Source: a virus
Length of the DNA stretch: 64,000 bases
Strand: one strand, 5' to 3'
Virus record (IMG/VR): IMGVR_UViG_3300037882_004127
Coordinates: 1-64,000 of that record
In this document: piece after piece, positions 1-64,000 of the stretch
Layout of the letters: every line of letters starts with the position of its first letter
Position numbering within the stretch: the stretch's first letter is position 1
Position numbers and translations under genes: made by a program
The notes under the pieces: generated by a model
What the model was told of the DNA's origin: nothing
The model's database searches: none
The model's input: only the letters and a program-made list of their open reading frames with translations

Positions 1-480
1 ATCGTTAACGATAACCAAGTAGATACGATTTGCATTGAGGATTTGAATATTCAAGGGATAATGAAAAATCATAAATTAGCTCGCGCAATGTCAGACGTTG
101 CAATTGGGCGGTTTTATGAAATTTTAAAATACAAGTGTGAATGGAAGGGGGTTAATCTGATTAAAATTGGCCGTTTTGAGGCGAGTTCAAAAACTTGCTC
201 CGTGGACGGTTATGTCAATCATGGTTTGACCCTCAAAGATCGCAATTGGGTTTGCCCAGTTTGTCAAACGAATCATGATCGCGACTTAAATGCCGCGATC
301 AATATCAAAAAATTTGGTTTACTTGGGTTGAAAAACTCAGATAAACCAAAACTACCGATGGAATGTCGGAAAGTTAAGCCTGTGGACCGGAGCGTTAGTT
401 CCGGGGTGAAGCAGGAAGCCCCTTCGCTTGTCGATGAGGTAGTTCACAGTGAATGCGAAATTTCGCCGATAAATCTTTAA
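1..480 (+). CDS. tnpB: TnpB RNA-guided endonuclease (IS200/IS605 type), 5'-partial
   Basis: Frame is open from base 1 (IVNDNQVDTICIEDL, RuvC-II). It continues through SSKTCSVDG...CPVC and DRDLNAAIN (RuvC-III). Confidence 0.93.
   Translation: MVNDNQVDTICIEDLNIQGIMKNHKLARAMSDVAIGRFYEILKYKCEWKGVNLIKIGRFEASSKTCSVDGYVNHGLTLKDRNWVCPVCQTNHDRDLNAAINIKKFGLLGLKNSDKPKLPMECRKVKPVDRSVSSGVKQEAPSLVDEVVHSECEISPINL
340..467 (+). ncRNA. TnpB omegaRNA / IS right end (RE ends at 447; predicted guide 448-467)
   Basis: GAAGCCCCTTCGCTTGTCGATGAGGTAGTTCAC resembles an RE hairpin. Upstream GTGGAC can pair with the terminal GTTCAC as a pseudoknot. The 5' boundary is approximate. Confidence 0.7.
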
Positions 481-548
481 TTAAGGCGCATATTTCATGA
501 GTGTTTTTAAAAGATGTTTTTAGGGTTAATGTTTGATTATTATTCATA

Positions 549-842
549 TTATTTATCCTTTTTCTCTACGATTAACTCATCCTTTTCGATAACAACGGCC
601 CAAATTCTAGTACCCTCTGCTCCAGACCCAGAAATTTGGACAATCTTCCATCCTTGTTTAAGATAAACTTCCAAGTCTTTTGTGTCGGTCACGGTCCCTC
701 TTGTCGGTTTCCAAGAATAAGAAATGAATACCACTTTCTGTTCCGCAAAACAAGCTCCCACAAAGGCCAAGTAAATAATAAATAGTTTAATTAATTTTTT
801 CATGTTCGATAAGTTGATATTCAACACCATTAAAGTTAGCAA
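549..842 (-). CDS. hypothetical exported protein
   Basis: Signal-peptide-like MKKLIKLFIIYLAFVGACFA; the true start is probably this internal Met. Confidence 0.7.
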   Translation of the reverse strand: MLTLMVLNINLSNMKKLIKLFIIYLAFVGACFAEQKVVFISYSWKPTRGTVTDTKDLEVYLKQGWKIVQISGSGAEGTRIWAVVIEKDELIVEKKDK

Positions 843-1308
843 TCAGTTTCCCCGTGGTCAAGCATCTTTTAACAGTGGCTTTATCTTTCCGCGCGCGTAA
901 ATTTTGAACCTCTCTCGTTAAATCTTCATTAATTGAAATGTGGCGCGCCAAAGATTGTTTGGTTTGGCTTAATTGCTCTGTTAAGTTCTCGTTTCGCTCA
1001 ACCAACCCCTGAATGGTATCTGTTGGGGAAATTTCGTAAGATTGGAGTAATTTCTTATTAGCATCCAAAACGTTTTCTAAATCTTCCAACTCATCTCTAA
1101 GTTTTGCCTTGTCCCCTTCCAAGTCATCAATTTCATCCTCGGCTCGCTCTAGATCTTTTTTAATAGAATCAATTTCTTCCTGCGCATTTTTAATTTCACC
1201 TTCGGTATAGATTAAATAGGTTAGCCCAAAATGTTCAACTGATTCAACGTTAATGCGAGCCCACTCAGGCGCGTTTACAAAATTTGATAAAAAGTGTTTT
1301 AATAGCAT
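787..1308 (-). CDS. coiled-coil hypothetical protein
   Basis: 173-aa ORF in a tightly packed operon; heptad-rich acidic region. Confidence 0.75.
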   Translation of the reverse strand: MLLKHFLSNFVNAPEWARINVESVEHFGLTYLIYTEGEIKNAQEEIDSIKKDLERAEDEIDDLEGDKAKLRDELEDLENVLDANKKLLQSYEISPTDTIQGLVERNENLTEQLSQTKQSLARHISINEDLTREVQNLRARKDKATVKRCLTTGKLIANFNGVEYQLIEHEKIN

Positions 1309-1311
1309 AAA

Positions 1312-1503
1312 TTATTCAACCTTAATTGATTGTTTATATTTCTTGGCCAGTGTAAAATAAAACATAAATATCGCGTGTTCAACCAACATTCCGGTGAAAA
1401 TCCCCGTGATTAAGGGATTGTTAAATTGCGCGATAATTATGCACAGAATAATTCCCGCAATAAAGTTGTAGTACCACGCTGTTAGATCTATTTTGAATAG
1501 CAT
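1312..1503 (-). CDS. small membrane protein
   Basis: Two hydrophobic segments; operon packing. Confidence 0.65.
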   Translation of the reverse strand: MLFKIDLTAWYYNFIAGIILCIIIAQFNNPLITGIFTGMLVEHAIFMFYFTLAKKYKQSIKVE

Positions 1504-1506
1504 AAA

Positions 1507-1725
1507 TTACTTGGAATAAGCCTCATCAAATTTAACGAAATAACTACCAATCGTAACTTTAAACCCGGCGCGTTTAAAATATTCATATTTCTCTTTCGCG
1601 GTCTCCTCTGAAAATGTTCTCATTTCAATAATGGTTTTAAAAGTTAACTCGTCAAATCGGATAACCTCGTAAACCATTAGCGCGCCGAAATCATATAGTT
1701 TCTGAATAGTTTTTAGGTTGAGCAT
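1507..1725 (-). CDS. hypothetical protein
   Basis: Operon packing with 3-bp gaps. Confidence 0.7.
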   Translation of the reverse strand: MLNLKTIQKLYDFGALMVYEVIRFDELTFKTIIEMRTFSEETAKEKYEYFKRAGFKVTIGSYFVKFDEAYSK

Positions 1726-1728
1726 AAA

Positions 1729-1932
1729 CTAAAGTTTGCCGACAATTGCTAAAGCGTCAAGTAAATTATCCGCATCGCCCAAATGAATCATCCCACGGCA
1801 GTGGCGCGGGGTTTTATAGCATTGATAGTCAATAGCTTGCGTATGAACAATTCGCCAAACACCGCCCTCATATTCACCATTTATTATTACTTGCCCCTCA
1901 TTCAGATTAAAATATAAATCGGCTAATTTCAT
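1729..1932 (-). CDS. hypothetical protein
   Basis: ATGA overlap with the upstream gene. Confidence 0.7.
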   Translation of the reverse strand: MKLADLYFNLNEGQVIINGEYEGGVWRIVHTQAIDYQCYKTPRHCRGMIHLGDADNLLDALAIVGKL

Positions 1933-2483
1933 GGTTTATTAAATATTTGTTCAAACAATTCCTTAACCAAGGGGCGTAATAAGACATGAGTCGAATCAGT
2001 TAGCCAGTTTAAATGATAATCAGCCTTCATGGCGACTAACGGCCCGTAAATCCTCTCATTCTCAGTAGGTTCCGGCGCACCTTCGCGAGTCACATTAATC
2101 ACGATCATGGCGTCCCCATAAATCTTTTTGTAAAACTCATATTCCCACGGGTGGCGCAAATCAGTGATGATTGGAATTTTCCCTTTGTAAATATAATAGC
2201 CAATCAAACTCTCAACCTTCGCGGCCCAAAAGTTTTTATCCTTATCCAGCCCCATTTGCGCGACTTGAATATAAAGCGGGCGCATACTCTCTTTTTCCTC
2301 CGGGCTTAGATTCCATTCATTTTTACCGAAAAGGCCATTACTCACTGAGCCTAACATAGTTTTAATTTCATCCGCGAAAGAAACTCGGGCGAAATTTGGA
2401 CTGAGTTCGTATAAGAGGGAGAACAGGGTGTCTTTGCCAACAACACGCGTGCCAGTTATTCCGACTAATTTGATTTGTTTCAT
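1929..2483 (-). CDS. deoxynucleoside monophosphate kinase
   Basis: P-loop GITGTRVVGKDT, SFADEIK and ITDLRHPWE match phage dNMP kinase motifs. Confidence 0.85.
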   Translation of the reverse strand: MKQIKLVGITGTRVVGKDTLFSLLYELSPNFARVSFADEIKTMLGSVSNGLFGKNEWNLSPEEKESMRPLYIQVAQMGLDKDKNFWAAKVESLIGYYIYKGKIPIITDLRHPWEYEFYKKIYGDAMIVINVTREGAPEPTENERIYGPLVAMKADYHLNWLTDSTHVLLRPLVKELFEQIFNKP

Positions 2484-2491
2484 AAGGCGCT

Positions 2492-2743
2492 TTAAATAAA
2501 TCTGGTCCCAACCATCAGTTGAGAATTATAGCCATTTGGCTGATTAAGATAAAAGTAAAAATACATTGGATTTCCCTTATTGTCAATAAAATTAGACCGA
2601 ATTTCGCCCCCAGCTACATAAAACACCGCATCTTTAATTAGTTTGTTAGTAGCCCAATAAAAAGTTTTCCCAACGGATTTCATGTCTTCGTGGGATAAGA
2701 CGGCTTGGACATATTCTTGATCGGAATTAAATTGAAGGCGCAT
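2492..2743 (-). CDS. hypothetical protein
   Basis: ORF packing. Confidence 0.65.
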   Translation of the reverse strand: MRLQFNSDQEYVQAVLSHEDMKSVGKTFYWATNKLIKDAVFYVAGGEIRSNFIDNKGNPMYFYFYLNQPNGYNSQLMVGTRFI

Positions 2744-2756
2744 AACTATTTAAAAA

Positions 2757-2835
2757 TGGTCCTCCCGGCCAGCGGAGCCTCTGGCATAAAAACCTTATAA
2801 AGATTTCATTTTTAGCTACTTTAAATCACAGGAGG
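2757..2835 (-). tRNA. non-canonical tRNA-Ile(UAU)-like gene
   Basis: Acceptor CCTCCTG/CGGGAGG plus A-CCA; D-stem ATTT/AAAT; anticodon stem AAATC/GGTTT with loop TTTATAA; T-stem GCCAG/CTGGC with an atypical 8-nt loop. Confidence 0.7.
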
Positions 2836-2852
2836 AGAAGGATTTACAAAAA

Positions 2853-2929
2853 TGGTGGGAATACTCAGATTTAAACTGAGACTATTTCTTGTTAGAACCA
2901 AGATTGACTTTTCAATTGCCGATATTCCC
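2853..2929 (-). tRNA. non-canonical tRNA-Arg(UCU)-like gene
   Basis: Acceptor GGGAATA/TATTCCC plus A-CCA; anticodon stem TCTTG/CAAGA with loop GTTCTAA; T-stem CTCAG/CTGAG with loop TTTAAAT. Confidence 0.78.
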
Positions 2930-3111
2930 AAAATAAATCTAAAAAGAACAAAATTAAATGAGCATATCTTTAATCCGTGACTCTGCCATTCCTGCACGGC
3001 TTCAAGTTGATATTTAGCTGAGAGCGACCCGCTCAATATCCCAAAATTTCAGCTAACCCCAATAATCATGGGCTATTTTACTTTTAAGGGAAAATTTGAA
3101 AGAACTCCTAT

Positions 3112-3140
3112 ATCATCCTAAATTTCACCTAACATGTCAA
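3112..3140 (-). promoter_or_regulatory. sigma70-like promoter upstream of the tRNA cluster
   Basis: TTGACA-17 nt-GATGAT on the minus strand. Confidence 0.55.
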
Positions 3141-3281
3141 CTCTTTTCTCAGAAAAACCAACCTCGCGGTGAGATAACCACTTTCTCACACATTGCATTC
3201 TTTGTCAGATCGTCTCTTTTATTAGCTTGCGCTAATGGGTGTTTTGGACTACGCGAGTGCTTTCTTGTTGCGAAACGAGGT

Positions 3282-3515
3282 TTAATCAAATATAAACCCG
3301 CGCCGACCTTGAACCCTTACACAAGGATCATTACCCGGAATTTCCGCGCGATCAAAGTCCCCATCTTCAGGGCCAAGGTTGTAATTCCACTCCTTAGTTG
3401 CCTTTTCAATAAAGGCCGCTTCCTGTTCTTTGGTGGTCACGAAAACCACATCTAGATTTGAATATACGATATACATTTTTGTTTTGGTGTTTACATTCCC
3501 TTTTCTTCGTGGCAA
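3282..3515 (-). CDS. hypothetical protein
   Basis: Probable true start at MYIVYSN. Confidence 0.55.
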   Translation of the reverse strand: MPRRKGNVNTKTKMYIVYSNLDVVFVTTKEQEAAFIEKATKEWNYNLGPEDGDFDRAEIPGNDPCVRVQGRRGFIFD

Positions 3516-3703
3516 TGACCCACGATAAAGCCATCCTTTAAAATATCCCCTTCGTAAATTTCTTTATTCGAGGCCATAATTAAGCTAGTTTGTGTATTAA
3601 TCTCGGGGAAATGATATTTGCTGAACCCGCGCCCGCAAATCCAGTTTAGGAGGCGCTTGGGCAAGGAGATTTTCTGGAAGGTCTTAAATTTGATGTTTTT
3701 CAT
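3491..3703 (-). CDS. YopX-family protein, short or truncated
   Basis: IKFK and KEIYEGDIL motifs. Confidence 0.6.
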   Translation of the reverse strand: MKNIKFKTFQKISLPKRLLNWICGRGFSKYHFPEINTQTSLIMASNKEIYEGDILKDGFIVGHCHEEKGM

Positions 3704-3753
3704 GGTTAATTGATTACTTAAATACTCTAACTATTCCCCGGCAAAAATCAAGC

Positions 3754-3984
3754 TTATTTCTCCAAATTCCCGCCCGATTGAATAATTTCAACCAAACGAT
3801 AATCGGCCATTTGCGCGCTGATAATTTCCTCTGAGAAGGTTTTATTATAAAGTGAAATGCTAATTAATAAGACTCCGATTAAAAATCCACAAACAGCGGC
3901 AACAGTTCTAAAAAAATCTTCATCCCAAGATTCTTTAATTGAGTTAATTGTTGCGCTAATCGCGGCGATAACGAGAAAGGTCAC
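3754..3984 (-). CDS. membrane protein
   Basis: Hydrophobic helices; start uncertain. Confidence 0.6.
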   Translation of the reverse strand: MTFLVIAAISATINSIKESWDEDFFRTVAAVCGFLIGVLLISISLYNKTFSEEIISAQMADYRLVEIIQSGGNLEK

Positions 3985-4128
3985 GCCAATAGATAATTGA
4001 ACATTGATTCAATTAGCAAGAGGTTTAATTTGGCATCATAGATTTGTTGGATGTTCATATATTTTGTTCGGTTTAAGTTAATTACTAAAATGAGGTTATG
4101 TGATTTTGGCGCGGGAGTCAAGAGCTTT

Positions 4129-4392
4129 TTAAGAATTTCCAGTATTCCCATAAGGCGACAATTTAAGTTTGCGGCGAAAACGCGACACGAAATCTTGATG
4201 CTGACTTTCTGAGCAGATTAAGTACCACTGATCACTCTTATTATTGTCGGCCCGATAATAACCAATGACTGTTTGCGCGGGGCTAATTAGTTTGCCGAAG
4301 AAACGTGTTTCAGGTTGGCGCTCAACACTGAAGACGGCTTCGTTTTCAATGTCAAACTCGCAAGTTAATTCATTGTAGTTAAAGTTTTTCAT
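4129..4392 (-). CDS. hypothetical protein
   Basis: ORF packing. Confidence 0.7.
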   Translation of the reverse strand: MKNFNYNELTCEFDIENEAVFSVERQPETRFFGKLISPAQTVIGYYRADNNKSDQWYLICSESQHQDFVSRFRRKLKLSPYGNTGNS

Positions 4393-4397
4393 ATTTA

Positions 4398-4664
4398 TTA
4401 TTCTTCAAATGGATCAATCCCGGCATACATTAAGTTAATTGGGTCGGCGCTGTCAAGTCGCTTTTTAGACTTTTTCCGTCCGCCGCGTGATTTGAATATC
4501 GTCACGACAGTTTTGTCTTTAACTAGCGCAATCATCCCGTTGCCAAGGGGATATCGACCATCAGTTGGGCCGATTTTTGAAATAATCCCTTTTGATATTT
4601 TGCGTTTATCTAAATCGAGGAAGCGCTCGCAATATCGGACAATGGCGTGGTCGGTGACTTTCAT
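4398..4664 (-). CDS. hypothetical protein, possible RelE-like fold
   Basis: VTDHAIVRYCER...VVTI pattern. Confidence 0.55.
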   Translation of the reverse strand: MKVTDHAIVRYCERFLDLDKRKISKGIISKIGPTDGRYPLGNGMIALVKDKTVVTIFKSRGGRKKSKKRLDSADPINLMYAGIDPFEE

Positions 4665-4667
4665 GGA

Positions 4668-4982
4668 TTAGGCAACTTTTTCAGGCACAAACTTACAATT
4701 AACCTCGTCCCATTCAAATTCACCCGAAGCCAAAATCGGGCGAAATTCTTCGGGGCCAGCCTTATCTAAACGAATCAATTCGGCGATCATTTCTGGCTTA
4801 AACCAAGACCTTTGTTCCGCATACCAAATATTAAGGGCGGTGGAATAATTTACGCCAAACTTAACGGCAAGAGCATCGAAGAAAGCTTCTTGCTCATCGT
4901 TAGCATGTTCCCGGCAAAATTGAAGATATTGGGTGTGGAGGTTCATGGGTAAGAGATTGATTGAATGGTTGGGCGAAGTCAA
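4668..4982 (-). CDS. hypothetical protein
   Basis: Probable true start at MNLHTQ. Confidence 0.65.
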   Translation of the reverse strand: MTSPNHSINLLPMNLHTQYLQFCREHANDEQEAFFDALAVKFGVNYSTALNIWYAEQRSWFKPEMIAELIRLDKAGPEEFRPILASGEFEWDEVNCKFVPEKVA

Positions 4983-5120
4983 GGGTGTTTTCTGTGTTTG
5001 TTTGATTTAATCTCTTAATAGCGCCTTTTGGCATGTTAAGTTAAACTACAACTACGTGAGATTGGTTTTTCTGCATATTCAAGCCTTCATCCTATATTAT
5101 CCCAATCCTGTCTCAATTTT

Positions 5121-5149
5121 TAGACATGCATTTTTCTTTCGTGTATAAT
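5121..5149 (+). promoter_or_regulatory. promoter TAGACA-17 nt-TATAAT (GTGTATAAT motif), likely leaderless
   Basis: The -10 element ends 5 nt before the ATG at 5155. Confidence 0.65.
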
Positions 5150-5154
5150 TAAAC

Positions 5155-6551
5155 ATGGAAAATGATAAAAGCAACTACAAATTTAAGGTTAGAAAGCACA
5201 TTAAGTCAAGGCTTCTTTTCGCGCAAAAGTTGATTGAAATTGGCATTCCGGAAAACAAAGTCAAACAAACTATCGCTTTTCTCCATTGGGTTATATCCGC
5301 GCTTAAATTTAATCAAGAAAATAAAAATATATCTCTGGATGACGGACATGAGTTTTTTAGCATTTCTTCTAAGCTGATCCGTAAATTTTTGCATAATGAG
5401 TATTTTTTGATTTTACAGACTCTGCAAAGAGGCGGCTATTTAATAGCACATCCAGATCGTTTGTTTGGGATCAAGAAAAGTCTTCAATATGCGCCCACAG
5501 ATAAGTTAAAGGGCGAGCTGGAAAAATATCAGGAAGAATACCTAAATAAAATAATGGAATCGTTGGATGGGTTAAAACTAATTAAGAAGAACCAAGAAAA
5601 GAACGCTAAGGCTTTGGCTAAAATAAATAACAAAGACCCTTTCGTTAGGAATGAATTAGAAAACGTAAATAAGGTTGATTTCTATTCTAATTGGCCGCAA
5701 ATTAAAGATGTTCTGGCCAAACTAACCAAAAATAAATCCATAGTGAATCGCGGCTATTTGATCAAAATGATCGAGGGGCGAATTGACAAAAAGATAAAGA
5801 GGAGTGAAAAAACCGCCGAATTTATACGGATTTTAACTGTATCACAAATATCATCCGTAAGTATGCCGTAGTGGACGGGAAGAGATTTGCAATGGATGTC
5901 GATTTGCGCGCGTGTCATTTATCCTTTCTTGCGGATTATCTGTATAGGATCAAGCCTAGCGAAAAACTTCTAAATGAAAGAGGGGTGTGGCGGGCGGTCT
6001 TTACCTCTAAGGAAACAGATCCTAGAAAGTTTTTTGCAACACAAGGAAATATTGACATGGATAAAGATCCGCTGGCCGAAAAGAAAATTAAGAAACTAAT
6101 GAATAGCTGGATTAACGGTGGTAAATTTCCGGTTTTTGATAAATATATGAAAGAATATTGGGGACCAATTTATAAGGTTTGGAAAAAATTGAACAAGAAA
6201 ACTATTGGTAATGGGATTTCAAAAACTCTTGAGTCTGAAATTTTTCGGGCAGATTGGGTGGTTAAGCTCCAAAAGAAACATAAGGTCGTAGCTCTATCAA
6301 CTCACGACGGGTTCTGTCTTTACGGAGAGAAAACAGATGCGGACTCTTACCTTAAGGAGTTTTTTGAAGAGTCGAAAAGAATCGCCGGATGGGAACTTTA
6401 TTTTAAGGTGGATAAAAAGATTGAATTTGATACGAAAACTGAAATTGATATTTTTGACCTAAAAATTCAAGAAGCGGTCGATAAGGAAAATGTAGCGCGC
6501 GTTGAGTTCCTCACAAAAGAAAAGACCGATTATATCCAGCGGATTTCTTGA
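5155..6551 (+). pseudogene. family-A-polymerase-fold protein split by a 1-nt frameshift near 5815
   Basis: Adding one G gives T-G-R-I-Y. This is followed by motif A (MDVDLRACH), motif B-like KKLMNSWINGG and motif C (THDG). Confidence 0.7.
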
Positions 6552-6582
6552 TTTTTCACTGCGAAAAGGGTAATATATTGAT

Positions 6583-6894
6583 ATGGAAACAAAGTTCAAG
6601 GCTTACTCGCTGGAAAGCGTTGAAATACTCGTTAAGTTAGGATTTCGCGGGATCATCCTTTATCAAGGAGCTTTTACCGAGGGGGACAAATCTCTTAAAT
6701 ACTTTGATTCGAAAACCTTTTATACCGTAGATGTTGATTACGAAGATAAATTGGCCCATGCAAGGGTATGGTCAACGGATTTAGATTTGATGAAAACGCG
6801 CGCAATTTTAGCTATTCAAGGGGCGTTTAATAAATTAGATGAAGAGGGACAAGAGCGCGCGAATAAAGAGATTGATCGCATTAAAGCGTTATAA
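6583..6894 (+). CDS. hypothetical protein
   Basis: 103-aa ORF followed by a hairpin. Confidence 0.7.
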   Translation: METKFKAYSLESVEILVKLGFRGIILYQGAFTEGDKSLKYFDSKTFYTVDVDYEDKLAHARVWSTDLDLMKTRAILAIQGAFNKLDEEGQERANKEIDRIKAL

Positions 6895-6901
6895 ATAAAA
6901 A

Positions 6902-6929
6902 TTCCCCGCAATAATTAAATTACGGGGAA
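6902..6929. terminator. hairpin terminator between convergent genes
   Basis: TTCCCCG..AAT / ATT..CGGGGAA inverted repeat. Confidence 0.55.
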
Positions 6930-7040
6930 CAAACTATCCAGTTGTTAAACAGTTAAGTAAGATTCTACGCGCCGTGGCTCACCTTTGTGTTCGACCGGTG
7001 TTAACATTATATAAGGCTAGTTCAATTTGTGTCTTCATGA

Positions 7041-7514
7041 TTATTTACTAAAATCAATCTCGTCCGTTGGGAGAATAACAATTTCCACTAAGTCTTTTGC
7101 TGGAGCAATTGAAACAGCCTTGCTATACTCACGTTTAATCCCGTGGAAGAAATCATAATATTTTTCAATCTTCCCACCTTTCCCCTTGCGTCCGCGTTTA
7201 CTCTTCGGGCGATCATTTTGCTGCGCTGATGCTTGTTGGATTCGTTGAAGCAAGGTGTTGTTATCACTATCTTGAGGAACTTTGGCTAAAAACCCCCCTT
7301 CCGAATAATTACCCTTTTCATCACGACGAACAAAGAAAACGTGCTTATTTTTAGCCTTCGGTCCAGTTTCGTCCTTCAATTCCTCCTTCTCTGCCTCTAA
7401 TTCAGCCTGAATCTTTTTGATATCCTCAATTAGATTTTTCTTAGTTTCGGCGTCCTTCACGTTTTCGTGAATTTTCGCCATAATTTCGTCAATTGGTAGT
7501 TTTGTGATAGCCAT
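7041..7514 (-). CDS. hypothetical protein
   Basis: 157-aa ORF. Confidence 0.8.
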   Translation of the reverse strand: MAITKLPIDEIMAKIHENVKDAETKKNLIEDIKKIQAELEAEKEELKDETGPKAKNKHVFFVRRDEKGNYSEGGFLAKVPQDSDNNTLLQRIQQASAQQNDRPKSKRGRKGKGGKIEKYYDFFHGIKREYSKAVSIAPAKDLVEIVILPTDEIDFSK

Positions 7515-7531
7515 GTTTTTTATTATTAAGT

Positions 7532-7750
7532 TTAGTAAGCTGCTGGAATTAGTGATTTGTGATAAAACGCCTTAATATGTTTATCAAGGGTTTTCTCAGT
7601 GATTTTTCTCTCAGGAATTTCGTCATAACGATTTTTAAGAATCTCGTATAAATTCCCCTTATGTCGCGTCACGACCATCGCGACCTCTGCAAATGCTTGC
7701 TCGGCCACTCGGTATTTAGTGTCTTTTGAGACGAACAGAATTGTGTTCAT
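7532..7750 (-). CDS. hypothetical protein
   Basis: ORF packing. Confidence 0.7.
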   Translation of the reverse strand: MNTILFVSKDTKYRVAEQAFAEVAMVVTRHKGNLYEILKNRYDEIPERKITEKTLDKHIKAFYHKSLIPAAY

Positions 7751-7778
7751 ATTGATTTTTGTTCCAAAAATTGTAATC

Positions 7779-8285
7779 CTACGGATTATTTGCCTCGGAA
7801 ATCATTTGATTTTCCCAAGCCTGATATTGAATTTTGGCTTCGTTCAATGTTGTAAACTTAGCTTTTGCAACCTCATCAATAACAAGTTCACCGGGGGAGT
7901 CATCTACATATTTCCCATTAACATGAATCACGCGCCAACTCATATGATCGCCCTCTCCGTAAGATGCCGCCGACACGGCTTCCCAGCCACCATCGACCTC
8001 GTACCAAGTTAATTGGTGGGTGTCTTTTTTGTGCAAAAGTTGTTCCGCCCGAATATGCTTTAATTTGCCCCGCAATGTCTTGAGGGAATCTTCATTCACC
8101 AAAAAATCCCAGACAGCATCCGATGATCTCTCATCAAAGGGATCTCCAATGATTTCGCGGGCAGTTTCATTAGCGTCCTGTATTTGTTTAAGAAAGTATT
8201 CAACTCGTCGTTTTTGTTCTGATAATTCTTTATTTTGTTGTTTGATATTCATATTTGTTTTTCTCCGAAATTGGTATCCATTCAA
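7779..8285 (-). CDS. hypothetical protein
   Basis: 168-aa ORF. Confidence 0.7.
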   Translation of the reverse strand: MNGYQFRRKTNMNIKQQNKELSEQKRRVEYFLKQIQDANETAREIIGDPFDERSSDAVWDFLVNEDSLKTLRGKLKHIRAEQLLHKKDTHQLTWYEVDGGWEAVSAASYGEGDHMSWRVIHVNGKYVDDSPGELVIDEVAKAKFTTLNEAKIQYQAWENQMISEANNP

Positions 8286-8785
8286 ATTGTTTTCTGTAAA
8301 TATTGTTCCTTCTCTTGAGCCTCTAAAGATTTTCTGATATAACGCATAAAAATAATAGCCTTATCCTCGGGGAGAAAAGCTGCGTCGCCAGTATCGTTAA
8401 TGTCAACACTGAAGCGGAAATTAGTTCCCTCAACTTCATACCATAACTCTCTCGCGCGGTAGAACAGGAATTTAACCTTCTTGTCTTTTACTAAATCTTT
8501 AATATTTAACATGTTATTTATGTTTTCGGTCCATTCAGTAATATCTTCACCATCCTCAGATTCCCATTCCAGCCATTCCCCATTCTCAAAAATCTCTAAC
8601 CCGAACGCATTTGAATCAATACTCTTATCCAAAAGTTGCGAGTTAGCCAAGGCTTCAATTAATTGTGCGCCATGTTTTGGATCTGTAACGGGATAAACAA
8701 TCGGTCTATCAGGTGGATTAATAATATTCCAAACGCGCAAATCGCCTTCACGCGGCATTTTATTGATTTTTCTTTGGCGAATCAT
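8282..8785 (-). CDS. P22 gp17-like (superinfection-exclusion family) domain fused to a second small domain
   Basis: LRVWNI...SNAFGLE...EWLEWESEDGED pattern. Confidence 0.55.
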   Translation of the reverse strand: MIRQRKINKMPREGDLRVWNIINPPDRPIVYPVTDPKHGAQLIEALANSQLLDKSIDSNAFGLEIFENGEWLEWESEDGEDITEWTENINNMLNIKDLVKDKKVKFLFYRARELWYEVEGTNFRFSVDINDTGDAAFLPEDKAIIFMRYIRKSLEAQEKEQYLQKTI

Positions 8786-8948
8786 CTTATTTATTCTCTT
8801 TTTAATATTTTATTAATCGCCACCCGAAATCCATAGCAAGCAACATCCGACATAAAATCTTTCCACGCGGGGTTATTGTTGTCGGTTGTGGAGAAGAGTT
8901 CTTCCAGAAAATCTAGCCGCTCTTTATCTGTAATTTTCTTAATGGTTT

Positions 8949-9206
8949 TCATTTGTTAACGTTAATCAGTTCAATCAGTGTTTGCTTGGGCACGATACCC
9001 ACTTTGCGCAAAATTTCAACGTTATCCTTAAGAAAAATCAAAGTTGGCGCGGCACGGATATTGTATTTATCGAAGATTGATTCGTGGTCATCGAGATTGT
9101 AGGAAACTAGTTCAACCCCGGTTTCTTTAATTACCTCTGGCAAATACCGGGCTAGGGCAATGCAGGGTTGGCATCCGGGAGATGAAAATTTAAGTAGCTT
9201 AAGCAT
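8949..9206 (-). CDS. thioredoxin
   Basis: CQPC active site and the cis-Pro motif AAPTLI. Confidence 0.9.
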   Translation of the reverse strand: MLKLLKFSSPGCQPCIALARYLPEVIKETGVELVSYNLDDHESIFDKYNIRAAPTLIFLKDNVEILRKVGIVPKQTLIELINVNK

Positions 9207-9369
9207 TATAATTTAATTTAGTGGTTGTTCTTATGATGTCAAATTGAAAGTCCTCAACAAACTGTTTCTTTTTATTGTTGCTCAGCGCAGCGAAGGTTTC
9301 TCTAATTTTTACTCTGCGCTTCCCATTCACTTGCGCGACCCTCATCAAATCTTCTAATTCGTTTATCAT

Positions 9370-10023
9370 TTAATACTCGTGCGCGGAAGGTTTATTCACT
9401 CTGATAAAATACGATGTTTCAACAGGAAAGTCAAGTCCCGAAACGTCGCAATGATTAGTTTCCCACTGAATCAAAGAAGACTCCCCTCGTGGAATCTTAT
9501 ATTTCGGGCGAATTTCATCAATGAATGCCCACGCGCCCTTAAAATCTTTTTTCGCGCAGAATTTATGCACCTTTTTAGAATCAACTTTATTCAGGGGATA
9601 ATCCTTATATTTAACAAATCCCTCAATTTCGGGCAAGTTATCCCCGAATGGCTCTGAAAAGTTGGTTGTTGAGCCCCATAAGCCACCATTTCGTTTCACG
9701 GATAAGTAATTATCAATAATCTTCTCAACCTGATAAGCCACAAACCCATCGCCCGCCTTTTCGTTATGAACCCCCCATGAAGCACTTGTGTGTTCAGGGA
9801 AATAAAATTCGCGCGGTTTATTTTCTTGAACGGCCTGATCGACAAATTGTTTCCTGATAAAGGATTGAATGGCATCGCGGCGGTCATGATCTAAGTTAGA
9901 GCCGCCAACGAATTCTATCATGTAATCAAATTGGCCTAGTTTGCCACGGCAATACATTTCGCAAACATTTTTAATAACGGTGGCCTGCTCCTCGGTGATT
10001 AGAAGTTTTATTTTATCGCTCAT
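9370..10023 (-). CDS. hypothetical protein
   Basis: 217-aa ORF. Confidence 0.8.
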   Translation of the reverse strand: MSDKIKLLITEEQATVIKNVCEMYCRGKLGQFDYMIEFVGGSNLDHDRRDAIQSFIRKQFVDQAVQENKPREFYFPEHTSASWGVHNEKAGDGFVAYQVEKIIDNYLSVKRNGGLWGSTTNFSEPFGDNLPEIEGFVKYKDYPLNKVDSKKVHKFCAKKDFKGAWAFIDEIRPKYKIPRGESSLIQWETNHCDVSGLDFPVETSYFIRVNKPSAHEY

Positions 10024-10289
10024 TTTATTTTTAGCTGTTTTAACTCTTCAATATCTTTCAATCTCATTTTAATATCTTTTTCGCGCGTTTTAATCAGATG
10101 CCTCCTAAGCCTTTCAAAGGCGCGTTTTTTACCCATGCGGCGCGGATAATAATAGTATCCTATTCCAATAGGATTAGGTTTCGTGGGTTCTCTGTCATGA
10201 GGAATTTTCTCATTCTTGATGTCCCACTCAGACCCCTTAAAAATATTTGGGCGAATTTGAATTAAATTGTAGTACATATTATTTAACAA
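10020..10289 (-). CDS. hypothetical protein
   Basis: ATGA overlap. Confidence 0.65.
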   Translation of the reverse strand: MLNNMYYNLIQIRPNIFKGSEWDIKNEKIPHDREPTKPNPIGIGYYYYPRRMGKKRAFERLRRHLIKTREKDIKMRLKDIEELKQLKIK

Positions 10290-10436
10290 GTTCCTCTAAT
10301 TCCCGAATAACCCTTTCCAGTTCAATCGCTTCCCCATCGCACCTAATTGAACCTGCCATCGATTCAAATGCGGCCTCATCCCGCTTTTCTTCGGCGCGAA
10401 CTTTTAACAAGGCAATATACTTAAGGAGTTTATTTC

Positions 10437-10685
10437 TCATGGTTTAGGCAAGTAGTCAAATATCGGCCTGTCAAGATAGCAAGCTAAATTATCGGAAATG
10501 TCGGAGTAATCAAGATCTGTCTTAAACTCTTCCTCAATTGACAAGAAAAAATTGCAACAATCCAACTCATCCGCGCAAAAATCGCGTAAAGTTGATCGAG
10601 GGCTTAATGAGACATCCCACACGTTAAGGGTATTTTCCAAAATCTCAATTAATTTGCTAACTTGCTTTTCTGTTGGCATGGTCAT
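10437..10685 (-). CDS. acyl-carrier-protein-like, lacking the phosphopantetheine Ser
   Basis: TLRDFCADELDCCNFFLSIEEEF aligns with the ACP motif DLGADSLD..EL...LEEEF, with S replaced by E. Confidence 0.65.
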   Translation of the reverse strand: MTMPTEKQVSKLIEILENTLNVWDVSLSPRSTLRDFCADELDCCNFFLSIEEEFKTDLDYSDISDNLACYLDRPIFDYLPKP

Positions 10686-10914
10686 GAATAAATTAGTGTC
10701 CGTTTCTTTTTACTAGGACTTAATTTAACCCACTTATCAAACATTTTCCAGAATTTTCGGCCCATTTTGATTTTACTTGGCCCCCATCTTTTTTAATACG
10801 ACCCATCGGCCCGCAATAATTATGCACTTCAAATGTGATTCCGTGATACTTGTAAATGTTCGGGCAACTAATATGCGCCCAACCTTCGTTAAATTTAATG
10901 AAATGACCGGCCAT
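10682..10914 (-). pseudogene. hypothetical gene with an apparent 1-nt deletion in a G run (~10783)
   Basis: The shifted frame PSKIKMGRKFWKMFDKW... ends in an ATGA overlap with the next gene. Confidence 0.5.
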
Positions 10915-10933
10915 GTTAAACGAGATTTAAAGA

Positions 10934-11140
10934 TTAATTTCGGCCCACTTTTTTTGCTGTATCCGAATTCTCTTTTACCCATTCAATTAAATCTGAGTCA
11001 GAAAGCTCCTTAGCTAATTTATAACCAAAGTCCCAGTCTTTAAAATCTGCTAGGCCATACTTAGAATAAAGAAAATCCGCGTACACGTTGCAAATTTGAT
11101 TTCTAGTGAGTTCATTCCAAAAAATATTTTTATTTTTCAT
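10934..11140 (-). CDS. hypothetical protein
   Basis: ORF packing. Confidence 0.65.
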   Translation of the reverse strand: MKNKNIFWNELTRNQICNVYADFLYSKYGLADFKDWDFGYKLAKELSDSDLIEWVKENSDTAKKVGRN

Positions 11141-11203
11141 TTAGTATAATTCTAAATTCCCCGTGATTTTATCAATTTCGTCACTCCACCGAACCCAATC
11201 CAA

Positions 11204-11620
11204 GTGAGAGTCAGACCTTGGGAGTTAAGCTCATTCATTCAGACGTTCGCCGCGAAGAAATCAAGCTTAATTGTTGGGGTTTTGAGCTTAATTCAGGACT
11301 CTTTCTTGGGTTTGCCCTCGGATGGCGCATTTAAAGGAGAGCTTGATCAAATTCGCGAGCAAGGCAAAATAACCGAAATTAGTAATCAAGCTGTTGAGGA
11401 AAGTTATCGCAATTCAGTGATTAATTCAGCCCTGATTAAGTTATGTATCGAGAATAGAGGTGAAGCCGATATTGGTATAGCCTCGGTAAGTGCCAGACAT
11501 AAAAAAGTTTATGAGTTAATGGGATTCGAATTAATTGGTGATGAGAGATTTTATTCAAACGAGACTAAAGATCGAGTGGTTTTAATGGCGGTGGATGTTA
11601 ACCGGTTGAAATCACTTTAG
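11204..11620 (+). CDS. GNAT-fold FeeM-like N-acyl amino acid synthase domain protein
   Basis: VGVLSLIQDS.LGLPSD..F..EL, EISNQAV and H...YELMGFELIG. It may be N-terminally short. Confidence 0.65.
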   Translation: MRVRPWELSSFIQTFAAKKSSLIVGVLSLIQDSFLGLPSDGAFKGELDQIREQGKITEISNQAVEESYRNSVINSALIKLCIENRGEADIGIASVSARHKKVYELMGFELIGDERFYSNETKDRVVLMAVDVNRLKSL

Positions 11621-11827
11621 TCAGGTCGATTCGTTATAAATGTCAACCAATTTCTCATAAACGTCCGGACTCTTCTTTTTTATTAAATCCGCCGCGACAT
11701 TAATAAGTTTTAAGGCTAAATCTTTCGATTCTTTATCATTCAAAAGACCGCTTTTTAGCGTGACATTATCATCGGTGATGATTAATTCTTTATATTGGCT
11801 ATAGCCACCTGATAATTTGAAGTCCAT
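11621..11827 (-). CDS. hypothetical protein
   Basis: ORF packing. Confidence 0.7.
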   Translation of the reverse strand: MDFKLSGGYSQYKELIITDDNVTLKSGLLNDKESKDLALKLINVAADLIKKKSPDVYEKLVDIYNEST

Positions 11828-11830
11828 AAA

Positions 11831-12223
11831 TTAAAATCCCACATCAGGCTTTGTAAGCCCGTCCGGCCAAGCGTGATACATTTTATAATAGGCATCCATA
11901 TACTTCTGCGCATTCTCTTTTTCTCGTTTAACGCGCCATTCAAGCTCAGCGATTATTTTATTGGATAATTCGCCCGCGCCTTTGGCTACCTTACGCCGCG
12001 CTTCATCCAACGGACTTAAATGCTCGATCTCTCCATAACCAGATGAGCCAGAATAAACATTCTCCGTGAAACCGTCAACTATTTGATCGGCGACATGTTT
12101 AATTATGGCATCCTCGCACGATAGGGATTCAATTAGGATTAGTTTGGACTCATCTGATATTGATTGGAACAAAGCCCAAAGATCAATTTCAAGTTTACCT
12201 TTTTTGTCTATTTCTACGTTCAT
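11831..12223 (-). CDS. hypothetical protein
   Basis: ORF packing. Confidence 0.75.
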   Translation of the reverse strand: MNVEIDKKGKLEIDLWALFQSISDESKLILIESLSCEDAIIKHVADQIVDGFTENVYSGSSGYGEIEHLSPLDEARRKVAKGAGELSNKIIAELEWRVKREKENAQKYMDAYYKMYHAWPDGLTKPDVGF

Positions 12224-12225
12224 AT

Positions 12226-12534
12226 TTAAATTTCCTCAATTCGATAAAGGCTATTCTCTGTCCCAACTACAGTAACAGCGGGATCAGATTCGTCAAGACA
12301 AACAATCGGCGTTGATGTAAATTCCCCACACATTCCTCCTGGGTTGTAAAAATTTGCTAAACGTGTCACCTTAATGGGTTTGCCAATTTCCAGTTCGCCT
12401 AAGAGCCCAATCAACCAGTAACCGGTTTTAAGGGTCGCGCCCTCTAGCCCAGATTGCTTTGTAACTAAATGCAATTTAATGACATTTGGGGAATAAATTT
12501 GTCTGATTAGAGCGGCGGATTCTTTAGGTGTCAT
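12226..12534 (-). CDS. hypothetical protein
   Basis: ORF packing. Confidence 0.7.
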   Translation of the reverse strand: MTPKESAALIRQIYSPNVIKLHLVTKQSGLEGATLKTGYWLIGLLGELEIGKPIKVTRLANFYNPGGMCGEFTSTPIVCLDESDPAVTVVGTENSLYRIEEI

Positions 12535-12560
12535 TTAATAATTAATTGTTAAAGTAAAAT

Positions 12561-13553
12561 TTATTTGAGGGAATCGTATTTTTTTGAAATAATCTTAAAG
12601 CTATCAGTTGAATGGTTCACTACAACTCCCTCAAATGGTCTGCCGTTAATCTCCGTAATTAAATGATCATACTTATCAATTAATTTTTGGGTTAAAATAA
12701 CATCATACTCAAGAATGGGAACAGTCGGTAGATTTAATTCTGCGCATAATTTAGTGAAATATAACGGATGACTCTTTCGCGCGTACTTCTTTTCGTCGAT
12801 TAAATAAACCGAGAAGAATCCAATGTTAAGGGGTAGCCCAGCATGGGGGTTATGATTAAAATGCTGAATTTTTTGGCCATAAGATTCGCCGCGCAAGCAT
12901 AACGAGATATTATTTTCAACACAATATTTCTCTAACTTGGCCAAAACATTATAATTCTTATCTTGCCGCGAATAGTTATTTTCAACCCCTTCTTTAAAGC
13001 AAAGGGTGCGGCCCAATATGCCTTTGTCAATTACTGAACCATTCTCAACCTTAACAAAATAACTTGCACTTTGTCCGTCTATTTTAAGAGTAACATCAAC
13101 CAATTCGCCGAAAGGTAAATATTTTTTAATAGATTGGTACCTTGATTCGTCAGTTTTTGGGATACCAAACGGAAGCACGCCGCGCGCACTATTATCGTTC
13201 GGCGCAGGTGGCTCAAATTTAATAACACCAACGACTTCAGTTAAATCGTCACCCTCTTTATATTGATTCGGGTCAAGTTCTAAATTGGCAAAACTTTCAA
13301 TGACTCCGAAAGACCATTCGCCGCGCAATTTAATTGCTTTAATTCGGCTTGATTTAGATTTGTAAAAAGCAGTCCATGGTTTATCTGGTAAAACACTATC
13401 AGGTTCGATAAACACGATCTTGTCGCCAACCTTATATTGACCTAATTTGGTAATGACCTCGTAACCCAAAACCGTGCAGATATCTAAACTGTCGGCATTT
13501 GGGTGTTTTATTACATTTAAAATGATTTCGCAAGATACTAATTTATTACTCAT
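12561..13553 (-). CDS. RNA ligase, DRB0094/Rnl5 family
   Basis: N-terminal HPNADSL OB domain, motif I KIDGQS, FEGVV and FKIIS. Confidence 0.9.
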   Translation of the reverse strand: MSNKLVSCEIILNVIKHPNADSLDICTVLGYEVITKLGQYKVGDKIVFIEPDSVLPDKPWTAFYKSKSSRIKAIKLRGEWSFGVIESFANLELDPNQYKEGDDLTEVVGVIKFEPPAPNDNSARGVLPFGIPKTDESRYQSIKKYLPFGELVDVTLKIDGQSASYFVKVENGSVIDKGILGRTLCFKEGVENNYSRQDKNYNVLAKLEKYCVENNISLCLRGESYGQKIQHFNHNPHAGLPLNIGFFSVYLIDEKKYARKSHPLYFTKLCAELNLPTVPILEYDVILTQKLIDKYDHLITEINGRPFEGVVVNHSTDSFKIISKKYDSLK

Positions 13554-13586
13554 AAGATCCGATAAAAGTTTATTTCGCGCGAAAAG

Positions 13587-13850
13587 TCAAGTTGTTTTAA
13601 TAGCTTTTCTAAAAAATGCCCAGTTTAACATTTCTTGTTCAAACCCAACTATATATACGCTTACCCAGCTTGAATTTACGCGCAACTTATGGATAGTATA
13701 CTCCTGCCCAACGGTTAGGTTAGCATCACAAAAAGTGCGCATTTTAGGAAATTGCGGATAATAAAACTGGGGGACACCAATAAATGTTACCTTATCCCCA
13801 ACTTCGGGCCAAATAGGCTGGTTATTCATTTTTAAATATATTTCCAACAA
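13587..13850 (-). CDS. hypothetical protein
   Basis: ORF packing. Confidence 0.65.
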   Translation of the reverse strand: MLEIYLKMNNQPIWPEVGDKVTFIGVPQFYYPQFPKMRTFCDANLTVGQEYTIHKLRVNSSWVSVYIVGFEQEMLNWAFFRKAIKTT

Positions 13851-14274
13851 CCTTACAATTTACGAAATTTTTGGCAAGAAATAAATTCCTAAATCCATCT
13901 TCAAGGTTAATTGTCACAAACCCGCAATAATCGCGCTCTTTACACCATTCAATTTTGAATTTTACCGGGTAAACAACGTTCTCCAGTATATCGCCCTCAA
14001 AAATATCTTGCCCGTCCATATCTTTTAGCCCGGTAAACTGTTGAACTACATATCTTTTCTGCGCAAACCATGGTAGATTATCTGGATAAGTGAGGGCCGA
14101 TTGCTTTTCAAATAAGGGTTTATCCTCCCTGTCTGGAAATCCCGCGTCAAATTTTGTCACTAAACCATTCAGGCCGATAAAGGTTTCTGTGAACGCGTGA
14201 GTTCCGCTGACTAACTCCTCAACCCATTGATTAAGGGCGCGGTCCCAAATGCGGAATTTAAATCGGTTAGTCAT
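13822..14274 (-). CDS. YopX-family protein
   Basis: FKFRIWD, QFTGLKD.DG..IFEGDI and VVGNIF. Confidence 0.88.
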   Translation of the reverse strand: MTNRFKFRIWDRALNQWVEELVSGTHAFTETFIGLNGLVTKFDAGFPDREDKPLFEKQSALTYPDNLPWFAQKRYVVQQFTGLKDMDGQDIFEGDILENVVYPVKFKIEWCKERDYCGFVTINLEDGFRNLFLAKNFVNCKVVGNIFKNE

Positions 14275-14275
14275 T

Positions 14276-15256
14276 TTAATACTCCTTAATAAATTCTTTC
14301 ACGCTAACATAGTCCTTGTAAATATCCTCGTTAGCCATTCCAAATATATTATCATAACTGTATTTTCCACTGCGAAACACCCTCCCATCACCATCCCAAT
14401 TCTCACCGATACAAGAACTAATTTCATCATAAATTAATTGATCCGCCTCCGTTTCAATGTTAAATCCACTTAAACCGGATTCCGCATAAGAATAACCATC
14501 ATTCCAATCTTCGCGGTTCTTCAATAAGTAATGAGCCAACCGCAAATATTTATCCTTCTCTAAAATAACATCCAAAATTTCACGCGCATTGGGAATACCA
14601 TTTTCAACGGGAATATCATACTTTTTGACCAGTCCAATAATCACCTTATTTTCTTTCTTTTTGCTTTGTTCCTCATCTTTCTTTTTTTGAATTTCAAGGT
14701 CAGCTAGCCGCTTTTTCTCCGCGCGCTCCTTAATTGTCCGTTCAATTGAATCCCAATCTGGCATGGAGGGTTGGTAGGTTTTGCATTGCGCCTCAATTTC
14801 ACGAATAAAATCAGCCCTAATTTGGGGCTTAAACATTTTGCGCGACTTGGAATCCGTCACGGTCTGCTTGATTCCCATTGTAGTCATCAAATCGGCCAAC
14901 TTTTTAAAGCAGGCTGAATTCTGCGCGGCAATTACTTTATTTTCTTCATGAGTCGCGGCATCTTGGGTCTTCATCGCGGCGATTTCCTCGCGGGTCGTCT
15001 TTAATTCCATGTCGTCGCCCTTGAATCCATATCGGCCATCTGGTTTAGACCAAGTGAACTCAAAAGTATCGCGCAAATAAGGTTTGAATGGCTGAATTTT
15101 CCAGTTTTGTTCCGCTAAATCTTTGTATTTTGTAACTTCGGCCTGAGCTTCGTTTAGGCTATCAATCATGTATTCAATGGCTAATTTCGCCTTATATGGG
15201 TATTTAGTTTCGTCGTAAGTTTTCATAAATTTATCCTCTAATTGTTGCGTACCCAT
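14276..15256 (-). CDS. hypothetical phage protein
   Basis: 326-aa ORF. Confidence 0.8.
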   Translation of the reverse strand: MGTQQLEDKFMKTYDETKYPYKAKLAIEYMIDSLNEAQAEVTKYKDLAEQNWKIQPFKPYLRDTFEFTWSKPDGRYGFKGDDMELKTTREEIAAMKTQDAATHEENKVIAAQNSACFKKLADLMTTMGIKQTVTDSKSRKMFKPQIRADFIREIEAQCKTYQPSMPDWDSIERTIKERAEKKRLADLEIQKKKDEEQSKKKENKVIIGLVKKYDIPVENGIPNAREILDVILEKDKYLRLAHYLLKNREDWNDGYSYAESGLSGFNIETEADQLIYDEISSCIGENWDGDGRVFRSGKYSYDNIFGMANEDIYKDYVSVKEFIKEY

Positions 15257-15551
15257 CTCCTTCTAATGTTACATCAGATGGTTCACAATTATTTCTTCTA
15301 CAAATATTTTTAATAAAATCATTTTGAACCTGTTCTCTTTCTCTCTCAACTTTCTTTACCTTGTCCTCCAAATCCCTTTTCACGACTTCCAATGGATGGG
15401 GAATACATTCTTGGCCGGTGGCTTCCCATTCCATATCAGCAATTCCTATGATTGCGTCAATAAATTCACATTCTCGTTCTTTTGGTAGTTTAATTTCAAA
15501 CTCACTTAAGACTTCTTCCAAACAATCTGTCCAGTATTTTTGAGATGCCAT
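15231..15551 (-). CDS. hypothetical protein
   Basis: ORF packing. Confidence 0.75.
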   Translation of the reverse strand: MASQKYWTDCLEEVLSEFEIKLPKERECEFIDAIIGIADMEWEATGQECIPHPLEVVKRDLEDKVKKVEREREQVQNDFIKNICRRNNCEPSDVTLEGDGYATIRG

Positions 15552-15556
15552 GTTGA

Positions 15557-15865
15557 TTAACGTTTAATATACAATCCATTCACGAATCTCTTGTCAACGA
15601 ATTTCTCTGATTTTTCTGTCCACCACGTAGGAATCTTTTCCAGACTTGGCCACCGCGCAAATTCAATCTTATCCAGAATGTAAAACCTTTGGTAAGCTTT
15701 GACTGTATCAGGCTCTTCACGGTCAAGCTGCTCTTTAAATGAACTAAAACAACGCGCGAATGGGGTTAAGCCACCATTAGGGAAACTTATGGACCGATAA
15801 TTATTCAATATCCAATTTAAATGCTGCGCCGCGCTTGTTTGTGGAACGCCCGAATCTGTGACCAA
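15557..15865 (-). CDS. hypothetical protein or gene remnant
   Basis: Open frame with an uncertain start, overlapping the truncated MTase. Confidence 0.45.
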   Translation of the reverse strand: MVTDSGVPQTSAAQHLNWILNNYRSISFPNGGLTPFARCFSSFKEQLDREEPDTVKAYQRFYILDKIEFARWPSLEKIPTWWTEKSEKFVDKRFVNGLYIKR

Positions 15866-16116
15866 GGAAAATTTCCGATAGAAAAGTCGTAATGAAAATT
15901 AGTTCCATTCGTATATTCAAAAAAATCAATACCTTCGTCAATTTCACACCACGCGCTAACACAATGATCGGGGAAATTATTATAGAAGGCCCCCTTCCCA
16001 CGACATGGGTCTAATATGGAACCGTAAGGTTTAAAATGTTGAATGATGGCTTTGGCTAAATAATCGGGCGTAAATACCTTATCATTTCCGTTACGAGGAA
16101 CTAGAGGATTGCTCAT
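15817..16116 (-). pseudogene. DNA adenine methyltransferase, apparently C-terminally truncated
   Basis: DKVFTP, ILDPCRGKGAF and the NPPW-like GNFPW; the ORF stops about 14 aa later. Confidence 0.65.
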
Positions 16117-17072
16117 TTTGTGCCTTTAATTTCTTCCCAAGTTTGTTTAATTACATTTTCAAGTGACATAAAGGGCTCTTTATAGCCAAATTCCTCAACT
16201 AATTTTCGATTATCACTCTGCGTAAAATACTGGTATTGATTTTTAATCGCATCGGGTAATGGCATAAATTCAATCAAATCTTTATTTAGCCCGCGCGTTT
16301 CGAGCACACAATCGGCAATGTCCAACCAAGTCCGCGCCTTTCCGCTACCTAAATTCACGATTCCCGAAAGTTCCATTTCTAATTCGGCGATATAAATAAG
16401 AACCGCGCAAACATCCCAGACCGAGACGAAATCCCTCGATTGAAAACCCGATTTAATTTCAGGCCGCAAACTTTCAAACAATTTAATTTTATTCTCCGGG
16501 GTAATATCTTGGGTTAGCCAGCGATAAACCACAGAACTCATATCTCCCTTAAACCTTTCGCGCGCGCCACCGAAAACATTGAAAAACCTCGCGCTCACTG
16601 TTCGCGGGCAATTTCTCTCAATAATATACTGGTCAACAGATAATTTCGAGTAGGCGTAAAAGGATTGTGGTTTTAAATCGTAAACTCGTTCGGTAAAGTC
16701 TTTTTCTTCGGAACCATAGACCGAGGCGCTACCCGCGAAAATGAATTTAACCTTATTCTTGTTGGCTTCCTTAATCAGGTTAACCGAATATTCATAATTT
16801 TGCGCCCAAACTTCGGGGGAGTTTTCAGCCTTAGTACTGCTGTTCCCGCCCATATGGAAAATAACATCACAATATTTGATATGATTTGTAACTTCGTGGG
16901 GCTCTAAAATTGGTCGATTAAAACGTAAGCCGACAATATTTTGCCATTTTTTTGTCCAATTATAGTCGCTTACATAAATGTTATAATGGCCCTTATCGTT
17001 TAAAGCCTTAATTAAGGAGGCTCCTATAAAACCCATACAACCTGTTATTAAAAATACTGGTGACTTGTTCAT
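16113..17072 (-). CDS. hldD: ADP-L-glycero-D-manno-heptose 6-epimerase-like extended SDR
   Basis: TGCMGFIG, SASVYG, YAYSK, RFFNVFG.RE..KG.M.S, RDFV and YQYFTQ are HldD-type motifs. Confidence 0.85.
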   Translation of the reverse strand: MNKSPVFLITGCMGFIGASLIKALNDKGHYNIYVSDYNWTKKWQNIVGLRFNRPILEPHEVTNHIKYCDVIFHMGGNSSTKAENSPEVWAQNYEYSVNLIKEANKNKVKFIFAGSASVYGSEEKDFTERVYDLKPQSFYAYSKLSVDQYIIERNCPRTVSARFFNVFGGARERFKGDMSSVVYRWLTQDITPENKIKLFESLRPEIKSGFQSRDFVSVWDVCAVLIYIAELEMELSGIVNLGSGKARTWLDIADCVLETRGLNKDLIEFMPLPDAIKNQYQYFTQSDNRKLVEEFGYKEPFMSLENVIKQTWEEIKGTK

Positions 17073-17500
17073 TTATTTAAATTTTGAATTATTTGTGAGG
17101 TTGAAATTCCGGGCAGTCTTTCAATAATCACTGTTCGCCCGCCCCATTGCTTAATCTCTTGCGCACCAATGATTTGCGATTCATTATAATCCGAACCTGT
17201 GATGAGAAAATCAGGTTTAACCATCATTATCAAATCAATAGGATTGCAATAAAAACCATGAACCTCATTGACTAAACGTGATTCATAAAGAGCGCGTCGC
17301 CTTTTAAGCCAAGAACTAAGTGGTTGTCGTTTTTTATAATCTATAATGTAGCCGTCTGAATTTAGTCCGATAATCACTTGACCAGTCGGGCCAACTAATT
17401 TGCGCATTTCATTTAATAGAAAGAGGTGGCCTGAATGAGGAAGATTATCGGGGGTTGAATCAAAAACTCCGGCGCAAAACGCTGTTTGAATTTTATTCAT
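17069..17500 (-). CDS. heptose-1-phosphate adenylyltransferase (HldC / RfaE domain II-like)
   Basis: GVFD...HSGH (HIGH-like), GLNSD, GSDY and LPGISTS. Confidence 0.85.
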   Translation of the reverse strand: MNKIQTAFCAGVFDSTPDNLPHSGHLFLLNEMRKLVGPTGQVIIGLNSDGYIIDYKKRQPLSSWLKRRRALYESRLVNEVHGFYCNPIDLIMMVKPDFLITGSDYNESQIIGAQEIKQWGGRTVIIERLPGISTSQIIQNLNK

Positions 17501-18263
17501 ATTTTTTCCATCCCTTATATTCAGAAAGTCGATTTTTATTTAAAAGTCTCATTGAGCCAGACGATAATTCATTATCTCTACAAAATTTTTCTAGATTAAA
17601 TATCTCTCTTTTGTTTCCGTCTGGGTCAAAAAAATAGTAGGTCTTTGGTCCTATTTTCACTCCCTTTTTACCCCACATTGGATTTTTCTCTCCGATCCTA
17701 GCTTCGCTCATTTTTAATTTTGTTTCATCAGGCAACTTTCTATCTCTTTGGAAATCCCTCATCTTAAATTTGGCTTTTAAGTCATGATTTTTCCCATAAA
17801 AATGATTATCCTCCCCCATTGAAATACTCCTCAGATATGCTTTCTGCTCTTCTGACAAAGGGCCTCTTTTATGCCCTAGTATGCTCCCAGCGGTTGGCAA
17901 TATGTTAAAAGCTTCCTTGTTGGCAGCTATTCCATAATAATCAATATATTTCTGTTCCGCGCGAAGTAAATCTTCTTTTGTCTTTTCCGTCTCTTCTAGT
18001 CCAAGAAAAACTAAATTTTCTGCTCCATATTTTTTTAAATAATGCAAGAGAGGCAAATTGGGGTGAGAATCAAGCTCTAAAGAGGATTGATGTTTATAGT
18101 ATCTTCCTTCAACATCTTTAGAGGAGCCTACGTAAATAGGAGTTTCAAAACTTTTTGTTTGAACTAAACCCGAAAAAGCATAAACACCAATATAATTCAT
18201 GCCGCTCTGAAAAGCATTGTAGTTCCCCGACATCAGAACGATTGGATTGCACCCGCTAATCAT
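17493..18263 (-). CDS. GIY-YIG homing endonuclease with NUMOD3 repeats
   Basis: GVY...YVGSS, R..KH and EQKYID; NUMOD3-like HFYGKNH and NPMWGK. The start at 18263 is inferred from the ATGA overlap. Confidence 0.88.
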   Translation of the reverse strand: MISGCNPIVLMSGNYNAFQSGMNYIGVYAFSGLVQTKSFETPIYVGSSKDVEGRYYKHQSSLELDSHPNLPLLHYLKKYGAENLVFLGLEETEKTKEDLLRAEQKYIDYYGIAANKEAFNILPTAGSILGHKRGPLSEEQKAYLRSISMGEDNHFYGKNHDLKAKFKMRDFQRDRKLPDETKLKMSEARIGEKNPMWGKKGVKIGPKTYYFFDPDGNKREIFNLEKFCRDNELSSGSMRLLNKNRLSEYKGWKKYE

Positions 18264-18433
18264 TTTACCAACCATTTCAAGTCGTTTTCTTTAATTAGGA
18301 TTTTTCGTTCAGAGATTTTATAAGTCTTTAGCTTGCCGGATTTTACCCACCTGTGGAGCGTCATAAGGGAAATATCAAGAAATCGGGTAGATTCTTTGAG
18401 CGTTAAATAATTTTCATTGTCTATTGTTATCAT
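18260..18433 (-). CDS. excisionase-like HTH DNA-binding protein (57 aa, absent from the ORF track)
   Basis: MITIDNENYLTLKESTRFLDISLMTLHRWVKSGKLKTYKISERKILIKKNDLKWLVK; ATGA-coupled to the GIY-YIG gene. Confidence 0.8.
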   Translation of the reverse strand: MITIDNENYLTLKESTRFLDISLMTLHRWVKSGKLKTYKISERKILIKENDLKWLVK

Positions 18434-18475
18434 AAGTTAATTAGGGATACACTAGATTGTAATGAAATTATAAAT

Positions 18476-18862
18476 TCATTTTTGGCTAGCCCCTTTGCCT
18501 ATCCGGTATGAATCAAATTCATGGTGTTTTGAAGACGCTTCGAGTATGGTCGCCGATGTTTTCGCCGTTAATTTATGTGGGTTTCCCGCTGGAATGTGGA
18601 TAATATCACCCGAACGTAATTCCTTCTTGAGTAAGTCCGCATTCGCTAAATCATAATACTCCATAAGTAGTTCACCATCAAGTACATACCACGTTTCTTC
18701 CTTGAGAAAATGCTGGTGGAAACTAAAATCCTTCCCAGCATCGAAACGTAAGATTTTCAGGCAGTATTTTTCAAAGTTTTTGACCCAGTATTCCGAGCCC
18801 CAAGATTTAATGTGAAGTTCACCCGCTGGAAAACTGATTGGTTCTATTGGTTTAATGTCCAT
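18476..18862 (-). CDS. cupin sugar isomerase-like protein
   Basis: WGSEYW, FSFHQHFLKEETWYV and IPAGNPH. Confidence 0.85.
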   Translation of the reverse strand: MDIKPIEPISFPAGELHIKSWGSEYWVKNFEKYCLKILRFDAGKDFSFHQHFLKEETWYVLDGELLMEYYDLANADLLKKELRSGDIIHIPAGNPHKLTAKTSATILEASSKHHEFDSYRIGKGASQK

Positions 18863-18864
18863 GT

Positions 18865-19107
18865 TTAAGTTAGTTTATATGCAATAACCGGTTTAACCCG
18901 CAAGAATAATCCCGAGCCAATTTCGCCCGAACCATAAATCGGTTCAAGCTTTTTCGTTTTAACCGCGCGATTAAAACATTCTGAGTTAACAAATTGATCT
19001 AAACCTATATGCTCCTTAATTGCACGCCGCTCTGCTTGGCCGCCCTCTGATTCAACAAAAGCAATTATTTTTTCGCGCATTTCTTTAATTTGATTATTCT
19101 GTTTCAT
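18865..19107 (-). CDS. hypothetical protein
   Basis: ORF packing. Confidence 0.65.
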   Translation of the reverse strand: MKQNNQIKEMREKIIAFVESEGGQAERRAIKEHIGLDQFVNSECFNRAVKTKKLEPIYGSGEIGSGLFLRVKPVIAYKLT

Positions 19108-19282
19108 AGTATCCTAGTTTAATTAAATTTTTTAAATCCTCGGCGGCAGTCAGTAATCCAGCGGCAGAATAATAATTATTCCAATTTTTCTCTATCTCGT
19201 GCTCTTTTAACCGAGTATTCGCCCAACCCTCCCATGATTCGGCAAGACGAATCAACTCTTTTGTTTTAATTGATTTAATCAT
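19094..19282 (-). CDS. hypothetical protein
   Basis: ORF packing. Confidence 0.65.
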   Translation of the reverse strand: MIKSIKTKELIRLAESWEGWANTRLKEHEIEKNWNNYYSAAGLLTAAEDLKNLIKLGYYETE

Positions 19283-19285
19283 TAT

Positions 19286-19819
19286 TTAGAGTGGGGTTAA
19301 AAACCGCTCAACTTTCCAAGCATCCGGCAATTTCTGCCCAAGCCATCTATACTTGCGAAACATAAACCTAATGCCGCGAGCATACCATATATAAGGTCGC
19401 ATATACCATTTATTCAATAAAACCGTGCGTTCATTTTGTGCATCCCAAAATTCTTTTTCACGCGCCTTTCGTTCAGCATTCGGTTCAACCTCAAATTTCA
19501 CCAACTTAATTTCCGACTCCGCATTGAATGAATACTGATATTCAACCCAATAGTCATTTGACTCTTTATCAAAGGATGTATAAAAATTGATTAACTGCGG
19601 TTTACGAACCACCCTCACCTCAACTGCGCCGGGACCATCGGAATAAACTTCCTCGCCAATTGAGCCGTCACCGTAAATTGTATAATGATCCATCCCAGAA
19701 CTTAAATCTTTGGTTTGGAAATCCCCTTGATAAATCTCGTCTACTGTTAGTTCGCCCAAATCGGACGGCATCGGGAGACTGAAACCTCGGTGAATTTTGA
19801 TAGTGTTGAAAATTCCCAT
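19286..19819 (-). CDS. hypothetical phage protein
   Basis: MG.F..I...FQTKDL pattern typical of small phage proteins. Confidence 0.75.
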   Translation of the reverse strand: MGIFNTIKIHRGFSLPMPSDLGELTVDEIYQGDFQTKDLSSGMDHYTIYGDGSIGEEVYSDGPGAVEVRVVRKPQLINFYTSFDKESNDYWVEYQYSFNAESEIKLVKFEVEPNAERKAREKEFWDAQNERTVLLNKWYMRPYIWYARGIRFMFRKYRWLGQKLPDAWKVERFLTPL

Positions 19820-20055
19820 TATTTTCGCCCTTTCATCGCATCATTTTTCATAGCCCAATCAGACCTTTCCTTCATAATATTCGTATCAGCGGATAAATTA
19901 TTTACAATTCCACGCAACTCTGAAATCACATTCACGGCGTTATTTAGTATAGCCACGGCATCATCTCGTTCAAGGGAGTCATCCTCAATTAATTTGTGAA
20001 TATAATTAATGTCAAAATTATGGGCCAATAACCCGCGCATTGATTTAAGTCTCAT
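19819..20055 (-). CDS. hypothetical protein
   Basis: TAATG overlap. Confidence 0.7.
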   Translation of the reverse strand: MRLKSMRGLLAHNFDINYIHKLIEDDSLERDDAVAILNNAVNVISELRGIVNNLSADTNIMKERSDWAMKNDAMKGRK

Positions 20056-20073
20056 ATTTAATAGATTACTAGG

Positions 20074-20625
20074 TTAAACGCCTTGGGTCAAGATTAATTT
20101 CAACTCGGCTATCCGTCGTGCGGCTTCTTCGGTTTGGCTGGGGTGAAGTTCTGACCAATGATAGAACATCGCATCCTTATGGGCGGCAAGCCATTCGGTT
20201 CCGTTGGGCTCCATTTTATCGTCCACGAGTAAACGCCCCGGTCCAGACATATAAGATTTTGAGCCCTTATTCATCCACAGGCGATTTTTATGTTTTTTGA
20301 AAAAACGATCTATAAATTCGCACTTCCCACTAGCCACTCCGTGGTTAAGAGAGCACTTAGTTAGAAAAATCCAATCAATACCACTTTTATCAACCATATC
20401 CACCAAATTAAGCGACCATTGATATAAGGGTAAATTTGCAAACCAATTATGCGTTCCAAATTCGGTCCAGAAATTTTTCTTTCCGCCCGCTAATTCATAA
20501 ACCAATTCATCGCTCGGCATGTTGTCCGCTTCACACGGAATACCTAATTTTTTGCAAGCTGTTGGTTTAAAGGGGGTTAGGAGCCCGTCCACGTCCAAAC
20601 AGATTAAATTTATTTTTTGAGTCAT
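20074..20625 (-). CDS. HAD-family 5'(3')-deoxyribonucleotidase-like protein
   Basis: LDVDG, FLT, K and LVDD motifs. Confidence 0.8.
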   Translation of the reverse strand: MTQKINLICLDVDGLLTPFKPTACKKLGIPCEADNMPSDELVYELAGGKKNFWTEFGTHNWFANLPLYQWSLNLVDMVDKSGIDWIFLTKCSLNHGVASGKCEFIDRFFKKHKNRLWMNKGSKSYMSGPGRLLVDDKMEPNGTEWLAAHKDAMFYHWSELHPSQTEEAARRIAELKLILTQGV

Positions 20626-20627
20626 GT

Positions 20628-22247
20628 TTAATTCAGTAATAATTGATTCTCCCCAATCCTAAACGAGTGATTAAAGAATTTTTGCGCAATTTCGGGGCTA
20701 ATGTCAACTTCTTTCGCGGCTTCTTCCTCGGAACCTAACCATTTCAACAATTTTCCCGTCTGAATATTTAAAGCGTGAATAAAATCTGGATTAAACGAAA
20801 AATGTAAGTTCCTATTATAGAACGCTTTAACCTTGAAAAGAAACTCCTTTTGCCCGTTTTCCCCCTTAAAATGATAATTAACCGCTTCGGACGAATCCCA
20901 TTGATAGGGGCGCGGCTTATCTTCTACTGGAACAAAACCTAAATTATTCGCAATAACGAGCAAATCACCAATAAAATCCGCCGCATGAGGCTCTAAACCA
21001 GTGCTACATGGGGAATAGCCCTTAACCAAACCGCCGCACCTCTCTAAGACCATTCGATGTCCGACCTTTAATTTCACATGGCTGACCTCATTTGATTCAT
21101 CGCGATAATAATTGTAACGGAATTGATTCTCCGAGAAGACCCTTCGATTTGAAGAATAATTCTCAACATTGGCGAACTCAAGTAGTCTTTTATAAACTTC
21201 AACTAATTGACTGTCGAATTTTAGATTGGCGTTCCGTATCACGTACAAAACGACTGCGTAAGCATTATCTGAATTAAAATCAATCCCGCTACTTTTATTT
21301 GTTAGCCCAAGTATCTGATCGCGCGAAGATTTTGTCAAAAGCCTATTAATATTTTTCATGCCGTCGAATAAACGGTTCCAAAATAATTTCTTCTCACTCG
21401 CCAACTTCATCTTTAAACTCGCGATTAAGCCAGCCTTTGTTATCTCGAATTCCTTCAATAAACCATTATCAAGGGAGCAAATGGCGGAATAATTCTTTTG
21501 TAAATCGGACATTCTTTCATTATACAAGAAAACGAGGGCGTCAATGAGGTTGCGACCCGCTACCAATTGCTCATTCTTAATTTTATCCTCCAAAGGATCT
21601 TTTAAAACGGGCTCCGGGTATTTGAAGTTATCATTAAAGAATCGCGCGAATGGATCGTTATCTTCAGAGTATCTTTGCCCCGTCCTGATTAGAAGTAAAT
21701 TCACTTTGGCCCGCGCCTTTCTATCTTCAGACTCCATGAAATCAAAAGATCCTAGAGTTTCTGGATTTAACCCGCGCGCTTTAATTTCAAATTGAATATC
21801 TTTATTGTCGGCCCATCGTTCAGGAATCACCAAATAAAGTAAACAGTTAGGAGGCGATTCTTTAAGGATTTTTATTGTCCATTCAACATACTCGCTAAAG
21901 GGACAATTCGAATAAATAACATCTAACTCTTTGTCAAATAAGTTGATATGCCAGAAGTCACAACCAAGAATGAGGTAGCTAGGGTTTAAATTACTTAAGT
22001 GAGTAGATGATTTCTCAATGGCGTAAATTGAATCGAATATACCTAATTCCGCGAAAGCATCTAAAACTTTTCCTCCACCTGCGCCTATGTCCACAACACT
22101 CTTTAACCTTTTATAATGATCCTCATTTATGGATTTAATTGATTTCGCGGCGCATTCAATAATGGAATTCATCGTTGGGTAATATTCATAATCTTCTAGG
22201 GAATCTTTTAATAGATTTAGTTCTTTATTAAACTTCATGGACTTCAT
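20628..22247 (-). CDS. class I SAM-dependent DNA methyltransferase (DUF4942-like C-terminus)
   Basis: EYYPT, VDIGAGGG, the NPPF-like SNCPFS and LVIPERW. Confidence 0.8.
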   Translation of the reverse strand: MKSMKFNKELNLLKDSLEDYEYYPTMNSIIECAAKSIKSINEDHYKRLKSVVDIGAGGGKVLDAFAELGIFDSIYAIEKSSTHLSNLNPSYLILGCDFWHINLFDKELDVIYSNCPFSEYVEWTIKILKESPPNCLLYLVIPERWADNKDIQFEIKARGLNPETLGSFDFMESEDRKARAKVNLLLIRTGQRYSEDNDPFARFFNDNFKYPEPVLKDPLEDKIKNEQLVAGRNLIDALVFLYNERMSDLQKNYSAICSLDNGLLKEFEITKAGLIASLKMKLASEKKLFWNRLFDGMKNINRLLTKSSRDQILGLTNKSSGIDFNSDNAYAVVLYVIRNANLKFDSQLVEVYKRLLEFANVENYSSNRRVFSENQFRYNYYRDESNEVSHVKLKVGHRMVLERCGGLVKGYSPCSTGLEPHAADFIGDLLVIANNLGFVPVEDKPRPYQWDSSEAVNYHFKGENGQKEFLFKVKAFYNRNLHFSFNPDFIHALNIQTGKLLKWLGSEEEAAKEVDISPEIAQKFFNHSFRIGENQLLLN

Positions 22248-22256
22248 GGAATTGAT

Positions 22257-23591
22257 GAAAAGGAAACTCTCGAATTTATTTGAGAGAGGAGTTTTCGCAT
22301 AAAAGGTTAAAAATTTTCACTGTATGAAATAAAATAGACAAAATTGGTGTATTGAATTATAATCAATAAGCTAACCCGTGCCCAACTTAACCTACAAGGC
22401 AGAATTGCTTTTCCAAAGTCAAGAGGATTTTGGGAAAATTCTTAATGTGTTAAAGGCTGAGCAGCAAGTATTTAACGAAGCGTCCAAAATCCATTATGGA
22501 GACGGTTCAAAACGAAAAAATAGCATTGTTGAGCTTCACGCTGGATTTTATAGCAAATTTAGGTTAGCTCATCCTGAAATTCCATCACAAATTGTTATTC
22601 GTGGGGAACAAGCATGCTTATCGGCTTACCGTTCAATTAAATCCAATAAACACGAAATTCATAAGGCAATAGAGAAGAAGAATTTAAGCATTAGGCTAGA
22701 TAAAAGAATTTATACTTATAAAGAAGACAAAATTAAATTAACCTCGTTAGACAAGCGTGTCACCGTAGATTTTAAGCGCTACCCAAAAATCGAAGAAATG
22801 CTAAAATCTTATGAATTTTGCGATCCACTTCTATTTGAACGAGACGGTAAAATCTGGATAGCTCTTACATTTAAAGTTCCCGCAAAACCAGAATCTATTG
22901 AAAAATTAGCCGTGGGCATAGATTTGGGTGTGAATCGAGTAGTTGCTACCTCTGAGGGTAAAATATTTCAGGATAAAAAATTTAACAAAACAAAAAGAAA
23001 ACTTCGATTTTTAAAGCGCCGACTCCGGTCAAAGGGGACAAAATCGGCAAGACGGCACTTAAAGAAGATCCGCCACAAAGAGGCAAATCGAAATAATAAT
23101 CAATCTCATCTATTAGCGAACACCATTATTAGCTCGACCAGCGCAAATGTTTTGGTTTTGGAAGATCTGACGGGTTTAAAAAATCCCAAGAGTAAGAAAA
23201 AGAAAATGAGTAAGTCTAATAATAATAAAATTGGGCAAGTCCCTTTTGCTAGACTTAGAGAAATTTTGACCTACAAGGCACCCATTTATGGGAAAACGGT
23301 TTTACTTATTGACCCAAAATTCACGAGTCAAATTGACTCAAGAACAGGGTTAAAGGATGGGTTAAGAAAAGGCAGTAGATATTACTGTTCGGACGGAGTG
23401 ATATTGGATGCAGATTTAAATGCGTCAATCAATATCACTAAACGTTCAAAACTCCCCGTTTCACTCGGTAGAAATATCGAGACTTACGGGCAGGCTGTTG
23501 TCACCCAGCCAATTGTATTTAAGTCGTTTAATTCTAAGTAATTAGAATTTTATGCATTACAAACACTCGAATTTATTCGTGGGTAGGTGAC
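22257..23591 (+). mobile_element. non-autonomous IS200/IS605-family element (tnpB only), inserted 3' of TTGAT
   Basis: The LE and RE hairpins share CTCGAATTTATT. Excising 22257-23591 restores an in-frame minus-strand ORF. Confidence 0.85.
22378..23541 (+). CDS. tnpB: TnpB RNA-guided endonuclease
   Basis: The RuvC triad GIDLG, LEDL and DADLNA is intact. Confidence 0.93.
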   Translation: MPNLTYKAELLFQSQEDFGKILNVLKAEQQVFNEASKIHYGDGSKRKNSIVELHAGFYSKFRLAHPEIPSQIVIRGEQACLSAYRSIKSNKHEIHKAIEKKNLSIRLDKRIYTYKEDKIKLTSLDKRVTVDFKRYPKIEEMLKSYEFCDPLLFERDGKIWIALTFKVPAKPESIEKLAVGIDLGVNRVVATSEGKIFQDKKFNKTKRKLRFLKRRLRSKGTKSARRHLKKIRHKEANRNNNQSHLLANTIISSTSANVLVLEDLTGLKNPKSKKKKMSKSNNNKIGQVPFARLREILTYKAPIYGKTVLLIDPKFTSQIDSRTGLKDGLRKGSRYYCSDGVILDADLNASINITKRSKLPVSLGRNIETYGQAVVTQPIVFKSFNSK

Positions 23592-23611
23592 CGAGCTATA
23601 CCATTCGTGGT
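23440..23611 (+). ncRNA. TnpB omegaRNA (predicted guide 23592-23611)
   Basis: Stem GGCTG/CAGCC; its loop GTCACC pairs with the terminal GGTGAC. The 5' boundary is approximate. Confidence 0.75.
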
Positions 23612-23657
23612 CTTCTGATAAATCTTGAAGTTTCTTTAAAGTGGATAGATAGGCCAT
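23592..23657 (-). pseudogene. IS-interrupted duplicate N-terminus of the 20628-22247 methyltransferase
   Basis: MAYLSTLKKLQDLSEDHEWYSS resembles ELNLLKDSLEDYEYYPT. Confidence 0.7.
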
Positions 23658-23687
23658 TTATTTAATTTAACAAAACAAAAGTAAACA

Positions 23688-23942
23688 TCAAGCCTTTTTA
23701 TCACCAAAACCAATAAATTTAAATATTTTCAAAAACGTTGCCTCATTCCCGGCCCAAGTCATTCCTCCTCCACCATGTTTATCATCATTATGATTACTCC
23801 AAGTGATTATTTCCCCTTCAGTTAAAACGCCCCCTTCCTCCTCTTCGCCACCAACTTGCATTACTGTATGCTCAACGCCTTTATGATTTTCCGCTGTTAA
23901 GGCAAACCAACGGGAACCTTGTTTAATGTTTTTATTATTCAT
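23688..23942 (-). CDS. hypothetical protein
   Basis: ORF packing. Confidence 0.7.
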   Translation of the reverse strand: MNNKNIKQGSRWFALTAENHKGVEHTVMQVGGEEEEGGVLTEGEIITWSNHNDDKHGGGGMTWAGNEATFLKIFKFIGFGDKKA

Positions 23943-24154
23943 AGTTTTAAATAGGTTTTAATTTCCTCATCGGTCATATCACCTCGCAAGGAATCAACCA
24001 AATATTTAATTACATCAAGGGTAAAATCACATTCTGCGAAACGCAAATCAATTGCCTTAATAAGTTCGTGGGCATCATCGCGGCTGATTGAATGGGTGAT
24101 TGCCATAATTGGGATGCTGACATTTAAATCAAAGTGGTTGTCGAGGATTTTCAT
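23939..24154 (-). CDS. hypothetical protein
   Basis: ORF packing. Confidence 0.7.
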   Translation of the reverse strand: MKILDNHFDLNVSIPIMAITHSISRDDAHELIKAIDLRFAECDFTLDVIKYLVDSLRGDMTDEEIKTYLKL

Positions 24155-24157
24155 ATT

Positions 24158-24706
24158 TTACTGGCCTGAACTTCCAAAGCCACCCTTATTACGTTCAGTT
24201 TTATCCAAATCGTCAACTAAAACCCAATCAATACCTATATTTTTAACGGGACGAATTTGCATGATTTTATCATTTGCCTTATAACATTTATCCAAATTGA
24301 CGCGCGCTCCTAAGCGATGTCCGTCAAAAATGGTAATATCACTCATTTGCACTAAATATTTAAAACGAACCATAATTTGGCCGCGAAATCCATTGTCTAA
24401 TGTGGGGCAAGAGTTTGCCATGATTAAATTATATTTGCTAATACTTGACCTAGGCAAACCTTGAATCCACCAATCATTATAGTCTAAATAGGTATCAAAT
24501 ACAGTTAAGGTCTGTTGCGGAGCGATAAATAAATTAGTCCCATATTCAATATAATCAATTTCGCTGTAAATGCCGCCGCCGATTTCATCACCCTTAATAA
24601 AGGGGCCAGATGTCGCAAAAACATCATAACAAGCATCTTTTTCCGTGTTTTTAACGGGTAGTTTTAAACCGTCAATTTTCTTAACGTGAATTTTAACTTT
24701 TTGCAT
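24158..24706 (-). CDS. dut: trimeric dUTPase
   Basis: DACYD, PRSS, TLDNGFRG and RNKGGFGSSG. Confidence 0.92.
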   Translation of the reverse strand: MQKVKIHVKKIDGLKLPVKNTEKDACYDVFATSGPFIKGDEIGGGIYSEIDYIEYGTNLFIAPQQTLTVFDTYLDYNDWWIQGLPRSSISKYNLIMANSCPTLDNGFRGQIMVRFKYLVQMSDITIFDGHRLGARVNLDKCYKANDKIMQIRPVKNIGIDWVLVDDLDKTERNKGGFGSSGQ

Positions 24707-24712
24707 ATTTTA

Positions 24713-25135
24713 TTAATCTGTAAATTCCGCCAAACAATTTTCTTCCTTAATATCCGCGTAAGCCAACATATCTTTCACGGGCCAACTAATCGTGCAGTCC
24801 ACCAACCGCCGGTCAAATTCCTTACGAGTAATAAGTTCGGCCATAGATTCGTCAAGATTCGCGCGGTCGAAACCATCATGATCAAGGATAGTTAGATTTT
24901 TAAACTCGGGCTCCTTCAACCAGTCGTGAGATGACCGAATCAACCCCGAATCTGTGGCCCAATCGCCCGTCGCCTCTGGGTGGAATTCCCAGAACATGCC
25001 GGAACTTTTTAATTTGAGATAAGTTTCCTTATCTATATTTTTAAGTCTCTCAATCATAAAATTCAATAAGGTTTTTCGATTTCTGCCCAATAAATTACTC
25101 CAACCAATGGTTTTGATATGTGTCGCTCTTCCCAA
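24713..25135 (-). CDS. hypothetical protein
   Basis: Probable true start at MIERLK. Confidence 0.65.
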   Translation of the reverse strand: MGRATHIKTIGWSNLLGRNRKTLLNFMIERLKNIDKETYLKLKSSGMFWEFHPEATGDWATDSGLIRSSHDWLKEPEFKNLTILDHDGFDRANLDESMAELITRKEFDRRLVDCTISWPVKDMLAYADIKEENCLAEFTD

Positions 25136-25269
25136 AAATTCCCCTGTTCGTCAAGCCACACCACGAGGGCATAATTATTACTCCAAGCTGGATTTCTATG
25201 CCCATCAATCCAAACCAACACCTCTTTGCCGCGCTCTGGCAATTTATCTTTAATATTTATCCAGTTCAT
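25063..25269 (-). CDS. DUF551-like protein
   Basis: WINIKDKLPE...VLV...VIYWAEI. Confidence 0.8.
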   Translation of the reverse strand: MNWINIKDKLPERGKEVLVWIDGHRNPAWSNNYALVVWLDEQGNFWEERHISKPLVGVIYWAEIEKPY

Positions 25270-25271
25270 GT

Positions 25272-25556
25272 TTATTTTCCTAGTGAAGTATAATATTTAT
25301 TAATGTGCTGCGAAATAGTTTGGGGCGTCCATAAAGCCTTCATGAATTTACCTTTAAGAGCATCCTCGTCACTTAACTCGTGATTATCAATGACAATGCA
25401 CCAACCTGATTTAACACGGTTTCGCCAGAATTCCATGTTCGGGTTAATTGCACTGATTAGTTTGTCCGAGAATAAAAATAGGTTATCGGGAATCTCAATA
25501 ACATTTTCCTCGTACCATTTACCCGACTCTTTGTACCAGTCGTATTTAATTTTCAT
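25272..25556 (-). CDS. hypothetical protein
   Basis: YKESGKWY motif. Confidence 0.7.
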   Translation of the reverse strand: MKIKYDWYKESGKWYEENVIEIPDNLFLFSDKLISAINPNMEFWRNRVKSGWCIVIDNHELSDEDALKGKFMKALWTPQTISQHINKYYTSLGK

Positions 25557-25724
25557 AATTATTTATATTTATCAGCTTTAGGTAATTCGCCAATCGCCAC
25601 GTAACGAACATATTCCGCCCAAGTCCATCCTAAATATTCGTAAATTTCACAATTAATTGAATCATCGTTGTACCATTCATCCATTGCCGAATCAACTTCT
25701 TCGTATGCAAGTAATCTTGGGTAA

Positions 25725-25979
25725 TTAATCTTCATATAGCCCTTTCATTCCCAACGCCTTTCTCATCTCATCTGCCTTTTCCCCGCAAACGCACTCAAAA
25801 TCTTCGCCAGTCCGGACCTCCTCTAAAAGTTCAGCGGCTTGTAATGCGACTAACTGAACTTTTTCTAAATCTTCAATAATACGCGTGAGTTCGTCATCAG
25901 TCGGCAGAGGTATATCGCCATTTTTATTGAGTATGTATTTGAGTAATTTCTCAAGCGGTGTTTTAATATCATTTTCCAT
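25725..25979 (-). CDS. hypothetical protein
   Basis: ORF packing. Confidence 0.7.
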   Translation of the reverse strand: MENDIKTPLEKLLKYILNKNGDIPLPTDDELTRIIEDLEKVQLVALQAAELLEEVRTGEDFECVCGEKADEMRKALGMKGLYED

Positions 25980-25981
25980 AT

Positions 25982-26176
25982 TCAGTCCTCAAAATTCAAT
26001 TCAGTTTCAGGGTCCAAAGGCTCGCCGCACGATGTTAAATAGGGGTTCCCGTCCTGATCGAAACGGATAGTTTCCGCGTAATAAAGTTCCCAAAGAGCGG
26101 TGCTAATAGCTTTTTCGCTCAACCCCTTAGCTGCGCATTTGTCAATAGCCTCTTTAATTGTTAGCTTTTTATTCAT
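25982..26176 (-). CDS. hypothetical protein
   Basis: ORF packing. Confidence 0.7.
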   Translation of the reverse strand: MNKKLTIKEAIDKCAAKGLSEKAISTALWELYYAETIRFDQDGNPYLTSCGEPLDPETELNFED

Positions 26177-26529
26177 GGTTTTAGTAAATCTGAATTTTGA
26201 TGAATATTCCCGACCACTTCACATCTATACCAGCGTCTCTTATCAGCAAAAACATCAATCCAAGTTAAATCTTCCCCCTCCAGATAAAAAGAGCCGTCCT
26301 CATTATCATATTTTACCACCGCTAAACCATCGCGATCATCATAAGAAACAATATCGTTTTCAAAAATTTGTTTTTTATTGGCATCTTTAATGCCTGTTCC
26401 GCGATCAATTTCAAAACAATCGTAAAAACCAATCGGTTTGGGTTCAACCAAGTCCCCATTGCCATCCATCAAACAATCTTCCGGCTTAAAGAAGTAATCA
26501 TCCTTAACGTTATAAACGCGATATTTCAT
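26173..26529 (-). CDS. YopX-family protein
   Basis: TGIKD...IFENDI and VVGNIHQN. Confidence 0.88.
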   Translation of the reverse strand: MKYRVYNVKDDYFFKPEDCLMDGNGDLVEPKPIGFYDCFEIDRGTGIKDANKKQIFENDIVSYDDRDGLAVVKYDNEDGSFYLEGEDLTWIDVFADKRRWYRCEVVGNIHQNSDLLKP

Positions 26530-26951
26530 TTTAATAAATCTGGATTTTGATAAATGTTCCCGACAACCTTCATGGAATCATAAGCAACGGGCCAGCCACC
26601 ATAAAAATCATACTCCTTCCAGTTTAAGTAAAACGGAGAAAAGGCTAAATTTGAATAAGTTTTCGCCCATTTTATTACAAGTAAGGGTTGAGGATCATCA
26701 AAATCAAACCATTGGATAATGTCACCCTCATAGATATTTTTCCCATTAGAATCGGTTCGCCCGGTCCAACGCATATATTCCGTTTGGAAACCTCCGTAGC
26801 CCCGATAATCGGTACAGCCAAAGAAGGCTTCCATTGAGAGGAAATCGCCATCATCTGAATAGTGCATTGTATCCCCATCCCACGCGCGTAATTTTAGTTC
26901 GTTTATCTTCATGTTTTTGACCGGATTTCCTGTGCTGTCAACTCCCCGCAC
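26526..26951 (-). CDS. YopX-family protein
   Basis: LRAWD, TG.TDSNGKNIYEGDI and VVGNIYQNPDLL. Confidence 0.88.
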   Translation of the reverse strand: MRGVDSTGNPVKNMKINELKLRAWDGDTMHYSDDGDFLSMEAFFGCTDYRGYGGFQTEYMRWTGRTDSNGKNIYEGDIIQWFDFDDPQPLLVIKWAKTYSNLAFSPFYLNWKEYDFYGGWPVAYDSMKVVGNIYQNPDLLK

Positions 26952-27041
26952 ATTAATCTCAATTGAGAATCAGTCGCATCTTTAATTTCTTTAGCGCGCT
27001 TAGTTGTCTCAATCTCAGCACTAAAATCATCATAATCGCCA

Positions 27042-27452
27042 TTAAACATTGTCGGTCATCCTTTCGAATTCCTCTGTTAACTCGTCACTGAATACCAACT
27101 CGTTAATCACCGGATAAGCAATCATACAAACAAACGCCATAACGCAGGGCGCGACCACATACATTTCACAATTATTTACAATGTCATCCCCGCAAAACCC
27201 CTCCTTCTCTAAATATCCCAATCGCCCATTTTTGTAAACAATCCCGCCAAATCGCCCTTCATTCGCGGTGATTAGGCCAGCATAATTTAGCCCATTCAAT
27301 TCGATTGAGTAAATAATTGTTGAATTTTTTGTGGGGTCGGGATCAACCTCATAATTGGCGCGAAAGGGGATTTGATTTTCTATAAAGCAGTTAACCACTT
27401 GGTTATGGATTTTTAACAGATCGGATTCTTTGATTTTTAGAGGATTAAACAT
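27042..27452 (-). CDS. hypothetical protein
   Basis: 136-aa ORF after a TTGACA promoter. Confidence 0.7.
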   Translation of the reverse strand: MFNPLKIKESDLLKIHNQVVNCFIENQIPFRANYEVDPDPTKNSTIIYSIELNGLNYAGLITANEGRFGGIVYKNGRLGYLEKEGFCGDDIVNNCEMYVVAPCVMAFVCMIAYPVINELVFSDELTEEFERMTDNV

Positions 27453-27518
27453 GTGAGGGATTACGTGGGTCAGAGTATGGGAGATTATTCTTGGGGTGTC
27501 AAGGGGGAAAGCGCCGCG

Positions 27519-28004
27519 TTAGGCTGAATTATCCGCCAATATGTTGCGATAACAGGTCTCAATCCATTCTTTGGCGTCCTCTAATTGAGAGTGCCCAAAA
27601 GGTGCCCAGTTTATTAGCTCGGGGTCGTGATCTTCGCGCCACTCAATAGCATTATTCACCAATCTCTGTTTAAGGCGGAATTTGAAACCTTCTTCATAAG
27701 GGCTGGTTAAAACCCAGATGGAATTATCATTGTCGTCAAACTCCTCAATCCAATTATATTCAGTAGGCATGTTTTCAAGTCTGGTTAAATCCGCGTGTTC
27801 AGTTTCCCGGGGGGCAATCTCAGCTTTATAAAAGTCGCCCAATAGCGGCAGGGAATCTATATATTTTTCAAATGCCGGTGTGATTAATTTATTAAATTCG
27901 TCTTTAGCAGTGGCGACAAGCGATGGATCTTTCGAAGAGAGTCTGCGAACAATATCTTCATTTGTCATTTTAGTAAAACCGCCACCTTGCCCGAGGCATA
28001 CCAT
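27519..28004 (-). CDS. hypothetical protein
   Basis: Probable true start at MTNEDI. Confidence 0.7.
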   Translation of the reverse strand: MVCLGQGGGFTKMTNEDIVRRLSSKDPSLVATAKDEFNKLITPAFEKYIDSLPLLGDFYKAEIAPRETEHADLTRLENMPTEYNWIEEFDDNDNSIWVLTSPYEEGFKFRLKQRLVNNAIEWREDHDPELINWAPFGHSQLEDAKEWIETCYRNILADNSA

Positions 28005-28210
28005 GAACGGAAGTCTTTATTTAAACCGACGAACCTTTTAACCGCTTCGTTGAACTCCGCAAATCCATTGAAGTCAGCCGGACATAAATCTTCTTGTCCT
28101 TCAACCGCTTGATCAATAATATCGGAAGCGTCTAAATTCAGGGTTGGGATAATTTTGTCAACTCCCCAAATGTACTCGGGCAATGGAGCCTCATCGTTCT
28201 CCTCGTTCAC
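27965..28210 (-). CDS. hypothetical protein
   Basis: The frame stays open upstream to 28324; start uncertain. Confidence 0.6.
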   Translation of the reverse strand: MNEENDEAPLPEYIWGVDKIIPTLNLDASDIIDQAVEGQEDLCPADFNGFAEFNEAVKRFVGLNKDFRSWYASGKVAVLLK

Positions 28211-28324
28211 TTCTAGGTAATCATCAACCGTCTCATAATATTCTGATTCATCCCAAACGGGAAACAGCCAATTTGTCGCCGGAACTTTTGTCGCCAGTTC
28301 AAATTTAATCTTTTCATTCGCGCG

Positions 28325-28642
28325 CTACCATTCAGAATTCCCATATTGATTGAGTTTCTTTATTTCCTCCTCATTCAATACGTATTCAAGGATAATCTTA
28401 TTTCTAGACCACTTACCGTCCGTCATAAAATACTTATTAAAAATATCTCCCGTGACCTTATGCGACCACCAATCAGGAATTTCGCGGCCACTTTTCAAAA
28501 TGGCGGGCTCAAATTGAGAGTTGCACAAATAAGATTCAATTTCGGCGAAACGGGCGGGGTCAAGCAAACCAGAATCACGTAATGAGGCAAAATTAGTAAA
28601 GATAGTCGCGTAAAGACTGGTTAGTTTTGGTTTATCGTTCAT
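28325..28642 (-). CDS. hypothetical protein
   Basis: ORF packing. Confidence 0.7.
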   Translation of the reverse strand: MNDKPKLTSLYATIFTNFASLRDSGLLDPARFAEIESYLCNSQFEPAILKSGREIPDWWSHKVTGDIFNKYFMTDGKWSRNKIILEYVLNEEEIKKLNQYGNSEW

Positions 28643-28646
28643 AAAA

Positions 28647-28916
28647 TTAAATTATTGGGTCATCGACAAATATATAATCAGCCTTTACACCATTTTGTCT
28701 CGGCGTATAAATTTGGGACTCAATCAATCGAGTTTCCAAAGGAATGTCGGGCGCAAATTTTGATAGTTCGGAAAGAAAAATACCAAAAGTCAGACCTTTT
28801 CTTCCAGTGATTGTCTTGTATCTCTGATAAGCATCAGGCAACCAATCAAGGCACTCCCAATAATCGGTCCTATTCGGAAATACTTCGGCGAATTTAATCA
28901 ATTTACTCATGATCAA
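28647..28916 (-). CDS. hypothetical protein
   Basis: ORF packing. Confidence 0.65.
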   Translation of the reverse strand: MIMSKLIKFAEVFPNRTDYWECLDWLPDAYQRYKTITGRKGLTFGIFLSELSKFAPDIPLETRLIESQIYTPRQNGVKADYIFVDDPII

Positions 28917-29122
28917 TCCTCAAATGCGCTCCACCCTGAATAATACCAATAATTCATTTCGTCTTCCCATGTTGTATCTCGTTCATGGCCGGAGGGTTTA
29001 AAAAGCTCATGATAATCTAACCCATTTTTCGCATCATTAAACCCTTTATCATAATATTTTTTATAAGTTTCCCATGAGAAACTGTCATCTTCTGTTGGTG
29101 GTTCGTAAGCCATTTTAATCAA
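28913..29122 (-). CDS. hypothetical protein
   Basis: ORF packing. Confidence 0.65.
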   Translation of the reverse strand: MIKMAYEPPTEDDSFSWETYKKYYDKGFNDAKNGLDYHELFKPSGHERDTTWEDEMNYWYYSGWSAFED

Positions 29123-29207
29123 AGTTTAGGTTTTCCTGCAGCGTCTGAGGCTAATTGCAAATCAGTTGCTTCTTCGGGGAGGGTAAAATTAAGTGAGGCC
29201 ATCATAT

Positions 29208-29468
29208 TTAAAATTCTAAGCTTTCTTTTTTAATTTCAAGTTCCGCTCCAATTTTAGCCGCGATCATTTCAGCAACAGCCTTTGGAGTATCAATATCCTC
29301 CGTCCATTCTTTTTTAAAAGAGATTGTTTTCCCGTTTATTTCAAAATCGGCTCCATGGGTTCCGGGATGAAAATCCCAAAAATTACCAAGGAAAAGTATT
29401 TTTTTGCCAATTTTAATTTGGGCCATCTCAGTATCCCCGTCGATATATAATGTGATTTTATTTTTCAT
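29208..29468 (-). CDS. hypothetical protein
   Basis: ORF packing. Confidence 0.7.
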   Translation of the reverse strand: MKNKITLYIDGDTEMAQIKIGKKILFLGNFWDFHPGTHGADFEINGKTISFKKEWTEDIDTPKAVAEMIAAKIGAELEIKKESLEF

Positions 29469-29471
29469 AGC

Positions 29472-29921
29472 TTAATTGATCTGTAACTTAAATGGAACAA
29501 TAAACTGTAATCGGCTAATTTTAACTTCGTGGTCATAAGCCTCATTCTCGGGATTTGGGTCATGAACTACCCTTAACTCGGTGCCTTGCTTATCTTTAAC
29601 AAACTGCCCAACCACCGCGTGACTTCCGCCCGGGAATTTTTGTGACGGGACACTCATTATACAATAGACGTTTCTTAAATGAGTCCAATTTAACGCGCAA
29701 TACCACTTTAGATCGTTATGAAGATAAATTTCAAGAATGAATAAACCACGTTCAGCCAGCCATTTTCGCGCTAAATCCTCCGCAATAATCCCTTTTGAAT
29801 GATCGGAGTCGCCGACAAAATTTGGCACATCATCCGCATTTAATTCGAGAATTGACGCAATGCAACACCTCCAACAATCGCCTTTGCCTTGACTAATTAC
29901 TTTTTGGTTAACAGGTTTCAT
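29472..29921 (-). CDS. papain/C39-like cysteine peptidase fold protein
   Basis: GDCWRCCIASIL, HAVV and HDP. Confidence 0.6.
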   Translation of the reverse strand: MKPVNQKVISQGKGDCWRCCIASILELNADDVPNFVGDSDHSKGIIAEDLARKWLAERGLFILEIYLHNDLKWYCALNWTHLRNVYCIMSVPSQKFPGGSHAVVGQFVKDKQGTELRVVHDPNPENEAYDHEVKISRLQFIVPFKLQIN

Positions 29922-30112
29922 GTTAAAAGGTTTGTTAGAAAATTAAGCCTACTCTCTACATTCTCTTTAGGGGAGAGCCTTAAAATAGGAATTGGATAGG
30001 AATCTTCGCCGTCCCAAGTCCAAGGGGTTTGTTCGGTTAGTTTAATCAAAACGCCAAATAACTCGGGGTCCGATGGGGATGCGCAAATTTTAAATTTTGG
30101 ATATTGATTCAT
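29918..30112 (-). CDS. hypothetical protein
   Basis: ATGA overlaps. Confidence 0.65.
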   Translation of the reverse strand: MNQYPKFKICASPSDPELFGVLIKLTEQTPWTWDGEDSYPIPILRLSPKENVESRLNFLTNLLT

Positions 30113-30567
30113 GATTTATACAAATTATACATTTTTTCTATTTCTGGCTCCTCTATATACTTTAGAATTTTTTCAACCTCAAAAGCCGATCCCCAAAAGA
30201 AAATGTTTTTTGTTTTTGCGTTTTTAGCCTTTATAAAAAGTTTCAATTTTAATTGGTTTGGTAAATTATAAATGCTCTCTTTATTTTTTACCTTTTCCTT
30301 CAAAAGGAAATTTATCTCTTCTATTTTCGGCTTATATTCTTTCGGGAGGAATGTCGTTATTTCTTTATCTCCGGGCTCGTAAATTAATTTTAATAATTTT
30401 TCTTCAAAATAGACTTCGTAATAATTTAACCCTCTAGTGGGGACACTTCCTTTAACGATCTCTTTAATCTTGGCTAAATTTTTCTCCTCAATATCTTCCC
30501 CGTAACGCTCAAAGTATCTTTTTCTTGAATGCGACCATTTAGCGTAATCATGGGAAAACATAATCAA
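30109..30567 (-). CDS. hypothetical protein
   Basis: 152-aa ORF. Confidence 0.7.
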   Translation of the reverse strand: MIMFSHDYAKWSHSRKRYFERYGEDIEEKNLAKIKEIVKGSVPTRGLNYYEVYFEEKLLKLIYEPGDKEITTFLPKEYKPKIEEINFLLKEKVKNKESIYNLPNQLKLKLFIKAKNAKTKNIFFWGSAFEVEKILKYIEEPEIEKMYNLYKS

Positions 30568-30568
30568 A

Positions 30569-30889
30569 TCATTTCTTGCTTGGCGGTCTTTTATCCAGTT
30601 CTATTTTAATATCAGTCATATCCAAGCCTCTTCCAACCAATCTTTTCGCCACTCTAATTTTCATCTGCTCCTTGGTTTCAGGTGGAGCCCAAGTTTTTGC
30701 GACAGTTTTCCGAAAGCCTTCTCCTCCTTGGGTCAATTCGCTCTTAATGTATCTGGCACCGGAATTAAAACCAGACTCCCAAAATCTAATCAAGAAACCA
30801 ATGGTTAATAATAATGGAGAAAATATTAAAATTAATACGATTAATATTCGGCGGAAAAGGTTTGATGTTATGTATGCAATAGTAATCAT
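30569..30889 (-). CDS. membrane protein
   Basis: N-terminal transmembrane segment. Confidence 0.7.
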   Translation of the reverse strand: MITIAYITSNLFRRILIVLILIFSPLLLTIGFLIRFWESGFNSGARYIKSELTQGGEGFRKTVAKTWAPPETKEQMKIRVAKRLVGRGLDMTDIKIELDKRPPSKK

Positions 30890-31260
30890 TTAATATAGGG
30901 CTTCAAAATCTCTTCAATTTTATTCTTAATTATTTCCGCGTGACAAGGCTTAAATAACGGTGGCCCCGAACACCAGCATGCTAGCGCTATATTTTCCCCT
31001 CTATAAACGCGGCGGGCGATTTTCTTAGTTTCCTCTAACATCGGGCCATTGTTTAAACAGTCTTTCTCAAAGTCAACTCGATATTTATTTATCACATCAG
31101 CGCGCTCCGAATCATCTAAATGATTATGAAGTACATGTCGGTTTCCTAAAACTGGATTTTTGCGATCAACGTCAATTCGAACAAAGGAAGAATCAGCCTT
31201 TTCGCCACCCTTTCTTTTGGAAATTATTTTAATTTGGCCGAAGGACATAAAACACAACAT
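30886..31260 (-). CDS. DUF4326-family protein
   Basis: VDR..VLGN and LACWC...PCHAEII. Confidence 0.8.
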   Translation of the reverse strand: MLCFMSFGQIKIISKRKGGEKADSSFVRIDVDRKNPVLGNRHVLHNHLDDSERADVINKYRVDFEKDCLNNGPMLEETKKIARRVYRGENIALACWCSGPPLFKPCHAEIIKNKIEEILKPYIK

Positions 31261-31439
31261 TTTTTCGCGCGGTCACGATAGATTTTTAACGAGAGATTAT
31301 TTAAATGACGATTTTCTTCCTTGCTCGATCCATATTCCCGCCCCTCGCAATAATAACCGCCATCAGTGGCCTCGCAGCTTTCGCCCAAAACTCTCTCTTG
31401 ATGTTGTAAATAAACGCAATTATTACAATTCTTTTTCAT
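31224..31439 (-). CDS. Cys-rich hypothetical protein
   Basis: ORF packing. Confidence 0.6.
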   Translation of the reverse strand: MKKNCNNCVYLQHQERVLGESCEATDGGYYCEGREYGSSKEENRHLNNLSLKIYRDRAKKCCVLCPSAKLK

Positions 31440-31725
31440 ATTTAAATTCCCGTTCGGCTAAAATGATTTCGCTCCATAAATCACCAGTTAACCCAGTCTC
31501 CAACATTCTTTTATGTAATTCTTTCAAAACCCGCATCGCGTTCTTATTGACTAGACCAATCTCATAACCCATCGGGATTATCGAACCATTTATAACCGGC
31601 CCCGTGCAAACCGAACGATCATATTCCTCGCATTTTTGATGATATTCAAGGGCGAGTTCGCGGAGTTTAAGCCTATCTTCATCCGGCAGCGAATTTAAAT
31701 ATTGATTAAAGAATCCCCCACTCAT
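31423..31725 (-). CDS. hypothetical protein
   Basis: ORF packing. Confidence 0.7.
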   Translation of the reverse strand: MSGGFFNQYLNSLPDEDRLKLRELALEYHQKCEEYDRSVCTGPVINGSIIPMGYEIGLVNKNAMRVLKELHKRMLETGLTGDLWSEIILAEREFKYEKEL

Positions 31726-32024
31726 ATTCCAAAATGATTTGTTCCAAGTTCCTCATCCAACCGACAATATTCGGGCAAGCCATAATTTTTCTTTAATTGC
31801 AATGAGCAAAAAATAGCCTTATTAATCTCTGGGTCAAAAATAAATGAAATCTCCCCCTTTCCAACGCAAGCCCCTTTTTTTTTCCACCCTTCAAATGTTT
31901 GAAAGAACCGATCTAAAGTTTTTTCCGCGAAAAATAGTTGGTCCTCCGTGGAGTTAGGATTCTTGATTAGGTCTTTCAATTGAAAATAACCAGATTTTAA
32001 CTGATCTTTAAATTCGTTGGTCAT
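31722..32024 (-). CDS. hypothetical protein
   Basis: ORF packing. Confidence 0.7.
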   Translation of the reverse strand: MTNEFKDQLKSGYFQLKDLIKNPNSTEDQLFFAEKTLDRFFQTFEGWKKKGACVGKGEISFIFDPEINKAIFCSLQLKKNYGLPEYCRLDEELGTNHFGI

Positions 32025-32238
32025 GTTTATTCATTTCATCAACTTGCTTTTTAAATTCGGGGTCACTCTCGTATTTATCGAGAAGTTCTTCAAATTGTTT
32101 AATCACGGAATCGTAGAATCCCGTTAATTTCGCGCGCCTTAAATGAGGCTCGTAAGTTCCGGCCTTAATCTGTTTCCTGCGTTTGTGATAGCCTTTACTC
32201 ATATTTAACCTCCCATTTTTCCGCGCCCACATCAACAT
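32008..32238 (-). CDS. hypothetical protein
   Basis: ORF packing. Confidence 0.6.
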   Translation of the reverse strand: MLMWARKNGRLNMSKGYHKRRKQIKAGTYEPHLRRAKLTGFYDSVIKQFEELLDKYESDPEFKKQVDEMNKHDQRI

Positions 32239-32599
32239 AAATCTTTTTCATCTCTAGAGCTTCCCTATTTTGAGTATAGTTAAACCGGGGGTCGGGCGGA
32301 ATATCGTAATGAAACCAGTCGCCGCCAATGATTGGGGAAACTCGGCTAGACGGGTCTTCAATATTTTCTACGTAAGCCGTTCCCTTTTCATCCCAGCCGC
32401 AATTGTTGTAAACTTTATCCTGATAATAAACTTCGGGGACTGTATAATAATCTAGCCATTCCTCGTAAGTTAAGGGGATATCGTAATATATTTTGCGCGT
32501 GTGTTCGGCACGTTTAGATGTGTGGAAGGGGCCACTTAAGGTGCCGTCTTTTCGGTGGAAGTGATATTTCCCGCTGATAAAAGTTAATTCTGCGTTCAT
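32195..32599 (-). CDS. hypothetical protein
   Basis: ORF packing. Confidence 0.7.
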   Translation of the reverse strand: MNAELTFISGKYHFHRKDGTLSGPFHTSKRAEHTRKIYYDIPLTYEEWLDYYTVPEVYYQDKVYNNCGWDEKGTAYVENIEDPSSRVSPIIGGDWFHYDIPPDPRFNYTQNREALEMKKIYVDVGAEKWEVKYE

Positions 32600-32994
32600 G
32601 TTTTAATTAACTCGGGGTTATCAAATATATTTCCAACCACGCGGCACTGCTCATTATAATCATACAGCCAGATTAAGCATTCGGGATCATCAGGATCTTT
32701 CGTCATAAAACACCCATTATCAAAGACTACCGAACAATACTCTCCAGAGTCGCCGCCGCAATCAATGATGTCACCTTCGTAAATTTCTTTGCCTTCGGAA
32801 TCCTTTAAACCAGTAAATTGCAACGCGACAATCCTATTTAAATCCTTGATTGAAACGCCATTCAGTAAGTTGCCAAACATGATATTTTCGCCGAATAGGT
32901 TCACCCCGTCTAAACATGCCTCTGAGTGGGGACCATGAATCCATTTTTTGGTTTTTTGGTTGTAAACGCGAAATTTAATAGTTCGATTAGTCAT
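32596..32994 (-). CDS. YopX-family protein
   Basis: IKFRVY, QFTGLKD..GKEIYEGDI and VVGNIFDNPEL. Confidence 0.9.
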   Translation of the reverse strand: MTNRTIKFRVYNQKTKKWIHGPHSEACLDGVNLFGENIMFGNLLNGVSIKDLNRIVALQFTGLKDSEGKEIYEGDIIDCGGDSGEYCSVVFDNGCFMTKDPDDPECLIWLYDYNEQCRVVGNIFDNPELIKT

Positions 32995-32997
32995 AAA

Positions 32998-35580
32998 TTA
33001 TTCCTTATTCTCTTTCTCCTCAAGTTCCTTACGAATAGTGGACACTTTCAAAACGGTGGGCACTTCCTGTTCAATGATATCCGACACGAAGTATAGGATG
33101 TCGCCCGAGTCGAGTTTTTTCTTAGTGAGGTGGAATACACAAACCATACTCTCTTTAAACATTTTTCCGCCGCGAGAGTCAAGCTGGAAGTCCATTACAG
33201 TTAGGGAATCGGTGTCGTCCTTTAAAGTATATTTAACGTAATCTTTTTTGTTTTTTGAGACTCTTTTCTCAACCTCGCCGATTTGAACCACGGATAAGTA
33301 AGACTCGCGCGGGGGTGAAGGGGGGAGGGTTTTTATGGATTTTAAATCGTGGAGGTTGTTTATGTGCTTACTATAGATTGACTTAAGCGAATGTGAATAG
33401 GAGAAGCCTAGGTAATAGTTTTCGGCTAAATAAATCGTGAGAGCGCTGAACTTTTCATTCCGGTGGAACTTGGCGAAGAAGTCAGCAGTATCGCGACGCA
33501 AAGTAAGGATTCGCTTTTCTGAGATATGGAGTTTGCCTTTTTCGTTTTTTAGCTCGGTGGAGGCTAATTTAATGATCAGAGGAAGGTCATAGTTGTATTT
33601 TGGGCCTAGGCTATTGATGATGGGAAGCTCTCGGGGTGTCAATTCATTAAATATTTCGAACTCTAAGAGGAGCCTATTTCTTGAGTTAGAATTAAAACTA
33701 TCGAAGGTTCCGCTTAAAATAATAGACGAGATAACTCCCAATGGTAGTTTTGCATTTTGGCAACTCATGAAGAGTTCGAATTTATTGGTCGCAGTTGCTT
33801 TAAATGATTTGAGCTTTTCTAGATTGGCCGTAGACAAATTTCTTAGCGAGCTAATTCCAGTTCGGATATTCCCATCCTCAATCGTATACTCGAACCCACT
33901 CTTAATAATATCTGGCGCAAGTAATTTTATATTAAAGTGTTGGAGTTCTTTTTGAATCGCAGTTATTTCTTCTAATGGGGCAGCAAGTTCTTTCGTTCCG
34001 ATAAGACAAGACCAATACCATTGAACTGGATACTTATATTTAAGATAAACTGTTAAAGCAGAAAGATACGCGGTACTCGCGGAATGTGCTTTGTTGAACG
34101 AGTAACTTGCGCTATCATTGAGTAACTTCCATAAAGAATCGGCTACAATTTTTTCAAACCCGTTAGCTTGACATTTGTCATAAATTTTTTGTTCCCACTC
34201 TTTGACCTTTTGTAAGTCCTTCTTACCTACAATTTTACGAATTATTTCTGATTCGTCTTTTGTAAAACCAACAGCTACAGACATTTGCATCAGTTGTTCC
34301 TGATATAGTGGAACAAATCGAGTGGTCGCCAAAATTGAATTAAAAACTTCGTGAACTGGTTTTCCGTTATTATTTTTGTAAGTGCCTACATATGAAAGAC
34401 TTCCTGGCCGAGCCAACGCATTTATATCACTCAGTTCGTTAATGTTTTTCGGCTTAATACTCTCGGTAACTCCATAAGCGCAATCTGCCGAAATTTGATA
34501 AAGCCCATAAGGTAAGAGTTTACTATCTTGGAATTTATTATAAATAAACGGATCATCGTCCAAATTAATATCATCCACTTTCTCAGGAATAATATCTGCG
34601 ACTCGTTTAATAATGGCATTTGTTGTAAGAGAAAGCAAGTCTAATTTTGTGGCGAAATTGCTCACGATTCTCATGTCATACGAGCTAACTATATCACCCT
34701 CTTTATTGATTTCCAATGGGATCAAGTCTGTTAATTCATAAAAAGATACCAAATATCCCGATGCGTGACTTGACGTGCTTCGCATAATTTCGCAAAGAGA
34801 CTTACATACTTTAACTGTTTCAGAATGATTATCGGCCCATTCTTTGAACTCTTTATTCTCTTTATAGGTTTCCTCAATAGATTGAACGACTCCATATTTC
34901 ATTTCAATCATGTCTGAAACTCTGTGAGCCTCAAACTCGTCCACTTCCTCTAGTGACTTATAAACATCTTTAATTAAAATCTTGGTGGTAAATGATGATA
35001 TATTGCTAATCTTGGAAATACAATTTGGGTAAACCTCTTTGAGCCAACTAACTATAGATTCCCTGCCATTTCCAAGATTTAAATCTGCGTCCGCGAGTAA
35101 GTCCCCCTTTAAGAACAACTTGCCATCTATGATTTTTTTTCCATTGCGTGCGCGGCTAACAAAACGCTCGAAAAACAACCCATGTCGAATTGGATCAACC
35201 GGAAAGCCAGTGATTTTTAATAACCACGCGACACAACATCCGCCAATAGAACCACGGCCATAATCAATAAAAACCCCTAATTCACGGGCCTTGTTAATTA
35301 CCATCCATACAAGCAATAGATAATCTACAAACCCCAATTCATCAAGAATTTCCAACTCATATTCGATTCGTTGTTTGTATTTAGGATAATCTTCCTTTTT
35401 TACATGATTACAACGCTCTTTCCATCCTTGGCGACAGAGAGCTTTACAAAAATCTAAATTAGAAACATTTTCTGGTAAATTAAGCTCAGTTTTTTGTTCT
35501 TTTGTTATATGGATTTCCGGTAAACGAATATAGCCATAATTTTCTATAGAGTATTTTGAAAAATTAGAAATAAAATTCAT
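32998..35580 (-). CDS. dnaE: DNA polymerase III alpha core (PHP domain encoded separately)
   Basis: GRGSIGG, LFFERF, ADAD, HASG, KLDLL, RPG, YQEQ, YSFNKAH and a C-terminal OB fold. Confidence 0.95.
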   Translation of the reverse strand: MNFISNFSKYSIENYGYIRLPEIHITKEQKTELNLPENVSNLDFCKALCRQGWKERCNHVKKEDYPKYKQRIEYELEILDELGFVDYLLLVWMVINKARELGVFIDYGRGSIGGCCVAWLLKITGFPVDPIRHGLFFERFVSRARNGKKIIDGKLFLKGDLLADADLNLGNGRESIVSWLKEVYPNCISKISNISSFTTKILIKDVYKSLEEVDEFEAHRVSDMIEMKYGVVQSIEETYKENKEFKEWADNHSETVKVCKSLCEIMRSTSSHASGYLVSFYELTDLIPLEINKEGDIVSSYDMRIVSNFATKLDLLSLTTNAIIKRVADIIPEKVDDINLDDDPFIYNKFQDSKLLPYGLYQISADCAYGVTESIKPKNINELSDINALARPGSLSYVGTYKNNNGKPVHEVFNSILATTRFVPLYQEQLMQMSVAVGFTKDESEIIRKIVGKKDLQKVKEWEQKIYDKCQANGFEKIVADSLWKLLNDSASYSFNKAHSASTAYLSALTVYLKYKYPVQWYWSCLIGTKELAAPLEEITAIQKELQHFNIKLLAPDIIKSGFEYTIEDGNIRTGISSLRNLSTANLEKLKSFKATATNKFELFMSCQNAKLPLGVISSIILSGTFDSFNSNSRNRLLLEFEIFNELTPRELPIINSLGPKYNYDLPLIIKLASTELKNEKGKLHISEKRILTLRRDTADFFAKFHRNEKFSALTIYLAENYYLGFSYSHSLKSIYSKHINNLHDLKSIKTLPPSPPRESYLSVVQIGEVEKRVSKNKKDYVKYTLKDDTDSLTVMDFQLDSRGGKMFKESMVCVFHLTKKKLDSGDILYFVSDIIEQEVPTVLKVSTIRKELEEKENKE

Positions 35581-36590
35581 TTTGATAAATCAAGAAATAA
35601 AACCCTATCTTCGCAATTTTTTGCCACCGCTCTACAGTAAGAAATAAACTCATCTTGACCGTAATCAAGTTTTAAAATATTAATAGTTTTGTGCAACCAT
35701 TGAACATTGCCCTCTATATATCCTTTTGTTGAATCAATACGGTCTAAGGAGGCGGTTTTCTCAACTCCCTTACCAAAACAAATATCATAACCACTTAATG
35801 CACATTTTCTATTTTGGGAAAGAAATAAACCCCAAATATATTCAGCAGATATGTCAAACTCAATGTTCCTATTTCTCGCCCCGAAACCAATTCTCCAAAA
35901 ATCATTACCCGTTATCTCTCCCCACCCTTGAGTCTTATCACAGCCACAATTAGTGGTGTGCCCACCCGTTAAAGAATTAGTTCTAGCTGTTTTTCTTCCC
36001 CCACATTCACATTCGCACTCCCAAAAACTTACCAAACCTCCATTTTTTACCTCTTTAACGATTCGATTAACTAAAGTCAATTTACCAAACTTTTGCCCTT
36101 TCAGATGGTCCGCTTTCATTTCTGAAACATCCGATAAAGAACGTATTAGACCCTCTCTTCTTAAAAATCTTTTTACTGTATCTTCACTGGAAAACCCCGC
36201 CTTCTTTACAATTTCAACACAACTATAACCCTCTTCGTATAAAGATGTGATTAGCTTTTCTTCTTTTTCTGTATATCCAATTAGCTTTTCTAAGCCCATG
36301 TGCCAAGCATGAACATAAATAGCTTGTTTGCTGCGTTTTAAATACGCGACAATCTCTTTAAAGGGGGTTTCGTAATAATTATCTTTTAAGTAATCCTCTT
36401 CTTCCTTGGTCCAAAGATTTAATTCAAACGGCTCTAATTCGCCCGATTTGATCAATCTAGTAACTTTGGCTTGAACAGAATTTCTCTTTCTGCCTAACTT
36501 TGCCGCGATCTCTTCGTTAGTTAAAATCTTATGATTGGCTTTCACAAAATCCAACTCATCTTCGGACCACTTTATGTTTTCCTTAATCAT
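35577..36590 (-). CDS. HNH-type homing endonuclease with N-terminal HTH repeats
   Basis: WSEDE/WTKEE repeats, KFGKL..WECECECG and CALSG..SLDRIDSTKGYIEGNV. Confidence 0.85.
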   Translation of the reverse strand: MIKENIKWSEDELDFVKANHKILTNEEIAAKLGRKRNSVQAKVTRLIKSGELEPFELNLWTKEEEDYLKDNYYETPFKEIVAYLKRSKQAIYVHAWHMGLEKLIGYTEKEEKLITSLYEEGYSCVEIVKKAGFSSEDTVKRFLRREGLIRSLSDVSEMKADHLKGQKFGKLTLVNRIVKEVKNGGLVSFWECECECGGRKTARTNSLTGGHTTNCGCDKTQGWGEITGNDFWRIGFGARNRNIEFDISAEYIWGLFLSQNRKCALSGYDICFGKGVEKTASLDRIDSTKGYIEGNVQWLHKTINILKLDYGQDEFISYCRAVAKNCEDRVLFLDLSK

Positions 36591-36820
36591 TACTTAATTA
36601 CTTCCATTCCGAATTTGGACGCAATCTTTTTATCACCAGAAAATACAAAAAAATAATCATCTTGCGCCCCATCCGAACAAAGCTCGCATCCGGAATCTCG
36701 CATGTCTTCTAGATTTTTAATCTCTGATTGTAAAGCCACGATCATTTCGTCAAAAGTCTTGGCATTGCCATAAACCCATTTTCCGCGAATAACCGTTTCG
36801 TATTTTTTATTTTTAGGCAT
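36590..36820 (-). CDS. hypothetical protein
   Basis: TAATG overlap. Confidence 0.7.
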   Translation of the reverse strand: MPKNKKYETVIRGKWVYGNAKTFDEMIVALQSEIKNLEDMRDSGCELCSDGAQDDYFFVFSGDKKIASKFGMEVIK

Positions 36821-36859
36821 AATTTTGTTATTAAAAGATATTCCGACCCCTTTGTCAAT

Positions 36860-37507
36860 TCAAATCTCCACAGCCCACAAAAGTTTCTGCAAAACCTGAA
36901 GATTTATTGAAAGATCATAAATTGAATTATGTAGCTTACTATCATCAACTTGTATCCCGAATTCCTTCGCCAAAACCCCCAATGAGGTCTTAACCCCTTT
37001 TCTCTTTTCCCTGCTCAGAGTCCCCATGGCGTATTGTTGTTGAATAAAATGCGCCCTATCCGGCTTGATCCCCAACTTCATCATTCTAGCCACTGCATTA
37101 GTATCCAGAACGCGGTGAATATTATAAATTGGCCTCTTCCCTAAATATCGCGCCCATTGGTTAATAATATATAGATCGAAGAAAAGCACGTTGTGCCCGC
37201 AAAGGATAATATCATCATTTAATAATAGCGGTTCAAAGTGATTCCATACCTCAAGTGGGTCTTTCCCTATTAATTTAACCTTCTCCTCGGAATAGCCCGT
37301 AATCCGCGCCGCATCCCGTGACATATGAAATCGGCCACCCCAGTTAATAAAATGATCTTGCTCTTCGATTATTTCATTTTTTGTCGCTAAAATAGAAGAA
37401 TGTTGCCAAGGCGGGTTATCAGTTAAGAGGTTAAGACTATATGTTTCTTCATCGAAAAAACAATACTGCTGTTTGTCATTAAATCTTAGTAAGTCGGCCC
37501 CAATCAT
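36860..37507 (-). CDS. DEDDh 3'-5' exonuclease (Pol III epsilon-like)
   Basis: FDEET, GHNVLFFD and HNSIYD. Confidence 0.88.
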   Translation of the reverse strand: MIGADLLRFNDKQQYCFFDEETYSLNLLTDNPPWQHSSILATKNEIIEEQDHFINWGGRFHMSRDAARITGYSEEKVKLIGKDPLEVWNHFEPLLLNDDIILCGHNVLFFDLYIINQWARYLGKRPIYNIHRVLDTNAVARMMKLGIKPDRAHFIQQQYAMGTLSREKRKGVKTSLGVLAKEFGIQVDDSKLHNSIYDLSINLQVLQKLLWAVEI

Positions 37508-38289
37508 GCTTTTACCTCCGTTAAGTTTAAGTAATCAGTTAGACAAAAATTGGGCGATCCACAATGATTTAATTCGGGTTTTTGGAAAGTTGTCCGCTCC
37601 TTAATAGCTCTGAATATTAGCCAAGATTTCGCGTCCTCATAATCCGGATAGTAAATAGTTTTAGTATTAATCACCTCATACTCTCCATCCTTAATAAAAT
37701 TGTCAAGTGCTTCATCAATCAGTGGTGCAAATGGCAATCCACTATTAATTTCTTTCATGAACACGGGTTTGACCGGAAACTTCGGAATAATCGCGCTCCC
37801 ATAGTTTAGGGTATTTCTGTGAAGAAAGCTATCAAAATAAGGCACTGACAATGATAAATTCTCCGTCCACATTTCACCTAAGACACTCCAAGAAGTTCGA
37901 TAGTGATAATACTTCCCCTTTGGGTTCGTAAACACTTTACTATACAGCTTAATAATATCCTTGTACGATTGGCTATTTCTCATCCATACAATCACCTTAC
38001 TCTCATCATTAACCGATTCAGGGGTATGTTCCTCAGCATTACTACAAACCCATAATTCTAGCCCGAAAATTAATTGCAAATTATTCTCATCACATAATTT
38101 GAGTGCCGAAACGAAATCGTACATTCGAGTTGAGACAAAATAAACCTCCTTTAGTCCTGCTTTTTTTGCTAAAGTTATAATGGATTGGGGTCCATCAGAT
38201 TTAGTCTCCTTCTTAGGCCACCACACATTGATTCCACGACCCGATGAATCTGAATACCAAATCGGGATAATCTCTTGTTTATTTTCCAT
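37504..38289 (-). CDS. Pol III alpha PHP domain (stand-alone)
   Basis: LIFGLEL, KVIVWMRN..SYKDIIKLYS and KTIYY resemble the DnaE N-terminus. Confidence 0.8.
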   Translation of the reverse strand: MENKQEIIPIWYSDSSGRGINVWWPKKETKSDGPQSIITLAKKAGLKEVYFVSTRMYDFVSALKLCDENNLQLIFGLELWVCSNAEEHTPESVNDESKVIVWMRNSQSYKDIIKLYSKVFTNPKGKYYHYRTSWSVLGEMWTENLSLSVPYFDSFLHRNTLNYGSAIIPKFPVKPVFMKEINSGLPFAPLIDEALDNFIKDGEYEVINTKTIYYPDYEDAKSWLIFRAIKERTTFQKPELNHCGSPNFCLTDYLNLTEVKA

Positions 38290-38297
38290 TTTAAAAA

Positions 38298-38615
38298 TTA
38301 CCTAACCTCCTCCACTTCAATCAAATCCCCATCAAACTCATATCTTTGCCAACTCACCACCTTAATCCCAAATGACCCATCCAGCGGCACCCAACCCTCA
38401 TCGTCCTTATGGGGCGGTTTACCATCATATAAAATGTGGTTAGATAATTGTTTAAGCCAAGTTTTCACATAATCCCCGCCATTATCGTCTAATCTGTGCT
38501 CGTAACCGCCCCAGAATTCAACCATTTCCTTAATCACATCCTTGCTTTTCTCCAAGTCAATAACAATTGTGGCCAACCAATCACCATCGTAATTTAAATC
38601 GTATGTTTTAGTCAT
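38298..38615 (-). CDS. hypothetical protein
   Basis: ORF packing; EGWVPLDGSFGI pattern. Confidence 0.7.
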   Translation of the reverse strand: MTKTYDLNYDGDWLATIVIDLEKSKDVIKEMVEFWGGYEHRLDDNGGDYVKTWLKQLSNHILYDGKPPHKDDEGWVPLDGSFGIKVVSWQRYEFDGDLIEVEEVR

Positions 38616-38617
38616 AT

Positions 38618-38923
38618 TTACTCCTCAAATTCCCATTCCCAAACGCGCCAATTTCCACCCATAAAACCCTCAAACGGAAGGTCTTCAATCATCTTCTTTA
38701 AAGCGTCTTCTCTGGATAAAGTCAACAGCAACCCGACAATTATGCCCAATTTACTAACTTGATTTTCAATATAACAGGAGTCCCCGATATATTCCTTGAT
38801 AACGGTTTCAGGATCAACCTCTACCCGGCGAATTTCCGGAACTTTCTTAAACTTTTTGCACCCGGCTTTGTCCACGCCGTTTTCGGCTTTAGCGTTTACT
38901 GTGTATTTTTTATAGATTTTCAT
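38618..38923 (-). CDS. hypothetical protein
   Basis: ORF packing. Confidence 0.7.
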   Translation of the reverse strand: MKIYKKYTVNAKAENGVDKAGCKKFKKVPEIRRVEVDPETVIKEYIGDSCYIENQVSKLGIIVGLLLTLSREDALKKMIEDLPFEGFMGGNWRVWEWEFEE

Positions 38924-39131
38924 ATTTTAATTTTCCGCGCAATAATATCCATCTTTATGATAATAAATTCCCATAGCATCACAATCTAAAAGTTCTGGTG
39001 GTAGAATTACCATTTGGTCCGTTTTGGTGTCAACTCCATAATCAAGTCTAACCTCGCCTTTCTTATCCTTAAATGTATAAATAATAATCATTCAGAATAA
39101 TTCTCAATTAAATTCTCAATGTCAAGTAAAG

Positions 39132-39530
39132 TTAACTCATTAGCCGGGCATTGTCAAGTTGTTTAATCAACTGTTCGCGGGCAATCAAATCCATCAATTG
39201 AGACTTAATCTCAGTTGCCCTCTCCTTGGATAAATCACACCAATTACCTTCAGATTCCTCATAAGCAAGGGAATTTTCGGTTTCGCGCAAAATCCCATAA
39301 ATTAACAATTGAATTAAATAATTCTCGGCCTCTTCATATGTGTTGAATGTTGAGTAGGATTCTAACTCGTGCATAACATAACCGTGATGTTCAACCACGT
39401 ATTTAACATCTTGGTAAACGGTATATTGAGTGTTGATGCTAAATTCAAAATCCCTTTGTTTATGGTGGCTGCAACCAATGCATCTTCCCCATAGTTCGAG
39501 CAATTCCTTAATTATATCTTGTTTATTCAT
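39132..39530 (-). CDS. hypothetical protein
   Basis: ORF packing. Confidence 0.75.
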   Translation of the reverse strand: MNKQDIIKELLELWGRCIGCSHHKQRDFEFSINTQYTVYQDVKYVVEHHGYVMHELESYSTFNTYEEAENYLIQLLIYGILRETENSLAYEESEGNWCDLSKERATEIKSQLMDLIAREQLIKQLDNARLMS

Positions 39531-39982
39531 TTTAAGTTTTTAATTAATCGGTCATACATAACCAACGTCCCCGCTACAGCGACATTATATGAATAAGTTC
39601 TATCCGACTCAATCGAACAAATCCCATCGCATTTTTTGACAATTTCAATTGGCAGTCCTTTAATTTCGGACACAAGTAAATAAACCGCCCTCTCAGGATG
39701 ACAAAAATTCCTCAAATAAGAACCCCCATATTTCGGATCTTCAACTGCAATTAATTTGCAATTCGCTGGTTTAGTAGCATAGAATTCCTCAAAATCTTTA
39801 AAAGAGCGAGCCGGAATGTGTCGCGCCGCGCAACAGGTATCGGAGTGTTGGGTTTTATGTTTTGATCCAATAACAAATATGCCCGCCGCACCTAATTGGT
39901 AAGCGGACCTCATTAAGGTTCCATAATTACATTCTTTCTCGGGGTAATAAATACCAATTTCAAAATATCCTCGGTTGCTCAT
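39527..39982 (-). CDS. SpoU/TrmH-family RNA 2'-O-methyltransferase
   Basis: NYGTLMRSA, SEIKGL and SYNVAVAG. Confidence 0.88.
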   Translation of the reverse strand: MSNRGYFEIGIYYPEKECNYGTLMRSAYQLGAAGIFVIGSKHKTQHSDTCCAARHIPARSFKDFEEFYATKPANCKLIAVEDPKYGGSYLRNFCHPERAVYLLVSEIKGLPIEIVKKCDGICSIESDRTYSYNVAVAGTLVMYDRLIKNLK

Positions 39983-39984
39983 AA

Positions 39985-40272
39985 TTAATTAAAAAATTCT
40001 ATTTTAACCCCACTTAAATCAACTGCTAAAATAGCAATCCCACACCATTCATTCCCGGGGGAATCAACCTCATATTGCATAATCGCGAAAAATAAATTCT
40101 TCCGATTGTGACCTTGCGCAAATTCCCTAATTGCCATATCTTTATTATTAATTAACCACTCAATGGCTTTCTTGGGCGAACTGAACGCGCCGAATTCACA
40201 ATCTAATGAGACATTCCTCTTATCCACGCGACGGTAAATCTTAATGAAATAAACCGATTTGCTTTTGCTCAC
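39985..40272 (-). CDS. hypothetical protein
   Basis: ORF packing. Confidence 0.7.
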   Translation of the reverse strand: MSKSKSVYFIKIYRRVDKRNVSLDCEFGAFSSPKKAIEWLINNKDMAIREFAQGHNRKNLFFAIMQYEVDSPGNEWCGIAILAVDLSGVKIEFFN

Positions 40273-40505
40273 TTTTTCACCCCTCCGAACATTTGATTGA
40301 ATATATCTGAACCGCCCGATGCTTTATGAAAATTTGTTGCAATTCGTTTGCCCTCCTCAAAACCATCCGCCCGGCCATCATTGCGCGCATATTTACATGC
40401 GGTTAGAATAATTTTCTCCAACTGTTTCGCGGTTAACTCAATACTGTCCGAATCACCCCAATCATTTTTGGCGGCGAACTTTAAATAGATTTCTTTATCA
40501 GTCAT
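40269..40505 (-). CDS. hypothetical protein
   Basis: ORF packing. Confidence 0.7.
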   Translation of the reverse strand: MTDKEIYLKFAAKNDWGDSDSIELTAKQLEKIILTACKYARNDGRADGFEEGKRIATNFHKASGGSDIFNQMFGGVKK

Positions 40506-40821
40506 ATTGTCTCCTCAATAGAGATTCTTTAATCTCGTGATATTGTTCATTGGTTAATTCAATCAACCCATCATCCAATTCCGTCTCCCGATCAATTAGG
40601 GTAAACCATCGCCCCAAAACGCGCACCTCTAAAAAACTGATCCTCACATTAAGGGCTCGCTCATCGCCAACTGAATCGTCATATAAGGCGAGAAAACCCG
40701 TGAATAGTAGGGTTAACTCGTCAAATGTGGGGAATTGCCGCTGGATTGATTGAATTTGATTAGGGGTTAATTCAATGTGGTTCATAGCTATTTTAGTTTC
40801 ACACTCATTAAGCGCGACCAT
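40498..40821 (-). CDS. hypothetical protein
   Basis: ORF packing. Confidence 0.65.
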   Translation of the reverse strand: MVALNECETKIAMNHIELTPNQIQSIQRQFPTFDELTLLFTGFLALYDDSVGDERALNVRISFLEVRVLGRWFTLIDRETELDDGLIELTNEQYHEIKESLLRRQYD

Positions 40822-40982
40822 TGCTCCTTGGTCAAGCCAGATTCTTCAAATAACTCAAATTCCCGATCAATCCAACCGTCTAACCAATCGCAGCCCTTCT
40901 GGGTGTAATGTTTAAAAGGGTTTAAGTCGGAATCACTTAACCTATCCCGGGCCTCCCAACCTAATTCGTAAGCATCTTTCAT
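40788..40982 (-). CDS. hypothetical protein (Rmf/CrpP-like pattern)
   Basis: AYELGW...NPF...WLDGW. Confidence 0.6.
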   Translation of the reverse strand: MKDAYELGWEARDRLSDSDLNPFKHYTQKGCDWLDGWIDREFELFEESGLTKEQWSRLMSVKLK

Positions 40983-41269
40983 AAGCTCACTGTCTCCTTT
41001 AGTATTTTTTTAAGCGCATCAACCTGTTTGTTTAGTAACCTAATCCGTTCGCGCGTAATGCTGAGACCAATTTTCTTCGCAGTTGCCTTCTTAATGTAGA
41101 ATTTAGTATATTTATTGTCCCGCCGCCAGATGAATTTGTCCTCTTTGATTAAATGCGCATCATAATTATCAGGGGGACCCTCGAAAATATGCTTCTTAAC
41201 GGAACCTGTTGCATATTCGGTGTCAACGGAATAAACCGTTATGGGATAGGTTAGGGTAAAATTTCTCAT
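40979..41269 (-). CDS. hypothetical protein
   Basis: ORF packing. Confidence 0.7.
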   Translation of the reverse strand: MRNFTLTYPITVYSVDTEYATGSVKKHIFEGPPDNYDAHLIKEDKFIWRRDNKYTKFYIKKATAKKIGLSITRERIRLLNKQVDALKKILKETVSL

Positions 41270-41487
41270 TTAATTTTCTCCTCGTCACGCATTACTCGTT
41301 TACTATTTCTGCGCAAATAATCATAACCCTTCAATGCTTGTTCGGTTGTAACTTTTGGCTGATTGGCAATCTGTTCAATAGTTGCGCGTTTAATCTTGGG
41401 CTTATCGCAAAATAAAATCTCCTCTAAAGAGAAATCTTTATCGACAATTTCTTTCCAAATATCTTCAATTATTTTATTGGAATCCAT
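41266..41487 (-). CDS. hypothetical protein
   Basis: Probable start at MDSNKII; the longer ORF-track extension overlaps another gene. Confidence 0.6.
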   Translation of the reverse strand: MDSNKIIEDIWKEIVDKDFSLEEILFCDKPKIKRATIEQIANQPKVTTEQALKGYDYLRRNSKRVMRDEEKIK

Positions 41488-41488
41488 A

Positions 41489-41662
41489 TTATCCTTGCGA
41501 ACAGCTAAACCAAACATCGCGCGCCGCATCTTCTGGGTTGTTGGGCCAATTGTCAAAGCGGCTGTCGGATTCCTCTGCAATTTCCACGCGCGTATCTTCG
41601 TCCCAATAACCGCGTCTTTCGCAAAAATCAACAAATTCCTTATTCCATTGTTCGCGGGTCAC
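41489..41662 (-). CDS. hypothetical protein (57 aa, absent from the ORF track)
   Basis: GTG start after AAGGAG; MTREQWNKEFVDFCERRGYWDED... Confidence 0.55.
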   Translation of the reverse strand: MTREQWNKEFVDFCERRGYWDEDTRVEIAEESDSRFDNWPNNPEDAARDVWFSCSQG

Positions 41663-41810
41663 TTAAATGGTCTCCTTTAGGTTTAGGAAATATTCTCGCA
41701 TAGCTTTCCACTCAGGATTCCTGTAGCCCGGCTCAACCCAAATTTTGCAAAAAAGTTCACACGGCGATATAAAGTTCATGAAATTAGTGTATTCATTGTT
41801 ACAAAACAAA

Positions 41811-42956
41811 ATGTCAGTCTTAACCTACAATGTCGAATTGATTCCGAAGAGTCAAGAAGATTTCTTAAAAATTGAGAAAATTCTTGATGCGAATCGCTTT
41901 GCGTGGAATAAAATATCTAAGGTTTATTACGGGCTAGGGAAAAACACGGATAGAAAAGATTTGCATAAACAAACTTATTTCCCAATCCGTAGAGAAAAAC
42001 CAGAAATTCCCGCACAAGTTATCATTCGTGCTCAAAATGACGTAAGGGCGGCATATAAATCAGTAGTTAGCAATAAGCACAAAATTGTTAAACCGATAGA
42101 AAAGAAGAAATTAAGCATGAGGCTGGATAAAAGGCTTTATAGGCTTAAGGAGGGCTTAATATTTCTGACCACTTTAGAAAAAAGATGTGAATTTACATTT
42201 AAAACATTTGAAAAATTTAACGAACTAAAAGCGAAATATGTTTTCGGCGACCCTTTAATTTTTATCCGTGGCGGGAAACTTTATGCGGCGATTTCATTTA
42301 AGATTCCAGAAATTCCAGTTAGTAGCACCCCATTGGCAGTTGGAATTGACCTAGGAATAAAAAATATCGCTGCAACATCCGATGGGAAAATCTATACAGA
42401 TAAAAAATATTTGAAAGAAAAACGGCAACTTAGATTTCTGAAAAGAAAATTAAGAGCACGCAAAACAAAATCCGCTCGAAAACATCTAAAGAAAATTCGG
42501 CGAAAAGAGGCTAATCGCACCAAGAATTTTGCTCATCATTTGGCTAACAAAATTTTAGATACAGAAGCAAATGTTATCGTTTTAGAAAAATTAAAAGGGA
42601 TTAAACAGAAAATCTCTAAAAAACGAGGAAAAGCGTTTAATAATAAATTTTCGCAAATACCAATTGCGATGTTAGCGACGATCATATCATATAAGGCACC
42701 CTTAAAGGGGAAAACGGTTCGTTTCGTGAATCCACAAAATACCAGTCAAATTGACCACAGAACGGGTCAAAAAGACGGAGTCCGCAAGGGTAATATCTAT
42801 CTCGGAAAAGATGGAATTTTACTTCATGCGGATATCAATGCTGCAATAAATATTGCAAAACGTTCTGAACTCCCAATACTAAGCGGAAACGCAAGTTATT
42901 GGCAAGCCGTTGTCAACCGGCTAATCGTTGGAAATAGTTTAAGCCGAAAGGTTTAA
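41811..42956 (+). CDS. tnpB: TnpB RNA-guided endonuclease
   Basis: GIDLG, LEKL and HADINA. The start MSVLTY aligns with MPNLTY of the 22378 TnpB. Confidence 0.93.
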   Translation: MSVLTYNVELIPKSQEDFLKIEKILDANRFAWNKISKVYYGLGKNTDRKDLHKQTYFPIRREKPEIPAQVIIRAQNDVRAAYKSVVSNKHKIVKPIEKKKLSMRLDKRLYRLKEGLIFLTTLEKRCEFTFKTFEKFNELKAKYVFGDPLIFIRGGKLYAAISFKIPEIPVSSTPLAVGIDLGIKNIAATSDGKIYTDKKYLKEKRQLRFLKRKLRARKTKSARKHLKKIRRKEANRTKNFAHHLANKILDTEANVIVLEKLKGIKQKISKKRGKAFNNKFSQIPIAMLATIISYKAPLKGKTVRFVNPQNTSQIDHRTGQKDGVRKGNIYLGKDGILLHADINAAINIAKRSELPILSGNASYWQAVVNRLIVGNSLSRKV

Positions 42957-43025
42957 ATTAATTCGTTTTCGACAAGCCTCTATCGCTTGCGATGAGGTAG
43001 TTGACGCAAATTTTTAATCAATTCT
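42860..43025 (+). ncRNA. TnpB omegaRNA (RE ends at 43005; predicted guide 43006-43025)
   Basis: Stem AGCCG/CGGCT; its loop GTCAAC pairs with the terminal GTTGAC. The 5' boundary is approximate. Confidence 0.75.
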
Positions 43026-43038
43026 TTAATTTGGTCGT

Positions 43039-43377
43039 TCACTGGTTTAATTCTTTCTTTAATTGTTCAAATAATTTCTTTTTCCACTCAATCTCTAAAT
43101 TTGCGCGGCTCTTCTCCGCAAGCTCTCGTTGTTCAATCTCCTCCTTAGTCTCGGGGCGCTCATATTTAATGGAGTAAATCAAAACGCCCGCACCATAAGA
43201 TTCGGTGGCGCTAATATGCAAATAGGCAGACTGGCGAAATTCCTCCGGGATTGAGAGGAGCTTACCATTCAACCAGTTGATATGTTCCGCTAAATTTGTA
43301 GGGAAAGTGTCGAGCCAAGAATTGCCCTCATCGTAAATTGTGATTGTTTTATTCATTTTTTTTAAGTTCAACTTCAA
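43039..43377 (-). CDS. hypothetical protein
   Basis: RPETKEE motif; ORF packing. Confidence 0.7.
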   Translation of the reverse strand: MKLNLKKMNKTITIYDEGNSWLDTFPTNLAEHINWLNGKLLSIPEEFRQSAYLHISATESYGAGVLIYSIKYERPETKEEIEQRELAEKSRANLEIEWKKKLFEQLKKELNQ

Positions 43378-43576
43378 TTTTATCTAGAGCCTCATTTAAG
43401 GCAATCCTTAATTCAGAGATATTCCCAAATTCCGATTTGAGGCAACCCTGAGTGAGGGGATTGATTTTGCCAAGTTCAACGTTAGAGGGCTTGATGATTG
43501 CTAATTGCAAACCATTAACATAAACGTCGGTATGCCCGGGGTGAAAACAGGTTAGGAATGAGGTGTAGTTATTCAA
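43349..43576 (-). CDS. hypothetical protein
   Basis: ORF packing. Confidence 0.65.
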   Translation of the reverse strand: MNNYTSFLTCFHPGHTDVYVNGLQLAIIKPSNVELGKINPLTQGCLKSEFGNISELRIALNEALDKIEVELKKNE

Positions 43577-43817
43577 CGGTGTAGGTTCCTGATAGTTTAA
43601 CTGTCTTTCCGGTTTCTAACTGTTCAAAAATAATTCCCGAACGGCTCGTTCTAACAAAACCCTTAGCTTTGTAAGTTTTAAGAATTTCGCCAGATTGAGA
43701 ATATAGGGTGACTAAAGAAATCGCCTCGTCCCGCTTTTGTGTTACTTTGAAAACAAAGGTTAAAGATCCAGCGAGAAATAGTAATAAGATGGTTATAAGT
43801 GTGGCTACAAATTTCAT
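43569..43817 (-). CDS. exported or membrane hypothetical protein
   Basis: N-terminal hydrophobic helix. Confidence 0.7.
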   Translation of the reverse strand: MKFVATLITILLLFLAGSLTFVFKVTQKRDEAISLVTLYSQSGEILKTYKAKGFVRTSRSGIIFEQLETGKTVKLSGTYTVE

Positions 43818-44732
43818 TTATTGAGTAAGCCACTTTTCGCGCCAGTTGTCAAACTTAATTTCACTTTGTTCTCCGAGAAAGTGGCAATCGGCAAAGTCCT
43901 TGGTTTCTGGAAGTGCAATTAAGACTCGCTCTTCTGTAAAAAAATTGTCAAGAGTTTTTTTAATTGAAAATGCTTTTTTATTCCCTACGCCACCGTTTTC
44001 ACTACCCAACTCATTATTTGTCGCAATCAATATGCGTTTAGGGTTAAGCGAAATCAAATAGGCAATTATTTTTGAACTGATGTTAACCCCGAATAAGCAC
44101 AGAACATTTTTGATGCCTTGCTCCCAGAGATATAAAACACAACCGGGACTTTCAACTAGAATAACTGATCCAGACTTTTTGATCTCTTGAGGCTCATAAG
44201 GCCATGTCGCATTGCGGATTTCCCCTAAATGCTTCCATTTGCCGATACCATTCTCTTTATGCCAATCAGAATAATCAATTAACCGCCCGCTGAATCCAGT
44301 AATTTGAGTTTTTTCTTTATTGAAAACAGGAAGGACAACACGCTTATTTAACTGGCCTCCTAGCGCAACTCCCATGCGAAAATATCTTTGAGTCGCGGCA
44401 CTAACGCCTCGCTTTTCAAAATAAGAGTAGTCAAAAATTAATTTATCTAATAAGGAGATCGGCCAGTTTTTAGGAATTTGAATTTTAGGCTCAGGTGAAA
44501 TGTAAGGCGTGTAACTTCCATCTGATTCGGTTCCGATTAACTGAAGGATTCGGGCAAGATGCTCTTTGTCGCCACTATATTTTAAGCAATTAAATTTTCC
44601 ATCTCGTTGAACACCAAGATGGTTCTTATTATGGCTGTCTTCATTATTTTCGGCGCATGCGGGGCATCTCGCTTGCCACCCCGTAGAGGTTGTTACGAGG
44701 TTTTCCAACTTTTCTAAATCTATGACGTTCAT
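43818..44732 (-). CDS. DnaG-type DNA primase (Zn finger plus TOPRIM)
   Basis: CPAC, GFSGR, KWKH, LVESPG and KDFAD. Confidence 0.9.
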   Translation of the reverse strand: MNVIDLEKLENLVTTSTGWQARCPACAENNEDSHNKNHLGVQRDGKFNCLKYSGDKEHLARILQLIGTESDGSYTPYISPEPKIQIPKNWPISLLDKLIFDYSYFEKRGVSAATQRYFRMGVALGGQLNKRVVLPVFNKEKTQITGFSGRLIDYSDWHKENGIGKWKHLGEIRNATWPYEPQEIKKSGSVILVESPGCVLYLWEQGIKNVLCLFGVNISSKIIAYLISLNPKRILIATNNELGSENGGVGNKKAFSIKKTLDNFFTEERVLIALPETKDFADCHFLGEQSEIKFDNWREKWLTQ

Positions 44733-44784
44733 TGAAATTATTTTAATAAATCTTACACATGTTTAGATATTCGTGACGAATCTT

Positions 44785-44793
44785 GTGTATAAT
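44785..44793 (+). promoter_or_regulatory. GTGTATAAT promoter
   Basis: 8 nt upstream of the ATG at 44802. Confidence 0.65.
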
Positions 44794-44801
44794 CAATTAG
44801 C

Positions 44802-44966
44802 ATGTCAACAACAAAAGATAAGAATCGGCGACTTCAACTCTGCTTAAAAGCGGACGTGGCACAGAAATTGGAAGAGATTGCGCTTAAGACTAAACTTAAA
44901 TACGTGGCGATTATTAGTAATGGGATTGAGAAAGAATACGAGAAGATGAAGGAGGGTGCGAAATGA
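44802..44966 (+). CDS. ribbon-helix-helix-like regulator (54 aa, absent from the ORF track)
   Basis: RRLQLCLKADVAQKLEEIALKTKLKYVAIISNGIE; ATGA-coupled to the nuclease gene. Confidence 0.75.
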   Translation: MSTTKDKNRRLQLCLKADVAQKLEEIALKTKLKYVAIISNGIEKEYEKMKEGAK

Positions 44967-46135
44967 TTGGGCGAAATTGGACCGAGGAAGAGATTGCTTT
45001 GGCAACTAAACTAGGAAGCGAGGGGAAAACGGCAAAAGAAATCGCCGTGGCTTTAAACAGAACGCGCGAATCTATTGAGTCAAAATTAAGAAAGGCGAAC
45101 ATAAAATACAAGAAAAATGAATTTTTCGATTTAAACGGGGAGGATGCTCTTTGGTTCAGAGAGAATTTCAATAAACTTAAAATCAGAGAGTGCGCGGAAA
45201 TAAAGGGTATGACGATTAACCGTGTCCAACAAATCGCCAACTTACTAGGTCTGTCCAAACAAAAGAAAAGAAGTAGCGTCCCACTAGAAATTCAAAATCA
45301 AATAGCAGAGGAATATAAAACGCATAAAAATAAGGGAAAATTAAGAGAAAAGTATGGTTACGGAATGGCGACAATAAGCAAAATTATCGCAGAAAGGGGA
45401 ATTAAATTTTCTCTTTACTCTAAGTTTGATGATATTGGGGCTGATGTAATTAAAGATTTTAACGATGGAATTTTGTCAATGCGACAAATGGAGGTTAAAT
45501 ACAATTACTCAATGGATCAAATGAGAAATAAGTTAAAAGAGCTTGGAATTTATGATGAAAACAGATGGGAGAAAACGATTAACAAAAAACCATATTATCA
45601 ATGCTGGGTAGATAAATACGGGCAAGAAGAAGCGGATCGTCGCGAAGTTTTATATAGAGAAAAACAAGCCATTGCTGCTAAAAATAAAGTTTACGTTTAT
45701 CGCGATGCCCCACAAGGTTCCGGTAATGGTTGGAAGGGATGGTATGACGGACATTATTTTAGGAGCTTAAGGGAGCTATGTTTTATCGTGGAAATGGACG
45801 AAGCGGGGATCGAATGGAATTCAGCAGAAAAGAAGATTTACGATATTCCATATATTTGGGACGGGAATCCAAGAATTTATCGTCCAGACTTTGTAATCGG
45901 TAATTTATTATACGAAATTAAACCTATCCGTCTTCATACCAGTCCTAAGGTCTCTGCAAAAGCTAAAGCCGCTCACGAATTTTGCTCTAAAAATGGACTC
46001 ACTTATATTATAACGGATGTGAAAATAAAACCCGAATTAATTAAAAAGTATTATGATTTAGGTCGAGTAAAATTCGACAGAGACTATGAAGAAAGGTTTC
46101 TAAACTTTCTAAAAAAGAATCAAAAAGCTGGTTGA
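44963..46135 (+). CDS. free-standing TnsA-like PD-(D/E)XK homing endonuclease
   Basis: N-terminal HTH repeats; FRSLRE and YRPDF..YEIKP. Confidence 0.82.
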   Translation: MIGRNWTEEEIALATKLGSEGKTAKEIAVALNRTRESIESKLRKANIKYKKNEFFDLNGEDALWFRENFNKLKIRECAEIKGMTINRVQQIANLLGLSKQKKRSSVPLEIQNQIAEEYKTHKNKGKLREKYGYGMATISKIIAERGIKFSLYSKFDDIGADVIKDFNDGILSMRQMEVKYNYSMDQMRNKLKELGIYDENRWEKTINKKPYYQCWVDKYGQEEADRREVLYREKQAIAAKNKVYVYRDAPQGSGNGWKGWYDGHYFRSLRELCFIVEMDEAGIEWNSAEKKIYDIPYIWDGNPRIYRPDFVIGNLLYEIKPIRLHTSPKVSAKAKAAHEFCSKNGLTYIITDVKIKPELIKKYYDLGRVKFDRDYEERFLNFLKKNQKAG

Positions 46136-47640
46136 ACACCGCCCTTATCATCAAGTGGAATTTTTGACAACCCACTTTTCCGCAATTGCTCTGAATAAGT
46201 CCCGCAATCTGTCACGGCGAAATTAGAAATATTTAAATTAATAAAATTAGGGCGATAACTAACGTCTCTACCCTTCCCCACCCGAACATAATCCATAAAT
46301 TCAGGCCCCTTTTCACCCAAATATCTAGTTTTAGTGGTAATTAGTTTGTGGGTTGGGGCCTTTATATCTGGTGTGGAATCGGCAAGCATTTCATCATGAG
46401 TTCTTTTACGAAGAATTCCCATATAAGACACAAGCCAATTCAAGCGATCAGACATACTAAGTACGGCCCCGCTGTCATCCAAATCCGCCGCTTTTTTACC
46501 ATCAACAATACCAGCACGATTCGTTTGAACTGCCGTTATAACTGGGCAAACGCAATATTCAGCGGCCTCTTTCAAAATCTGCGTCTTGTCGTACGCAGCT
46601 ATGTATTCTTGTTTGTTCCCAGTATTGTCTGCACTCGTAATTTTTAAATAATCATACATCACTAAGAATGGATTACCGCGCCCGACCTTATTCAAGTAAA
46701 ATCTCTTAATATATTTGTCTACCTCATGACCACTTTTATTCCCAATAGACTCAAAGTATAAATTTTTGTTCTTCTGTGAACGAATAATCTCTAATTCGGC
46801 CCTGATCTTTTTTGACCAAACCGCGTCATATCTCCATTTTCGCGAATCAATAAGCCAATAAGGAACTCCAATCTTACCAGCGATATAGCGTAAAACCGCA
46901 TCTTCTATAAACATCTCGCTGTCAAGATATAATATCTTTAACTCCTTCGCTTTATCTGGATTTGCGTCCGGCATTCTACGCATAATATCAAGAAGAAAGG
47001 TACTTTTATTTCCCCCAGACCTCGCCGCGTAAATCATCAGACTTTTTGCTCTAGCCCCGGATAGATTTTCCTGAATGCTTTTATAGGGCATTATCAAATC
47101 GTTACTATTTATTTTCTCCTCCCCATATTCTTCGATAATATCGGGCAAAACTTCAAGTAAGTTAATAGGTTCTGGTTCATCCCCAGTCAGGCTTACCAAC
47201 GATTCCCCCAAATATTTATCCGTAATATCAATCATCTCCTTAGCCGTTTTCGGCGCGTCCTTACCATCCGCCATGATCTCTTGCTGAACCTTGGCGGCAT
47301 TATTACAGATAGTCCGTTTGAGGGTGACTAATTTTAACTCTTTCGCTAATGAAGTTATATTCCGCTTATCAACCGGCCTAATTTTAAGTGCGCCGCAAAA
47401 ATCGCCAACCTCTAATCCTTCCAAGGTAATCCCTAATGATTTTAACTTTTCCGCAACGATAATTTCATCAGGTCGCCCCTTATTCTCTACTATATTAGTA
47501 ATAACCGCGAAAACAGGAGAATTTTGCTTACTAAAATCCTTGGAATTAACATATGGAATTTCCACGTATGTTTCGGGGTATTGTAAAAGAATGGCAAGAA
47601 CTGACTGTTCAATTTCAATGGAATAAAGCGCTTTAGACAT
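46120..47640 (-). CDS. dnaB: replicative DnaB-like helicase
   Basis: EQSVLAILL N-domain, Walker A ARSGGNKST, YDYL and QTNR. Confidence 0.92.
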   Translation of the reverse strand: MSKALYSIEIEQSVLAILLQYPETYVEIPYVNSKDFSKQNSPVFAVITNIVENKGRPDEIIVAEKLKSLGITLEGLEVGDFCGALKIRPVDKRNITSLAKELKLVTLKRTICNNAAKVQQEIMADGKDAPKTAKEMIDITDKYLGESLVSLTGDEPEPINLLEVLPDIIEEYGEEKINSNDLIMPYKSIQENLSGARAKSLMIYAARSGGNKSTFLLDIMRRMPDANPDKAKELKILYLDSEMFIEDAVLRYIAGKIGVPYWLIDSRKWRYDAVWSKKIRAELEIIRSQKNKNLYFESIGNKSGHEVDKYIKRFYLNKVGRGNPFLVMYDYLKITSADNTGNKQEYIAAYDKTQILKEAAEYCVCPVITAVQTNRAGIVDGKKAADLDDSGAVLSMSDRLNWLVSYMGILRKRTHDEMLADSTPDIKAPTHKLITTKTRYLGEKGPEFMDYVRVGKGRDVSYRPNFINLNISNFAVTDCGTYSEQLRKSGLSKIPLDDKGGVQPAF

Positions 47641-47685
47641 GTTTTATATAAACTTATTCAACCTCTTATCTTAACCAGAGTCAAC

Positions 47686-47717
47686 AAAAAAAGCCGCCCC
47701 GTTTTTGAGAAGCGGCT
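47686..47717 (-). terminator. Rho-independent terminator
   Basis: AGCCGCTTC..GGGGCGGCT followed by a T run on the minus strand. Confidence 0.7.
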
Positions 47718-47731
47718 CGTTTAATCTTAAA

Positions 47732-49114
47732 CTACTTAACATTTACTGATTTACTAAAAATAATCTGTGTCAACCCATCAACCGGGGAAAACAAATACCC
47801 TTCCGACCCTTGAATATTTCCGACGTAGGAATTTTCGCTATGCCACTGATCCGGATTGCAGAGCGCGGCACTAACAAAAATACGAACCCCACGACTATCT
47901 AACATCTGCTGAAAAACGTGTTTATGACCTGTGAGCCAGTAAAGGTGTTTATAATTTGATATAACCTCCATCTTTTCTCGCATCATCACCGCCCCTAAAT
48001 CTTCTAGCTTTTTAACTCCGTTTCCATGGGCAAAACCGATTAGTGTTTTTCCATGAGCGAAATATTTGCGATTCGACGGTTCATTATTAACGTTAATATT
48101 AGGATGGTTGCGGAAGAAAGCCTTAATATACGCTCCAAGGGCATATTCGCTTAAATTCGCATGGTTGCCAGCAACTACCATCACTTCAACAGGGAACTGA
48201 ACAGCCAACGACTCAACTGTCTCGGCAATTAACTGACAACTCTCATCAAATACTTTATGCCACCGAGAATCTCCCTCAATTTTTGTTCCCGAACTGGTCT
48301 CAACCCTCTGATTCTCGTAATGGATTAGATCCGAACCGATAATTAAAAGCACTTTACCAATTTTTCCGACTGGAGCTTCTGAAATTAATTGTTCGGCGGC
48401 ATCTTTGTAATACTTTTTGGCAATTGAAATATCAAAGTCACCCCATAATGTCTGGACCCCATGCGCCAATTTCCCAATGTGTAGGTCTTGGATTGATATT
48501 ACATAAAGATCATCACCAGAGCTAGTTATGGGTTTAATATTGAAGGTGGCCGGGGCGCGCTCGTTAGCTTGTTTAGTGAAGGTTTCGAGTAGATTTGATA
48601 ACGAATCCTGATCCACCCGTTTCTTAAACTCCGCCCGCAAATTTAAAACACCTCTCTGCAAACTCGGCACAAATGATTTGGGCTCCCACTTGTTTAGATC
48701 AACTTTACAAAACGCCACTAAATCCTCAAGTGTCCTAATTTCACCTGCATTTTTAATTTCTAATGTCGCTTTATCGCCACTAACTTTAAACCCGCCAACC
48801 GGGGGTTCGCCTAATTGAATCGGTACCCAGTTTGTATCCATAATGACTTCGCCTGTTCCTTTATCAATAACCTGAGTGTTAAATGAATCCGTTACTACCG
48901 TTCCAACAACAGGAGAATCAACGGCAACTTTATAATATCCAAACAATTTTCTAAACTTCTCATTCGCCGCACTTTTCTTTAAGCCCCATATTTCCCGAAT
49001 TTTCCGCCTCACCAATTTAGTGGATTCTTTATCGTTTAACCAACCCTCTTTTAGATCTCCCAATAAAACGTTTAAATATTCCCTTTTGTCAGCCTCGGTG
49101 TTTTGATTCGTCAT
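47732..49114 (-). CDS. calcineurin-like metallophosphoesterase
   Basis: DLHIG, GSD, GNH, HG and GHKH. Confidence 0.88.
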   Translation of the reverse strand: MTNQNTEADKREYLNVLLGDLKEGWLNDKESTKLVRRKIREIWGLKKSAANEKFRKLFGYYKVAVDSPVVGTVVTDSFNTQVIDKGTGEVIMDTNWVPIQLGEPPVGGFKVSGDKATLEIKNAGEIRTLEDLVAFCKVDLNKWEPKSFVPSLQRGVLNLRAEFKKRVDQDSLSNLLETFTKQANERAPATFNIKPITSSGDDLYVISIQDLHIGKLAHGVQTLWGDFDISIAKKYYKDAAEQLISEAPVGKIGKVLLIIGSDLIHYENQRVETSSGTKIEGDSRWHKVFDESCQLIAETVESLAVQFPVEVMVVAGNHANLSEYALGAYIKAFFRNHPNINVNNEPSNRKYFAHGKTLIGFAHGNGVKKLEDLGAVMMREKMEVISNYKHLYWLTGHKHVFQQMLDSRGVRIFVSAALCNPDQWHSENSYVGNIQGSEGYLFSPVDGLTQIIFSKSVNVK

Positions 49115-49133
49115 AAATTGTAGTTTACTAGTA

Positions 49134-49466
49134 TTACACTATTTTCAAGTCAACGCAAGCTTTTAATTCACTTGGCAAAGGCGATCCTCGGTCAATGTGA
49201 ATTTTAATTTGCCGACGAATATCGTCTTGTAAAAGTTGAATTTGTTTGGCAATCCGCCACATGGTTTGGTTTAGATAACATTCTTTTTCAAATTCGCGCA
49301 AAGCCTCATCAGTATTTGGCTGAAGGATCGCATTATAATGATACGATTCAAAAAGGCGGAGTGATTGAAAGTTAAAACCGGCAATTTTCTTAGGCTCGCC
49401 ATAAAAAACGAAATCGTATTTAATTTCGGTGAATTGCCAATCGGGGAAGTTTGCAGGGTTAATCAT
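49134..49466 (-). CDS. hypothetical protein
   Basis: ORF packing. Confidence 0.65.
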   Translation of the reverse strand: MINPANFPDWQFTEIKYDFVFYGEPKKIAGFNFQSLRLFESYHYNAILQPNTDEALREFEKECYLNQTMWRIAKQIQLLQDDIRRQIKIHIDRGSPLPSELKACVDLKIV

Positions 49467-50376
49467 GTTGAATTAGATTTTTAAAAATATGAACTATTGT
49501 TGGCACGTTCCAGCCGTTACCAATGGCTTTATATCTATTTGTTTTTGCAATGCAGTCCGTATAATTATCATCAAGTCCCTGCAACCTTTCACACTCTAGC
49601 GGAGTAAGCGTTCTATAATGTTCACCGCAAACTAGTTTGCGTTTTGTCCCCGGTGATTGGGCGCATAGAGTTGGGTATTTTTCAACATAGTAATAATCTT
49701 CGGTAATATAACCATGAGGCAAACGGTATAGCAACATCTGGTTCACAGCTTTCGTTTTATAATGTTTCCACGGAACGGATTTATAAGACGCATTTAAGGA
49801 TAATGATTTTGATCTATCAACCTCCACCAATTCGGGATTTTCCAAAATATCCTTAAGAAAAATTCTCTTATCCTCGGGTTGAGTAACATTGGGGATGTTC
49901 GTCCAATATAAACGGTTTCTCTGTTGCGCGGAAACTAACGCAGAATTTATTTTAATTGGTTGAACGCCAAGAGCTTCCGAAATTACATCCTGATATTCCT
50001 TCTTCATCTTTACATTTTCAAGAAGAAATTTTATATTTGGATTTTTAACTTTAAGTGCGTTTAAAATATCAACAAAAACAAAAAACAATTTACTTCGTTC
50101 ATCATTAAAATTTAATTGTTTCCCACAAAAGCTGAATCCTTGACAGGGGCTCCCAGCTTGAATTAGATCTATTTTAGGCAAATCATCAATATTTATTTTT
50201 GTTACGTCGCCTATCTGAATTGTATCGGGCCAATTCTTTTGAGTAACTTTAATAGCATTTTTGTCAATTTCGCTCGCGTAATAATTATTAACTTTGATTC
50301 CAGCGCGGTCAAGAGCGATTCTCCCGCAAGAAATTCCATCGAAAAGTGAGAGCACGTTAAGTCCGTTGTTTTCCAT
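49459..50376 (-). CDS. DNA (cytosine-5) methyltransferase
   Basis: LFDGI, GSPCQGFS, ENV, QQRNR and GNGW. Confidence 0.95.
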   Translation of the reverse strand: MENNGLNVLSLFDGISCGRIALDRAGIKVNNYYASEIDKNAIKVTQKNWPDTIQIGDVTKINIDDLPKIDLIQAGSPCQGFSFCGKQLNFNDERSKLFFVFVDILNALKVKNPNIKFLLENVKMKKEYQDVISEALGVQPIKINSALVSAQQRNRLYWTNIPNVTQPEDKRIFLKDILENPELVEVDRSKSLSLNASYKSVPWKHYKTKAVNQMLLYRLPHGYITEDYYYVEKYPTLCAQSPGTKRKLVCGEHYRTLTPLECERLQGLDDNYTDCIAKTNRYKAIGNGWNVPTIVHIFKNLIQHD

Positions 50377-50380
50377 ATTA

Positions 50381-50797
50381 TTATAAATCTAAATCAAAAG
50401 TTTCTTTAAACATTTTTTTGGTAAGATTGTTGAGGTGTTCATCGTTCAATTCAATAAACTTGAACCCGTTTAATTCGGCAAGTTGCATCTTCTCGCTATC
50501 GGCCTTTAACTTTTTTAAATAACCGGCACGCGAACCATGCATGAATTGATTGAATTCAAGGTGAACGGAATCAGGGCTGACTTCAATAATAACCTTACGA
50601 GAAAGATTTACGAGATCTAACCGCTTCTTACCGGACTTTGGTAAAAGCATTTCTTCCAACACTATATCGTTTTTCCAAAACTTAAATAAAAAATCTTTTA
50701 CCGTTTTTTGAGGTCCGCTAACCTTACGCTCCCAATCAATTTTATATTGGGCGGGGTTAAAATTTACCTCCCGCCCATTTTTAGTTTTCCACTTCAT
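50381..50797 (-). CDS. PD-(D/E)XK / Vsr-like endonuclease
   Basis: EE..RLDL..IIEV..H pattern. Confidence 0.65.
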   Translation of the reverse strand: MKWKTKNGREVNFNPAQYKIDWERKVSGPQKTVKDFLFKFWKNDIVLEEMLLPKSGKKRLDLVNLSRKVIIEVSPDSVHLEFNQFMHGSRAGYLKKLKADSEKMQLAELNGFKFIELNDEHLNNLTKKMFKETFDLDL

Positions 50798-50861
50798 CTT
50801 AAGGAATTATTGGTTATTTGGAGAATCAAGTCAAGTTAATTAGATATTTATTCCACAATCG

Positions 50862-50870
50862 GTGTATAAT
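50862..50870 (+). promoter_or_regulatory. GTGTATAAT promoter
   Basis: 6 nt upstream of the ATG at 50877. Confidence 0.65.
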
Positions 50871-50876
50871 GATTAT

Positions 50877-51023
50877 ATGGCATACATCCGAACGAACATA
50901 TTCCTGTCCGAAAAGCAAATGAAAGAACTGCGCGAAATCGCCCTAATCAAGGATATTAAATTTTCCGAATTGGTGCGCACGGCGGTTAATGAGTATATTG
51001 AGAAGGAGACGAAAAAGCTATGA
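50877..51023 (+). CDS. CopG-like ribbon-helix-helix protein (48 aa, absent from the ORF track)
   Basis: MAYIRTNIFLSEKQMKELREIALIKDIKFSELVRTAVNEYIEKETKKL; ATGA-coupled to the nuclease gene. Confidence 0.82.
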   Translation: MAYIRTNIFLSEKQMKELREIALIKDIKFSELVRTAVNEYIEKETKKL

Positions 51024-52009
51024 GTGAAAACAAATCTGAAATTATTAACCTTCATAACGAGGGATTCTCTGTTGTCCAAATCGCCAGTAAAACAAAATAT
51101 AGCAAAAAAGATATATTTGAGACTATTGTAGAAGGCGGATTTGTCCCGCGCAAATTTGAACCAGATGAGAATATAAAGATTAAAATAATTAATGCTTTTC
51201 TAGAGAATAACTCTGTAAACAAAACATCCAAAATGTTTAACTTGTGTTTTCAAGCCACAAAAAGCATTTTAGTCAAAAGCGGCCTCAAAATTGACCCGGC
51301 GAAATATCATGTTATAGATGAATCTTTTTTCGAGACAATTGATTCGCACGAAAAGGCTTATTATATCGGGCTAATTATGTCTGACGGGTGTTTGCTCTGG
51401 AATAGAAGAAAAGATAAGGTGGGACAATTGCTTATTAGCTTAGTGGAAGCCGATAAATACATTCTCGAAAACTTAATTTCATTAACAAAAAGTTCAACAA
51501 AATTAAGAGTTCAAATTCACCGATGCAGGGATGGTTGCGTTCGTCAACCAATGAATGGTCTTTGTATCGCTTCGGAGGTTTTTGTTTCCCATCTGACTAA
51601 ATATGGACTTTTCCCAAATAAAAGCGTCAACCACCCTTTCTTTAAAAACATTCCAGAAGAGTTTTTATCCAGCGCTATTTTGGGCTACTTTGATGGCGAC
51701 GGAAGCGTTTCTATTTTAAGACAAAACACTCAACTATGTGCATCGTTCATTTCCTCAATTGAATTTTCAAAAGAACTTTACAAAACACTTTTAAGTAAAA
51801 ACATAAAGTGCTCTATAAGGGTAAGAAAAACCAAAAAGGGAACTGAGATGGGCGAAGTTCGACTAAAAGGCAATAACCAATGTCTTAAGTTGTATAGATA
51901 TATGTATTCCTCCAATATCCCTTCGTTGACGAGAAAGAAGCTAAAGTTTGAAACTATGATTGATAGAATCAAACTTGGGCTTACGAAAGATACCTCCCAC
52001 TATAGCTGA
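51020..52009 (+). CDS. LAGLIDADG homing endonuclease
   Basis: AYYIGLIMSDG and ILGYFDGDG. Confidence 0.9.
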   Translation: MSENKSEIINLHNEGFSVVQIASKTKYSKKDIFETIVEGGFVPRKFEPDENIKIKIINAFLENNSVNKTSKMFNLCFQATKSILVKSGLKIDPAKYHVIDESFFETIDSHEKAYYIGLIMSDGCLLWNRRKDKVGQLLISLVEADKYILENLISLTKSSTKLRVQIHRCRDGCVRQPMNGLCIASEVFVSHLTKYGLFPNKSVNHPFFKNIPEEFLSSAILGYFDGDGSVSILRQNTQLCASFISSIEFSKELYKTLLSKNIKCSIRVRKTKKGTEMGEVRLKGNNQCLKLYRYMYSSNIPSLTRKKLKFETMIDRIKLGLTKDTSHYS

Positions 52010-53157
52010 ATTAACTTCGTATACTGTTCATACATCCACTCAAAGACTTTCTTGTTTTCTTCAATATAATCAAAAACCCCATTAATCCCCTGATGTTGAA
52101 CCTTAATTTCAATTCCATCTTTTTTAGCTGAAGAAACTAACTCCTCACTAAAGAAATACCACGCTCCCTTTCGCGTTAGATGATTGAATTGCATTGCGAT
52201 ATCAACAACTTCCTTCTCTACCCAAATAGCAGAACCGACGCGATTTTTACGAATCGGAACCCTAATTCGCCCGCACCCCGTAACATCCGAAGCGGATTTT
52301 TTCACTTCAATAGAGGCGAACACTCCGAGAACTTTATTTTTTACGGGATCTGGCTTCTCGTCTGGTTTTTCCAAAATGTAATCACCCTGATAGCGAGGAT
52401 GATAGTAAAGGACGTAATCACTTTGATGCCCGATAGAAGACCCACCGCTACCTTCTACCTGTCTATTTACCCCCGGAGCATAAGGATCTAATTTAATCGC
52501 TGCGCTATATTGGGTAATAACAATCATCAATGCGTCGTAATGACTCACCGGAAGAGCAAACCGCTTAAACAAAAGTTTTGTAAGTAAGGGCACACCCGCT
52601 ACTTTCGGGCTTTCTGTCCCTCCCCAAACGTCCTTCATTGCGTCCGCTTTTAAAATTGTGCCGTCTAAACTGTCCCAGCATATACACAAATGCTCATCGG
52701 CCTCATGCATCGCTTTCAACATAGTTTCTAAGGTTGATGCAATAGTTTCAAAGTAATTTACCGACCAAATAAAAACAGTCCCGTAATCCCATTCTTCCGA
52801 GGTCGTAACATACTTTAATCCCGTTCTCGCCTGAAATTCTTTGGAGCAGCGACCTTCGGCCTTAACCAAAATTGTTCGGGAGCGCGGAACAACCTTCATG
52901 AAGTTTTCTGCGTAAACCATTGCCTGTGAGGATTTTCCGGTTTCGGGGCCTGACGCCGCGAGACGCAAAACCTGACCAGAACGAACCTTGATTTGAGAAT
53001 CCAAAATTAGACTCCCGCTTGATATAGGGTAATTTTTAGAAATTACATTATTATAGTGATCTTTTTGAGTATCTTTGAGAATCGTTGCAAAAATATCCTT
53101 GGTGGATAGCTTTACCTCTTCGCCCTCAACCCCATCAGTTTTTTTCGATTTAGCCAT
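52000..53157 (-). CDS. recA: RecA/UvsX-like recombinase
   Basis: SSGSLILD, GPETGKSS, WDSL, SGG and KGAWY. Confidence 0.9.
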   Translation of the reverse strand: MAKSKKTDGVEGEEVKLSTKDIFATILKDTQKDHYNNVISKNYPISSGSLILDSQIKVRSGQVLRLAASGPETGKSSQAMVYAENFMKVVPRSRTILVKAEGRCSKEFQARTGLKYVTTSEEWDYGTVFIWSVNYFETIASTLETMLKAMHEADEHLCICWDSLDGTILKADAMKDVWGGTESPKVAGVPLLTKLLFKRFALPVSHYDALMIVITQYSAAIKLDPYAPGVNRQVEGSGGSSIGHQSDYVLYYHPRYQGDYILEKPDEKPDPVKNKVLGVFASIEVKKSASDVTGCGRIRVPIRKNRVGSAIWVEKEVVDIAMQFNHLTRKGAWYFFSEELVSSAKKDGIEIKVQHQGINGVFDYIEENKKVFEWMYEQYTKLIQL

Positions 53158-53187
53158 GTTAAATTATTGTTCTTTTATCTCTGAATG

Positions 53188-53388
53188 TCAATCCTTCTTT
53201 TGCGCCGCGCGCCACTTCACCTGTTTATTGAACTCATCCTCAATTAATTGCGCATCCTTCTCGGTGATCCCATAATCAACCCAGTGGTCGCGTGACCAAT
53301 TTAAATCATTATCATGTAACGCCTCTAAAACCTGCATAAATTTATTGCGCCAATAATTTGCATCGCCCGATGGTTTAGTTTGTTTCAT
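53188..53388 (-). CDS. hypothetical protein
   Basis: ORF packing. Confidence 0.7.
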   Translation of the reverse strand: MKQTKPSGDANYWRNKFMQVLEALHDNDLNWSRDHWVDYGITEKDAQLIEDEFNKQVKWRAAQKKD

Positions 53389-53390
53389 TT

Positions 53391-53579
53391 TTATTGATAA
53401 TTTGATGATTCTACATTTAAATAAATCCTTAACTCCTTCGCAGCCTTAAGATAATTTTCTCTCAACCGATGGAATTCCTCATCCTTAACATCTTTGAAAT
53501 TACTATATCCAACGAAGCAGTAATGAAAACCCTCGTTTTCGACTTTACTCCGAACGTAATCTAAATCTTTGGCGTGCAT
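53391..53579 (-). CDS. hypothetical protein
   Basis: ORF packing. Confidence 0.7.
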   Translation of the reverse strand: MHAKDLDYVRSKVENEGFHYCFVGYSNFKDVKDEEFHRLRENYLKAAKELRIYLNVESSNYQ

Positions 53580-53581
53580 AA

Positions 53582-54121
53582 TTATTTTAATAGTTCTAGT
53601 AAATTCCTATAAGACTTCTTTTCTACAACAATGTCAAATCCTATTTTCTCATTTTCTAACTTTACTTCCTCTCGTTTAACCGAAAGGTCGATTGCCCATT
53701 TTTTATACAAGTCCTCAACCTCCTGACGATCAATCCAATACAAAAGGGACTTTACTTTTATGGCTGGTTTAAACCCCTCCAAAAGAAACTCCTTATGCGG
53801 AAACCGCCTCACGAATTTGGCCAACACCATAATCTCCCTTTTGAAATTATCCCGTAAAGAATCGGACTCAACCAAATCGCGCAAAATTTGCCCGCGTTCT
53901 TCTCTAGTTAACTTAACAGGAGGCTTATCCTTAACTTTTTTCTTTTTGGGTTCCGTTAAATAAACAATTTGTTCTAAATTAAGCTGAGTTAATTCCCGCG
54001 CGAATTTCTTCCGCCCGTAATAAACCCCTAAACATTCTTGCTCAACTTTATATTCAATGCCATTTTGAGCGATTTTCTCGCCGATTTGAGGTAAACGCAT
54101 GTTAAAGACGAAAATCCGCAT
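53582..54121 (-). CDS. hypothetical protein
   Basis: 179-aa ORF. Confidence 0.75.
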   Translation of the reverse strand: MRIFVFNMRLPQIGEKIAQNGIEYKVEQECLGVYYGRKKFARELTQLNLEQIVYLTEPKKKKVKDKPPVKLTREERGQILRDLVESDSLRDNFKREIMVLAKFVRRFPHKEFLLEGFKPAIKVKSLLYWIDRQEVEDLYKKWAIDLSVKREEVKLENEKIGFDIVVEKKSYRNLLELLK

Positions 54122-54299
54122 ATTCCTTTATGGCGTTCCCTTCACAATCATATTCGCCGGGTATAAATACTTCACAAATACCTTTGTGCAAACCATACGA
54201 TTTTCCATCATCCGTAACATTCAACTCGGCATTATGCTTTTTCAATAATTCGTCCAAATCGCGCCGAAAATCGGCCTCTCGTTCTTTTGCGGTTTTCAT
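54102..54299 (-). CDS. hypothetical protein
   Basis: ORF packing. Confidence 0.7.
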   Translation of the reverse strand: MKTAKEREADFRRDLDELLKKHNAELNVTDDGKSYGLHKGICEVFIPGEYDCEGNAIKEYADFRL

Positions 54300-54676
54300 G
54301 ATTTTAAATAAACCAGCCGTGTGTGCTGATCCTGTTCGTAAGTTCTTTGAATTTCAAACCGATGCCCATTCAAGAGCAAATGATCTACCATCGTGCAAGC
54401 TAAACCAACCATTTGAGTGGGGGAAACGTTATGAATCGCTACCTCACCAAAATCAATACCATATTCCGCGAACTCCCAGTTATCAATAAACGCCTCGCCA
54501 CCAAAAGTTTGGATGACGGATTTCTCGTTTAAACTGACATAATCATGATCAGTCTCGTCAAAGTATTTATTCACCGCCGATGAAACTCGCGCCCGCAAAC
54601 TTTGATGTTCGGGGCATAAGGGTTGGATTTCTTTAGTGATTTTGTTAACTAGCTCAGCTATTTGGTGATCTTTCAT
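54296..54676 (-). CDS. hypothetical protein
   Basis: ORF packing. Confidence 0.7.
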   Translation of the reverse strand: MKDHQIAELVNKITKEIQPLCPEHQSLRARVSSAVNKYFDETDHDYVSLNEKSVIQTFGGEAFIDNWEFAEYGIDFGEVAIHNVSPTQMVGLACTMVDHLLLNGHRFEIQRTYEQDQHTRLVYLKS

Positions 54677-54678
54677 GT

Positions 54679-55083
54679 TTATTGGTGTTTCGCGTAAAAT
54701 AATGTCTCGTTATGATCCTTGATTGATTCGCCAAACTCCTCCTTGGTTAAACCATATTTATCCAAATCTAAAGCCAAATCCTTAACTACCTCATAAAACT
54801 TTTTGCGCCCATTTTCCGGCATTGAATCATAATCAAAAGCAGATGCGTTATAAATTTCGCGTAAAATCTCATTCAACCGGTGGATCTCTCCTCTTAACAA
54901 ATCAATCTCGGGAACTCTTTCCCTTGAGAGAATGTCACCACCATATTTTTCTTGCCAGTCCCAAGCTTCTTGATAGGAAGAAAATCCAATGGCCTCGTCA
55001 AACGACGCTAAATAAGGGTTTGGCGGATAACAGCGGTCGAATTCTCCAGTATAGTAAAGATTGCCGCTTTTTACATAGAACAT
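54679..55083 (-). CDS. hypothetical protein
   Basis: ORF packing. Confidence 0.7.
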   Translation of the reverse strand: MFYVKSGNLYYTGEFDRCYPPNPYLASFDEAIGFSSYQEAWDWQEKYGGDILSRERVPEIDLLRGEIHRLNEILREIYNASAFDYDSMPENGRKKFYEVVKDLALDLDKYGLTKEEFGESIKDHNETLFYAKHQ

Positions 55084-55114
55084 TCAACTAACTTGACATT
55101 TTATGTGGTAAAAG

Positions 55115-55945
55115 TCAACTTAATTCGGCCTCTACCTCACTTAAACTCGCAGTTGCTGTACCCGATTTTCCGACGACCACCCTAGCCGCAGCATTAGCAA
55201 ATCTAATACTTTGATCTATATCCTCACTTAACATGTATTTATAACAGAATGCGGAATTGAAGGTGTCCCCGGCCCCGCAAGCCTGAGGATTGCTCACGGG
55301 TTTTGTTGGGAAAAACTTACCCTCATTAACCCATAAAGCCCCTTTCCCTCCCTGTGTTACGATCATGTTACGTCCGCACTTTTCATTTTTACCCAATTCG
55401 GAATATTCCTTATTATTAATTTTAATAAAATCCGCCTTATTTGCCCAACTTAAAAATTTCTTGCGCGAATCAATTACTGTTTTCACCCCATACTTATCAC
55501 ATAGTTCAAAAATCAACTCAAGCCAATACTCATCTAATAACCCCTTGCAATAGTCCGAAATAACCAATACTTTAACGGTCCTGTGTTCCTCTATGACTTT
55601 CTTTAGATTTTTGAACATATCTCCGTCAAAATATTCATGATTTTTTGTGATTACGTCGTCATTTTCATCAATCCGGACTATCGTCGCTCCGGTCATTTCC
55701 TCAACAAAGCGCTTTTTAATAATCGCAGTCTTATTGGTGATGAAACAGATCTCAGATTCTTTTAGCCCTAATGAGCGCAAATTATTAAAAACATTCTCGG
55801 CCATGCCGCCGGTGACGCTTTCTCCAACCGGCTTGGTCACAACTGAGTTTGGCTGCTCAGGATTAAGGCGTAAGGGACGTAAAGTGATATTGTGGTCGAT
55901 GCATCTTTCCCCGATTACAATTATCTTTGGCGCAAAATTTGACAT
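55115..55945 (-). CDS. PfkB-family heptose-7-phosphate kinase (HldA / RfaE domain I-like)
   Basis: RLNPE, GGMAENV, RID, ISDYCKG and GAGDT. Confidence 0.87.
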   Translation of the reverse strand: MSNFAPKIIVIGERCIDHNITLRPLRLNPEQPNSVVTKPVGESVTGGMAENVFNNLRSLGLKESEICFITNKTAIIKKRFVEEMTGATIVRIDENDDVITKNHEYFDGDMFKNLKKVIEEHRTVKVLVISDYCKGLLDEYWLELIFELCDKYGVKTVIDSRKKFLSWANKADFIKINNKEYSELGKNEKCGRNMIVTQGGKGALWVNEGKFFPTKPVSNPQACGAGDTFNSAFCYKYMLSEDIDQSIRFANAAARVVVGKSGTATASLSEVEAELS

Positions 55946-55977
55946 GTATTATCATATCAAATTTCATTGTAAAAAAT

Positions 55978-56898
55978 CTATTTATTGAAGGCCGGACACC
56001 CCGAATATCTACGAACCTCTACACTTTCCCCTTTTTCTTTGTCAAATTCAGGTTCTTCGCTAATGTCGTATCCCGCAATGATATTTTTATCTTTATCCAG
56101 TTTAACTTTATAATTTCTAGCCTGCTTAAATTGACAGACTCGCCAACAGAATCCATCATCGGTATCCTTCTTAAATATTTTCTTGGCCTCAACTTCCGTA
56201 AACTTGGAAAATACATATCCCATGTACTCCAGATAAGATTCAATCCCGGCTAATTCCGCATCATTTTTTGGCGGGACAATTTGTATGTGCTTTTGGGGAT
56301 CTTTCTTTGTTGGGGGGTGACGGACAAGAATGAACTGAACCTCGGCGGGTAAACCATACTTTTTCTTGCAATAGCTCTGATAAACCGAGGCTTGGATATT
56401 TTCGCTTAATTCGGATGGGGTGAATCTCTTTCCCTGTGTCTTATAATCTGTGATGACCACCTTATCGGGGAATACCGCGACCCTATCAAGGAAACCTCTC
56501 ATCGGGTATTTTTTGCCAATGGTTAGGTTAAATTCTTGCTCGGGCGGAAATTTCTGAACCGCGCCCTCATCTAGGTAATTGGTTTGGGTTAAGACTAATA
56601 AAACCATATCGTCAATCTCGTCAATTAAATTTTGCGGCAACGAATACTTATTTTGCCACATTTGAATTAATCTCGCAATCTGGGGACTGTTGTAGACCGA
56701 TTTTTTACCGCTCAGAATTAAATCATAATGCTTTTTGTGGCGTGGGTTTAATAGACATTCTAGAATTGAGTGGACCAAACTGCCACATGTCGTTTTGACG
56801 TGGGTTTTTTCGGGTAGTTTTAATACCTCCTTGCAGTAGAATAGCCATGAACAACTATTAATTTCTTTAATTCGAGACGCTGATAGACGAATTTGCAT
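55978..56898 (-). CDS. PD-(D/E)XK exonuclease (RecB/Cas4-like)
   Basis: LSASRI..C, GSLVH, GFLD, DYKT, Q..Y and a Cys cluster. Confidence 0.88.
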   Translation of the reverse strand: MQIRLSASRIKEINSCSWLFYCKEVLKLPEKTHVKTTCGSLVHSILECLLNPRHKKHYDLILSGKKSVYNSPQIARLIQMWQNKYSLPQNLIDEIDDMVLLVLTQTNYLDEGAVQKFPPEQEFNLTIGKKYPMRGFLDRVAVFPDKVVITDYKTQGKRFTPSELSENIQASVYQSYCKKKYGLPAEVQFILVRHPPTKKDPQKHIQIVPPKNDAELAGIESYLEYMGYVFSKFTEVEAKKIFKKDTDDGFCWRVCQFKQARNYKVKLDKDKNIIAGYDISEEPEFDKEKGESVEVRRYSGCPAFNK

Positions 56899-58085
56899 TA
56901 TAATTTTACCATTTCTTCTTCAAAAATTGAAAAATCTGCAATATACTTTACTTCTTTTCCTATATTCGCGGCCTCTCGCACTAAATATCCGTCTTCGGAA
57001 AGTTCTCTAGTGGTATTATGTATCAAGCCTAAATCGTATTTGCCTTTAAAATATTCCAATAAAGATTTTGGGCTTTGCCATTTTTCTGTTTCGAACATTA
57101 AACCCAATACTTCTTCTCTGCATTTAAACTTTTTAACCCCTTTAAACTCTGGTAACTTATCAAACTTCTCCTTTTTTCTTTTCAAATAAATTGTCGCATC
57201 TTTGTAAAGAAATTTTTTAATCCAATTCATAGCCTCAAAACTGCAAAAATTTAAATACCCCATTCCGGGAGTGTTATGATCTTCAAAGTATCCCATTCTT
57301 ATTGGAAAACCTCTTCTGGCTAATTCACCATAAATAGCCCTAACAAACAATTTGGTCCCCAAAAAATTTACATTCCATTTCTCATACTTTCCTTGTTGCG
57401 ACATACAAATACATCCATCCCCATCAAAATAACCACGCAAAAAATGTGGCATCAAATCAAATGGAATTTTATCTACGGGAATTTTATTAAGAGTTAAGCT
57501 TTTCCTTGGCTCACATCCTAACTTAATCAAATCGCCTCGAATAATTTTGCTATTTATTCTTACTTTAGCGGTAGATTGTAATCTGACTACCTCTTTTGTT
57601 TTTGGGTCTCGAATTTTCTCTACTCGCTCTTCAAGAATATGTTCTGCCTCAACGCACTCTTTATAAAGGTTTAAATGATCTATCTCATCTCCTTTCAAAA
57701 GAATGTTTACTCCGCTATCGGTGATGCACCCATCCGCATAGATAAAACCGAGCCAATAGGCTTTTGCTTCGGTGTTAATTTTTTCAAAAAAATCAAAATT
57801 ACAATAATATTGTTTCCCTCCAGCGCAGCAAAAATGTTTGAGCAATTTATGAGTACGCAAAAATTTAATTGATTCTCTGGAAATTCTAAATGTATTTATC
57901 ATCCATAATGGACCCATCTGGTATCTTATGCATTTATATAAATAGCGAAATTCTTCTAAATTTAACTTATTCAACCCTTCGTTATTAATAAATTTGGGGT
58001 CTTTTCGCAAAGATAAATAAATTTGCTCAGCGGCATTGTCTCTGGCACTAATCTTATTTTTAAAATCCTTCGTTCGTATAATCAT
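56898..58085 (-). CDS. LAGLIDADG homing endonuclease
   Basis: AYWLGFIYADG and FLRGYFDGDG. Confidence 0.9.
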   Translation of the reverse strand: MIIRTKDFKNKISARDNAAEQIYLSLRKDPKFINNEGLNKLNLEEFRYLYKCIRYQMGPLWMINTFRISRESIKFLRTHKLLKHFCCAGGKQYYCNFDFFEKINTEAKAYWLGFIYADGCITDSGVNILLKGDEIDHLNLYKECVEAEHILEERVEKIRDPKTKEVVRLQSTAKVRINSKIIRGDLIKLGCEPRKSLTLNKIPVDKIPFDLMPHFLRGYFDGDGCICMSQQGKYEKWNVNFLGTKLFVRAIYGELARRGFPIRMGYFEDHNTPGMGYLNFCSFEAMNWIKKFLYKDATIYLKRKKEKFDKLPEFKGVKKFKCREEVLGLMFETEKWQSPKSLLEYFKGKYDLGLIHNTTRELSEDGYLVREAANIGKEVKYIADFSIFEEEMVKL

Positions 58086-58402
58086 TCAATATTCTCCCCG
58101 CATTCCTTACAAGAGTCAAACAATAATGATAAAGGTAACTTCTCCTCGATCCTACCATTAAAATACTTGCTCAGTTTAACCTCTGCGTCCTCAAAATTTT
58201 TCCACCCCCGCCATTTACCAGCGCCCGGATAGCCTCCCAAATCCAAAAAGTTGCACCACGGGAACTCAACTCCGCCAACTTCCTTTACTTCATAATATGG
58301 GCATTGATTCACCTTGCCGCGAAAATTATTCTCAACCGAGGGTAGTTCAACCCAAGTATAGCAATAACCGCCGGGTGGAATTTTACTTTTATCTTTAATC
58401 AT
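58082..58402 (-). CDS. Cys-containing hypothetical protein
   Basis: IPPGGYCY..CPY..KECG. Confidence 0.7.
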   Translation of the reverse strand: MIKDKSKIPPGGYCYTWVELPSVENNFRGKVNQCPYYEVKEVGGVEFPWCNFLDLGGYPGAGKWRGWKNFEDAEVKLSKYFNGRIEEKLPLSLLFDSCKECGENIE

Positions 58403-58604
58403 TTGTTAAATTTATTTACAAGCGAAGGAAAAACCCAAATGAGAAGTAAAACTGGGGAGAGTATAACTAAAATAAAAAACGGTAAAAAAGCAAATAAATT
58501 AAAATAAGGCGTCTTATCTAAGATGCTTTTAATCTCATTCTTTAACCCCTCATCTGTTAATATTTTGAAGAATAGAATAACCGAACAAATTAACCAAAAA
58601 ATAA

Positions 58605-58970
58605 TCATTTCGAGCGAGCCTCCCGCCGATCTTTGTTTACTTGTTCGTTCAACATGGCCTCTTCTAATTTCTCGTAAGCCCTTGATAATGAAGGACATGA
58701 CCACGCATTGTGCCGCCCAAAATCTTCATTCGACGGGCCACATTCCTTAGGCTCAAATTTAATCAAAATCTCTTTCCCTTCGACATTTTTCACTAACATT
58801 TCGGCCTCCTTACTAACGTGAATTTTAAAAACTTCCCATGCCATTCCCTTACTAGGATCACTTTCGAGGAGAGGTTTATTCAAGCATTGCTTAAAAATCG
58901 CCCAATCGCCCTTGCGCGTAACCAGTTGGTAATGAAAGCCATTCTTAATGAAATTTGTAAGTGGTTCCAT
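58605..58970 (-). CDS. hypothetical protein
   Basis: PSNEDFG..AW motif. Confidence 0.7.
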   Translation of the reverse strand: MEPLTNFIKNGFHYQLVTRKGDWAIFKQCLNKPLLESDPSKGMAWEVFKIHVSKEAEMLVKNVEGKEILIKFEPKECGPSNEDFGRHNAWSCPSLSRAYEKLEEAMLNEQVNKDRREARSK

Positions 58971-58971
58971 A

Positions 58972-59193
58972 TCAATAACTTAAGGTGAATTGTTTGACCT
59001 TGGCTGTGAAAGCCCCATATTTTTCATGGTTGCGAAACATTTCTAATTTTTCAAATTCTGTATTCCCATATCCAGAGCAATAGTCTCTTTTAAATTTGGC
59101 GAACATCCAATCTCTAGCGGCTTTTTTATTTTCGAATATCGATTGATAGCCATGCCCGGACGGATCTTCGTATGATGCAACGTAAATTTTCAT
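58972..59193 (-). CDS. hypothetical protein
   Basis: ORF packing. Confidence 0.7.
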   Translation of the reverse strand: MKIYVASYEDPSGHGYQSIFENKKAARDWMFAKFKRDYCSGYGNTEFEKLEMFRNHEKYGAFTAKVKQFTLSY

Positions 59194-59654
59194 AGCTCAA
59201 AAATATTCCCCACAACCTCATATGCGTAATCATTCTTATGCAGCCAAGCGCTCGCCGCCCCGCTTTTCGCCCAATCCCCATTTAGCCAGACATATTTCAA
59301 AATGAAGGCGCAAAATTCCTCATCATATTTAACTTCAGCTCGCGCATAAATTATGTCGGGGCTTGGTAAGGGTTTTGTAACATCAACCTCATAAACATTC
59401 TCGCCAACTTTGGTCTTAGTAAAATTTAATGGGGAAACGTTTAGTATGTCACCTTCGTAAATTTCGCGCCCGTTTAGATCAGATAAACCCGTAAATTGTT
59501 GAATAATAATTTTGGGGAAATCTCCATCCGCCGAAATCAACCTATCCTCCCTCTGGTATCCCGCATTATGGTTAGACACATTAAACCAAGCAAATCCGTT
59601 CTCCTCCCACTCTTTCTTCACACGATTCCAGACGCGAAATTTAATGGTTCTCAT
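59190..59654 (-). CDS. YopX-family protein
   Basis: IKFRVW, QFTGL.D.NG.EIYEGDI and VVGNIFE. Confidence 0.9.
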   Translation of the reverse strand: MRTIKFRVWNRVKKEWEENGFAWFNVSNHNAGYQREDRLISADGDFPKIIIQQFTGLSDLNGREIYEGDILNVSPLNFTKTKVGENVYEVDVTKPLPSPDIIYARAEVKYDEEFCAFILKYVWLNGDWAKSGAASAWLHKNDYAYEVVGNIFEL

Positions 59655-60163
59655 TACAACTTTTTACAATATTTCCTAAGTTTTGTCAAGCCTGTTTTAG
59701 AGCCTAAATTGAACAACGGAATCCCTTTATCTTTACAGACCAAAATTCCGGTGCAAGATCCGCCAACCTCTTTGCCCTCGGGCGTCCAACAAACAGCCAC
59801 GGTGGAAGGAGTTTCGTTATCTGAACCCAAAATTAATGCTACGTTGCGAGCGTGGAAAATTCGATGATTCAATTTGAGTTGATCCCAATGACCAACATAT
59901 TTTGACGCCGCTTCCCAATTTTCGGGTGTATGTAAAATTCCATTGTAATGATTATTGTAGCCTTGCCACGGTAGATAAAGCTCAACTTTGGAATTGGCGA
60001 CTTTTTTGAACCCGTTGAGCCCAGCGTCATCTATTCCAATGGCTCCTCCAGTGCGTAAAACCCATCCTTTCTTGGCGAAAAATTCAGCGATTTGGCCAAT
60101 TTTGAGTAAGTCATCACCTGAAAATCCTTCGCGCGAACCGAAAATTGAAATATATTTAGGCAT
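59654..60163 (-). CDS. DprA/Smf-like SLOG protein
   Basis: GSRE, RTGGAIGID, LPW, ARN and WTP..GG. Confidence 0.85.
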   Translation of the reverse strand: MPKYISIFGSREGFSGDDLLKIGQIAEFFAKKGWVLRTGGAIGIDDAGLNGFKKVANSKVELYLPWQGYNNHYNGILHTPENWEAASKYVGHWDQLKLNHRIFHARNVALILGSDNETPSTVAVCWTPEGKEVGGSCTGILVCKDKGIPLFNLGSKTGLTKLRKYCKKL

Positions 60164-60254
60164 TGTTAACTTTATAATGAAATTATAAGGGTTTCGGAAG
60201 ATGAGTCAAACTAAATGATTGACCATTTGACCGAAATTCCCAATAATCTCATCA

Positions 60255-60461
60255 GTGGCTCTAAACCGATTTTCAATTCCTAAAAGGTTAACCCCCTCCC
60301 AAATCAAAAGTATTTGTGAAAAGTTTAACCTAACTGATACCCAGTTCAGAGAGGGGACGGTTGGCCGCAAGGTAAATTTTCAATTATGCGCCTACATTTG
60401 TATCCTCTTAGGCTATAAAGATTGGTATCCAAAATATTGGCCCAAAAGAATGAATAATTGA
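60255..60461 (+). CDS. hypothetical protein
   Basis: GTG-start ORF after TTGACC..CAATAAT. Confidence 0.5.
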   Translation: MALNRFSIPKRLTPSQIKSICEKFNLTDTQFREGTVGRKVNFQLCAYICILLGYKDWYPKYWPKRMNN

Positions 60462-60489
60462 AAATAATTTGATTTCCCGCATAAAATTA

Positions 60490-60498
60490 GTGTATACT
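60490..60498 (+). promoter_or_regulatory. GTGTATACT promoter upstream of the putative large ncRNA
   Basis: Same motif as the other + strand promoters. Confidence 0.55.
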
Positions 60499-60504
60499 TA
60501 TTTA

Positions 60505-60990
60505 AGGTCTAATAAAAGCGCGAACAAACGCTACAATTACGCCAAGCTATCGCACAGGTCCTACCACGACGCAATTCGTGCCTGTGAATAGACCACTTTT
60601 TATTCAGACATTATGAATAAATGGGCCGCGAGAGTGACGCGGGATAAAAAATCGTTGAGGTAATACCTTAACACACCAGTTAAATACCAAGCTAACCGCG
60701 TTTCTTCCTAACAAGGATAGAATAGAACGAGATTGTATCAAATTTGAATGGGGCTAATTACTGGAGCCTGTCTCGCAAGACTTAAAAGTAGTTCGATGGC
60801 GAAATTAAGTTGCGCTTCACGTTTGGGCAAATGCCGGTTAATCCCGGTAATCCCCGGTTTTCGTAAGAAGATTTCCGATAATAGAGCGTGTTTGGGTTAG
60901 CCGACCCAATGTTGTCACTTTGTCTTTTGGCTATACCGAACTGAGTTCCCAAAAACATCAAGCCTATTTACGGATTTTCCGTTTCTAGGC
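60505..60990 (+). ncRNA. putative large structured non-coding RNA of unknown class
   Basis: ~490 nt with no ORF of 60 aa or more, many stems and GNRA-type loops on the + strand, and an upstream promoter motif. Confidence 0.65.
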
Positions 60991-60996
60991 AGTGTT

Positions 60997-61200
60997 GTGT
61001 CTATGCGTAATAAATTACGTCAAGCTACCCGAAATAAGCCCCGGCCCCTAAAGTGGCCAAGCTTAAATACTTATGAAAAACCTCCGATCATTTCCGTAGG
61101 AAATAAAGGCGAAGCCTTTTCTCTGATTAACGGGGAAAATAAAAAACACCCAGAATTCAATCTAAGTGTTTACCTAACCAAGGAATTAAGAGCTATATGA
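60997..61200 (+). CDS. basic hypothetical protein
   Basis: ORF directly after the structured region. Confidence 0.5.
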   Translation: MSMRNKLRQATRNKPRPLKWPSLNTYEKPPIISVGNKGEAFSLINGENKKHPEFNLSVYLTKELRAI

Positions 61201-61201
61201 T

Positions 61202-61393
61202 CTAGCACAATAAATTATACGCCCCAACCTTATATCCATAGCCCCATGCCAAACTAGCCGGAATTAAAAACACAACAGACAACCAATCCCGAGTATCATT
61301 TCTATGCGCGCACAATCCCGCCGCAAAGGCCAGCCAAACACACATAATCAGAGCTAGACTTTCTACGAATAAGCGAAAAGTAGATTTAATCAT
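61202..61393 (-). CDS. small membrane protein
   Basis: Two hydrophobic helices. Confidence 0.6.
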   Translation of the reverse strand: MIKSTFRLFVESLALIMCVWLAFAAGLCAHRNDTRDWLSVVFLIPASLAWGYGYKVGAYNLLC

Positions 61394-61613
61394 TTATGCT
61401 CGTTAGTTTCCAAAATTTCGCCGCAATAAGCTCTTCCTGTTCTTCCTCGCTTAGCTCCCCGTTTCCCGCTCGTGCGGCATATGACCAAGCATCCGCATTC
61501 TCAATCAACTTCCTTAACCCATCGTTATTCCCGCACACACAGAATAAGTTAATCTTATGGAGAAAGTCCTCGTAAACCTTAATTTTCTCCTGATCTGTTG
61601 GGATTTTAATCAT
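61386..61613 (-). CDS. hypothetical protein
   Basis: ORF packing. Confidence 0.7.
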   Translation of the reverse strand: MIKIPTDQEKIKVYEDFLHKINLFCVCGNNDGLRKLIENADAWSYAARAGNGELSEEEQEELIAAKFWKLTSIND

Positions 61614-61893
61614 TTTCGGCCACCTTTCTCATCAACTCGTTAAATTCTTCTCCATATCCGTTGATAATATATTTTGGGTTAGATGTTGGGTCTCGCCCTT
61701 CGTGAATGCAAGTAAAATCCTCAATAATATCATTTAATGGGACATCAAAATCAATTTGCGCGATTAGTTTACCATCTTTCTTGATCTCATGCCAGTATTC
61801 ACCTTTTTTATATCGGCAATCCCATCCAACCTTATAACCCAACGATTCAAAATATCTAATAACTTCTTGGTTTTGATGTGTCATATTAAGCAT
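61606..61893 (-). CDS. hypothetical protein
   Basis: ORF packing. Confidence 0.7.
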   Translation of the reverse strand: MLNMTHQNQEVIRYFESLGYKVGWDCRYKKGEYWHEIKKDGKLIAQIDFDVPLNDIIEDFTCIHEGRDPTSNPKYIINGYGEEFNELMRKVAEND

Positions 61894-62247
61894 CCCTAAG
61901 TTTCATTAACCGCGACCGTTCCTCAAGCAACTCGTTCAATCGTTTATACCATTTCGTTTTATCCTCGTTTGATCGGGCATCCATCCAACACCCGCGCGCC
62001 ATGGATAAAGTCTTGTCAAGTTCTTCAATTAATTTAACGTAATCTTTGTTCATGCAATTTTTAATGTTACTTTATCCACAATAGGAATCTGTAGCCCAAT
62101 ACTCGCGGCGTCAAGTGATTTTCCGACACCAATTTTCTCCCAACCAGTTTCAACGTGACTTAATCGTTTGAAAATAACCTTTTTCCCGGAACCAAAAGAT
62201 AACAATCCGCGCCGTTCTTCCAAACTTACAAAAATCCAAATAATTAC

Positions 62248-63483
62248 TCATTTTGACTTTTTGTTGGACTTCTGCTTCATCAAGGAACTAATCGGATTCG
62301 CAAGCGAATCTAATGAACTTCCCTCTCCACAGACTTTAATTCCCGCAGAACTTGCGGTATTTTTGTTATGCATATCGTTTAGATAATAGTTTTTCAGGTT
62401 AATAGCGACGTTGAGATCGCGGTCGGTAGTTGTATTATCGTCATGTATAGTCGTTCTGTCCGCCAAAGTCAAGGAATTATTTATTTTTCCTGATTTGTGG
62501 TCCAGTTTTGAACTGGGATAGAAGCGATTCGCGATAATCACTGTCCGACCATACCATTTTGCCTTATATTCAATCATTCGACGAAACGCATAAAATGACG
62601 CATCGCCAATAGACTGAGCTAATTTATGATTTTTCATCATATTAGAAACAGATAAATCCTCTAAAACAATAACTTGGTTATCGTTTACTATTTTAGTGGT
62701 TGCTTTGTGTATGGCGTCTTTTCTAATATTTGAAATTCTATAATGTAATTTTGCTAATTTTTTCTTTGCTTTCTCTCTGTTTTTAGAACCTTTCTTCTTT
62801 TTGGATAATTGTCTTTGTTTGCGTTTTAGTTTCTTTAAGTTCTTTTTTAATGCCTTGGGATTTTCAAAAATTGTTCCGTCTGAGCAGGTGGCCAGAACCT
62901 TAATTCCCAAATCTATACCGACCGCTTCATTTGCGGGTGTGGGTGCGACCTTTACCACATCTTCAATCAGGCACGAGACAAACCACTTTCCCGCCCTACT
63001 ACTAACTGTTACCGATTTAATCTCAGCATCTAGCGGAATATAATCTGATTCTTTCAATTTTACTTCGCCAATTCTAGGCAATTTAATATGGTTTCTATCT
63101 GAGATGTAAATTGAACCATCTAATTTGAATGATTGTTTTTCGTTTTTCTTAGATTTGAACTTCGGAAAACCCTTTTTACCTTTAACTTTTTTCTTGCAAC
63201 GGGCGAAAAAGTTCTTAAATGCAATATCACAATTTATCAGGGCTGATTGCGGAGCAGATTTACTTGAATTATACATCCAACCAAGTTCGGATTGCTTTAA
63301 CTTATTCAACTCTCTATGTAACTCTATTGCATTTGGGATTTTCTCTTTTTTCTCAAACGCCTCCTTCTTCTTCGCTAACGCCCAATTATAAGCAAATCTC
63401 GCACAACCAGCATGTTGCGATAATAAAGTTCGTTGCTTATTATTAACGTCTAATTCTATTTTATAAGCACGAAGAAAGTTCAT
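62248..63483 (-). CDS. tnpB: TnpB RNA-guided endonuclease (IS607-like)
   Basis: HAGCARFAYNW, GIDLG, LEDL and DRDLN; the right end resembles GTAAGTTTGGAAGAACGG (~62212). Confidence 0.93.
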   Translation of the reverse strand: MNFLRAYKIELDVNNKQRTLLSQHAGCARFAYNWALAKKKEAFEKKEKIPNAIELHRELNKLKQSELGWMYNSSKSAPQSALINCDIAFKNFFARCKKKVKGKKGFPKFKSKKNEKQSFKLDGSIYISDRNHIKLPRIGEVKLKESDYIPLDAEIKSVTVSSRAGKWFVSCLIEDVVKVAPTPANEAVGIDLGIKVLATCSDGTIFENPKALKKNLKKLKRKQRQLSKKKKGSKNREKAKKKLAKLHYRISNIRKDAIHKATTKIVNDNQVIVLEDLSVSNMMKNHKLAQSIGDASFYAFRRMIEYKAKWYGRTVIIANRFYPSSKLDHKSGKINNSLTLADRTTIHDDNTTTDRDLNVAINLKNYYLNDMHNKNTASSAGIKVCGEGSSLDSLANPISSLMKQKSNKKSK

Positions 63484-63999
63484 TCAATCACAATATTTAA
63501 AAACATATCCGTTTTTTGTTTTTTTGTTTCTCCCGCCGCATATTGCCCAAATAGCTGGTTTAGATATATTAAACTTGCTAGATACTTCATCGGAGGAATT
63601 GAATTTTCCTACTAACTCACGATTTTTATCAAATACTAGTATGCTTCGACTGTCTCCTCCCACCTTTTCCATGTCAAAACCTAATTTTTTCCTCGCTTTT
63701 AGCAAGGTGCTAGGATGGATTCCAATATCTTTTGCTACGGCTTCCCAGTTATTTCCATTTTCTTGGTATTTTTTGGTTAAGAAATCTGAAGTTAAGAAAT
63801 TTGTATCCCGTCTTTGAATCTCTTGAGACAGACATTTTGTATATAAATCATATTTTCTATCCAAAGAAACCAACGAATCCTTATAAAAGACATTTAATAT
63901 TGGTTGACATAAATTTATTCCGCATACCCCAAAGGTAAAAACAGAAGTATTCTTCCTTTTTTTTCTGACCGCATCAGTTTTTATATGTTTTTTTATAAA
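63484..63999 (-). CDS. LAGLIDADG-type endonuclease C-terminus with HTH/NUMOD1 domain, 5'-partial
   Basis: The frame is open to the window edge. FYKDS..LDRK matches the LAGLIDADG tails at 51020 and 56898; NUMOD1-like FNSSDE..GYVFKY. Confidence 0.7.
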   Translation of the reverse strand, partial: FIKKHIKTDAVRKKRKNTSVFTFGVCGINLCQPILNVFYKDSLVSLDRKYDLYTKCLSQEIQRRDTNFLTSDFLTKKYQENGNNWEAVAKDIGIHPSTLLKARKKLGFDMEKVGGDSRSILVFDKNRELVGKFNSSDEVSSKFNISKPAIWAICGGRNKKTKNGYVFKYCD

Positions 64000-64000
64000 G

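Follow-up and report, generated by a model that had tools for sequence, protein, structure and literature searches.

The 64,000-nt stretch of viral DNA analysed here (the window) carries a tnpB-only insertion element that abuts the first ATG of a methyltransferase gene, and the flank on its other side encodes an N-terminus of the same protein family. As the best explanation, which we hold with moderate confidence, we propose that the element docked on this first ATG, that the flank is a relic of another allele, and that the same flank serves as the guide of the TnpB nuclease. The observations behind this proposal are the anatomy of the element, a transposon-adjacent motif (TAM) identified by comparison, the identity of the relic, the conservation of the omegaRNA and the intact catalytic residues, all read on a contig that is a metagenome assembly across a repeat. 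The features concerned are the following.

20628..22247, minus strand: intact DUF4942/class I SAM-methyltransferase-like gene (ORF and Pfam DUF4942)
22168..22192, plus strand: homologue of the guide target within the intact gene, TTCAT 22168-22172 plus 20 nt (guide alignment)
22233..22250, plus strand: 9-nt repeat CTTCATGGA, two tandem copies, with both candidate start codons inside (ATG 22238 and ATG 22247, minus strand)
22251-22259: ATTGATGAA, a third, degenerate 9-nt unit after the two copies of CTTCATGGA
22243..22247, plus strand: TTCAT, inferred TAM (from the motif of 24 relatives, its spacing and its covariation with the guide tetranucleotide)
22248..23591, plus strand: tnpB-only, non-autonomous IS200/IS605-type element, 1344 bp (ends compared with those of relatives)
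22252..22256, plus strand: TTGAT, the TAM of a preliminary description of this DNA (left ends of relatives compared)
22263..22286, plus strand: guide tetranucleotide GAAA (22263-22266), then the left-end hairpin (22267-22286) with an 8-bp stem (fold; GAAA-to-TCAT rule checked by covariation)
22335..22363, plus strand: promoter-like TAGACA-17-TATAAT 5' of tnpB, with GTGTAT at 22347 inside (consensus scan only)
22378..23541, plus strand: tnpB, 387 aa (Pfam OrfB_IS605 and Cas12f1-like_TNB matches)
23412..23591, plus strand: predicted omegaRNA scaffold region (covariation; pseudoknot loop GTCACC 23500-23505 pairs with terminal GGTGAC 23586-23591)
23592..23611, plus strand: predicted guide-supplying flank, 20 nt at most (CGAGCTATACCATTCG), which follows the conserved right end without a gap
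23592..23657, minus strand: methyltransferase N-terminus preserved as a relic of 22 codons (ATG at 23657), including the ED-x-EWY motif of the family

The product of the methyltransferase-like gene is 539 aa long if counted from the first ATG and 536 aa from the second (22238). It matches DUF4942 in Pfam with E=4.7e-6, above the cut-off, and possesses DIGAGGGK (the GxGxG SAM motif); its motif IV is NCPF where the family has NPPY, with the N and P invariant in the family, and 375 homologues carry the GxGxG and N-x-P-aromatic motifs. Judged by these motifs, the gene is a member of the DUF4942/class I SAM-dependent (N6-adenine-type) methyltransferase-like family, its closest homologues being P0002 and P0003. 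No second methyltransferase copy was found in the record, and no homologue in five phage records with related TnpBs. A search of IMG/VR with the single protein gave no match and one with the family alignment gave 24 loci, the best at 49% identity and none with shared synteny; GenBank phages contained no DNA match to the window.

The left boundary of the element was determined from the left ends of 24 related elements in IMG/VR phages. All 24 have NTCAY, mostly TTCAT, beside the left end, with the C invariant, and TTGAT, which the preliminary description had taken for the TAM, occupies that place in none of them. The relatives' motif stands 13-15 nt ahead of GGAAAC, equivalent to 18-20 nt ahead of the foot of the hairpin; the spacings in the window are 14 and 19 nt for TTCAT 22243-22247, compared with 5 and 10 nt for TTGAT 22252-22256. 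The last base of the TAM and the fourth base of the left-end guide tetranucleotide covary perfectly, GAAA and GAGA being found with ..T and GAAG and GATG with ..C, as predicted by the IS608 pairing rule; the tetranucleotide in the window is GAAA. TTCAT is likewise the TAM of the sister element (L006; 72% amino acid identity, support 100/99). Because the motif and spacing of the relatives fit there, we infer that the boundary falls after TTCAT 22247 and that the element starts at 22248, and TTGAT 22252-22256 most likely lies within the left end of the element. This 9-nt shift of the boundary rests on comparison, with the closest relative read at the DNA level at 72% and no second copy of the same element. 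Thus, of the limits originally given, 23591 stands as the right end and 22257 is displaced as the left.

Read from 22248, directly after TTCAT, the left end begins GGAATTGATG; read directly after TTGAT, it begins GAAAAGGAAAC. None of the explanations given here accounts for the three 9-nt units at the left junction.

Removal of 22257-23591 does yield the single minus-strand frame quoted in the preliminary description, and deletion of 22248-23591 preserves the frame too. In the latter case the empty site is GGACTTCAT joined to CG, which aligns with GGAATTCAT joined to CG in the intact copy as well as the pair originally proposed. As GGAATTGAT also agrees with the GGAATTCAT of the intact copy at 8/9 positions, there are two such resemblances to GGAATTCAT, and one must therefore be chance.

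At its right end the element stops with ...GGTAGGTGAC at base 23591, and the relatives all terminate in G(T/G)TGAC, directly past which their flanks diverge. An 8-bp stem is seen at the left end and a short stem at the right, with fold energies no better than those of shuffled sequences (z of -0.9 and -0.3). The right-end guide tetranucleotide is CAAA, not CAAG, and does not fit the terminal TGAC, so that TnpA may have lost the ability to excise the copy in the window. Searches with the left-end DNA pattern matched only L028 itself and one solo hairpin in IMG/VR, and the sole match in metagenome contigs was an unrelated right end.

TnpB matches the OrfB_IS605 and TNB domains of Pfam with E values of 1e-14 and 1.2e-7, and retains the RuvC residues D182, E262 and D346, which show no variation among 15 clade members and, in an alignment with a solved TnpB-like nuclease, fall on its DLG, EDL and D-x-D-x-NA motifs. 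The CCCC zinc finger of the TNB domain is absent, the cysteine positions being D..T/C..D in the window and throughout the clade. The closest TnpBs (P0122-P0131) are 75-80% identical; the best match in the PDB, an AI-designed nuclease, has E=1e-10, and solved TnpB and Cas12f proteins are only remote kin. GenBank phages gave remote TnpB matches only (<35%), and an alignment scan of metagenome contigs confirmed no relative. The record contains at least four tnpB-like genes, the other copies having about 64% DNA identity or less. No Y1 TnpA was found in the 77.9-kb record (36% complete), and the element is therefore classed as non-autonomous; a Y1 TnpA adjoins related tnpB genes in two of five jumbo-phage records, and a transposase is thus obtainable within the clade.

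The predicted omegaRNA comprises 34 pairs, in which 95.3% of cells are paired compared with 27-41% in slid controls. Both sides have changed in 20 of the pairs, and the pseudoknot that reaches the terminus is 100% paired, with an A-U to C-G compensatory change specific to the window copy. No Rfam family matched the omegaRNA. Because the D-E-D residues are intact and the omegaRNA covariation is strong, we believe that TnpB and its predicted omegaRNA are probably functional. The promoter-like sequence upstream of tnpB comes from a consensus scan that performed at chance level (seven found, 7.2 expected). The identity of the element as an IStron was rejected, as Rfam detected no group I intron.

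The flank beyond the right end was examined with a profile HMM built from 112 methyltransferase homologues, with the window protein left out. The relic scored E=4.9e-7, ranking second of 2521 six-frame peptides, with the next match at E>1; together with the Pfam matches of tnpB, this upholds the original view of a TnpB element whose guide-side flank comes from a methyltransferase N-terminus. As it now stands, the frame of the relic runs into the right end of the element and meets a stop at 23553. The rejoined frame does contain two tandem, diverged N-termini, as first described, and since two N-terminal motifs were found in none of 119 homologues, the tandem arrangement is not a normal state. 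Ranked by similarity to the relic, the resident allele comes only 81st of 120, with 80 other family members closer, and the relic is for that reason not a recent duplicate; over the aligned 25 nt its DNA agrees with the resident N-terminus at 15 positions. In 108 of 114 family members, the codon from which the TAM would have to come encodes Thr, not Met. No N-terminal relics were found at the other insertions of the clade, where the best Smith–Waterman score was at most 34, compared with 41 here, and the relic is therefore not a clade trait. As judged from its motif and profile match, it is what remains of another methyltransferase N-terminus, diverged from the resident one.

The position of the element on a start codon is, by contrast, a habit of its clade, which resides in large phages. 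Of the 16 T/GTCAT-type insertions, 13 coincide with the ATG of an ORF that is 60 aa or longer, compared with a background of 26% (rough binomial 6e-6), and the docking of the surviving insertions is backward because TTCAT mirrors ATGAA: the reverse complement of TTCAT 22243-22247 is the ATGAA that contains the first ATG of the methyltransferase ORF. The possibility of ribosomes reading across the element was rejected for the window copy, in which the methyltransferase frame on the reverse strand enters the element for just 23 codons, as far as 22316. Elsewhere in the clade, L006 and L007 share 99.7% identity over the element and right flank, and their TAM-side flanks are unrelated from 4 nt before the TAM. 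The TAM-side flank of L006 has no counterpart in the L007 record (92% complete); it is only 444 nt long, at the end of its contig, and may result from a false join in the assembly.

We propose that the relic was left when the resident allele replaced most of another allele, by illegitimate or unequal recombination. The omegaRNA guide would then consist of the first 16-20 nt of the relic flank, a length adopted from the work on ISDra2 and ISGst, and the only DNA that TnpB would cut with it is that of sibling phages without the element, where TTCAT is directly followed by the relic. Repair from the genome that carries the element would copy the element in (homing), or restore it after excision. 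The order of events, with the relic preceding the insertion, the cleavage and the homing are what we infer from the observed features; homing into element-free copies of the locus is plausible, and is generic TnpB behaviour. The resident gene would be spared, because the homologous site agrees with the guide at only 5/12 seed positions (8/16 and 10/20 over longer stretches). The mismatch of guide and seed claimed for the resident allele is thus confirmed, but its supposedly altered TAM is not: TTCAT 22168-22172 is the clade TAM, and the resident site, which retains it, is predicted to escape only through guide mismatch. Under the 22257 boundary, the clade TAM would be found on the resident allele instead of the empty site. 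The idea of immunity through an altered TAM is refuted on grounds that the preliminary description had itself named, namely the use of another TAM. Immunity calls for no special allele: like any TnpB element, this one lies between TAM and target in the genome that carries it. The search for the empty-site allele that had been suggested was made with TT(C/G)AT plus 16 nt of guide and gave no match, and hence no empty site for the window element, in IMG/VR, from which the empty-site pattern of the L025 group, used as a control, was likewise absent; the tandem N-terminus was not seen as a normal single protein in the 119 homologues either.

Several other histories would account for the same arrangement. 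In one, the element split an intact allele-1 methyltransferase at an internal Met-Lys pair (ATGAA) about 23 codons in, and a complete allele-2 gene later took the place of the TAM-side part by recombination at the element or next to it, with two element copies as portable homology or through repair of a TnpB-made break; the element together with allele 2 could then home into allele-1 phages and swap the gene, amounting to RNA-guided marker exclusion. The ATGAAGTCC (MKS) to the left of the element does match the internal ATGAATTCC (MNS) of the intact copy at 8/9, and in a homologous place, but MKS could equally be the native start of the resident gene, since family members begin MKSF... Elsewhere among 114 homologues, only the resident allele has Met at the TAM codon, which hints that the parent of the relic had Met too. 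A gene-breaking insertion is exceptional in the clade, and neither an allele-1 gene nor an uninterrupted rival allele with TAM and target was found in IMG/VR or among the 114 family members. The flank switch that distinguishes L006 from L007 would show the swapping of a TAM-side gene a second time, subject to the caution over the contig end given above. On balance we think this history unlikely. Distinctly doubtful is the further proposal that the relic is the footprint of an RNA-guided allele replacement, in which the element split the allele-1 methyltransferase at ATGAA and the element with the resident allele homes into allele-1 phages, TnpB cutting within the start of their gene and repair co-converting the whole methyltransferase.

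The preliminary description had placed the element (22257-23591, TAM TTGAT) in a tandem duplicate, with the intact copy shielded by its changed TAM and seed and TnpB attacking another allele in co-infecting phages. Its removal of the element keeps the frame, aligns INS with MNS and gives the 8/9 match of GGAATTGAT to GGAATTCAT, and TTGAT is the TAM of ISDra2 TnpB (Karvelis 2021, PMC8612924); the TnpB in the window is, however, only remotely related to the solved enzymes. In addition to the invariant C of NTCAY in the relatives, GAAA predicts TCAT, a TAM with G in second position would require C as the first base of the guide, and the hairpin would lie at 10 nt rather than 18-20 nt. Neither an insertion at TTGAT nor a recent duplication agrees with the TTCAT boundary and the rank of the relic, and this model appears very unlikely. 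An old in-lineage tandem duplication of the first ~25 codons, followed by divergence and a later insertion between the copies, would explain why the N-termini are adjacent and in frame in the reconstructed empty site, but not why 80 other family members are closer to the relic than the resident N-terminus is; with DNA identity of 15/25 and no such duplication in 119 homologues, we give it very little credence. An assembly chimera, in which the left and right flanks come from different copies or strains and were wrongly joined through the 1.3-kb repeat, is suggested by the several tnpB-like genes in the record, by an element longer than short reads and by the comparable flank switch of L006 and L007 at a contig end. 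The other tnpB copies are nevertheless too diverged to confuse an assembler, and a wrong join would hardly be expected to bring a methyltransferase N-terminus opposite a gene of the same kind and to match it in both orientation and frame, making this explanation highly improbable.

The element on the first ATG, as we favour it, is closest to the IS1341 group of OMEGA TnpB systems, such as ISDra2 and Geobacillus ISGst (Karvelis 2021, PMC8612924; Meers 2023, 10.1101/2023.03.14.532601), in which the motif flanking the left end serves as the TAM and vacant sites are what TnpB cleaves (Meers 2023, 10.1101/2023.03.14.532601). It shares with these tnpB-only IS200/IS605 elements the RuvC D-E-D, a guide read from the flank, an omegaRNA scaffold that extends over both the 3' end of tnpB and the right end, putative subterminal hairpins with their guide tetranucleotides, a motif of 5 nt ahead of the left end, the lack of a target-site duplication and a predicted vacant-site target. 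TTCAT is also the motif of ISGst5, although the nuclease there is IscB. Unlike the known tnpB-only elements, the window element resides in a phage, has its zinc-finger cysteines replaced clade-wide, is docked on a start codon, belongs to a 77.9-kb record without a transposase and has as its guide-side flank a relic of the neighbouring gene family. Like the free-standing homing endonucleases SegF, SegG and MobE of T-even phages, which act in intronless homing and localized marker exclusion, it places a nuclease gene between phage genes, with a target predicted only in genomes without that gene, and flanking markers could be co-converted at the locus as in their homing. In contrast to them, recognition would be RNA-guided and self would be told by the presence of the insertion, not by substitutions in a conserved gene, and no cleavable rival allele was found in IMG/VR or the 114 homologues. 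TnpB-driven IS spread has been described among plasmid copies (bioRxiv 10.1101/2025.02.20.638934), and a review (PMC13565253) uses the term 'transposon non-restorative homing'. The predicted behaviour resembles the plasmid case in its TnpA-independent copying into homologous DNA without the element, but homing between co-infecting phages is only proposed: it follows the generic TnpB model (Meers 2023), and the same review calls the phage case theoretical.

These results indicate that the TAMs of ISDra2 are not transferable to other TnpB clades, since comparison yields TTCAT here. The guide-side methyltransferase relic would be a small but concrete trace of gene replacement beside a TnpB element, and would become more important only if a cleavable rival allele exists. 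Were the doubtful allele-replacement proposal true, it would represent an RNA-guided counterpart of T-even marker exclusion, with the L006/L007 flank swap as the same process in another phage pair. The clade itself appears to be a phage-adapted group of TnpBs. Its target motif is the mirror of ATGAA, a common gene start, and its copies therefore settle at start codons and leave the genes whole. With several copies per jumbo phage, an intact nuclease and a guide RNA, it would be a reasonable natural system for phage-to-phage RNA-guided homing.

The IMG/VR virus record that holds the window (77.9 kb; CheckV completeness 36%) has most of the genes in the window, which has a G+C content of 38%, on the minus strand. 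The locus is composed of the following features:

20628-22247, minus strand: intact gene with a DUF4942 domain and a class I SAM-methyltransferase front, matching the motifs of its family
22378-23541, plus strand: tnpB, with OrfB_IS605 and Cas12f1-like TNB domains
start at 23657, minus strand: 22-codon ORF that enters the right end of the tnpB element and matches the N-terminal profile

The motifs DIGAGGGK and NCPF of the resident methyltransferase correspond to DIGAGNGK and NPPY in the family. NCPF is motif IV (residues 111-114, window position ~21900); the 23 aligned homologues have the NPPY type there, with the N and the last P invariant.

We compared the element with 40 IMG/VR loci whose encoded TnpBs are 39-72% identical to that of the window, many of them in contigs of 150-370 kb and several of these contigs with more than one copy. 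The left ends that could be recognized (24 loci) follow a single plan: NTCAY, 13-15 nt, GGA(A/G/T)(A/G)N and a hairpin. The TAM is TTCAT in the subclade of the window's element and TTCAC, GTCAT or CTCAC in others, position 3 being C without variation, and across the 24-locus table its last base covaries, with no exceptions, with the fourth base of the pre-hairpin tetranucleotide, GAAA and GAGA accompanying a final T and GAAG and GATG a final C. Such covariation is the IS608 pairing rule, and the window's tetranucleotide, GAAA, therefore predicts TCAT rather than TGAT. The TTCAT at 22243-22247 stands 14 nt from GGAAAC and 19 nt from the hairpin foot, matching the relatives, whereas from the TTGAT at 22252-22256 these distances would be 5 and 10 nt. 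Maximum-likelihood phylogeny pairs the window's TnpB, as sister, with that of L006, a locus in another phage contig (72% identity, support 100/99); the L006 TAM is TTCAT, and every member of the clade enclosing the two has NTCAY. The motif beside the native left end has been shown experimentally to be the TAM, which varies among elements, for example TTTAT and TTCAT (Meers et al., 10.1101/2023.03.14.532601). On the basis of the motif plan, the tetranucleotide rule, the spacing, the sister relationship and that experimental result, the element very probably occupies 22248-23591 with TTCAT as its TAM, some doubt remaining because the closest relative compared as DNA is 72% identical. The preliminary description had chosen TTGAT, with an element starting at 22257, by analogy with ISDra2; the analogy fails, and that boundary is very probably wrong. 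Three successive 9-nt units, CTTCATGGA, CTTCATGGA and ATTGATGAA, span the left boundary at 22233-22259 and read INS-MKS-MKF on the minus strand; slippage, a repair scar and chance are candidate origins.

Read on the minus strand, the TTCAT at 22243-22247 becomes ATGAA and supplies the methyltransferase ORF with its first ATG, so that a boundary at 22248 puts the element exactly on the start of the intact gene, not within a duplicate. Of 16 independent insertions of the T/GTCAT type, 13 likewise have a TAM that doubles as the ATG of an ORF of 60 aa or more on the minus strand, against a background in which 26% of the same-strand ATGAA sites in the window start such ORFs (rough binomial 6e-6). 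The simplest reading of this docking on start codons is a target motif combined with selection against gene-breaking insertions.

The right boundary was placed correctly in the preliminary description: in 39 related IMG/VR phage loci, and in the second copy within the window, ...G(T/G)TGAC closes the stretch that follows tnpB, and directly beyond it the flanks are no longer related, which makes base 23591 the right end. The right-end guide tetranucleotide at 23563-23566 is CAAA (CAAG in relatives), a mismatch by the IS608 rule to the terminal TGAC at 23588-23591; this end may be a poor transposase substrate, with excision impaired and the omegaRNA still intact.

The RuvC triad does not vary within the clade and can be aligned to the triad of a TnpB-like nuclease of solved structure. 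A conserved fold occupies the last 180 nt of the element (95% of cells paired, versus 27-41% in slid controls), with changes on both sides in 20 of 34 pairs. Pairing between the terminal hexamer and an internal loop is present in 14/14 sequences; GTTGAC pairs with GTCAAC in all but the window copy, in which a compensatory change has produced GGTGAC and GTCACC. The pattern of conservation suggests that the TnpB nuclease system is probably alive. Throughout the clade the zinc-finger CxxC...CxxC of the TNB domain (TnpB residues 317-340, window 23326-23397) has lost its four cysteines and is replaced by a conserved D-x-R-T-G ... C-x-D-G, with the RuvC triad kept. No Y1 transposase was found in the 77.9-kb record. 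Two complete jumbo-phage records, of 354 and 369 kb, do have Y1 transposase (TnpA) genes (L075, G004:110898-111263, and L076, G005:321910-322194, respectively), each at a distance of ~1 kb from a related tnpB, and autonomous IS605-type elements of the clade therefore reside in phage genomes.

Another element of this clade, diverged from the first, lies at 41658-43005 of the window (tnpB ~41811-42956, 53% amino acid identity to the first copy), with a right end ...GTAGTTGAC whose last base is 43005. Its GTCAC (41658-41662) supplies the GTG start codon for an ORF of 57 aa on the minus strand; the hairpin of the left end has decayed, and AAGGAG lies in the left end 8 nt upstream of the GTG on the minus strand. 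Two more TNB-domain (tnpB-like) genes, at 1-306 and 62395-62595, bring the record to four. Of these, the gene at the start of the contig belongs to a different type, with some zinc-finger cysteines retained; GAGGTAGTTCAC downstream of it looks like its right-end terminus. GTGTAT(A/T) has 10 plus-strand and three minus-strand occurrences. The tnpB genes of both elements have one 20-30 nt upstream, and in related phages tnpB is also preceded by the motif, which is thus a putative shared promoter element. Sites include:

22347, 41787, 44785, 50862, 5141 and 60490, plus strand: GTGTAT(A/T)
18452, minus strand: GTGTAT(A/T)

A profile of the N-terminal 30 positions, made from 112 homologues with the window's own protein left out, was searched against 2521 six-frame window peptides and found exactly two, the intact gene (E=2e-8) and the 22-codon fragment (E=4.9e-7), the third-best having E>1. 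By this measure the 22 upstream codons do encode a genuine N-terminus of the methyltransferase protein family. Two copies of the motif occur in none of 119 homologues, and the tandem state is therefore no normal protein architecture. As 80 other family members resemble the fragment more than the resident allele does (local alignment score), the fragment is no recent copy of the adjoining gene start and is best regarded as what is left of another allele, a relic. The earlier proposal that the guide derives from a disrupted duplicate of the methyltransferase start thus holds in so far as a second methyltransferase start supplies the guide; the proposed insertion of the element inside a duplicate does not.

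How the relic arose can be answered only tentatively. Our leading, though by no means secure, reading is that allele replacement would have come first, with the initial 22 (or 25) codons of the old gene left ahead of its successor, and insertion at the new gene's ATGAA second. Rather less probably, insertion at an internal Met-Lys would have divided the old allele first and replacement of its TAM-side part would have followed, as might be suggested by the MKS left of the element, which mirrors the internal MNS of the intact copy, and by L006 and L007, two phage loci 99.7% identical over the element and 3.9 kb of right flank with unrelated TAM-side flanks; the TAM-side flank in that comparison is, however, short and at a contig end. 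An assembly chimera across the element is unlikely, because no other tnpB copy in the record is similar enough to cause a misassembly, and a wrong join would have had to bring together, by chance, two flanks that agree in gene family, orientation and frame.

The 99.7% identity joins L006:445-5771 to L007:3839-9167 and gives way to unrelated sequence from 4 nt left of the TAM; each TAM-side flank starts a gene with ATGAA, and the L006 flank was not found in the 92%-complete L007 record. Two readings fit the difference: flanks exchanged at the element, or sequences joined in assembly where a contig ends.

Removing the element had been said to give one minus-strand frame. That arithmetic is correct, and removal of 22248-23591 likewise stays in frame, giving the relic, MKS and MKFNKE... 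The reconstructed empty site, GGACTTCAT joined to CGAGC..., aligns to the intact copy, GGAATTCAT followed by CGTTG..., no worse than the earlier version did. The guide is most likely read from the right flank, as its first 16-20 nt (CGAGCTATACCATTCG...), a length borrowed from published systems. The intact copy was thought to be protected by an altered TAM and a mismatched seed; the mismatch is real (identities to the guide of 5/12, 8/16 and 10/20), but the clade TAM is retained at 22168-22172, and no special resistant allele is required, because the element itself parts TAM from target in any carrier genome.

RNA-guided homing between phages is a hypothetical, generic possibility. The more specific idea, that another allele is the object of marker exclusion, would require that this rival have ATGAA at a codon that is Thr in 108/114 family members. 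The locus is a non-autonomous IS200/IS605 TnpB element, of known type, in a phage-adapted clade. Its only certain target would be an element-free copy of the same locus, with TTCAT abutting the relic, where a cut, repaired with a carrier genome as template, would spread the element or put it back.

Follow-up and report, generated by a model that had tools for sequence, protein, structure and literature searches.

What occupies the largest non-coding gap in the record of this freshwater phage? The record is 77.9 kb long and the window, by which we mean the whole stretch of DNA analysed here, covers 64 kb of it; by a codon-score criterion the largest gap in the record is 60164-61201. The initial annotation had singled out positions 60490-60995, which sit inside this gap, as a promoter-driven, hairpin-dense RNA of ~490 nt belonging to no recognised class. 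On the comparisons of sequence and predicted structure described below, we conclude that the gap holds a real new structured RNA element with an HTH-like gene as its partner, the two forming a patchily distributed accessory module.

The gap and its coding content

To the left of the gap lies a DprA-like gene (59654-60163) in a minus-strand operon, for which a consensus scan found a promoter candidate, TTGACT-16-TATAAT, at 60182-60209 on the minus strand (11 of 12 matches). The right boundary is an intrinsic-terminator-like hairpin with a T run (61144-61171, minus strand) at the end of a convergent minus-strand operon. The locus is hypervariable: L002 has a different gene at the same place, and X2 has a mosaic junction at 61126, where its contig departs from the window sequence just ahead of the terminator-like hairpin. 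Four TnpB genes or fragments are present in the window, the nearest of them (62248-63483, minus strand) 1.2 kb from the element. An ARAGORN search of the window for tRNA and tmRNA genes was negative. With the 1-kb gap as a DNA query, no match was obtained in INPHARED phages or in the related phage records G001-G005, nor a second one within the window's own genome, and two sequencing runs of DNA (freshwater and drinking water) yielded just 151-nt contigs with small shares.

The claim that 60490-60995 contains no ORF of 60 aa or more was confirmed: the longest minus-strand ORF there has 59 aa and the longest plus-strand one 50 aa. A codon-usage signal is absent in every frame from 60450 to 60975, six-frame HMM scans of 60164-61201 found neither a decayed gene nor a protein family, and with both tests empty the idea of pseudogene remains was dropped. 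Known RNA classes were searched with cmscan against Rfam 15, which returned no match at the gathering score for the whole window and, at E up to 10, nothing relevant in 59500-62500, in 60480-61010 or in the homologue from another phage described below. The earlier failure to see RNase P, tmRNA or group I motifs was borne out, with no Rfam match to these or to group II introns and no tmRNA from ARAGORN. A tag-like frame (ANKRYNYAKL) had no support from ARAGORN or Rfam as part of a tmRNA, and a GAGCC...GUUC resemblance to domain V of group II introns at 60765-60795 had no Rfam match; both candidates were rejected. Vector contamination was rejected as well, as a 13-nt identity to what we take to be the start of pUC lacZ-alpha has unrelated flanks. 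Type III antitoxin RNAs are tandem direct repeats of ~36 nt beside an endoribonuclease toxin gene; here TRF found only a micro-repeat of 3 x 10 nt at 60830-60859, and there is no toxin-like neighbour.

The motif just after which the stretch had been said to start, GTGTATACT, is present at 60490-60498, all the stems listed in the initial annotation were found in the sequence, and the 64-kb window has just two copies of the repeat CCAAGCTA, at 60542 and 60687, both within the element. The suggestion that GNRA loops favour the plus strand proved weak, as there is one such loop only, GUAA, closed by a stem of 3 bp. Folding of the plus strand is stronger than chance, at -140.5 kcal/mol and z -2.69 relative to dinucleotide-shuffled sequences, none of 100 of which did as well; for the minus strand z is -0.74. 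When the 77.9-kb record was scanned in 500-nt segments with correction for composition, the plus-strand segment starting at 60551 ranked fifth of ~980, and the four ranked above it lie on the 3′ ends of plus-strand TnpB genes, the expected place of omegaRNAs. In this record-wide scan a degree of excess folding is seen on both strands. Excess folding by itself is no distinguishing mark, for non-coding gaps of G001, a related phage, get to z ~-3 as well when scored in this way.

The RNA core and its homologue in a distant phage

A homologue of the element was found in L115, a complete 191-kb phage that is distantly related and carries a homologue of ORF68, the small gene upstream of the element, followed by a homologue of the core. 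The match covers window positions 60503-60625 on the plus strand, which form a three-way junction, P1-P3 (60503-60594; homologous to L115 3305-3388), and a hairpin, P4 (60596-60624; L115 3395-3420, in the same register). P1 (GGUCUA/UAGACC) is the closing helix of the junction, P2 (AGCG/CGCU) carries an A-rich 8-nt loop, J2/3 (ACAAUUrCGCCA) is a conserved 12-nt single strand and P3 pairs CACAGG..CACGA with UCGUG..CCUGUG. P4 consists of 8 + 2 bp with a U/U internal loop, and its flanks, CACUU and UGGG, are conserved. J2/3 and the A-rich loop are nearly invariant between the two phages; a second copy of the J2/3 motif in the window is a direct repeat, not a complementary one, and is missing from L115.

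DNA identity is ~75% across the junction (88% in its first 42 nt) as opposed to 54% in ORF68, and the local alignments reach z 20.6 and z 6.8 against shuffles, respectively. A model of the core, R1, gave scores of 118 and 98.8 bits, and the fold of the junction has a z of -3.38 on the plus strand and -1.26 on the minus strand. Of the junction pairs, all 17 that are unambiguous persist in the window and L115 alike, and P3a, P3b and inner P1 show compensatory changes. Across P1-P4, pairing is 100% in both phages, with six or seven two-sided compensatory changes and none broken, compared with 13-59% in slid registers. In P4, four pairs have changed on both sides in a compensatory way, one has changed on one side and no pair is lost; 100% of its cells are paired, compared with 35-59% when slid, and hairpins of at least 8 bp start at only ~0.3% of positions in these genomes. 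Three one-sided changes exchange G-C or A-U with G-U, two conserved U-G pairs would turn into C-A mismatches if the opposite strand were read, and substitutions in the core fall in loops or, where they fall in stems, are compensated.

Homologues that conserved a short reading frame in place of the pairing would have spoken against an RNA. L115 keeps the pairing through compensatory changes, and the reading frame that overlaps the core is not conserved: it has 40 codons in the window and stops after 17 in L115, with two of seven codon changes synonymous. This covariation comes from two sequences, one of them the only full homologue retrieved, which is too few for an R-scape-type statistic, and the shuffle controls (111 of 500 and 54 of 500) have no power. 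The exact fold is ambiguous: the same two L115 bases are claimed both by the two inner P1 pairs and by one pair of P3a, and the 5′ arm of P1 can alternatively pair with J2/3, in a helix that is likewise compensated between the phages. Exact-pattern scans of viral contigs returned just L115's own contig and chance matches for the junction motif, and nothing for the CCGG repeat.

Beyond 60625 the sequence similarity to L115 is not above that of shuffles (z 1.1), and a single-sequence model, R2 (60595-60785), fails to find L115 even with filters off. Within 60638-60782 on the plus strand, however, the helices P5 (CGCGG/CCGCG, enclosing an 8-bp hairpin at 60654-60672), P9 (GGGCU/AGCCU) and P10 (GUCU-CGCA-AGAC) are collinear with L115 3446-3609. 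P5 and P9 are spaced by 55 nt in both phages, and the P5-P10 region has four compensatory and two one-sided changes with none broken; this part probably continues the conserved fold. It is followed at 60783-60996 (plus strand) by a variable, hairpin-rich tail, with extended hairpins at 60884-60948 and 60954-60996 and base-pair probabilities of 0.9-1.0. The 3′ 210 nt are not alignable with L115, whose own tail reaches ~4100, and a freshwater metagenome fragment spans 60780-60930 at 98% identity. For the RNA of ~490 nt originally proposed, then, homology is firm over ~120 nt (60503-60625) and plausible to ~60782, and does not extend to the full length.

Neighbouring genes, candidate promoters and distribution

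The RNA had been proposed to work with the small plus-strand ORFs on either side of it, and this fits the upstream ORF, which is real, conserved and co-occurs with the core. ORF68 (60255-60461, plus strand) encodes a conserved small protein of 68 aa from a GTG start and is the proposed partner gene of the RNA. A phmmer search of 1.84 billion representatives together with a profile search found eight relatives at 43-91% identity, comprising P0035 (the L115 copy) and seven others (P0036, P0037 and P0039-P0043). Of these, P0042, at 91% identity, is encoded on an 11-kb JGI contig and P0043 on one of 78 kb. Residues W57, Y58, P59, K60, Y61, P63 and M66 (WYPKYxPxxM) are invariant in the family, and differences from the L115 copy are distributed 26/16/50 over the three codon positions, a third-position bias. 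By these alignments, ORF68 is a real conserved gene. Its AF2 model (pLDDT 91.6) is a four-helix fold for which the top rows from VIA-align are nearly all XRE-type HTH proteins (among them YdaS, ImmR, HipB, HigA, P22 c2 and 434), yet with Z of just 3.4-4.6. Foldseek E-values are at least 0.7, Pfam gave no match for ORF68, and among HTH models at E up to 10 the family matched none, save for one member with a weak match (E 0.043) to the Tnp_P_element HTH domain. The predicted fold weakly resembles XRE/lambda-repressor HTH domains. Searches with ORF68 gave only chance-level matches in 401 Patescibacteria genomes and, as a single-sequence query, no match in viral contigs; tblastn with the family against GenBank phages returned nothing.

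The downstream ORF fared less well. ORF67 (60997-61200, plus strand; 67 aa, or 65 aa from the ATG at 61003) is an orphan and a doubtful gene whose membership of the unit is uncertain: it has no homologue among 5.8 billion protein clusters or in viral contigs, its codon signal is weak, and the contig of a relative has a 1-nt deletion at 61132 that falls inside its frame, along with substitutions that show no third-position bias. An analogy between the basic ORF67 and lambda N/nut was rejected, there being no boxB-like pentaloop and no homologue.

Consensus scans placed a sigma-70-like promoter candidate, TTGACC-17-AATAAT (10 of 12 matches), upstream of ORF68 at 60219-60247 on the plus strand, and the ORF68 homologue of L115 is preceded by TTGACT-17-AATACT. 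Two promoter candidates for the RNA, TTGAAA-18-TAAAAT and TTGATT-18-TATACT, were found at 60458-60498 (plus strand). They include a -10-like box common to both phages, GTGTAnAnT (60490-60498), which lies 5 nt before the core in the window and 6 nt before it in L115 (GTGTAAAAT), and the -35 of the RNA promoter candidate is poor in L115. Possible operators are formed by three exact ATTTTCAATT boxes, two of them direct (60269-60278 and 60376-60385) and one inverted (60456-60465), the last overlapping TTGAAA, the -35 of a promoter candidate for the RNA. The 64-kb window has five exact copies of this box in all, and these three lie within 200 nt; at the matching relative place in L115 there is a perfect palindrome, ATTCTAGAAT.

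G000 and G007 have ORF68 together with the core; G001-G004, a set with two complete members, have neither. Judged by the DprA-like protein, G007 is more distantly related (42% identity) than G001 (68%), and it is the closest complete relatives, G001 and G004, that are without the element. Searches with the DprA-like gene reached only relatives without the element. A neighbouring gene of 75 aa matches distant phages in other contexts, and another of 95 aa, as a single-sequence query, found nothing in viral contigs.

Possible roles and comparison with known systems

On balance we favour the reading that the core at 60503-60625, probably extending to ~60782 and followed by the variable tail to ~60996, is an unclassified plus-strand RNA that forms a module with ORF68 and has an accessory role. 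The RNA would be transcribed from the -10-like box GTGTAnAnT directly ahead of the core, and ORF68 could gate its synthesis by binding the operator-like boxes over the -35 of the RNA promoter. The invariant single-stranded segments may let the RNA act on a partner, which could be a nucleic acid of host or phage or a protein. Because the distribution is patchy and the element sits in hypervariable, moron-like spots, the role would be accessory, such as host takeover, defence or counter-defence, and not one in core replication. A more ambitious version, which we hold only tentatively, is that the whole transcript, of 500-800 nt, represents a previously unseen class of large, ornate RNA in phages, with a conserved junction core and a fast-evolving multi-hairpin body, controlled by or assembled with the HTH-like protein. 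RNA and protein would then travel together as an accessory unit from one large freshwater phage to another, for instance as a device of RNA-based defence or counter-defence.

The core could instead act in cis on its own transcript, as a leader that is either a put-like antiterminator or an attenuator switching between P1 and the pairing of its 5′ arm with J2/3, letting RNA polymerase pass the hairpin-rich tail and reach ORF67 or, in antisense, the convergent operon. Such a leader would sit where the core does, directly 3′ of a conserved -10-like box with stem-loops in the first 120 nt, and the two mutually exclusive GGUCYR pairings are both compensated and nearly isoenergetic in the window. 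The conserved CACUUUU after P1, a terminator-like hairpin in L115 at 3377-3394 and the hairpin-rich sequence downstream fit as well. We nonetheless think a leader unlikely: there is no conserved plus-strand gene downstream to control, as ORF67 is an orphan and L115 has no related ORF there, its next plus-strand ORF being ~700 nt away with a promoter candidate of its own. No plus-strand terminator was detected in the window, including a canonical one following P1, and put RNAs are unlike a three-way junction. With a probability we put lower again, the core may belong to the message of ORF68 as its structured 3′ untranslated region, serving termination, stability or the binding of ORF68 protein to its own mRNA. 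The distance from the ORF68 stop to the core is indeed fixed, at 42 nt in the window compared with 35 nt in L115, the two lie on the same strand and always co-occur, the internal -35 is weak in L115 and a U-run follows P1. Against this, an identity of ~75-88% that includes long single strands exceeds what a terminator or stabiliser needs, a conserved -10-like box stands between ORF68 and the core, and structured non-coding sequence goes on for 400-700 nt past the core.

It is improbable that the element works as DNA, whether as a replication origin, a packaging site or an ORF68 operator array, with hairpins formed in single-stranded DNA or as cruciforms. The largest non-coding gap of the record, with an AT-rich left part, an adjacent DNA-binding-like protein, clustered repeats (ATTTTCAATT three times and AATTACGYCAAGCTA twice at the element) and some excess folding on both strands, is what one might expect of such a site. 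However, a core genome function is contradicted by the absence of the element from G001 and G004, the compensated pairing includes G-U pairs that are valid on one strand only, the fold z is strand-asymmetric and the cumulative GC skew has no inflection here. Most improbable in our view is that the stretch has no function of its own and is a recombination remnant or a short peptide gene travelling with ORF68. The hypervariability of the region, with the different gene in L002 and the mosaic junction in X2, the 3′ 370 nt that are not alignable with L115 and the 40-codon ORF that overlaps the core would agree with that, but conservation is higher in the core than in the protein gene beside it, which is itself under selection, and substitutions in the core lie in loops or are compensated in stems. 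The overlapping frame, moreover, is cut off in L115 and has no synonymous excess, and no protein family appears in any frame.

Taking the element as an accessory RNA that forms a module with ORF68, several known systems offer comparisons. Three-way-junction riboswitch aptamers are similar in having a compact junction at the 5′ end of the transcript (putative here), invariant junction nucleotides and covarying stems, but the element has no Rfam riboswitch match and no conserved downstream ORF. HK022 put RNAs, two stem-loops of ~70 nt that direct processive antitermination of the operons downstream, are also phage stem-loop RNAs that act without coding and directly follow a promoter (a candidate promoter here), whereas the element is a three-way junction plus hairpin of at least 120 nt with no conserved downstream gene. 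The phage P4 CI RNA and the P1/P7 c4 immunity RNAs are small, processed from leaders and act through exposed single-stranded loops; like the element they are small structured phage RNAs in a regulatory module of a mobile element, but the element has no Rfam C4 match and no complementary target sites were found for it. TnpB omegaRNAs are comparably structure-rich in the same genome-wide scan, and this genome is full of mobile elements. Unlike them, the element is not at a tnpB 3′ end, the nearest tnpB being on the other strand, has no similarity to the other TnpB ends and has no decayed TnpB frame in 60164-61201.

Among larger RNAs, OLE, raiA and other catalogued families gave no Rfam 15 match for the element. 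GOLLD and ROOL, for which cryo-EM structures are available (PMC12286853), are likewise large multi-helix non-coding RNAs of phages and prophages that were found by structure and have conserved and variable domains, and GOLLD occurs in lake metagenomes. The element fits neither covariance model at E up to 10, however, and differs in its smaller conserved part (120-280 nt), its lack of tRNA neighbours and its dedicated small HTH-like gene. Should the core also accompany the other seven relatives of ORF68, the element would become a new family of RNAs, large enough for a proper covariation model. The case also shows that looking for gene-free, hairpin-dense gaps can recover real elements in uncultured phage genomes. 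To our knowledge, very few large structured phage RNAs are known, all of them still without a function, and none has a defined protein partner. With a partner gene, a compact conserved core and a clear module boundary, the element described here should therefore be more tractable than these known large phage RNAs.

Locus and retrieval of a homologue

The window covers the first 64 kb of a 77.9-kb IMG/VR virus record with an estimated completeness of ~36%, and the relatives reached via the window's genes are metagenome phages of 170–310 kb; short near-identical fragments were found in two freshwater/drinking-water sequencing runs. The minus strand carries nearly all genes around the target, which lies in a 1038-nt gap (60164–61201) that is, by our own criteria, the largest non-coding gap of the record. 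On its left is a DprA-like/SLOG gene (59654–60163, minus) with a promoter candidate at 60209–60182 (minus), and on its right a 63-aa gene (61202–61393, minus) followed by a terminator-like hairpin at 61171–61144 (minus), suggesting that ~60210–61140 is untranscribed on the minus strand. The 63-aa ORF scores low on codon usage (0.14), but its start overlaps the upstream gene's stop and its sequence is hydrophobic and two-helix-like; it probably encodes a small membrane protein. At locus L002 of the complete genome G001, the relative with the most similar DprA-like protein (68% identity), one unrelated 96-aa gene replaces the gap and three small genes, and this different content at the same place marks the locus as a hypervariable spot. 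A drinking-water metagenome contig tracks the window over 60995–61126 and then runs into unrelated sequence, which places a mosaic junction immediately ahead of the terminator on the minus strand.

Neither DNA searches nor synteny of the flanking minus-strand genes yielded a homologue of the gap. Relatives of ORF68 (60255–60461, plus), a 68-aa frame 5′ of the RNA, were found by exhaustive phmmer, and a profile search extended them to a nine-member family with 43–91% identity, in which all members start with M-x-LNRFSI and W57, Y58, P59, K60, Y61, P63 and M66 (WYPKYxPxxM) are invariant. No Pfam model matches ORF68. Its structure is confidently predicted as four helices (pLDDT 91.6); the best structural matches come nearly all from XRE/Cro-type HTH domains but score low (Z up to 4.6), so that an HTH-like DNA binder is a lead only. 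A scan of viral contigs with an alignment of this family returned one locus, L115, in the complete 191-kb phage G007, which has terminal repeats. There the ORF68 homologue occupies 3001–3270 and a homologue of the RNA core starts 35 nt past its stop, compared with 42 nt in the window (60503–60625).

Conserved core and extent of the element

The fold that the initial annotation had proposed from the window alone was checked on L115, a comparison of two sequences. Local alignment of the core gave a z of 20.6 against dinucleotide shuffles, versus 6.8 for ORF68 DNA. Its first 42 nt are 88% identical, and the three-way junction is ~75% identical versus 54% for ORF68 DNA, in which differences by codon position (26/16/50) are concentrated at the third; the core is thus more constrained than ORF68, although purifying selection acts on that protein gene as well. 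Helix P1 changes from GGUCUA/UAGACC in the window to GGUCCG/CGGACC in L115, and in the window it encloses P2 (AGCG/CGCU) and P3 (CACAGG..CACGA/UCGUG..CCUGUG). In L115, P3b is CACAA/UUGUG and P3a is CGGG/CCCG, with two bases shared with inner P1 pairs. Hairpin P4 keeps exactly the same register, from UUUAUUCA/UGAAUAAA to UUGGUAAA/UUUACCGA. A coordinate-by-coordinate table shows every P1–P4 pair kept in both phages, with two-sided changes in P3b (one), P3a or inner P1 (one to two) and P4 (four), and a single one-sided change, A-U to G-U. In pair-counting, 100% of P1–P4 cells were paired, versus 13–59% with the 3′ partners slid.

Substitutions outside stems are confined to loops and junctions. 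The P2–P3 single strand J2/3 (ACAAUUrCGCCA), the P2 loop (GAAnAAA), a 5′ AUAAAAG and the CACUUUU after P1 are nearly invariant. The plus strand is favoured by conserved U-G pairs at the base of P4, by one-sided changes to or from G-U in P4 and P9, which on the opposite strand would give C-A mismatches, and by fold z-scores of the core. An alternative partner for the P1 5′ arm is J2/3 (GGUCUAAU/AUUACGCC), in a fold nearly isoenergetic with the first in the window, and this pairing too is compensated, from U-A to C-G via the sole substitution in the invariant block. Across the two sequences compared, this double compensation could reflect either a genuine switch or coincidence. The J2/3 sequence AATTACGYCAAGCTA occurs exactly twice in the 64 kb, at 60535–60549 and at 61013–61027, where the second copy lies at the start of ORF67 (60997–61200, plus) and follows a hairpin of its own (GCGUAA-UAAA-UUACGU). 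The repeat is direct rather than complementary, and a second copy is absent from L115.

Three helices 3′ of P4 are collinear in both phages, with a P5–P9 spacing of 55 nt in each. P5 is CGCGG/CCGCG in the window and GGCGG/CCGCC in L115, P9 is GGGCU/AGCCU and GGGCU/AGUCC with a 9-nt loop in both, and P10 is GUCU-CGCA-AGAC and ACCC-CGCUA-GGGU. Together they show four two-sided and two one-sided changes and no broken pairs. However, sequence similarity downstream of P4 does not exceed shuffles (z 1.1), and L115 was not retrieved with a model made solely from window 60595–60785. We therefore regard 60503–60625 as firm, 60626–60782 as probable and 60783–60996 as unalignable. ORF-poor, hairpin-rich sequence goes on for hundreds of nt in both phages, in L115 to ~4100, where it ends in a C-rich tract and the next gene's promoter candidate (4112–4140). 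This C-rich, G-poor tract (4050–4100) might be a Rho-utilisation-like site. The ~490-nt unit proposed in the initial annotation (60490–60995) is plausible as a transcript, but conservation could be shown only over the 5′ quarter to half of it.

Coding signal, known families and folding excess

The stretch 60490–60995 holds no ORF of at least 60 aa, as the initial annotation had stated, and every stem it listed is found in the sequence. On a codon-usage measure trained on long genes of the record, ORFs inside 60600–60960 scored ~0.01–0.04, versus 0.18–0.43 for real genes, and from 60450 to 60975 no frame carried a sustained codon signal. Translations of all six frames, read through masked stops, matched no Pfam or PHROG family, which argues against a recently decayed known gene. 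A 40-codon ORF over the core (60469–60591) stops after 17 codons in the same frame of L115, and two of its seven changed codons are synonymous; on the question of whether homologues conserve a short frame instead of the pairing, L115 keeps the pairing and no frame. That the RNA belonged to no recognised class agrees with Rfam 15, which returned nothing for the whole window at gathering thresholds and nothing relevant for the region and its L115 homologue at E up to 10. ARAGORN found no tRNA or tmRNA. Tandem repetition amounts to a 3 × 10-nt micro-repeat, AATCCCGGT(T), whose roughly three copies, at 60830–60859 within the variable tail, allow alternative CCGG/CCGG hairpins.

The plus-strand fold had a z of −2.69, with 0 of 100 shuffles as good, and the minus strand −0.74. 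When each 500-nt window of the record was folded on both strands and energy regressed on composition, the window starting at 60551 (plus) ranked fifth (z −3.8). The four ranked higher lie over 3′ ends of plus-strand TnpB genes, with TnpB domains confirmed by Pfam. Non-coding gaps of G001 reach similar values, so the folding excess by itself is unconvincing; those at 9429–10003 and 168243–168794 are over-folded (z about −3 to −3.9) in a genome (loci L106–L114) lacking both ORF68 and core.

OmegaRNA scaffolds are expected at tnpB 3′ ends, and the over-folded ends, which include 1–500, 23126–23750 and 42626–43125 (plus), are presumably such scaffolds undetected by Rfam. Positions 1–480 encode the C-terminal portion of a fourth TnpB, which the window edge truncates. 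The TnpB at 62248–63483 (minus) has a copy (88% protein, 84% DNA identity) on a 4.8-kb contig binned in a Patescibacteria MAG, which also matches the record at 64805–65018 (75%) and probably belongs, mis-binned, to a related phage instead of pointing to the host. Downstream of this tnpB, a 57-aa ORF (62050–62223) is probably omegaRNA and no gene.

A module with ORF68 and its interpretation

ORF68 and the core, the latter detected with covariance model R1, are both present in the phage carrying the window and in G007, and both absent from G001–G004, two of which are complete genomes. Judged by DprA-like protein identity (42% versus 68%), G007 is more distant than G001, and it carries the pair in a different neighbourhood and orientation. 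Joint presence and absence, and this distant occurrence, point to an accessory module that moves between phages. In the window and in L115 alike, the core follows a −10-like box, GTGTAnAnT, at a distance of 5–6 nt. Three of five exact window copies of ATTTTCAATT cluster inside and just after ORF68 (60269–60278, 60376–60387 and 60454–60465, spanning 60269–60465), with an inverted copy over the −35 TTGAAA of the RNA promoter candidate, and L115 carries the perfect palindrome ATTCTAGAAT in the equivalent position; both are possible operators. The suggested link with flanking small plus-strand ORFs is thus supported, as co-occurrence, for the frame at 60255, but not for ORF67. A search of 5.8 billion protein clusters gave no homologue of ORF67, one related contig shows a 1-nt deletion within it and substitutions without third-position bias, and it spans 61126, where the drinking-water contig diverges; we left it out of the conserved unit.

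Comparison of the two phages establishes, at the level of sequence, that the plus strand carries a structured element in which purifying selection maintains both the pairing and particular single-stranded bases, and that this element is genetically linked to ORF68. The main argument against a cis-acting antiterminator or attenuator leader is that no conserved gene lies downstream. A structured 3′ UTR of ORF68 mRNA is disfavoured by conservation in excess of what a terminator requires and by the −10-like box between ORF68 and core. A DNA-level origin or operator array fits neither the accessory distribution nor the strand-specific G-U pairs, and a functionless passenger is disfavoured by a core that is better conserved than the neighbouring gene.

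We lean, with moderate confidence, towards a functional structured RNA that forms a module with ORF68. The RNA would be transcribed from its own promoter, ORF68 would gate its synthesis at the boxes overlapping that promoter, and the RNA would act as RNA on a partner via J2/3 and the A-rich loop, the gating and effector details being much less certain. The initial annotation's observation is thereby confirmed and its interpretation partly supported. As judged from sequence, this is a real feature: a new structured RNA element that, set against the families of Rfam, matches none of them and, within a mobile phage module, goes together with a small HTH-like gene.
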